Positions 1 through 64,000 of a stretch of DNA of 64,000 bases are shown here, piece by piece. How positions within the stretch are numbered: position 1 is the stretch's first letter; each line of letters begins with the position of its first letter. Origin of the DNA: a virus (taxonomy: Duplodnaviria; Caudoviricetes); IMG/VR virus record IMGVR_UViG_3300007512_001664, positions 32,001 to 96,000 of that record; one strand, 5' to 3'. Both the position numbers and the translations under genes were made by a program. The notes below the pieces were generated by a model, which saw only the letters and a program-made list of their open reading frames with translations, searched no databases and had not been told where the DNA came from.

Positions 1-186
1 GGTGCCGCGGCGAGCATTACTGGCACAGGTTGGTCTTTTGCTAACAAGATAAGTCATAAGCAAGAAGTGAAGACTGCTTTTGCTACAGACCCTGTTACTG
101 GTGATGTTACACGTCATTTTAATGAAGAGACTAAGGCATGGGAAGAAAAACCAGAACCCAAATCTAAGAAGAAAAAAAAGAGCTAA
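1..186 (+). CDS. partial CDS (3' end), small membrane protein, possibly holin-like
   Basis: Frame 1 is open to TAA at 184-186 (GAAASITGTGWSFANK...KKKKS). Small-residue hydrophobic segment, basic tail, upstream of the lysozyme. Confidence 0.4.
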   Translation, partial: GAAASITGTGWSFANKISHKQEVKTAFATDPVTGDVTRHFNEETKAWEEKPEPKSKKKKKS

Positions 187-227
187 TTAATAAATAGCAA
201 AACGTCTCTGGATACATAAATATTTAT

Positions 228-581
228 GTGGCTGTGACTTCACCAGGGTATTTGTATATTATTACTAATAAATCTTGGCCTGGATGGTTGAAAGTTGGAA
301 CCACTCGTAACTTAAAAACTCGTTTGCAAACATATCAAACGAGTTCTCCCTTCAGAGATTACGAGGTTATATATTCTATAAAACATCCAGAATATCTTCA
401 AGCTGAACAAAATATAAAGAAACAAATGAAATATTTTGCTAAGCAAATAAAAAATGAATGGTATGAAGTTGATTTCCACGTGGCAAAGGTTAGACTATTA
501 GAACAATTAGATAATTATTTTTATGGTGAATGTGATAAACAAGAAGAATACCATCAAGTATTTATTACTAATCCTGTATAA
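228..581 (+). CDS. T5orf172/GIY-YIG-like domain protein
   Basis: GYLYIITN...WLKVGTT...RLQTYQTSSP...AEQ...EWYE pattern; TAAATA just upstream. Confidence 0.75.
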   Translation: MAVTSPGYLYIITNKSWPGWLKVGTTRNLKTRLQTYQTSSPFRDYEVIYSIKHPEYLQAEQNIKKQMKYFAKQIKNEWYEVDFHVAKVRLLEQLDNYFYGECDKQEEYHQVFITNPV

Positions 582-584
582 ATA
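577..584 (+). promoter_or_regulatory. T4 gp55-type late promoter TATAAATA
   Basis: Exact TATAAATA 6 nt before the ATG at 591. Confidence 0.7.
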
Positions 585-590
585 ATTTAA

Positions 591-1451
591 ATGACCTTTA
601 AACAACTATCAGACTGTAATGAGGTTTTCTTGCGAGAAGGCCCGTGGTCTAGTAGAGCTGCAGCTTTAGGTTTGGGTGCTGCCAGTTTATTTGGCGGTCC
701 CGGCGAAGTACAAGCCAAAATGCCTACCCCAATAACTCATACTATAAAACAAGACCAATCAATGTATGATTATATTGTTCAGAGTGAAGGTAAAGGTAAA
801 CCGGGTCGCCCGGGATATGCGTACAGAGACTCAGAGGGGCACTTAACCGTTGGGGTAGGCCATTTAATTACTAAAAACGATCCTGTGCTCAGACAAGTTA
901 CCGGTCAGTATTATAATGCTGTTGTATCTGGTCGTATGCCGTTGAACGATAATCAAATGAAACAATTGTTCAATATCGACCTACAATCTAAAATTGCTTT
1001 AGCTCGTAGATATATTAGAGGATATGATAAATTGCCTTCATATGTTCAAAATGCAGTAGTAGATGGTTTCTTTAGAGGTGATTTATCTGGTAGTCCAGAT
1101 ACATTAGAATTAATGAATCAAGGTAATTGGTCAGTAGCTGCAAAAGAATATTTAAATCATAATGATTATAGAAAATCTGTAGCTAGTAACAAAGCAGGTA
1201 AACCACATGGTGTTAAAGATCGTATGGAGCGTAATGCTAGTATCTTTGCTGCTTATGGAAGAGGCGCCGATGCTGACCCACGCCAGCGCTGGGCATCATC
1301 AGGAACACCTACTAATACGTATACTGTAAAGGCAGGAGATACATTAAGTAAGATTGCTCGTGATAATAATGTAAGTATACAGGATCTTATGAAAAAAAAT
1401 AATATCTCTGACCCGAATAAGATCAGTATAGGTCAGCAATTATACATATAA
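591..1451 (+). CDS. phage lysozyme (T4L/GH24-like) with C-terminal LysM domain
   Basis: SEG...YRDSEGHLTVGVGH (E...D-X5-T catalytic pattern); C-terminal YTVKAGDTLSKIARDNNVSIQDLMKKNNISDPNKISIGQQLYI is a LysM domain. Confidence 0.9.
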   Translation: MTFKQLSDCNEVFLREGPWSSRAAALGLGAASLFGGPGEVQAKMPTPITHTIKQDQSMYDYIVQSEGKGKPGRPGYAYRDSEGHLTVGVGHLITKNDPVLRQVTGQYYNAVVSGRMPLNDNQMKQLFNIDLQSKIALARRYIRGYDKLPSYVQNAVVDGFFRGDLSGSPDTLELMNQGNWSVAAKEYLNHNDYRKSVASNKAGKPHGVKDRMERNASIFAAYGRGADADPRQRWASSGTPTNTYTVKAGDTLSKIARDNNVSIQDLMKKNNISDPNKISIGQQLYI

Positions 1452-1473
1452 CATTTGATTAAATAATTAAATA

Positions 1474-2493
1474 ATGCCAGCAACGCTCGATAGGTGTGTT
1501 AAGAAAGTACAAAAGCAAGGAAAAAGTAAATCCTCTGCATATGCTATTTGTTCTAAAAGTACTGGCTGGAAAGTTGGTAAGGGTAGTACTAAAAGAAAAA
1601 AGAAATGGAAAAAGGAATCATTTAAACAATATTTTGAACAAACAAATTATTATAATGATACTTTACACCCTGAGTTTTGGACTGATGATAATTTTAATGA
1701 AGAAGTATTAAATTCTATAATTGAAATTGTAGAGGATTTTATAAAAGACGATGATCACATTACTCCTGAAATGATTGATGATATTCAATTAACAGGATCA
1801 TTAGCTAATTTTAATTACTCTCAGCATTCAGATCTTGACATACATATACTATTAGATTTTGCTAAAATAAATGAAGATGAAAGCATAGTAAAGAGAGCAT
1901 TAGACGGTAAAAGATTTATATGGAATTTAACACACAATATTGAATTTAATAATCATGAAGTTGAATTATATTTTCAGGATATTCATGAACCTCATGTGGC
2001 TTCCGGTTTATTTAGTATACAAGATAATAGATGGATTAAAAAACCTGTTCACGACCCCCCGGAGATAGATCAGCGGGATGTTGAAAAGAAGGCAGAACAG
2101 TTCCGTACAGAGGTAGAACTAATAAAGGAAGCTCTAAATGAGATTGATGATAAAGATGATCTTGTATTAATTAATAACCGCGCTAAAAAATTAAAAAACA
2201 AGTTAATGAGAATGCGTAGAGAAGGTCTTGCTGGTAAAGGAGAATATTCTGTAGAAAATTTAGCCTTTAAATCTTTACGCAACGATGATACAATAGCTGA
2301 ATTAAATGGCTTGATTATTAAGTCATATGATCTTATGTTTGGTGAAGACACTGTTGTTGAGAAAAAGAAAAAGAAAAAGAAAAAGAAAAAGAAAAAAGGA
2401 TTAAAGGATTGGATGTTAAGTATAGTGCATGCATTATTTTCTAAAGATCCATCTCACATGCCTAAACCACAAAGGTACCCTGCAGGAATATGA
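1474..2493 (+). CDS. Pol-beta-superfamily nucleotidyltransferase with basic extensions
   Basis: LTGSLANFNYSQHSDLDIH (GS...DxD) and a later VELY acidic motif; Lys-rich N-terminus; K12 tract. Confidence 0.8.
   Translation: MPATLDRCVKKVQKQGKSKSSAYAICSKSTGWKVGKGSTKRKKKWKKESFKQYFEQTNYYNDTLHPEFWTDDNFNEEVLNSIIEIVEDFIKDDDHITPEMIDDIQLTGSLANFNYSQHSDLDIHILLDFAKINEDESIVKRALDGKRFIWNLTHNIEFNNHEVELYFQDIHEPHVASGLFSIQDNRWIKKPVHDPPEIDQRDVEKKAEQFRTEVELIKEALNEIDDKDDLVLINNRAKKLKNKLMRMRREGLAGKGEYSVENLAFKSLRNDDTIAELNGLIIKSYDLMFGEDTVVEKKKKKKKKKKKKGLKDWMLSIVHALFSKDPSHMPKPQRYPAGI
2361..2396 (+). repeat. (GAAAAA)6 in-frame hexamer repeat encoding poly-Lys
   Basis: Read directly; translates within EKKKKKKKKKKKKG. Confidence 0.9.
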
Positions 2494-3656
2494 AAACATT
2501 TAAACAATTTTTTGAGACAGTATACGATGTATGGGCGGCCCCAGCTGATAGTCGAAACGAAGGAGATGTGGAAGTTATTGGTCAGGCCGACGATGCTACT
2601 TTAGATAAAATCAGAGTTCGTTCACGCAAATACGTGCAAAACGCAGACGAGGTCATGTGGAAGTTTTTAACGGCAATTGGATTTGATGATGATAATTACA
2701 AAAGGTCTTTAGAGGCGGTTTTAGATGCTCATCAGGTAGATTATATTCAGTTTGCAAAGTTTCTCTCTAGGAGTAAATCTAGATATAGTGACTTTAAACG
2801 ATTCACGGGGGCGGGTCAAGGAGACTTTTTTAGTGAAGTAGAGCCTCGTATTGTAGGGAGAATGGAGCCCCGGTCGGGTGAAGCAACTGGTCTAGGTGTT
2901 GCTAATGCATATCAGTTTTATAATGATCTTTGTAAGATCGCACACCCTCAGGGTAGAGTTGGTGTAGGGGAAGGTGAATTTATGTTAGCGGTGCTTACTG
3001 AAGGTAAGAAAGGCGAAACTGGAGATATTAGTACAATGAAGGCTGGTGGGAAAGAGTATGAAATTGGTACTCAGAAGAAAATTATATCTAAAGGAATAAA
3101 AGATATTGTTAAACTTACAGTACCTGTAACTCGACAAAGTCAAGTCACAGTTGGTAATATTTGGGACCCGGAAGGAGATAAGAAATTGCATTGGACTGTT
3201 GAGAATATGAATCAATGGATTTATTTCAAAGAAGCAGATATGGATGTTAAATTCGGTGGATTAGAAAACAGAGCTAAAAAGTTAGCAGATGAAGAAAGAG
3301 CTTCAGGTATTGTAGATTTTGAAAAACGTCGGAGAATCTTTTGTTCTTGTGTATTACATAAATATATTACGTCTCATAAAGATGATTGTATAATCGTATT
3401 TAATGGCGGTGGTGCTGGAACATATGGAATCGCCGGAAGAGTATCTAAAGCTATTAGAGGTGAACTATCTGGACCAGAGTATCGAGCCGCCGAGCGCGCA
3501 TCAACAGAATTTAAACATTGTCGCTGGCTACAATTAGGTGAGAATGCTGGTAAGAATTTAGAATGGGTCTTTAAAAAGTGTGTTGATTCTAATTGGTTTG
3601 ATTTTGAGTTCGATAGTGATTTAAAAGTACGTATTAAATATACACCAGCTTCCTGA
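2490..3656 (+). CDS. hypothetical protein with capsid-targeting-like leader; possible PD-(D/E)XK nuclease fold
   Basis: Starts MKTFKQFFE; contains GVGEGEFMLAVL...GDI...EYEIG, with a degenerate third motif. Confidence 0.55.
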   Translation: MKTFKQFFETVYDVWAAPADSRNEGDVEVIGQADDATLDKIRVRSRKYVQNADEVMWKFLTAIGFDDDNYKRSLEAVLDAHQVDYIQFAKFLSRSKSRYSDFKRFTGAGQGDFFSEVEPRIVGRMEPRSGEATGLGVANAYQFYNDLCKIAHPQGRVGVGEGEFMLAVLTEGKKGETGDISTMKAGGKEYEIGTQKKIISKGIKDIVKLTVPVTRQSQVTVGNIWDPEGDKKLHWTVENMNQWIYFKEADMDVKFGGLENRAKKLADEERASGIVDFEKRRRIFCSCVLHKYITSHKDDCIIVFNGGGAGTYGIAGRVSKAIRGELSGPEYRAAERASTEFKHCRWLQLGENAGKNLEWVFKKCVDSNWFDFEFDSDLKVRIKYTPAS

Positions 3657-3660
3657 TAAA

Positions 3661-3882
3661 ATGGCAGTACTAGGATTATATGATACAACAGTAATGGGGT
3701 ATAGAGTAAAGGTTATGCCTTATGTTATCGGTATTTTTGATGATGATGATATGATTGTAGGGGAAAGAATTCCTAATAAGATTGTACGGTATCTAATTGA
3801 AGAAGGTTTTTGTGATACTTGGTTAAAGGACGATATTGGAATTAGAGTAAATATTTATAGACAAGGTAATGCTGACTTATAA
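3661..3882 (+). CDS. hypothetical protein
   Basis: 73-aa ORF in operon context. Confidence 0.6.
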   Translation: MAVLGLYDTTVMGYRVKVMPYVIGIFDDDDMIVGERIPNKIVRYLIEEGFCDTWLKDDIGIRVNIYRQGNADL

Positions 3883-5119
3883 AAAATATTTTCCGTTATA
3901 TGAATCTGCTGGTCCAAATAAACATTTGACTCACTTAGAGGAGCTTGTTCTTACTGATCAAAAAGATGGTGCGGTTAGAGCTATTAATTATCTTGAAGCA
4001 CTTACAGAGATATTAGATAGTAATACACCACGCTCTGTTAACGCAACAGTAAAGTACGATGGAGCACCAGCTGTAATATTAGGAGTAGATCCAGCTGGTA
4101 GGTTTTTTGTTGGTAGTAAGTCTGTATTTAATAAAGTACCTAAAGTTAATTATTCAGTTAATGACATTAAAATAAACCATGCTGAAGCACCGGGGTTAGT
4201 TGATAAGTTAGTACAAACATTTACACACTTTAAAAATTTAAGTTTTGATTCCGCATATCAAGGAGACTTCTTATTTGACGACGATATAAAAGAGGTCATT
4301 GATATTGAAGGGGTACCGCACATAACATTTAAACCTAATACTATAGTATATGCTGTACCGGTTGATAGTGAAGAAGGTCAAAAAATATTAAATTCACAAA
4401 TTGGCGTTGTATTTCATACCGAATATGACGTTACATTTGATCAAGAAAATTACGTCAGATTTTCTACTAAAAAATTCGGTGTTGATGTTACGAATTTAGA
4501 TCCAGGACCTAATGTATATGTTAAAGATGCTTATTTTGAAAATGACGCTGGGCATATTACATTAACAAATGATGAAACTAATACTATTAATTCATTAATA
4601 CAATTTGCTAAACAACATTTATCACAAATAGATTTTAATAAAGTCACTGAAAAACTATTGTCTAGTTTAAACACATATATCAATACTGAGATAAGAATTG
4701 GTGATTTTTTAAGCAATACTGAATCTTCTTTTAGTCAATTTGTACAGTGGTTTACAAATAAAATAGATAAACAAATAGATAAATTAAAAAGTGATTCTGG
4801 TAAAGCGAAAGCTGCTCAAAATAAAGAACAATTGTTAGCTTTAATACAAGATGCATCACCAGATATTTACAGTGTATTTGAGTTTCAAAAAGCAGTAAAA
4901 CAATGTAAAGATATTTTTATACAAAAGTATAATAACATGATGCGTGGAGTTGATATGAAGAACTACTTGTTTGCTGATAACGGGGATTTAGTAGTAACAG
5001 ATCCTGAAGGGTATGTTGCTATTGATGCGACTGGAAACGCTGTTAAGTTTGTTGATCGTTTAGAGTTTAGTAGAGCTAATTTTGCTATTGATAAGGATAG
5101 TAAATTTAAAAAGAATTAG
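3869..5119 (+). CDS. DUF6267-like T4-type phage protein (ligase/nucleotidyltransferase-like KxDG motif)
   Basis: NKHLTHLEE...TVKYDGAPAV...FFVGSKSVFNK...YQGDFLF...FKPNTIVY...EGYV...KFVDRLEFSRANF; leader MLTYKKYFPLYE. Confidence 0.7.
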   Translation: MLTYKKYFPLYESAGPNKHLTHLEELVLTDQKDGAVRAINYLEALTEILDSNTPRSVNATVKYDGAPAVILGVDPAGRFFVGSKSVFNKVPKVNYSVNDIKINHAEAPGLVDKLVQTFTHFKNLSFDSAYQGDFLFDDDIKEVIDIEGVPHITFKPNTIVYAVPVDSEEGQKILNSQIGVVFHTEYDVTFDQENYVRFSTKKFGVDVTNLDPGPNVYVKDAYFENDAGHITLTNDETNTINSLIQFAKQHLSQIDFNKVTEKLLSSLNTYINTEIRIGDFLSNTESSFSQFVQWFTNKIDKQIDKLKSDSGKAKAAQNKEQLLALIQDASPDIYSVFEFQKAVKQCKDIFIQKYNNMMRGVDMKNYLFADNGDLVVTDPEGYVAIDATGNAVKFVDRLEFSRANFAIDKDSKFKKN

Positions 5120-5157
5120 TTGTTTCCTAAATTATTTCTGTAAATATTTTAGCGAGA

Positions 5158-5739
5158 ATGACTATTGTATTCAACCTATTCGAAAACGTTTACAGTTCTG
5201 CGTTTTTAAAATCATGGATAACGTTAACTACATACTTAAATCAAACTGGTATACGTTATCATATTTCTCAGCACAATAGTTGTAATGCTTTTTATGCAAA
5301 GCAAATGTGTCTAGGTGGTAATGTATTATCTGGACCTTCTCAATCACCGTATCAAGAAACAATTAAATATGATAGATTAGTTTTTTTAAGCAATAAAATT
5401 ACTTTTACACCTGCACAGTTTGTTAAATTATATAATAAATCTTCTGATCATAAATTTATATCTGGAAAGGCAGATGGTAGGTATAAGGTTCTTGAAGAAG
5501 ACAATAATTACATTAAAGCGGATTATTTAGATTTTGATTTTGTTATTATACAAAAAGGAGTATTTGAAGAATTAGAATATCCTTGGTTCCGTCCACACGT
5601 AAGTACAACAGAAGCTGAACAACAGTTTGTTGATATAGATATCTGTCGGCGCTTAAGAAGACGAAATTTAGATCTATTAATAGATAAAGCAGTCGACCTG
5701 CAGGGAGGTAATTTTAATTTTATAAAGACAGATGAATAA
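5158..5739 (+). CDS. GT-A glycosyltransferase-like protein (degenerate paralog of the next gene)
   Basis: Shares DF.II.KGVFE.LEYPWF and D...C motifs with 5732-6388. Confidence 0.55.
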   Translation: MTIVFNLFENVYSSAFLKSWITLTTYLNQTGIRYHISQHNSCNAFYAKQMCLGGNVLSGPSQSPYQETIKYDRLVFLSNKITFTPAQFVKLYNKSSDHKFISGKADGRYKVLEEDNNYIKADYLDFDFVIIQKGVFEELEYPWFRPHVSTTEAEQQFVDIDICRRLRRRNLDLLIDKAVDLQGGNFNFIKTDE

Positions 5740-6388
5740 GACTATAATTATATGTTGTCCGGGTGATTGTTTTTCAGGAAAATTTATTAATTGTTTAACT
5801 CAATTAATTAAACATTTAAACAATCAGGGCTTCAAGGTGTACTTTTGTAGTGCCTATTCACGTAATATATACGAAGTGCGCAATAAGTGTATGTTAGGTT
5901 CTCCAATTAAAGGCACTAATCAACTACCGTTTGATGGCAGACAATACGACTATGTGTTATGGATAGATAGTGATATTGTTTTTACAAACACAGATTTTGA
6001 TTTATTATATAAAGAGGATATGGATGTAATATCAGGTCTTTATATTATGGCAAACGATAAAGACTTTGCCGCTGTAGAAACTTGGGATGAAGGTCATTTT
6101 CAAAATCATGGAACCTTTGAGTTTTTAGCTAAAGAAAATGTGCGTTCAAGATATATGCCATTTAAAGTAGAGTATGTTGGTTTTGGTTTTATTTTATTTA
6201 AACAAGGCATATTTGAACAATTACAATACCCTTGGTTCGAACCAACATATTTACAAATTCAAACATCGCAAGATTTTTCCATGGAAGATGTTACATTATG
6301 TCTTAAATTAAAGAAAAAAGATATTGATATATATGTACACCCTAATGTTATTGTAGGGCATGAAAAATCAGTTGAATTGCGACTATGA
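5732..6388 (+). CDS. glycosyltransferase family 2-like protein
   Basis: YDYVLWIDSDI (DxD), VGFGFILF...PWF...SMEDV...VGHEK. Confidence 0.75.
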   Translation: MNKTIIICCPGDCFSGKFINCLTQLIKHLNNQGFKVYFCSAYSRNIYEVRNKCMLGSPIKGTNQLPFDGRQYDYVLWIDSDIVFTNTDFDLLYKEDMDVISGLYIMANDKDFAAVETWDEGHFQNHGTFEFLAKENVRSRYMPFKVEYVGFGFILFKQGIFEQLQYPWFEPTYLQIQTSQDFSMEDVTLCLKLKKKDIDIYVHPNVIVGHEKSVELRL

Positions 6389-6774
6389 TATTTGATTTAA
6401 GCGAAACACCAGAAGAATTTTGGTATAATAATCTCGAGAAATATAAACAAAGAGAAGTAGATGAGTCTTTCCCTCAAAATTTAACTGTTAAATCTCTATT
6501 GAAGGTTCGTAAAACTGAAGTAGCTATATTTAGAGGTTATTTAAAAACTGAGTCTGACTCAGATATGTTATTAATAGTATACCCTACAGCTAATACCGTT
6601 ATAAAAAATTTTATAGGTATTGGAATATCTGATCGTGAGTATTTATTAGATTCTAATATTCAAATATACCCGCTAGCTCATACAAAGACTATGACTGATG
6701 ATTTTATGTTTGATTTATTAGTCAAGAGTTATGGGTGGCTTATTAAAGATTACGGAGATATATCCAGTTACTAA
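6385..6774 (+). CDS. hypothetical protein
   Basis: 129-aa ORF overlapping the upstream stop codon. Confidence 0.6.
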   Translation: MIFDLSETPEEFWYNNLEKYKQREVDESFPQNLTVKSLLKVRKTEVAIFRGYLKTESDSDMLLIVYPTANTVIKNFIGIGISDREYLLDSNIQIYPLAHTKTMTDDFMFDLLVKSYGWLIKDYGDISSY

Positions 6775-6825
6775 TAGACCGTATACGCGGTTAAAATTTT
6801 TTTACAAAAACTGTGCAAAAACGTC

Positions 6826-7815
6826 TTAAAGGGATTTATAAATGTTACTCTCTTCGAATTCCTTTATAAATGTATAGATATTGAATCTAGTCTTATTTAA
6901 CTTTTTGAGATACTCATATGTGTCTTTTATTAATTGTGTATCATTAATTTTTCTATTAGCTGATTCTAAAGTATTATAATAAAAGGGATAATCATCTCCT
7001 AGATATTCTACAACAGCTGGATGACAGTTAATTAATAATGGAATATTTCTAGATATACAATCCGTTACACCGTTGTTTGCACTAGTATCTAGAAGATCGA
7101 GAAACCCGCATGTGGTGGTCATATACTTATCAAACTCTTTATTCTCTAAGTGACGGTGTACGATCACATTACCTCTTGTTTTTTCTCCAGTAAATGTACA
7201 TTTAAGATTAAAGGTCTCTAATTGTTTTTGATACGTTTGGTGAGCGTATGGTAATCTCCCTAATAGTACATTTTTAGTCATTTTAGTATCTAATAACCAG
7301 AAACTTTCAAAATTACGTAACCAGTAACCTATGCAAGTTAATTGAGGGTCCTCTAAAAAAGCTTCTAAATTAAATTCCTCAACATCTAAAGGCGTCGGGT
7401 GTATTAGAGTCTCTATAGGGATATGATCGAAACCATATTGTATAAATAAATGCCTCATAGATTCTTCTAGATCACTAGATAAAGTGAAGATACCTCTACA
7501 GTTTTTAAGTGCTAATAAAAATGGTAATCGAGCACACATATTAACTGGGGACTGTTTGATATCAAATGGTTTAGGTATTATCATAGGGTTATGAATGATA
7601 CCAATCCAATCTCGTTTATGGTGAGGTAATACTAGAGCTTTATCGTTGTTAAACGTATAATCCCAATCGAACGTTCGTTCGACAAATTCATCTATAAGAA
7701 TATCAGCTTTCGGATCATGAAATTTATTTATAAGGCTTTTTGTTACCCAATTCCATCCAGCACGATGTATCTCTTCTTTAAATGTTTTTTCTCGTACGAA
7801 ATTTAATTTTGTCAT
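6826..7815 (-). CDS. putative GT-B glycosyltransferase-like protein
   Basis: HRAGW...WIGIIHNP...IGYWLRN...DTSANNGVTDCISRNIPLLIN...PAVVEYLG..YP; C-terminus resembles the GT-B donor-binding region. Confidence 0.5.
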   Translation of the reverse strand: MTKLNFVREKTFKEEIHRAGWNWVTKSLINKFHDPKADILIDEFVERTFDWDYTFNNDKALVLPHHKRDWIGIIHNPMIIPKPFDIKQSPVNMCARLPFLLALKNCRGIFTLSSDLEESMRHLFIQYGFDHIPIETLIHPTPLDVEEFNLEAFLEDPQLTCIGYWLRNFESFWLLDTKMTKNVLLGRLPYAHQTYQKQLETFNLKCTFTGEKTRGNVIVHRHLENKEFDKYMTTTCGFLDLLDTSANNGVTDCISRNIPLLINCHPAVVEYLGDDYPFYYNTLESANRKINDTQLIKDTYEYLKKLNKTRFNIYTFIKEFEESNIYKSL

Positions 7816-7816
7816 A

Positions 7817-8080
7817 TTGCATTACGTGCTGCTTATGATAAACTATTTAGTGATTCATTCTGATTTACTCAACTCGTTAAATAATGAGGAAAAAGTAATT
7901 TTATTAGCTTGTATACAACATGCAACTAAAAAAGATTATAGGTATGAAGATTTGCAGTATATACGTAAACCATTCTTAAAGCGAGTCTTACAGAAATACT
8001 ATAATAAAGTTAAACCTGATCAAAAAGAACCGTACAAGTTAATGGTGGATAAAATAAACCCATTACTTAAATTATTCTAG
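7817..8080 (+). CDS. hypothetical protein
   Basis: 87-aa ORF; the true start may be a downstream ATG. Confidence 0.5.
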   Translation: MHYVLLMINYLVIHSDLLNSLNNEEKVILLACIQHATKKDYRYEDLQYIRKPFLKRVLQKYYNKVKPDQKEPYKLMVDKINPLLKLF

Positions 8081-8575
8081 ATGTCTCTGAAATTTTTTTC
8101 GATTTTAGTGTTTATATTCTCTATTGGCTGCTCGACTTCACCAGTGAAATATGACAAGCCCGTTAAAGTTGAAGATTATAAAAATTTTGTTCGATTAAAA
8201 GAAGAAAAAGAGAATCCAGTTTCAGAGAAGACTATTGGTCAAAAAATTAAAGAAAAATTGGCTTTTAAATCAAAACCTAACACAAATAAAGTAGAGATTA
8301 AAAAATCCACTCCTCTTTCTCCTTCTAAACGCAGTCCACTTAAGCGTAGGATAAGACAAACAACCACTAATGCTATCTCTTCTTCAGAACCGAAGCTACT
8401 ACCTATGGTACCGCGGGTAGAATCTGAACCACCGCGGGATCTTAGTAAAAGTATTATGTTGTATTTCATATATCTGCAAGCATTTATTATTTTAATTTTT
8501 GCTTTTATGATTTTACGACGTCGCAAAAAAGTAAAAAAAGACACACCAGAAAAAACTAGCGAGTTGAACTTATAA
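8081..8575 (+). CDS. lipoprotein with C-terminal TM helix (u-spanin-like architecture)
   Basis: Lipobox FSIG-C; C-terminal IMLYFIYLQAFIILIFAFMIL followed by RRRKK. Confidence 0.55.
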   Translation: MSLKFFSILVFIFSIGCSTSPVKYDKPVKVEDYKNFVRLKEEKENPVSEKTIGQKIKEKLAFKSKPNTNKVEIKKSTPLSPSKRSPLKRRIRQTTTNAISSSEPKLLPMVPRVESEPPRDLSKSIMLYFIYLQAFIILIFAFMILRRRKKVKKDTPEKTSELNL

Positions 8576-8601
8576 CCTAAATATATTAATAACAATAATA
8601 T

Positions 8602-8760
8602 ATGACCTATCAAGACTTGTTAGACCAATTGAAAGATATTCCAGAGGAGTATTTAGATCAAGACATAGAAGTAGCTGGTGATTGTGTAGTTGAAGAATAT
8701 TATGATGTTGAGTTTAAGTACGATGAAGATGATGGTACGATCGAAATTCTTCTAGTGTGA
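8602..8760 (+). CDS. small acidic phage protein (not in ORF track)
   Basis: MTYQDLLDQLKDIPEEYLDQDIEV..., 52 aa, translated by hand. Confidence 0.55.
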   Translation: MTYQDLLDQLKDIPEEYLDQDIEVAGDCVVEEYYDVEFKYDEDDGTIEILLV

Positions 8761-8795
8761 CTTGCCTTTTTATTTAGCGAAGCTATTCTTTTGTC

Positions 8796-9029
8796 ATGGA
8801 AGCTTCGTCGATTATTTCCTTTCCGTCAGATAAATTAATTGATTTTGTTAATTTTATCAATGAATGTTGCGCTGTTATTGAACACGATCAAGTTAGTGAA
8901 TGGATTATGCTCCCTCACGGTTTTTTAAATAAAAAAACCCCGTTAGAATGGTTTACAGAATTTGGTCCAGAAAAAATATACAGGTTACTTTATTTTATTG
9001 AAAAGGATGAAGCAGATTTAATAGATTAA
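8796..9029 (+). CDS. stand-alone Xre/MbcA/ParS antitoxin C-terminal (toxin-binding) domain-like protein
   Basis: WIMLPHGFLNKKTPLEW...GPEKIYRLL matches the W..P...L....P......G...v..L pattern. Confidence 0.6.
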   Translation: MEASSIISFPSDKLIDFVNFINECCAVIEHDQVSEWIMLPHGFLNKKTPLEWFTEFGPEKIYRLLYFIEKDEADLID

Positions 9030-9030
9030 T

Positions 9031-9240
9031 ATGTTAACTCGAGCTGAAGCATCTGAACAATTGTTCAACCGCGGCTGGCGCCCAGATTTATATCCTGGTG
9101 TGTGGAAAGATCCGGTTAATAAGCAGCCTGTAGTATGGTTTGTAGCACTTCAGCGAGAAGGTATTAAATTTAATAGAAGAGATAAACCCTGGAAGAGCAA
9201 CCAGTTACAGTTTGAATTTACATATGGAAACATTACATAA
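9031..9240 (+). CDS. hypothetical protein
   Basis: 69-aa ORF. Confidence 0.5.
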   Translation: MLTRAEASEQLFNRGWRPDLYPGVWKDPVNKQPVVWFVALQREGIKFNRRDKPWKSNQLQFEFTYGNIT

Positions 9241-35682: not shown

Positions 35683-36495
35683 ATGAAAGATCTATTTCGT
35701 CCTGGTCCATTCGAATATAGAATGGGACTTAGTAAAGGGAAGGCTGAAGACTTCTTTAAACATGACCCAGAGGACGAAATAGTTCTAAAAGAACGAAAAC
35801 AAATACTTTCTGAACACCCAGAAAGACATTGTGATTTGTTAGACGAAGGTAGAGATTCCCTAGAGGAATTCAATGAATTGTTAGTACTGTGGGGAATCAT
35901 ACCTTCGTCTCTACCTTTAAAGCAATTAGGTGAATCAATTTCACCTGATATTCTTTTTATGAAAGGAGACACTCTCCTTGGAGGGTGTGTCTGTTTTCCG
36001 TCTTCATGGGCTTTTGAAGATAAAGTAGGGAAGTCTTTAGATTGGATTCATGGAGCAGTACCTACATTAAATGAAAAATTTGCTGATAAGATTGCGCATT
36101 TTATTAATAAGATACCTAGAGATATAGGATGGTTGCGGAGTAATTGGGGGCTCTCGGGAGATAATTTATTGAATCATCACCCTGCATTAAACTTACCACA
36201 ATTAACAGAGAGCACAAGTATGAATGATATTTGGTTTAGAGTTGAAAGGCAATTATTATTTTCTCTCCCTAAAACACAAAGTGTTCTATTTGGAATTAGG
36301 GTACAAAATTACCCTCTTTTTGAGGCTGTCGAAGATGAAGAAGTTAAGACTGGTCTACTCGAAGCATTAAAAACTATGCCAAAAGAAATCGCAAAGTATA
36401 AAAATATAAATCGAGTTCAAGATTCTATTATAAATCATTTAACAGGTACAACTATTATTTGTAGTAATCAATTTGATAGAATATTAAGTACGTGA
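35683..36495 (+). CDS. DUF3445 / heme-dependent oxidative N-demethylase alpha-subunit-like protein
   Basis: LLGGCVCFPSSW...KVGKSL..IHGAVP...RSNWG...FRVERQLLFSLPKTQSVLFGIR. Confidence 0.8.
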   Translation: MKDLFRPGPFEYRMGLSKGKAEDFFKHDPEDEIVLKERKQILSEHPERHCDLLDEGRDSLEEFNELLVLWGIIPSSLPLKQLGESISPDILFMKGDTLLGGCVCFPSSWAFEDKVGKSLDWIHGAVPTLNEKFADKIAHFINKIPRDIGWLRSNWGLSGDNLLNHHPALNLPQLTESTSMNDIWFRVERQLLFSLPKTQSVLFGIRVQNYPLFEAVEDEEVKTGLLEALKTMPKEIAKYKNINRVQDSIINHLTGTTIICSNQFDRILST

Positions 36496-36794
36496 TCAAG
36501 ATTATCCCAATTCACTCTATTAATAGTTATACAAGGTTGCCTTTTCTGTACTTCAGATACTCGTAGACCATAAACCTGTTCATCAGGTTCAATTAATTCA
36601 GATATAAAATCATACAAACCCGTTTGTTTAACCCATTTATAATACAGGTCTTTGTTCTGTTTTTCAGTCTCTAATAGAAATTCTGTATCTTTTTTTAAAA
36701 ATATGGACACATATAAACAAACTGATCTCAAAGCGAGGTTTTCCGATGGTGGGGTAACTATTCCCTCATAAAATATAATTGGTTTAGACATCAC
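36468..36794 (-). CDS. hypothetical protein (possible degenerate HAD fold)
   Basis: 108-aa ORF. Confidence 0.5.
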   Translation of the reverse strand: MMSKPIIFYEGIVTPPSENLALRSVCLYVSIFLKKDTEFLLETEKQNKDLYYKWVKQTGLYDFISELIEPDEQVYGLRVSEVQKRQPCITINRVNWDNLDHVLNILSN

Positions 36795-37002
36795 TCTTTT
36801 CTTTATCTTTTTTCTTGCACTTGTCGCAAATTACTCGCATTGATTTACGTTGTTGCAAGTAATATGTATCGGGCAATACTTCCCAGGTTAATTGATATTC
36901 CGGGAACGTTTTTTTACATATAGAACACTCGCACATATAAATATTTAAGATAATAAGGCTGGATGATTTTTCCGGAAACCTTATAATAAATGAGTTGTTG
37001 AT

Positions 37003-37965
37003 ATGAAAACGTTTAAAGATTTTTACGAAGATAATGAAATCGCAGTAAAATACCCTTTTGATTTAGGAAACATTGAACCTTCTTTTACTAATTTTCTAGA
37101 TCGGCTAGTTGACATGCGCGCGTCTATTAAAACAATATTAGATTTAGGTGCGTTTGATTTAGGTACACAGCGTACGTTTAGTACGGTTACTGATCCTGCG
37201 ATAAATGCAGCAGTAGATTTTCATGAAGCCCTACAAACATTTGTCAACAGAGATGAAAAGGGTCAAGGTCCAGGTAGTTTTCGACCAAGAGTATATGAAA
37301 CAGAAGAGTTCAAACAACACAATAATTACGATGAGTATGCACAACTAGAAAAATTAAAACGTTCAGCTTTTCGTGATAGGTTTATGGCGAGGAAGGCTGA
37401 AGATAATGAAGCACTAGCCGCAGCAGAAGCTGAGTATTCACGCATAGCGGGTGCGCAGGCAGAAACTGAGTACTGGAAAGCATATAGACAAGCTAAAGAA
37501 GAGGAAGATGAATATGTAGATATTTTACACAGGTCGCCTTTAAGTCGTGAAGCGTTAAAGAATGATGGTAGTGAGGAGTATAAAAACGCCGAAGCCGCAT
37601 ATAACCATCCTAATTTTGATGTAAATGTCTATCTTAATTTAGTTAAAAAGCAGATAGAAAATATTAGAGGAGCTCTGTCTGAAGCTGGCTCTGCCGAGAC
37701 AAAACCTTTCGGCATAATCCCCGGGGAACATTTCTTTCAATTTGGTCAATGGTTAGGATATTTTATTGAGTATACAGGGCCCGATCGCAGCAAGCCTAAT
37801 TGGCATTCATTTAAAGTAACAGTGAACGATCGCGAACGTCGTCTGTGGGTGTATGAAGATAATGGACAGCTAATGGGATGGATGAGGGGGAAAGGGACTG
37901 ATAAAATAACTATATTGGATGAGGATGATCTAGATCAATACCCAGGAATAACGAAAACACACTAA
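37003..37965 (+). CDS. hypothetical acidic protein with capsid-targeting-like leader
   Basis: Starts MKTFKDFYE; TATAAATA at 36936-43. Confidence 0.7.
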   Translation: MKTFKDFYEDNEIAVKYPFDLGNIEPSFTNFLDRLVDMRASIKTILDLGAFDLGTQRTFSTVTDPAINAAVDFHEALQTFVNRDEKGQGPGSFRPRVYETEEFKQHNNYDEYAQLEKLKRSAFRDRFMARKAEDNEALAAAEAEYSRIAGAQAETEYWKAYRQAKEEEDEYVDILHRSPLSREALKNDGSEEYKNAEAAYNHPNFDVNVYLNLVKKQIENIRGALSEAGSAETKPFGIIPGEHFFQFGQWLGYFIEYTGPDRSKPNWHSFKVTVNDRERRLWVYEDNGQLMGWMRGKGTDKITILDEDDLDQYPGITKTH

Positions 37966-37996
37966 ATGTTTTGCAATTTAAAAAGATTATACTATA

Positions 37997-38206
37997 ATGA
38001 ATGACATGAGCTTGGAGCGAAGAGTATTTATTTGTTTTGTTATTGTGGTCGCATTTTTTTGTAGTGGGTGTTCGTCAACTAAATGGAAATGGTTACCACA
38101 AGAACCATATATAGACGACCAACGCAGAAGCGAGTATTCTCGACTAGATAAAGACCGTAAAGAAGTTGGTGGTGTTCAAATAACTGTATTAAAAGCGAGT
38201 TTCTAA
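37997..38206 (+). CDS. small lipoprotein
   Basis: AFFCSG-C lipobox. Confidence 0.55.
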   Translation: MNDMSLERRVFICFVIVVAFFCSGCSSTKWKWLPQEPYIDDQRRSEYSRLDKDRKEVGGVQITVLKASF

Positions 38207-38602
38207 ATGGAAGATTTTGAAAAATTTGAATTTGAAATGGGTAAGTGGTTCATGAAAGCTGTAGCGTTTATAGGCCTATTCCTCGGAATAATGTTTACCT
38301 GTTGGGCTCACGGTGCTCCCGATAAGCCAATCGATGCTGATATGGAAGTAAAGGTACCTGGATTAGTTTGTCCTTCATGTGCTATCGGTATTAAAAGAAA
38401 TCTTAAAAGAGAAGTCAACGTTAAATATATTGCGTTTGATATTATAAAGGAATTAGTTCTTATTGACTTTGTTGAGATTGAAGGATTTATTCATTATTTA
38501 AAAAATGATAAAATTATAAAATTAGTTAAAGACGCAGGATATGAGGTTTCTTCTATTAAACGCCTCGATAATAATAAACCAAATCGTTATAATAAACCCT
38601 GA
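38207..38602 (+). CDS. exported heavy-metal-associated (HMA/MerP-like) domain protein
   Basis: TM/signal, then VKVPGLVCPSCAIGI (GxxCxxC)...VKDAGYEV. Confidence 0.75.
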   Translation: MEDFEKFEFEMGKWFMKAVAFIGLFLGIMFTCWAHGAPDKPIDADMEVKVPGLVCPSCAIGIKRNLKREVNVKYIAFDIIKELVLIDFVEIEGFIHYLKNDKIIKLVKDAGYEVSSIKRLDNNKPNRYNKP

Positions 38603-38608
38603 ATATTT

Positions 38609-38686
38609 ACTTTAACGGTAAAGTTTCCTCACATTTCCAAAACTTTACTTAAGTAAAGTTCCTAAAGTCACTATTCCTTAAGGAAT
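38609..38686. promoter_or_regulatory. cluster of palindromes upstream of an early promoter
   Basis: ACTTTA-ACGG-TAAAGT (38609-24), AACTTTACTTAAGTAAAGTT (38641-60), ATTCCTTAAGGAAT (38673-86). Confidence 0.5.
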
Positions 38687-38741
38687 TTGACCACTATTTC
38701 TGGAGAAAAGGCTTGCTGTTTTCGCAAAAGCCGCCATAATA

Positions 38742-39137
38742 TTGGTGTTGTTGATGAATACGATGAATGATTATTCCAAAATATCGGCTGAGAACGTAAG
38801 TTCCAGGATGGCGACAGTTAGCGGTGAAGAAGCTTTTATGTCTGATCCAAAATTAAATACACAAACAGGGACCCTCAAATGGGGTGAGCGTAGGTTAATG
38901 GAGAATAAAGACTTTGCATTTGGAGATGTGACGGTTTATTCTGTTCCAGTTGAGGGTGAGATTGATCGAAATAAAATCCATATTGCTCTAACTAAGAAGT
39001 TTCCAGCGCAATCAGGACAAGGACGTATGAGATGGTTTACCGGTTTCGCGGTTCTTGTTAAAGGTGAGCTCGGGTTTAAGAGATCTAAGTTTGAGAATTC
39101 TGTGACAGTCGAGGAGCACTACGCGCTAGCTAATTAA
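38742..39137 (+). CDS. hypothetical early protein
   Basis: Follows TTGCTG-16-CATAAT; the true start is probably a downstream ATG. Confidence 0.55.
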   Translation: MVLLMNTMNDYSKISAENVSSRMATVSGEEAFMSDPKLNTQTGTLKWGERRLMENKDFAFGDVTVYSVPVEGEIDRNKIHIALTKKFPAQSGQGRMRWFTGFAVLVKGELGFKRSKFENSVTVEEHYALAN

Positions 39138-39148
39138 GCTAGCCGCAC

Positions 39149-39179
39149 TCTCGGGATAAGCTATAATTATTGTGTTGTT
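39149..39179 (+). promoter_or_regulatory. early promoter, copy 1 of a 31-bp duplicated element
   Basis: TCTCGGGATAAGCTATAATTATTGTGTTGTT, identical at 39919-39949. Confidence 0.7.
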
Positions 39180-39347
39180 GAAGATGATAAGAGAACGAGA
39201 AACAGTTGGATTGCTCAAAGAGAAGCAAATGATCTTTCCGGAATGGATGCAGAAAGCTGTCAAGGGATTAAAGGATAGCGATTTTGTAACAGTCATAAGA
39301 CAGCACACGCCTTTCGGATCGTTTGTGCTTGGTATTGAAAAATAAAG

Positions 39348-39599
39348 ATGAAACTGACTTACGATAGTAACTTCGAGCGTCGTAGAGATCCGAGAGGACC
39401 TCTAGCAAAGAAAAAAGTTTATGTTGAGGGTATCGCTGAACCAGTGGAGCTTAAATTCCAAGATTGGGAGAAGCTTCCGAGTGATATCAAATTAACAAAA
39501 GGAGAGTGCAATCAGCTTTACAACATTCTTACCTGGAATTTATCCAGTCCAGAATTTAAAGTAATGCAGATTATTCGTAAGCTAGAAAAACAAATATAA
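39348..39599 (+). CDS. hypothetical protein
   Basis: 83-aa ORF. Confidence 0.55.
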   Translation: MKLTYDSNFERRRDPRGPLAKKKVYVEGIAEPVELKFQDWEKLPSDIKLTKGECNQLYNILTWNLSSPEFKVMQIIRKLEKQI

Positions 39600-39601
39600 A
39601 A

Positions 39602-39913
39602 ATGAAGAATATTACCTTAACATTTGAAAGAAACGGTAGAACGGTCTGGTCAGATGGAGATGATCATTACACGTATTATGTCCACGAACCAACCATGTCG
39701 AAGTGGGAAATTCTATGGCAGTACACTCAGTGCGGTCGACATATTGGATCAATCCGTAAGAGGATTGAAGACAAATGGGAATATCAAGGTGAGGTTTTTC
39801 GCTATGAGCGATTAGAGCAAGGATTGAAAGTCGAGGTTGATCTTCTTGAAGCCGATGAGACTTATGAATCAGTCTCTCGAGCTATGTCTACCCCACCACC
39901 GGTTCTAACTTGA
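39602..39913 (+). CDS. hypothetical protein
   Basis: 103-aa ORF. Confidence 0.55.
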   Translation: MKNITLTFERNGRTVWSDGDDHYTYYVHEPTMSKWEILWQYTQCGRHIGSIRKRIEDKWEYQGEVFRYERLEQGLKVEVDLLEADETYESVSRAMSTPPPVLT

Positions 39914-39918
39914 CGTAT

Positions 39919-39949
39919 TCTCGGGATAAGCTATAATTATTGTGTTGTT
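39919..39949 (+). promoter_or_regulatory. early promoter, copy 2
   Basis: Preceded by TTGACG (-35); identical 31 bp to 39149-39179. Confidence 0.75.
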
Positions 39950-39953
39950 AGAG

Positions 39954-40166
39954 ATGAGAACTTACTTTGATGCAAGACACGGAGGGCCGTATGATAGAGG
40001 TACGGCGGATAGTTGGTACAGGCGCGCACGCAATCCTCACTTCTACGAAGGGCCATCATATGACTCGCCTATAGTAGAAGAAAAGGACATGACTCCATTT
40101 GAGATCAGCGAGTACAATGCTGGTTTTGATGAGAACGAGAGTGATCCAAACGCAAGAAAGAATTAA
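39954..40166 (+). CDS. small T4-like phage protein (RHGGPYDRG type)
   Basis: RHGGPYDRGTADSWY...PHFYEG...EYNAGFDENE. Confidence 0.65.
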   Translation: MRTYFDARHGGPYDRGTADSWYRRARNPHFYEGPSYDSPIVEEKDMTPFEISEYNAGFDENESDPNARKN

Positions 40167-40177
40167 ACAAAGACTAA

Positions 40178-40492
40178 ATGACTAGACTACTTTCAATATT
40201 ATTACTCAGCGGTGTTGCGTTAACTGCAGCTCCAAAGTTAGAAATAAAACGAGTATATCAGAAAGTAGTTGAAGCTACAGGCGAGCCATATGGCTCTCCA
40301 GGTGGTATTTACTTTAAGTACACAGGCTTGGATCCTTTTATCATGTACGGTCTTGAGTACTCTTATGATATGAAAACGTGGGCGCATTTATATAATTTCG
40401 GTACGGTTGGAGACAATACAACTAGCCCACTATTTCATTGGTACGAGCTACCACCAGGCAAATGTTTCTTCCGAATAAAACAATTATGGTAG
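40178..40492 (+). CDS. secreted protein resembling a Verrucomicrobia surface-protein C-terminal domain
   Basis: Signal peptide; YGLEYSYDMKTW...FFR. Confidence 0.55.
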   Translation: MTRLLSILLLSGVALTAAPKLEIKRVYQKVVEATGEPYGSPGGIYFKYTGLDPFIMYGLEYSYDMKTWAHLYNFGTVGDNTTSPLFHWYELPPGKCFFRIKQLW

Positions 40493-40803
40493 TTAGTAGA
40501 TACAGTAATCAAGGTGAAAAATATATCGGAGTAAAATCAATGACAAGACCAACAAATCCATATTTCAGATCTCAGATGAACATGACGTACTTTGAGAAGT
40601 TTTTAGATGTTCTTCAGAATATAGAACCAAACGATAATAAATTTCGATCAAAGGATGAATATAAGATTGCGTATGATAGAGATACAAACCGTGATGGATC
40701 AAAATCTAAGTACGCTTATATTGACATACCGTGTGAAGATTTGTCGTTTGCTTTCTCAAAAGAGACAGGCAAGTTGGCCTTCATAGTAAACTACAAAGAC
40801 TGA
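40438..40803 (+). CDS. hypothetical protein
   Basis: ORF; the true start is probably near 40486. Confidence 0.5.
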   Translation: MVRATTRQMFLPNKTIMVVSRYSNQGEKYIGVKSMTRPTNPYFRSQMNMTYFEKFLDVLQNIEPNDNKFRSKDEYKIAYDRDTNRDGSKSKYAYIDIPCEDLSFAFSKETGKLAFIVNYKD

Positions 40804-40946
40804 TGACGAGCCCATATTACGATACTTTAAGAAGAATGAATATAGAAAAGAGAAAAGAATTGCTCAAGAAGTGGAAAGAGCTACCTGAGCCAAAACCTAC
40901 GTGGGAATCCTTTAAGAGAAGAAGCCAATTTCAGAATAGTATATAA

Positions 40947-41285
40947 ATGATTACACTAACAAAAGCCGCGCGCGTAGCGCAAGAAGTAAATGAAGAGGAA
41001 GCGAATGTTGAATACAGTGAGTGGGTATTGAAGTGGCAAGAGATTGAGTCAGATATGACGTTCAATGTGCCATGGAAGAAGCTCTACGAAAGAGTTGGAT
41101 TGACAAAGACGATGAGTGGTCCGAGCACTTGTCGTTGGACGATAGCCGAGAAGAAGTTCTGGGCTGAATATCTTAGATTTGTGACTGAGGTTTATCATTA
41201 TGGTGGAACTCTCGATGAATTAAAACGTAGAATAACTGATCAACGTATTTATAATAGTCGGACAGATAAGACAAGAAGATTTTGA
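40947..41285 (+). CDS. hypothetical protein
   Basis: 112-aa ORF. Confidence 0.55.
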   Translation: MITLTKAARVAQEVNEEEANVEYSEWVLKWQEIESDMTFNVPWKKLYERVGLTKTMSGPSTCRWTIAEKKFWAEYLRFVTEVYHYGGTLDELKRRITDQRIYNSRTDKTRRF

Positions 41286-41890
41286 TTATGACTGAGATTA
41301 AAGACAAGGCAGCGTTCCTTTTTAAACACGCAAAAACACAGGTAAAAAAGCCACACGGCACTCACGGTGAACACGAATCCTTTACAGGTATACCAACAAC
41401 CGGTGAGCTTCCAAAAGATACAAAACAATGCGAACACATAATTGATAGTTGCCCAATTATTACAGCTGCTGGAGAACAGCGGCTTGGGGAAATTTATAGT
41501 GCTCTCTACAACCAATGGGAAGTAATTATAGAAAAGATACATGACCCGTACGTTTCACCCGATCAAGTTGGTACCGGACTTTGTGATAATGGAAGACAAG
41601 CTACGGCTGGAGTTTCGGATTTTTTCCGGGGATGTAAAATGCTTACATTGATTGCAAATACACCTGGCGCTAGCGTGGGAAGTATGCTGCCGAAAGTATC
41701 ATTCTCTGCTATTTCTAAGCTCGGAACGAAACTTCGTTTAGGGCCACCAAAGCCCCTAAGTAGTAAATCGAGCAATGAGACATCTAAGAAAAAGGTAACT
41801 CGGTCAACTCGAAAAAAGATTGTTAAGGGTGACAGCGATCTAGTTCCATGTCTAGTTGAGAGCAAGTATCTTAAGGAAAAGAAAATTTAA
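41282..41890 (+). CDS. hypothetical protein with basic C-terminus
   Basis: 202-aa ORF. Confidence 0.6.
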   Translation: MIMTEIKDKAAFLFKHAKTQVKKPHGTHGEHESFTGIPTTGELPKDTKQCEHIIDSCPIITAAGEQRLGEIYSALYNQWEVIIEKIHDPYVSPDQVGTGLCDNGRQATAGVSDFFRGCKMLTLIANTPGASVGSMLPKVSFSAISKLGTKLRLGPPKPLSSKSSNETSKKKVTRSTRKKIVKGDSDLVPCLVESKYLKEKKI

Positions 41891-42024
41891 ATGGATGTAA
41901 TAGAGATATACGGAGAAGATGCTATTTGCGGCGGTGAATGTGAATGCGGTGGTGCTTTGGAATATGAAGAAGCTATTGGCGGTTACGTTTGTGTTGAATG
42001 TGAAGCTGAACATTTTGAGTAAAC

Positions 42025-42309
42025 ATGACACTACAAGAAGCAGTTAGAATCGGAAAGGGGTTAGACTTCACGACTATTGAAGAGTGTGTAGATGCTATTC
42101 ATAGTCATGCACCTCAATTGTTCCCATATTCGAAGATCAATGACGAGCTTAGTGAGTTGTACGAAGAGTATGACAATTATAAAAAGCATCCTGAGACATG
42201 GATGACGGCTCTGTGTGGAATTGATGTTCCTGTTGTCCGTAAACTCGGCACGGCCGCGGCCCAGAACAAAAAGATAGAGTACGTACAAAGAGAAGATCAT
42301 AAAGCATGA
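42025..42309 (+). CDS. hypothetical protein
   Basis: 94-aa ORF. Confidence 0.55.
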   Translation: MTLQEAVRIGKGLDFTTIEECVDAIHSHAPQLFPYSKINDELSELYEEYDNYKKHPETWMTALCGIDVPVVRKLGTAAAQNKKIEYVQREDHKA

Positions 42310-42623
42310 GCATAAAAGATGTCAGAGCTAATTTAAACACAATCAATAGGATTGTTGATGAGCACTTAGACTTCTTGCTAGAGGTTAGGCAAGACGAAGA
42401 GATGTACAAAGACGATATTAATGACATTGGTAAGATGGCTAGTGATGTTTTATCTACCCTTTCGAAGCATAGCGATCTCTTGCATGCATTGTCTGGTGAT
42501 GAGAAAGAGCTTTGGACGTGTGAGAAATGTGGTGAGAGTACATTTGAGACTGATTACGATTACCTAGTGCACCCAAAGTTGCATTTAGACTGTGTATTAA
42601 AAGAGAACATGAATCATGAGTAA
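42306..42623 (+). CDS. hypothetical protein with C-terminal CxxC...HxxC
   Basis: CEKCG...HLDC. Confidence 0.55.
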   Translation: MSIKDVRANLNTINRIVDEHLDFLLEVRQDEEMYKDDINDIGKMASDVLSTLSKHSDLLHALSGDEKELWTCEKCGESTFETDYDYLVHPKLHLDCVLKENMNHE

Positions 42624-42810
42624 TGATATGATAAATTGGGTTTGGTGTGAAGATTGCCTTGAATGGAAGAATGCAGGTGAGGATGTTGCTTTTATATCTA
42701 TCGGTGAGCATAAGACCGGCAAAGAGATAATGGCATTTACATGTGACAAATGTGGTAATGATAATGAAAACTTTATAACTTCATCAGAGATAATGCCGCG
42801 TGGTAGATAA
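42616..42810 (+). CDS. zinc-ribbon protein
   Basis: WCEDC...FTCDKCG. Confidence 0.6.
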   Translation: MSNDMINWVWCEDCLEWKNAGEDVAFISIGEHKTGKEIMAFTCDKCGNDNENFITSSEIMPRGR

Positions 42811-42879
42811 TTAATTATATGGAGTACATAGTTTTAATTGCCGTAGGGTGGTTTTGCTGGATGAGTACAATTTTAGTTA

Positions 42880-43065
42880 ATGAAAAGAAAAAACGACAAA
42901 GACATGACAGACGATAATAAGTTCGTTCCAAGAAAAAAGCCAGTAATTAATGCTCGGTTTGCCCCGTATGAACAAGACATAAGTCCAGCTGCTACTGCCA
43001 ATGCACCGTTTGTACCATTAACGGTAGAAGATGCTTTAGCTCGACAGAAGAAAAAGGATAAATAA
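42880..43065 (+). CDS. hypothetical protein
   Basis: 61-aa ORF. Confidence 0.5.
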   Translation: MKRKNDKDMTDDNKFVPRKKPVINARFAPYEQDISPAATANAPFVPLTVEDALARQKKKDK

Positions 43066-43067
43066 TT

Positions 43068-43295
43068 ATGATGTATGCAGAATTTACTGAAGTTATTAGA
43101 GGTGGGATTGAGCAAGGCAAGAAACGTAAAATTGTCATGAATCTAGAAAAAGTAATTTCGTTTAGAGCTGAACAGGATGGTACAATGTTAGAAACTCGAC
43201 GAGGTGACTTCTATGTTGAAGAAACATATGATCAAATAAAACGTGTCTTTAATAGTAAAAACGGAGTACCACCTGCACTTATACCAGTAAGATGA
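43068..43295 (+). CDS. FlbD-like small protein
   Basis: IVMNLEKVISFRAEQDGTMLE...FYVEETYDQI; paralog of 20784. Confidence 0.5.
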   Translation: MMYAEFTEVIRGGIEQGKKRKIVMNLEKVISFRAEQDGTMLETRRGDFYVEETYDQIKRVFNSKNGVPPALIPVR

Positions 43296-43834
43296 AACCA
43301 CAATTACTAAAACAAGAGCACATTAAAGAATTGTTACCACCTATTGGTACACTACCTGCAGGTAAATCACTATCGGGTCGAAGACATGTCTTATTCTCTG
43401 ATAGTGACTATGCTATGTTCACTGAGTCGTTCTTGACACGTGAGGGTTTTAATGGATTTAAGAAGTGGCTTAACTTCTGTGGCATAAAAGCATCTGCTCA
43501 AAAGCAATACTGGAAGCGTAATTATGATTGTGACAATTTAGCTAATGCTTTTAAGACTTATATGAATCTGTTACATGCAAAAGCTAATCCGCTATCATTC
43601 ACAGAAGGATTTAAGAAGAATCTAGAGAACGAGAGTGATGCACAAGGAGTTGCTATAGGTGTCATCTATTTTGAAATGAGAAATAAGAAGTCAGCTAGTC
43701 ATCATGCAATTAATGTAGCAGTTACAAACGGTCTTAGAAATGATCCTGCACTTATCTATATAGAACCCAACGGTGCAGGTAGAATTAAACTAACTAAAAG
43801 AGAAAGAGAATCAATATGGTACGTAAACTTTTAA
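43292..43834 (+). CDS. papain/transglutaminase-like cysteine protease (Agglutinin_C/MOA-like)
   Basis: YDCDNLANAF...HHAINVAV...IYIEPN (Cys-His-Glu). Confidence 0.6.
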   Translation: MKPQLLKQEHIKELLPPIGTLPAGKSLSGRRHVLFSDSDYAMFTESFLTREGFNGFKKWLNFCGIKASAQKQYWKRNYDCDNLANAFKTYMNLLHAKANPLSFTEGFKKNLENESDAQGVAIGVIYFEMRNKKSASHHAINVAVTNGLRNDPALIYIEPNGAGRIKLTKRERESIWYVNF

Positions 43835-43938
43835 AGAAACTATTTAAATTTAAAGAAGAAGAAGATATTCAAGAAGAGCTCTTCCCTAAACCCGTTTATG
43901 TGTACGAAGAAGGTGATGATGATTCTGATTGATGAATA

Positions 43939-44124
43939 TTGCTATATGTATTAATTATGAATAACAAAATACCACTAGAAGACATATTAGCCACTATTGA
44001 TAATTGGAAACTTGAAGCTAGTTCAAGTTATAATGATGGTTGGACCATTAACGGTTATAAAGAAAAGCTTGAAATACTCCGACAACACTTGGAAGTCAAA
44101 GAAGAACCAAGGTTAATAACCTAG
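43939..44124 (+). CDS. hypothetical protein
   Basis: Short ORF. Confidence 0.45.
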   Translation: MLYVLIMNNKIPLEDILATIDNWKLEASSSYNDGWTINGYKEKLEILRQHLEVKEEPRLIT

Positions 44125-44157
44125 CCTAGCATAAATATTTATTAAGGAAAAGGTAAT

Positions 44158-44943
44158 ATGTCTACAATAACAGCAGGATCTCTTTTTAACAGGGAACAAT
44201 TAGACAGAGAGATAGATAGAATAAAGTCCGATACTACACTTAGCCTTACAGATCCATCGGATTCGTTAAGTGAACTAGAACAACTTCGTGATGATGCAAT
44301 TAGCGTTCAACAAAAAGTAGAACAGGGGTTAGCAGCACCTATTGACGCTGATGATGCTGCACATCGCTTAGCTCTTCTTAAATTATCAGGAGATGTAATA
44401 GCAAATATTAACGCTGAGCTTGGTGGTCAATCACCAGTCCCGGCGAGCCCTACAACTGCAGATTCTCAATGGAGGGGTACTACTCAACCAGCCGGCGCAC
44501 GAGTTAGAGATCAAGGGTATGGAGCAGATGCTGCAGTTCAACGGAACTCTGTACGAACAGACCCTTCTAATCTAACTGAAGCTTATAAAGTTATTAAGAC
44601 TAAAGAAGATATAGCATCTGGTATGAACCATAATGCTGTTGAACTTGACGTTGAACCTGATGAGGAATTAATAAAAGCTTATTATGAGCTAGTTAACTCA
44701 ATGAACGACAGAATAGAAGATACGTATGAAGATCAAAAAGAACTAGACATTCAGACTGGTGAAAATACTCCTCCTATTAAAATTAAGGTGTTAGGTTATT
44801 GTAAATCACCTCAAGTAAAGGCTGCTAAAACTCAAGAAGACGCAACTAGTACAAGTGGAGCCCTTCCCCCCACTGATAACATTCCAGGATACTCTGAAAG
44901 CTATATGAAACACTCAACCGCTAATCCTAAGAGATTCGGATGA
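44158..44943 (+). CDS. acidic late hypothetical protein
   Basis: TAAATA upstream; 261 aa. Confidence 0.65.
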   Translation: MSTITAGSLFNREQLDREIDRIKSDTTLSLTDPSDSLSELEQLRDDAISVQQKVEQGLAAPIDADDAAHRLALLKLSGDVIANINAELGGQSPVPASPTTADSQWRGTTQPAGARVRDQGYGADAAVQRNSVRTDPSNLTEAYKVIKTKEDIASGMNHNAVELDVEPDEELIKAYYELVNSMNDRIEDTYEDQKELDIQTGENTPPIKIKVLGYCKSPQVKAAKTQEDATSTSGALPPTDNIPGYSESYMKHSTANPKRFG

Positions 44944-45998
44944 TGGAGTCGTTTACAAAAAGTCTTGATAAAATCTATTATAATTTAGATGAATGGGGAC
45001 CGGTGTATACTGAAGCTTTATATCGAGGAGCGGATCCTGAATTAGATGATAATTATAAGAGAGGGTCAAAGGTCGGTTGGTTAGCGGGTCTAGCAGCAGC
45101 AGCTCTTTATCTCGGATACCCTGAGGTAACTAAAAGATCACCACAAGAGAATAAAGTTCATGCCGTACAAATATATAATGATGCTTTAAACAGTAAGAAG
45201 GAAAGAGATGAACTCTACGAAACAGCAAAAGAAATTGCTGCTATAATCTTTCAATTCCCTGAAGAACAAAGAGATGAAGTTTTTAACAGTGTCGGTATAG
45301 TACCGACTACTCATCGCCATGGATGGAATAGATCAAATAGAGACGGTGCTTCTGCAGAAGCACATCTTCAATCATCAATTATAAAAATTTATAATCATTA
45401 TCTAACAACAAACTGGGCAAAAAACGAAAGTACTATGAATACATTTAAAACATTTGAAAAGGAAATATCCAACTGGATAACAGAGACTGACAGCAAATTT
45501 GATCAAGATATATTTAATATCTTATCTGACATGGAAGCTGAGCTTGAGACGGGTGAATATTCTCAAGAAGAGACTGTTGATACTGTCAGTGATCGACTTC
45601 AGTCGGAATTAGGTAAAGAGATATCTACTGAAGAAGGAGCTCGTATTGAACAAAAGGTTGAAGACTTTTATGATATGCTAGGTCTCGAGGCTATCCCAGC
45701 TGATAGGCGATCAAGAGATTATTTGCTTCAACAGACACCAGATCCAGCTGGGTCATCTAAATCCTGGACCACAGGAACCAATGTAGCACCCAAAGTAGAA
45801 GGGCAACCATGGGTACATAGTGATGATGATTTTATAGAGTTTTTAAGGTGGTTAGTTAAGAAAGAAAATGACGAAGGTGATCTTCAATTCAGCGCACAAA
45901 CTATTGTTGATGTAGTAGAAAGACCAGACAAATATCAACCAGAGTACACAGAGTTTTTAGATTGGAAGCAAAGAGTAGATAATGATCCGTACCTATAA
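44940..45998 (+). CDS. acidic modular protein with hydrophobic segment and internal leader-like motif
   Basis: VGWLAGLAAAALYLG; internal MNTFKTFEKEISNWITE. Confidence 0.65.
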   Translation: MMESFTKSLDKIYYNLDEWGPVYTEALYRGADPELDDNYKRGSKVGWLAGLAAAALYLGYPEVTKRSPQENKVHAVQIYNDALNSKKERDELYETAKEIAAIIFQFPEEQRDEVFNSVGIVPTTHRHGWNRSNRDGASAEAHLQSSIIKIYNHYLTTNWAKNESTMNTFKTFEKEISNWITETDSKFDQDIFNILSDMEAELETGEYSQEETVDTVSDRLQSELGKEISTEEGARIEQKVEDFYDMLGLEAIPADRRSRDYLLQQTPDPAGSSKSWTTGTNVAPKVEGQPWVHSDDDFIEFLRWLVKKENDEGDLQFSAQTIVDVVERPDKYQPEYTEFLDWKQRVDNDPYL

Positions 45999-46165
45999 TG
46001 TCAGATGAAAAAGACAACGAGGTTGACTATCATGAATTATACAGACACACTAAACGCAAACTTCTCAGACGGGATTATGTTCTATTTACCCTCGCCTCAA
46101 TTTTGATAATTACTATATTTTTTATATACATGTCACACATATCATCTAACTAAACCTACGTAAAG

Positions 46166-47047
46166 ATGAAAATTGATATAATTTATACTTATTATAATGG
46201 TGACAAGCTACTTGAAAGGTATATCGATCATTGGAATAATAATTTCAATAATGTTAAACATAAAATTAATTTTGTTATAGTAGACGATCATAGTATTGAT
46301 TCATATAAAGCTATAAACACAATAGAAAAAAAAGATATAAATTATAATTTACAATTATATTATGTAGAGGATGATATTTTATGGAACGAGATGGGCGCTC
46401 GTAATTTAGGTGGAAGTCAAACAACGTCAGATATCTTGTTATTTTTAGACTGGGATCATTTGATAACAGAAAATTTAATAAATGAAATCTTTACATGGAC
46501 TTTTAATAATCAAAGTCTTTATCTTTTTTATAAAGCGATGCTTCCGCCCCATCATCCCTTATGGGACGAGGATCCTATAACATTTAGAAAAGTAAAATTA
46601 AATGGTGCAAGCGAGGGTACGCAACACCCGCTTGTTGGTTGTGATTACGATGAATGGTTACAAAAAACAGTCGTTCAACTGAGAGAAAAAAAATCTAAAT
46701 TAAAGTCATTGGATCCTTCTGCTTTTTGTTTATCGAGAGAGTTATGGCATAAGGTAGGAGGGTTTGATGAAGATTTTGCTGGAGGATATGGAGAGTATGA
46801 TCGAACGTTCCGAAAAAATCTCTATAATTATAAAGCAAAAGAAATTACGATGAATAAAACTCCTCTTATCATACTTAAACAAGGTAGAACACGACGTGTT
46901 TTAAGAGCATCGATGGTCGAACGAAATGTTAAAGGTAATAATTACAAGAGAAATAGACAGCTTTATAAGAAAAAAGCTCATAGCTTTTATACTCCGAGCT
47001 CACCAATACGTTTTAAATATACTAAACAATATGAACATTTTATCTAA
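46166..47047 (+). CDS. glycosyltransferase (GT2/GT7-like)
   Basis: IVDDHS...ARNLG...LLFLDWDH...GGFDEDFAGGYGEYD. Confidence 0.8.
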   Translation: MKIDIIYTYYNGDKLLERYIDHWNNNFNNVKHKINFVIVDDHSIDSYKAINTIEKKDINYNLQLYYVEDDILWNEMGARNLGGSQTTSDILLFLDWDHLITENLINEIFTWTFNNQSLYLFYKAMLPPHHPLWDEDPITFRKVKLNGASEGTQHPLVGCDYDEWLQKTVVQLREKKSKLKSLDPSAFCLSRELWHKVGGFDEDFAGGYGEYDRTFRKNLYNYKAKEITMNKTPLIILKQGRTRRVLRASMVERNVKGNNYKRNRQLYKKKAHSFYTPSSPIRFKYTKQYEHFI

Positions 47048-47063
47048 ATATATATAGCATGAT

Positions 47064-48383
47064 ATGAGCTTCGAACCATTCATACAAAATAGAAGAGGAT
47101 TCTTATCTACATTAGCTAAAGGTATAGGAGTACTTGCTAGTCCAGATGCAGTAACAAATGTAGCTAAAGCAGCAGGAAGATCTACACCTAACCAACCTCT
47201 TAAAGCAGGTCTCGGTCATGTATATAGAGCACTCTTAAAAACTACTGGAGACTATCATGAGTATTCGCCGGGATTCAGTATTAAGCAAAGAGAGCATATA
47301 ACTCAGATAGCTATGGCCGCTCTACATAAAGTAGAAAAAGAGGATTGGTCAGATGAAGTTGTAGGCTTTAAGGATATGGTAGGTCACTTTCAATATTATT
47401 TTGATGAAGGAGAATCATTTGAAGATGCGTACACTGCGTTTGAAGATGATAATATGTTTGATATATATGATCTCGTAAAGAAATACGCATATGATTTAAG
47501 AACTGTCGGTTCAGTTGACACAAAAGATCTAACAGATCGTATGGTAAGAGAAATTTCAGATGGAAATGGGTTCGATGATTTTTGGGATACGCTGGCGATG
47601 AAACATGGTCCTAGAGAGCCCGGTGAACAAAGACCAGACGATAGAGATTATTTAGATAAAGATTACGCACAGGGCCCTCATATGAATAGCGCGCAAGTAA
47701 GCTTTAAAGATTTCCACAACCTTAACGAAGCATTCGATAAACCTTATTCATTTAATGTAGATAGCAGCGAGTACCCTCTAACAGTCTATAACTTTACAGT
47801 AGACGACGTCGACGATCCATATACCGTACAAGCCGTATTCGATCCAGTAGATACATTAGATCAATTTATAGAACCAGAGAGAGATAGCGCTGGTATCGCA
47901 AAGCAAGACCACCGCCAAGCGGTTAAACAGGCTGATCGATACATAGCATTTAAGTATCCCAGCGCTATTAAACCAGAATACGCTAAAGTTATTGAATATG
48001 GATTTTCAGATAAAGGATCTGGATCAATCGAGAAAACCGGGAAAGGCGGCCATAGTGCTACTCGTGTCATTGGTACTGTCATACAAATAGCTCAGCATTA
48101 TATGATTACCAGAGAGCCCAAAGTCTTACTCTTTACTGGCGCTAAAGATGAGAATAGAGGCCCTATCTATACTAAACTAACTCACTTGGCATTCAGATCT
48201 CTTAAAGATGGTGCACTGTCTGGTTATAACTACTTCATAGATGACCACCTTAAGGGAGATGTAAGATTTTGGATCTATAAAGAAAAGGATATACCTTACC
48301 TCGGTGACGAGAACTTCCAGGAATTCTTAACTAATGATCGATGGCATCAGCAAAACCCTGGCCTTGATAATGTATACGCATAA
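47064..48383 (+). CDS. modular protein with N-terminal twin-arginine motif and internal leader
   Basis: NRRGFL; internal SFKDFHNLNE-AFDKPY; TAAATA at 47045. Confidence 0.7.
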   Translation: MSFEPFIQNRRGFLSTLAKGIGVLASPDAVTNVAKAAGRSTPNQPLKAGLGHVYRALLKTTGDYHEYSPGFSIKQREHITQIAMAALHKVEKEDWSDEVVGFKDMVGHFQYYFDEGESFEDAYTAFEDDNMFDIYDLVKKYAYDLRTVGSVDTKDLTDRMVREISDGNGFDDFWDTLAMKHGPREPGEQRPDDRDYLDKDYAQGPHMNSAQVSFKDFHNLNEAFDKPYSFNVDSSEYPLTVYNFTVDDVDDPYTVQAVFDPVDTLDQFIEPERDSAGIAKQDHRQAVKQADRYIAFKYPSAIKPEYAKVIEYGFSDKGSGSIEKTGKGGHSATRVIGTVIQIAQHYMITREPKVLLFTGAKDENRGPIYTKLTHLAFRSLKDGALSGYNYFIDDHLKGDVRFWIYKEKDIPYLGDENFQEFLTNDRWHQQNPGLDNVYA

Positions 48384-48968
48384 ATGATACCTTTTAAACA
48401 GTATATTGCTGAGGCAAATCCTAAGTCTCTCATAGTTGTTGATGTTCAACCAGTCTATACTCATCTGATGCAAGATGAAGTAACTGCGATAACAGAGTTC
48501 ATAAACACAAAAGCTGAGAGAGTGCTAGCATATTTTAACGGTGAAGATGCTGGTGAGAGAGATACTTTAGAAGATGTTAAGCAGTGGTACCTTGATAATG
48601 GACTAGAGGAAGAGAGCTTAGCTAAGATAAACTTCCAAGAGAAAACATATGCATACCTTAGAGGGTGGATGGACGATGTGGAGGAGAGGGATATTATAAA
48701 GGTAGTCAGATATATGGTGACTAATAGAATACAACAGTCTGACCAGATAGGTAATAGTGCTATAGTTGAATTATTAGGAATAGATGTAGCTAGGGAAGTT
48801 GATGATATTGATCCTATATACATTCCTGATATTGATCTTTCATTAATTAAACAGTATAACAAATCGTATATTGGTGGTGGAGGGCGCCATGAATGTTTAA
48901 AAGAAATTACTCTTATGATGAATGCATTCAATATTAAATACAAATTAATCAACAATTTCATATATTAA
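48384..48968 (+). CDS. isochorismatase/cysteine-hydrolase-like protein with capsid-targeting-like leader
   Basis: MIPFKQYIAE; SLIVVDVQP; GGGRHECL. Confidence 0.7.
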   Translation: MIPFKQYIAEANPKSLIVVDVQPVYTHLMQDEVTAITEFINTKAERVLAYFNGEDAGERDTLEDVKQWYLDNGLEEESLAKINFQEKTYAYLRGWMDDVEERDIIKVVRYMVTNRIQQSDQIGNSAIVELLGIDVAREVDDIDPIYIPDIDLSLIKQYNKSYIGGGGRHECLKEITLMMNAFNIKYKLINNFIY

Positions 48969-49163
48969 ATGATCCAAGTAAGCTTACGTAAAGATGAGTC
49001 TATCGATAAAGCTCTTAAGAAGCTTAAAAAGAAATTAGATAGAGACAATATACTCAAAGAATGTCGAGATAGACGATATTTCGAAAAACCGTCAGCAAAA
49101 AAGAGACGTAAATTGAAAGAAGCTAAGTTCAAAGCTATGTTAGACGCACGTGATTTTGACTAA
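48969..49163 (+). CDS. rpsU: ribosomal protein bS21
   Basis: VSLRKDESIDKALKKLKKK...LKECRDRRYFEKPSAKKRRK. Confidence 0.9.
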   Translation: MIQVSLRKDESIDKALKKLKKKLDRDNILKECRDRRYFEKPSAKKRRKLKEAKFKAMLDARDFD

Positions 49164-49171
49164 ATACTTAT

Positions 49172-49768
49172 GTGAAGTCATTTATCGATTTTATTAACGA
49201 GGCAGGAAAGTTTCCTACAGTTACATTAACTCAACCGTATTCGCAATCGCGTCCCGGAGCAGGAAAGCGGTTCCGTAATAAGAAAGACCCCAAAAGAGCC
49301 AATCAACAACAAGCTCTAAGAGATCAAGGCTATCGCTGGGATAAAGAAAAGAAAAAATGGGTTAAAGGCACTGTTCCTGTCAGTGCATCAACCGTGGAGT
49401 CTAAACAAGCCAAGTACATTGAAGAAGCCAAAAGAGGTCGTGAGAGTTATGAGACACGTAACCCAGATTTTGTTGATGCTTTATTAGATATTTTTTCTGC
49501 CCTCCAAGATCGAAACATAGAAAAAGGAATGACGTTAAATCGTTTTACAAATCAAGACGTTATTAAACTAATCGATGATCATGAAGTTTATGGTATTAAT
49601 GGCACTAATCCATGGCCTTCACAACATAAGGAGCGTTATATATCTAATCTTCGTCGTCTACTTGGAGTTGAAACACCCGGAAGAAAGCAAAGAAAAGATA
49701 CAGGAAAAGAGCAGGGTACTCATGATACAGGTGATGAATGGTCAGATTGGCTTAAACCGGAAGCATGA
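49172..49768 (+). CDS. basic modular protein with capsid-targeting-like leader
   Basis: MKSFIDFINE-AG. Confidence 0.7.
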   Translation: MKSFIDFINEAGKFPTVTLTQPYSQSRPGAGKRFRNKKDPKRANQQQALRDQGYRWDKEKKKWVKGTVPVSASTVESKQAKYIEEAKRGRESYETRNPDFVDALLDIFSALQDRNIEKGMTLNRFTNQDVIKLIDDHEVYGINGTNPWPSQHKERYISNLRRLLGVETPGRKQRKDTGKEQGTHDTGDEWSDWLKPEA

Positions 49769-51141
49769 GAGATACAGAAGCACAACTAATTTTTGAGACT
49801 TACGTAGAAGCAAAGGATGTAAGTCGACGAGATTTCTTTAAGCTATTAGGTAGAGGTGCTGCAACAGTCGCGACAGTTCCTTGGACTAAACTACTATCAG
49901 CTCCTAAGTTAGCTGCAGCAGTCACAGCACCATTTAAGATTGGTGCAGGTACTATACTTAATCCTCAGGCTCTGCATTGGTACTACGTTCGTAAGTTTGT
50001 TAACAAAGCAGAGGAAAGCGGTCTCACTCCAGTAGATGTAACAGATGAAAGGCATTACGAGGACCCAGTCGACGAGATATCTTTTGAAGCATTTGAGTGG
50101 GTTTCCAAGAATGTAATTAATATGTATGTTGATGATCGAGATCATGCTGTAGATAGAGAAGGAGACACGATAGCACCCACTATGGCTGAGTTGATCAATG
50201 ATCACGGATGGGATGAAGAGCATTTTATAGATGATCCTAATTTTCCGGAATGGGCGAAACCTCTTCTCACTAAAGATGAAGAAGATATGACTGATGAAGA
50301 GGAAGAAAAATATCAGAACTTAATGAATTCAAAGTGGTTTGATAAGCAGATGGTGATTAACTGGGATGGTGAGCAGGGCCATGGAGCTGATGAAGAGGTA
50401 GAAGAAATGCTAAGAAATTGGACTGGGTGGCATCACAAGTCGCCAGGGTCAGGTGATGTCGGGGGCCCCCTTCATGGTGATGAACTTATTACTACTGTCT
50501 TTGATTACATTGTAGATCTCAATCGCAAACGTAATGATGAGGGAAAGTTTATGGACATTAATGAGATAATGAAGATGGACTTTAAACAAGAGTTCTTACC
50601 TGGTGTTGTAAAGTATGCGAGAGAGCTGGCTGTAGCTCGATCAACTCGGTTGACAGGAAACCAACAGAGACAAGCAGGGCAAGATTTTCAAAAAGCTAAA
50701 GACGAGCTACAAAAAGACTACCTACCTAAAAGACCAGGCCAACCAGCTGAGTGGGATGATGTACATCCGGATGTTGAATGGTGGCACGAAGGTGATTTTA
50801 AATGGTGGGAGCGTCGGTTTGATGATGATGTTATTAATAGTGATAAGATCGAACAATATAAGGTTTTTGCTGATAAAATAATACAGAATCCTTTCGAAGA
50901 CGGCTTACTGTGGCCAACCACTGGGGAACCAGCTTATAGCCCTGAAGAAAGCAAAGCGATAATTAAAAAACTTAAACAAGAAGCACATGATTGGTTGAAA
51001 TGGTATGAGATGACAAAGGATAGTAGAAAGCCTAATCAAGCACATATCAAACATCCATATGGAGTAGGTAGACCTCAGAGCGGTTTACAAACAGCTAGTA
51101 CTAAGCCTACATTTAAACAGTTCTTTTTAATAAATAATTAA
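49765..51141 (+). CDS. acidic protein: type-B leader, twin-arginine motif, C-terminal TFKQFF
   Basis: MRDTEAQLIFETYVE-AKDVSRRDFFKLLG...PTFKQFFLINN. Confidence 0.75.
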   Translation: MRDTEAQLIFETYVEAKDVSRRDFFKLLGRGAATVATVPWTKLLSAPKLAAAVTAPFKIGAGTILNPQALHWYYVRKFVNKAEESGLTPVDVTDERHYEDPVDEISFEAFEWVSKNVINMYVDDRDHAVDREGDTIAPTMAELINDHGWDEEHFIDDPNFPEWAKPLLTKDEEDMTDEEEEKYQNLMNSKWFDKQMVINWDGEQGHGADEEVEEMLRNWTGWHHKSPGSGDVGGPLHGDELITTVFDYIVDLNRKRNDEGKFMDINEIMKMDFKQEFLPGVVKYARELAVARSTRLTGNQQRQAGQDFQKAKDELQKDYLPKRPGQPAEWDDVHPDVEWWHEGDFKWWERRFDDDVINSDKIEQYKVFADKIIQNPFEDGLLWPTTGEPAYSPEESKAIIKKLKQEAHDWLKWYEMTKDSRKPNQAHIKHPYGVGRPQSGLQTASTKPTFKQFFLINN

Positions 51142-51142
51142 G

Positions 51143-51466
51143 ATGAACGAACTTAGCAATGCAGTAACACCAACGTTTAATAAGGTAATTAAGCGTTTAT
51201 CTGAAGTAGAAGATGGTGATGCTTTATCAATAGCTAATGGTCATGTAAAAAATACCCCCAGTCTTGAGGGAACGCCTACAGTATATACACTTGATCCAGC
51301 AGATGGTAATTCTGGTATAGTACAATATTCAATGAAAAGAGAATCTGGCGGTGGATCAATGGTAGTAATTGTTAGAGAGGGTCAAGTTATCTGGTCTGGA
51401 ATTTCTATTGAAAGAGTAAGCAACATTGCAAATGCAGCGTTAATGAGCCCGGGAATAGGTAAATAA
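51143..51466 (+). CDS. hypothetical protein
   Basis: TAAATA upstream. Confidence 0.6.
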   Translation: MNELSNAVTPTFNKVIKRLSEVEDGDALSIANGHVKNTPSLEGTPTVYTLDPADGNSGIVQYSMKRESGGGSMVVIVREGQVIWSGISIERVSNIANAALMSPGIGK

Positions 51467-51474
51467 TTAGAACA

Positions 51475-52269
51475 ATGAAGTATGATACAGAAGCACAATT
51501 AATTTGGGAAGCCGCGCAAAAGAAGAGGTCACCTGTTGAAGAAGGTAAACCACACAATTGCGCTACACACGTAGAGCATTCTAAGTGGGGTAAAGGTGAA
51601 TGTATTTCAGAGAGCCATGCTGAACCAGATGAAAATGGTAATGTAGCCTGGTATAATGTTGTATTTGAACACGGCACTGAGACAGTCAATACTGCTGATG
51701 TTAAAGTGCTTAAATCTAGTCATCATATGCACGCTAGTCATAATCCTATTAAAATTAGTAAAAATCGAGGTGAATATGCTTTGCGAATGAGAGCTGATGG
51801 ATGGCAACGTTGTCCGCATAATTGTATTCCAGATGATGGTAATCCTCCTACATATCGACATGTCGATGGTGTGCCTTGTCCAGAGTGTGAAGGAAAAGGA
51901 TATGTTACTTCAGACCATATAAAATCTACCGATAGGCCAGTGCAAGTGCCACCAAACCCCAAAACCGATGAGTTCGGTCGAGCTAAAGGTGATATTGGCC
52001 ATATGTATGCTTCTACTAAATCAGATCCAAGTAAATTAACAGAAGCAAGCCCAGATGATAATTTTGCCGCTAGCCAGTCAATGATATCAGCAATATATAA
52101 AGAAATTGATGAGTATATGACTCGAGCAGGAGCCGAGGATTTAAAAGATAACGTACTTGCTATTGTTAAGCAATATTTGGAGGGGCCGATAATATCGACT
52201 CCACCTAGCAGTAGCGATTACAGTGGCAAGGCAATTGCAAATCCTTATACACCTTACCCGACAGGATAA
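51475..52269 (+). CDS. type-B leader modular protein (His-rich module, CxxCxGxG, shared C-terminal module)
   Basis: MKYDTEAQLIWE; HNCATHVEH...; CPECEGKG; KEIDEYMT module. Confidence 0.7.
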   Translation: MKYDTEAQLIWEAAQKKRSPVEEGKPHNCATHVEHSKWGKGECISESHAEPDENGNVAWYNVVFEHGTETVNTADVKVLKSSHHMHASHNPIKISKNRGEYALRMRADGWQRCPHNCIPDDGNPPTYRHVDGVPCPECEGKGYVTSDHIKSTDRPVQVPPNPKTDEFGRAKGDIGHMYASTKSDPSKLTEASPDDNFAASQSMISAIYKEIDEYMTRAGAEDLKDNVLAIVKQYLEGPIISTPPSSSDYSGKAIANPYTPYPTG

Positions 52270-52274
52270 TAGCC

Positions 52275-52589
52275 ATGAAAGATAAAGACGCACAACTAAT
52301 GATGGAAGCCTTACAAAAGCAAAAAGTAAATGAAGCTGACTATTATGAAGATGACAATAGTACTGACACATATTTACAGTGGAAACTCGCAGAAGACAGA
52401 TGGCATGAAAAATTAGCTGACTTAGAACCTCTTGATGAGCTTGCAGCGCGCTATGGTGGTGAAGATATTAATCCAGCTGGTGGTAACATAAAGGGTGGTA
52501 ATATCATTGATTGGCTAGCTAAACAGATCAACCAACCAGGTTCGGACTTTGTTGGTTATTTTGAGCAGCAACTTATGAAAGAGCAATAG
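52275..52589 (+). CDS. type-B leader cassette protein
   Basis: MKDKDAQLMMEALQKQKVNE-A. Confidence 0.75.
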   Translation: MKDKDAQLMMEALQKQKVNEADYYEDDNSTDTYLQWKLAEDRWHEKLADLEPLDELAARYGGEDINPAGGNIKGGNIIDWLAKQINQPGSDFVGYFEQQLMKEQ

Positions 52590-52590
52590 T

Positions 52591-52863
52591 ATGAGAGATA
52601 AAGACGCACATTTAATGATGGAAGCCTTACGACTACAAGAAGATAGTCTAGACGATCAACTTGATGACGCTGGTAATGTGATACAACCAGATAATTTATC
52701 ACAAAGAATAGATGCTCTTGAAGCAGAAGTAGCACAACTAAAAGTAACAGTTAGTCGGAATAATTTAATAGGACTTATAAAGGATACTGTAATGGGTATA
52801 TTGACAACAGTTTTGCCATTCGCAGTCGGTAAACCTATACAAGATCCTAATATAAAACGATGA
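52591..52863 (+). CDS. type-B leader cassette protein
   Basis: MRDKDAHLMMEALRLQE-D. Confidence 0.75.
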   Translation: MRDKDAHLMMEALRLQEDSLDDQLDDAGNVIQPDNLSQRIDALEAEVAQLKVTVSRNNLIGLIKDTVMGILTTVLPFAVGKPIQDPNIKR

Positions 52864-53357
52864 GAGATAAAGACGCACATTTAATGATGGAAGCTTTACA
52901 AAAGGTGAATGAAGCTGAGCAAGATACACCTAGCGCTACAGCAGAAGTCCTACGACAAGTGCATAAAGAAATTGATGAGTATATGACTACGGCTGTATTT
53001 ACCGTAGGTGGTGAGGATTTAAAATGGAACGTACTTGCTATTATCAAGCAATATTTGACCGATAACCCGTCCGCCTTGCCGACGACCCCACGTGGATATG
53101 ATGAACCGTCAAATGAACCGTCAAATGATCCGTTGCAACGTGTCGCTAACTTAGCTATAGATAAAATATCAGACGGCGCACTCTCTAACCTTTCAATCAA
53201 TGATATTATTGATGTGTCTATAGAAGATATCGAGTCTGAGACAGGTGAACGACAATATGATCTTAATGAACCTAACACTCGTGATAGAATTAAAAATATA
53301 ATGATTACTGCGTTAACTAAAGATCGAAGCCATTTAATGAAAGGATATGAACGATGA
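52860..53357 (+). CDS. type-B leader cassette protein
   Basis: MRDKDAHLMMEALQKVNE-A. Confidence 0.75.
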   Translation: MRDKDAHLMMEALQKVNEAEQDTPSATAEVLRQVHKEIDEYMTTAVFTVGGEDLKWNVLAIIKQYLTDNPSALPTTPRGYDEPSNEPSNDPLQRVANLAIDKISDGALSNLSINDIIDVSIEDIESETGERQYDLNEPNTRDRIKNIMITALTKDRSHLMKGYER

Positions 53358-53758
53358 AAGATAAAGATGCACAACTAATGATGGAAGCTTTAAAAGAAGC
53401 TGTAGGTGATTATACGGACGACCCAACTGCCGATGATGGTGGAGCAGCAGCCCAGCGCCGCACCGGTGCGTGGTTAAATGCCTATGCACCTCGCGATGAG
53501 GGATTCGGTGGTGACTTTTTTGGCTTTTTTAATAGTATCGAATTTGACGAGGCCGGCGCTCATGCGCTGGTGCAATGGTTAACACAATATAAACAAAACT
53601 ATACAGGCCCAAATGTCGACCATCCAACACGGAAGCCGCCGCATGCACAGGGCTATCAGACTCGAGACCAGTATGACGCGGATGAAGCTGAGCGAGCGCG
53701 AGCGGATCGCGAAGCAGAAGCTCGGCCAGGCAGGCAACATGGCGGCTATCCGGGATAG
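53354..53758 (+). CDS. type-B leader cassette protein
   Basis: MKDKDAQLMMEALKE-A. Confidence 0.75.
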   Translation: MKDKDAQLMMEALKEAVGDYTDDPTADDGGAAAQRRTGAWLNAYAPRDEGFGGDFFGFFNSIEFDEAGAHALVQWLTQYKQNYTGPNVDHPTRKPPHAQGYQTRDQYDADEAERARADREAEARPGRQHGGYPG

Positions 53759-53785
53759 CAGGATACAGATAAGATTAATAATACA

Positions 53786-54052
53786 ATGAGAGATAAAGAC
53801 GCACAACTAATTTGGGAAACGCTTCAAGGTGCACCAGCGCCTTTACCAGTTGATAGAAATGGTAAAGAAATACAAGTAGGTGATATAATTCAAGGAGAAG
53901 CTCCTTCTAGGAATGAACCAACACCTGAGTTTGTTGTAGTAGGCGTTAGTCGTGATCCGAATATTGAAGATGCTATAAGTGTAGTTCCACTGGATGTTAA
54001 GACACAATCAGCTAAATGGTTTAGTGTTGTTGATAGTATAGGAGGTAATTAA
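53786..54052 (+). CDS. type-B leader cassette protein (SH3/YopX-like DxNGKEIxVGD motif)
   Basis: MRDKDAQLIWETL; VDRNGKEIQVGDII. Confidence 0.7.
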   Translation: MRDKDAQLIWETLQGAPAPLPVDRNGKEIQVGDIIQGEAPSRNEPTPEFVVVGVSRDPNIEDAISVVPLDVKTQSAKWFSVVDSIGGN

Positions 54053-62601: not shown

Positions 62602-63596
62602 TGTATAAATTAGGAATTTTATTATTCGGTCAACCACGATATTATAGTATTGTTAAAAAATATTATGATGAAGCATTTTCAAACTGTGAAATAGATTACT
62701 TTATACATACTTGGAATGTTAACAGTGTCGTCGGTCGTAATCAAATACCTAGTAAGAGGGAAGATAATTACGACAACTTGATGGGCGTTCTTGGAGATAA
62801 GCTCTCCCAACATGTTGAGCCATTGACCTTTAAATATAATATAAATACGTTAAAGCACAGATTACAAAACATATACAACCCGTCATATATAGAAGTTAGT
62901 GATCATCAGAGACATTGCAAATGGATAAGTAAGTTAAACGATTTTCAACCACGTAAAGTAATTTCTTATCTGGGTCAATATGTAACGTTCTCAAGTAGTC
63001 CAAAAATAAAAAAATTAGAAAAGTATATTTTTAACAATGAACATGTACATCAATGGAGGTCGTTTGAGAGGGTTACTAAACTTTTAAAGCAGTCGGAAAA
63101 GGAATATGATTTGATGTTATGTGGTCGGTTTGATTTAATATTCGAACCAAAACCTGATATGGTTGAAAGACTGGTAGATTTAATCGAGAAGAATAAATCT
63201 GAGGATGATGAATTAATAGTATGTTCTATATCTGAAGAATCCAAAGATACATCTCTTAGCTCAATGTATGATTGGCTTTGGTTTGGGACCAAAAAAGGTA
63301 TGATTAGATTTGGTTATAATTTTACACGCAACCAAATAAACGATCCAAAACTGCCTGATAAAAATTATAGAGCAAGATGGGCTGATCAACTTAAATGGAA
63401 TAGAGTACCTGTTTATACAATGCCAGGGTCTCAATGGAATGAAACATGGGGACATGCAACGTTAATAAAGCCTTATTGTCCGGATTTTGATATTGATGCA
63501 ATAAAAAATTATAGCAAATATCATTCTCAAAATACACGTGGAGTGCTTAATAAGGTTGCACATCTAGAACAATATAACCCAGAAATTAAATATTAA
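62601..63596 (+). CDS. putative glycan-modifying (glycosyltransferase-like) phage protein
   Basis: LFGQPRY...DYFIHTW...YDLMLCGRFDL...DWLWFG. Confidence 0.5.
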   Translation: MYKLGILLFGQPRYYSIVKKYYDEAFSNCEIDYFIHTWNVNSVVGRNQIPSKREDNYDNLMGVLGDKLSQHVEPLTFKYNINTLKHRLQNIYNPSYIEVSDHQRHCKWISKLNDFQPRKVISYLGQYVTFSSSPKIKKLEKYIFNNEHVHQWRSFERVTKLLKQSEKEYDLMLCGRFDLIFEPKPDMVERLVDLIEKNKSEDDELIVCSISEESKDTSLSSMYDWLWFGTKKGMIRFGYNFTRNQINDPKLPDKNYRARWADQLKWNRVPVYTMPGSQWNETWGHATLIKPYCPDFDIDAIKNYSKYHSQNTRGVLNKVAHLEQYNPEIKY

Positions 63597-63600
63597 TACA

Positions 63601-63816
63601 ATGAGAAATATATCAGAATTCGAGCGTACAAAACCTACTCAAGCATATGCTGCTATTGATAGCGCAATTGCTAAGTACCGTCAAATAGTTAACGAGCATA
63701 CTTATCAAGGTAAGCAATTAATTATGGAGAGTGGCGACGCGCAACGCGCTTCATTAGCTCAGCAAGTAGTTAGTGATCTTGAGAATATAAAGAGAGTATT
63801 TCTAACCGGAAATTAA
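63601..63816 (+). CDS. hypothetical protein
   Basis: 71-aa ORF. Confidence 0.55.
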   Translation: MRNISEFERTKPTQAYAAIDSAIAKYRQIVNEHTYQGKQLIMESGDAQRASLAQQVVSDLENIKRVFLTGN

Positions 63817-64000
63817 GTAAAATCTATTCTTTTTATTTCGTCATAGTATGGAGTAACTTTCTGTAGTTCTAACTCCATACGATCCTCGATTTTATCTAGT
63901 AGTAATTGATCTGATATATCTGTGTGTGTTATTTCTACTTTATATTTGTTAGCAAGTTTTTCTGGATAATTAAATTTAAATAATTTATCAATAGTGTCAA
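63813..64000 (-). CDS. partial CDS (3' end) running off the window
   Basis: Open minus-strand frame ...IDKLFKFNYPEK...KRIDFT-stop at 63813. Confidence 0.55.
   Translation of the reverse strand, partial: DTIDKLFKFNYPEKLANKYKVEITHTDISDQLLLDKIEDRMELELQKVTPYYDEIKRIDFT

Follow-up and report, generated by a model that had tools for sequence, protein, structure and literature searches.

What could lead a protein that is carried in a phage head and injected with the DNA onward to the envelope of the new host? Two genes in a 64,000-nucleotide stretch of DNA (the window) raise this question. The window is part of a complete 200.8-kb genome of an uncultured marine T4-like phage, and we name the two genes, 49765 and 47064, after their first nucleotide. 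An earlier note had read twin-arginine (Tat) motifs directly behind capsid-type leaders in both proteins and had proposed that these serve as two addresses, one for the capsid and one, used from the host cytoplasm, for Tat. The reading frames and N-termini that it quoted match the sequence exactly. We consider the two-address idea plausible on the sequence, with a probability of about 0.4. The usual view is that phage-injected proteins act where they enter or in the cytoplasm. If confirmed, the idea would mean that some carry a built-in second address that routes them onward to the periplasm or membrane.

Head protease and leader locus

The genome encodes a gp23 capsid protein and a gp21-type prohead protease (PF03420, genome positions 7015-7467, 104 bits). 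A tblastn search of 50,697 phage records found no cultured relative. The cutting motif of this T4-like phage can be read from its own head proteins. We searched for sites of the form hydrophobic-x-E-[AGS] and found their density to be highest in the scaffold protein (2.72 per 100 aa versus a genome mean of 0.37, a 7-fold enrichment). The capsid protein contains a single site at residue 60. After the scaffold, five of the ten next-densest ORFs fall in the leader locus, and the genes of the type B array downstream of 49765 (Table 1) rank among the richest in the genome.

Table 1. Features of the locus in window coordinates. A slash marks the predicted cut.
Feature	Positions	Strand	Remarks
Late-promoter-like motif CTAAATA	47044..47050	+	20 nt upstream of 47064; consensus match only
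Gene for two-part protein, 439 aa	47064..48383	+	N-half residues 1-222, C-half residues 223-439
Degenerate-looking twin-arginine module of 47064	47064..47216	+	aromatic-x-x-aromatic-Ile of leader retained; Glu-Ala cut site absent
Internal L-N-E/A site of 47064, residues 220-223	47721..47732	+	corresponds to leader end of free-standing C-domain genes in relatives
Gene for 194-aa protein with T4-type capsid-targeting leader	48384..48968	+	aromatic 4 and 7, Ile 8, Glu 10, Ala 11
Gene for ribosomal protein bS21 homolog	48969..49163	+	PF01165, 63 bits
Motif CTAAATA	49160-49166	+	upstream of 49172
Gene for 198-aa protein, GTG start, T4-type leader ending I-N-E/A	49172..49768	+	translationally coupled to 49765
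Gene for twin-arginine protein, 458 aa	49765..51141	+	ATG overlaps stop of upstream gene (ATGA)
Leader of 49765, type B, residues 1-15, ends Y-V-E/A	49765..49809	+	common to six downstream genes
Twin-arginine module, residues 16-70	49810..49974	+	RR at 49825-49830
Conserved C-terminal motif, residues 428-454, ten invariant residues	51046..51126	+	mean identity 84%
Six further type B leader genes, unrelated bodies	51475..54052	+	internal-protein-like array, context of 49765

Between 48384 and 54052, a type B leader is found on seven genes and a T4-type leader on two. As in T4, where positions 4, 7, 8 and 10 of the capsid-targeting sequence are reported to be important for targeting and processing, the leaders of 48384 and 49172 carry the expected residues in register at these positions. 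The six type B-leader proteins besides 49765 have no export motif. Relatives contain differing gene sets at the same position of the locus. One leader type is carried by several proteins that are not otherwise related and lie together in a variable locus, as with the T4 internal proteins. In related contigs the bS21 gene is conserved as the neighbour to the left of the twin-arginine gene. The earlier note had placed both genes in a late block marked by TAAATA. NTAAATA occurs 12-27 nt upstream of five genes (44158, 47064, 49172, 51143 and 51475). The full TATAAATA octamer shows no enrichment across the window.

The 49765 protein and its relatives

The 49765 protein matches no Pfam or PHROG family. 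It has four parts: a leader, the twin-arginine module, a helical body of acidic character and, at the C-terminus, a conserved motif. The large acidic bodies that had been described behind the two motifs are borne out (pI 4.76 for 49765, from residue 63, and 4.90 for 47064). The leader of 49765 is of the T4 capsid-targeting and protease type. Like those of T4 IPI, IPII, IPIII and Alt, it is a short N-terminal segment that ends in hydrophobic-x-Glu followed by a small residue, here a predicted gp21-type protease site. This site, Y-V-E/A at residues 13-16, is the sole hydrophobic-x-E-[AGS] site among the 458 residues and is kept in homologs. The T4 internal proteins are cut only once, and likewise 49765 has exactly one site, located directly ahead of the twin-arginine module.

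In the module, R21-R22 lie within S-R-R-D-F-F-K, and a Gly/Ala-rich stretch comes next. The sequence elements downstream of RR are, in order, G-R-G-A-A, P-W-T..L-S-x-P (invariant), A-A-A (residues 50-52) and V..A-P-F..G-A (invariant). AlphaFold2 gave a pLDDT below 50 over residues 1-63. The module has no similarity to other proteins of the same genome. Among all open frames of at least 80 codons in the 200-kb genome, RR-x-F-[LFIMV] occurs only six times, and three of these occurrences are N-terminal (49765, 47064 and a DUF1552 protein). The RR motif of 49765 exceeds chance. The DUF1552 protein starts M-N-R-R-Q-F-I, suggesting that the phage relies on host Tat.

We compared 49765 with 17 database homologs, 16 of which include the N-terminus, and with 33 metagenome loci. 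Conservation of the arginines, which the earlier note had made a point of its proposal, is strict for this family: both are retained in 16/16 homologs and 33/33 loci, and R21, R22 and F24 are invariant across all homologs and all 33 loci. The loci represent 24 DNA versions with 14 different Arg codon pairs. In every relative RR lies 1-5 residues downstream of a hydrophobic-x-E-[AGQ] site, and the leaders ahead of it are of four unrelated types. Invariance extends to P-W-T, L-S-x-P and A-P-F, with the Pro, Trp and Thr at fixed spacing. Mean pairwise identity is 73% in the module versus 49% in the body, and only the C-terminus is better conserved than the module.

The combination of leader and RR is present in all homologs of 49765 and is repeated inside polyproteins. 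At least 144 open codons precede RR in 15 of the 33 metagenome loci. Relatives often contain two or three twin-arginine units per polyprotein (two in L039, three in P0028), and one ORF of 1215 aa (L021:839-4486) combines three units with helix-turn-helix repeats. Such units or their RR are found at residues 238, 303, 456, 563 and 571, positions from which RR could become N-terminal only by cleavage. In fused relatives the end of the C-terminal motif (T-F-K-E-F-F-N-E-A) doubles as the leader of the next unit. T4 Alt is also processed at its C-terminus, which by analogy would fit this leader-like motif. The 49765 type, the P0028/L016 type and the first L021 unit represent three divergent families. 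They share polar-R-R-x-F-L-K and a Gly/Ala/Ser-rich stretch, and outside the Tat consensus the module differs among them. More distant versions sit among the tail sheath and tube genes of other myoviruses. The genomic context of the twin-arginine genes is structural.

Resemblance to Tat signals, and gene 47064

Like Tat signal peptides, the module has polar-R-R-x-F-L-K followed by a Gly/Ala-rich stretch, and a Pro and a basic residue ahead of small residues (A-A-A at 50-52 in 49765). Counted from the predicted cut, its roughly 37 residues are a typical length for such signals. The c-region of a Tat signal would carry a signal-peptidase site with small residues at -3 and -1. At this place 49765 has P-K-L-A-A-A ahead of V53, and in most homologs some [AL]-x-[AS] lies beyond the invariant Pro, at no fixed position. 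TIGR01409, a curated Tat-signal model with a cut-off of 16.7 bits, matches most of the family (16 of 18 modules), with a top score of 26.6 bits. The 49765 module scored 16.6 bits, 0.1 bit below the cut-off, and the full-length protein 8.8 bits. Homologs scored 13.8 to 26.6 bits, and four of the five scored singly exceeded the cut-off. Scores with PF10518 (cut-off 22.7 bits) were far lower than required, with a best E-value of 0.016 among the 18 modules and 9.8 bits for the 49765 copy in the window. These model searches are of limited sensitivity, since the N-terminus of the phage's own DUF1552 protein had no match either. The nearest neighbours of the module in a protein language model are Tat-signal fragments, all scoring below 0.85, which is only a lead.

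The module also differs from a canonical Tat signal. In a Tat signal the motif is followed by a hydrophobic core with at least about 12-13 uncharged residues. By this rule, as implemented here, the cores of 49765 and 47064 are too short, in agreement with the weak hydrophobic regions noted earlier. Uncharged runs reach 11 residues in 49765 and in the majority of homologs, 8 in 47064, 17 in three variants and 15-18 in P0028. Polar-R-R-x-hydrophobic-hydrophobic is present in both proteins (S-R-R-D-F-F in 49765, N-R-R-G-F-L in 47064). Unlike Tat signals, the module has a core split by a conserved Arg/Lys (G-[RK]-G), and it lies behind an acidic, removable leader or deep in polyproteins. The latter placement is equally expected of a domain that is not a signal. 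Tat signals sit at the N-terminus with a net positive n-region, and RR is at residues 21-22 and 10-11 in the window proteins but at 238-571 in polyproteins. With leaders attached, the n-regions of the precursors have net charges between -1 and -4. The predicted cut would bring this to 0 to -2 plus a free amine, and the segment from the cut through the Lys after RR is +2 or +3 in most members. This pattern fits a masking role of the leader.

The module is also far more conserved than the mature part. This is unusual for a signal peptide and suggests a specific partner, which need not be TatBC. Unusually strong sequence constraint is found in Tat signal peptides that bind the proofreading chaperones TorD, DmsD and NapD, because a second partner reads them. 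The phage module shares this constraint but occurs in the context of a phage head rather than redox-enzyme assembly. SlyD and leader-binding proteins are also reported partners of Tat signal peptides.

Gene 47064 is a weaker case than 49765. Its RR is at residues 10-11 (47091-47096). Its N-terminal 200 residues were found only in a 98% identical twin, too close a sequence to gauge conservation, and its C-half is a separate gene in relatives. The claim of capsid-type leaders holds for 49765 and not for 47064, which reads F-I-Q-N where hydrophobic-x-Glu and a small residue would be expected and has no Glu for cleavage. Similarly, cleavage was proposed to expose the motif. The predicted cut would leave RR 3-5 residues from the new N-terminus, but in 47064 there is no Glu site ahead of RR, which is already near the N-terminus. 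The spacing from RR to P-hydrophobic-K-x-G-x-G is identical to that in the 49765 family. BLASTP of this region against P0004 gave an E-value of 4e-4, the hhalign probability was only 16%, and the Tat-signal model had no match to 47064. The N-terminus of 47064 looks like a degenerate copy of the 49765 module.

A possible relay of two addresses

The architecture suggests that these proteins are packed in the capsid, injected with the DNA and then sent to the inner membrane or periplasm of the host. We tentatively propose that 49765, together with the degenerate N-half of 47064, is a capsid-internal injected protein with a Tat-type signal that is masked by a capsid-targeting propeptide. The precursor would be made late and pulled into the prohead core by its N-terminal leader. 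A single cut after Y-V-E15 by the gp21-type protease would remove the acidic leader and create the N-terminus A-K-D-V-S-R-R-D-F-F-K. The cut protein would be retained in the head and, by analogy with the T4 internal proteins, enter the next host alongside the DNA, where the exposed module may guide it to the inner membrane and there to the TatBC receptor. The short, split hydrophobic core argues for an atypical Tat outcome, and full export, anchoring or a receptor-bound state would all be possible. What the sequences show is the architecture, the strict conservation, the repeated polyprotein units, a gene for the protease and the way in which its site motif is distributed. It is somewhat unlikely that, in some myoviruses, a propeptide both loads an effector and masks its Tat signal, with the head protease unmasking the signal and freeing polyprotein units and host Tat, after injection, exporting the refolded protein or anchoring it in the inner membrane ahead of all phage gene expression.

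Several features set this system apart from the T4 internal proteins. The bodies of the proteins have no sequence relation to those of T4 and are acidic rather than basic. There is a second leader type, units are joined into polyproteins, and a twin-arginine module comes after the predicted cut site. We found no description in the literature of such a module after a head-protease cut site. Even apart from Tat, the strictly conserved module directly after the cutting site and the polyprotein organization of putative injected proteins look to be undescribed. In type III effectors of the AvrPphB family, self-cleavage exposes a lipidation site. There too, a cut makes the cryptic address of an injected protein N-terminal and active in the target cell, but machinery, signal and organisms differ and the likeness is an analogy only. 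If confirmed, the relay would be a new kind of protease-activated Tat signal and would give phages a new way to take over the host early, exclude superinfecting phages or evade defences. It would also offer phage-borne delivery of folded cargo into the periplasm. The hypothesis is approachable with existing tools, namely packaging by T4 capsid targeting and Tat reporters in E. coli.

An alternative is that Tat does not use the module at all. Its likeness to the Tat motif would be superficial, and it would be a conserved peptide that docks to a partner or acts on membranes. It could bind the scaffold core, the portal or DNA in the head, or insert in the inner membrane at ejection and aid DNA crossing. 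The conservation of the module, with its invariant Pro, Trp and Thr at fixed spacing, is consistent with this, as are the basic residue interrupting the core, the frequent placement of units inside long ORFs, the tail-gene surroundings in other myoviruses and the lack of a confident structure over residues 1-63, which is expected of a linear motif. However, what the three divergent families have in common coincides exactly with the Tat consensus, the module is absent from most of the leader-bearing genes in the locus and so is dispensable for packaging, and nothing else in the genome resembles it. We consider this explanation unlikely.

It is quite improbable that 49765 is simply a late protein that the infected cell exports by Tat, that is never packaged and that acts in the envelope of the producing cell, where it might exclude superinfecting phages, mask receptors or control lysis. 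Its leader would then be a long n-region or have another role, or translation would start at an internal Met. Such a Met lies two residues ahead of RR (M-[SDN]-R-R) in 12 of 20 module variants and, if used as the start, would give a textbook Tat N-terminus. RR is within the first 35 residues of both window proteins, and the DUF1552 protein is consistent with use of host Tat. Yet no in-frame start codon follows codon 1 of 49765 ahead of RR, the n-regions of the precursors have a net negative charge and the same leader is found on six proteins with no export motif. This explanation also does not account for the protease-type site kept ahead of RR behind four leaders or for units deep in polyproteins. 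The earlier note had offered a further alternative, a decoy in which the injected, cut module binds TatC, cannot translocate and blocks host export. The intact TatC-recognized motif, the short core with its conserved positive charge and the high conservation, suited to tight binding of a conserved host receptor, agree with such a role. We found no support for it and regard it as very improbable: a plug has no need of a large conserved acidic body of 400 residues and a conserved C-terminal motif, and the phage's own DUF1552 protein seems to require a working Tat pathway.

Leader, predicted cut site and twin-arginine module of 49765

A removable (predicted) leader, a protease site, an invariant twin-arginine module and a cargo domain together make up a real, conserved and repeated architecture. 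It is represented in the window by gene 49765, which encodes a protein of 458 aa with a leader (residues 1-15), the module, an acidic body and a C-terminal motif. The twin-arginine N-termini described in the earlier note are present as it read them, S-R-R-D-F-F-K in 49765 (R21-22) and N-R-R-G-F-L in a second gene, 47064 (R10-11). We also recovered the acidic domains it placed behind the motifs (body pI 4.8 for 49765 and 4.9 for 47064) and the weak, charge-interrupted hydrophobic cores (longest uncharged run 11 and 8 residues, respectively). Across all open frames of at least 80 codons in the phage genome, RR-x-F-[LFIMV] occurs six times, and three of these are N-terminal: 49765, 47064 and a DUF1552 protein. 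The sole hydrophobic-x-E-[AGS] site of 49765 is Y-V-E-A at residues 13-16, directly before the module, with the predicted cut between Glu and Ala.

Relatives of 49765 comprise 17 database clusters and 33 metagenome loci, and all related contigs come from marine metagenomes. The family is small, since only 11 proteins emerged when all 1.8 billion representatives were scanned with an HMM. Another candidate member, P0026, was rejected as a spurious match to a repetitive eukaryote-like protein. Searches with megablast and tblastn found no relatives of 49765 among 50,697 cultured phage records, Pfam and PHROGs held no family for the 49765 or 47064 proteins, and a PDB sequence search gave no match. 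A scan of IMG/VR with the N-terminal module found nothing outside the phage's own genome; two partial IMG/VR relatives end at a contig end without the module. AlphaFold2 modeled 49765 with a pLDDT of 59.6 and a pTM of 0.42, and fold searches with this model returned ESM Atlas neighbors at TM of at most 0.27 and generic helical bundles in the PDB at Z of at most 6, with no function indicated.

Conservation of the arginines, on which the earlier note had made its reading depend, was complete in the 49765 family. Neither arginine was missing in any variant, and the pair was kept despite being written with 14 codon pairs in 24 DNA versions, so selection acts on the protein. Invariant residues in the family are R21, R22, F24, G31, P39, W40, T41, L43, S45, P47, V53, A55, P56, F57, G60, A61, N66 and P67. 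Mean pairwise identity was 73% in the module and 84% in the C-terminal motif, compared to 48% in the leader and 49% in the body. Four kinds of leader precede the module, always ending in hydrophobic-x-E-[AGQ] 1-5 residues before the arginines. Searching the phage's own genome by tblastn with the module and the C-terminal motif revealed no paralogous piece; therefore, the module was not duplicated from part of a capsid protein.

Features in the window and elsewhere in the phage genome
Feature	Position	Strand	Description
47064 C-half family	window 47730-48380	+	phage proteins of roughly 220-275 aa
bS21 ribosomal protein	window 48969-49163	+	PF01165, 63 bits; inside leader locus
C-terminal motif of 49765	window 51046-51126	+	ten invariant residues, H-P-Y-G-V-G..P-Q-S..L-Q-T..T-F-K
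Scaffold protein	genome 7780-8664 (L003:217-1101)		294 residues; eight hydrophobic-x-E-[AS] sites, densest in genome
DUF1552/HXXSHH protein	genome 128970-130214 (L014:971-2215), outside window		414 aa, 263 bits
Two adjacent 330-aa proteins	window 31416-33385	-	prepilin-type N-terminal methylation motifs (PF07963)
Small ORF	window 37997-38206	+	lipoprotein-type signal, hydrophobic core then S-G-C

Predicted cleavage and polyproteins

Judged from its sequence, the phage is T4-like. The record (200,819 bp with direct terminal repeats, the window being its bases 32001-96000) encodes a gp21-type prohead protease (PF03420, 104 bits) and a gp23 capsid protein, with a scaffold gene adjoining. The lineage is remote because its capsid protein shares only about 31-38% identity with that of any cultured phage, cyanophages being the best match. 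In T4, gp21 cleaves after Glu. Hydrophobic-x-E-[AGS] sites reach 2.72 per 100 residues in the scaffold against a genome mean of 0.37, a 7-fold difference, and the leader locus holds five of the ten next-densest ORFs; the N-terminal part of the capsid protein contains one site, at residue 60. This distribution of predicted sites fits a T4-like cleavage rule. The dense sites of the scaffold also offer a handle on protease specificity in this distant relative of T4.

The leader of 49765 is common to seven genes, from 49765 to 54052. Leaders of the neighboring genes 48384 and 49172 match the T4 capsid-targeting sequence in register, with aromatic residues at positions 4 and 7, Ile at 8 and Glu at 10, followed by Ala. 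For T4, a role in targeting has been reported for leader residues 4 and 7, and one in processing for residues 8 and 10. Internal proteins of T4 undergo a single cut each, and 49765 likewise has exactly one predicted site. By analogy with T4 and from the site statistics, the 49765 protein would be loaded into the capsid, cut there and injected. The bS21 gene within this locus is the conserved left neighbor of the twin-arginine gene on the related contigs L006, L009 and L013.

At least 144 codons of open frame lie upstream of the arginines in 15 of the 33 loci. The metagenome ORF L021:839-4486 encodes 1215 residues with three units (arginines at residues 15, 238 and 571) and then helix-turn-helix repeats, and two units are found in L039:1325-4099 and in the database relatives P0002 and P0023. 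P0028, from a different family and encoded amid the tail genes of another myovirus, carries three units; these have little in common apart from an E-A-terminated junction followed by x-N-R-R-D-F-L-K-K, and a conserved C-terminal motif. L016, a further relative, has a single unit and is flanked by the genes for tail sheath and tube. We rejected a gene-calling artefact as the origin of the fusions, as on several contigs, each independent of the others, the ORFs are uninterrupted in the standard code. Where units are fused, the C-terminal motif of the upstream unit passes directly into the leader of the following one, and an internal twin-arginine motif could work as an N-terminal signal only after polyprotein cleavage at these sites. 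The C-terminal motif of 49765 itself closes with a leader-like F-K-E-F-F, which in fused relatives forms a junction predicted to be cleavable. Both the L021 ORF and L013:1466-4507 end in at least four helix-turn-helix repeats. The last twin-arginine unit connects to these repeats by way of the leader-like C-terminal motif, so a DNA-binding product may be released from the same precursor.

Likeness to Tat signals and alternative readings

TIGR01409, a curated Tat-signal model with a cut-off of 16.7 bits, matches 16 of 18 isolated modules. Four homologs scored 26.6, 23.5, 22.7 and 18.8, the window's 49765 module 16.6, the units of P0028 15.4-17.6 and L016 16.1-16.5. There was no score for 47064, a miss that means little because the N-terminus of the phage's own DUF1552 protein also scored nothing. 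With a shorter Pfam Tat model all modules fell below threshold. According to a recent review, the Tat consensus is polar-R-R-x-hydrophobic-hydrophobic with a positive n-region. The 49765-type motif fits this consensus, and its n-region would fit only after the predicted cut: net charge is -1 to -4 in the precursor, and with the leader gone the stretch up to and including the Lys would be at +2 or +3 in most cases. Residues 47-52 of 49765 (Pro, Lys and A-A-A), about 37 residues from the predicted new N-terminus, are a plausible signal-peptidase region, and homologs have similar candidate sites at positions that are not fixed.

We assign a probability of about 40% to a model in which the capsid leader loads the protein and masks a Tat-type signal, a gp21-type cut unmasks it, and the injected protein is passed to host Tat. 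Its final step, to Tat, is suggested by likeness of sequence. Unlike a canonical Tat signal, the module has a conserved G-[RK]-G that splits the hydrophobic core, and P-W-T and L-S-x-P are conserved far too strongly for a simple Tat signal. We regard a role of the module outside Tat as rather unlikely.

That the protein is simply exported late in the producing cell is less probable still. A Met stands two residues before the arginines (M-[SDN]-R-R) in 12 of 20 module variants, including those of L018, L021, L033, L037-L039 and L045, and the window's 49765 copy has Val in its place. This Met could be left over from the start of an ancestral Tat precursor, or could be an alternative start. The earlier note had also raised the idea, from the weak cores, that the motifs are decoys that block Tat, which we consider very improbable. 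When the processed peptide was modeled in complex with E. coli TatC and TatB(1-55), the score was 0.00, which counts neither way. In a literature search we found no paper linking twin-arginine motifs to capsid-internal, ejected or other virion proteins.

Gene 47064 and proteins with predicted export signals

The 47064 protein has two parts. Its C-half (residues 223-439) occurs in relatives as a free-standing gene with its own T4-type leader, and the E-A end of that leader coincides with L-N-E-A at residues 220-223 of 47064, where the cut would fall between Glu and Ala. Many residues are invariant in the C-half family, for example in T-G-K-x-G and L-L-F-T-G-A-K. A GNAT-like or Alt-like fold, suggested by Atlas structure neighbors, was not adopted given the low TM, and the AlphaFold2 model of 47064 (pLDDT 35) was unusable. 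The N-half is an orphan, for which homology search found no homolog besides a 98% twin. Comparison of the first 50 residues with the 49765-type module gave an E-value of 4e-4 (as a single comparison) and an hhalign probability of 16%. The spacing from the arginines to P-hydrophobic-K-x-G-x-G is identical in the two, and the alignment has a four-residue gap at the expected E-A site. We tentatively infer that the N-terminus of 47064 may be a degenerate copy of the module with the arginines natively near the N-terminus.

The DUF1552/HXXSHH protein, which begins with M-N-R-R-Q-F-I followed by 15 uncharged residues, resembles a regular Tat substrate that the phage carries. Its closest genomic relative, at 39% identity, comes from a MAG of the Chthoniobacteraceae (Verrucomicrobiota) and hints weakly at the host. 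The prepilin-type pair is unusual phage cargo and possibly another such hint. The small ORF has a lipoprotein-type signal; therefore, the phage is predicted to encode conventionally exported proteins without capsid-type leaders as well.
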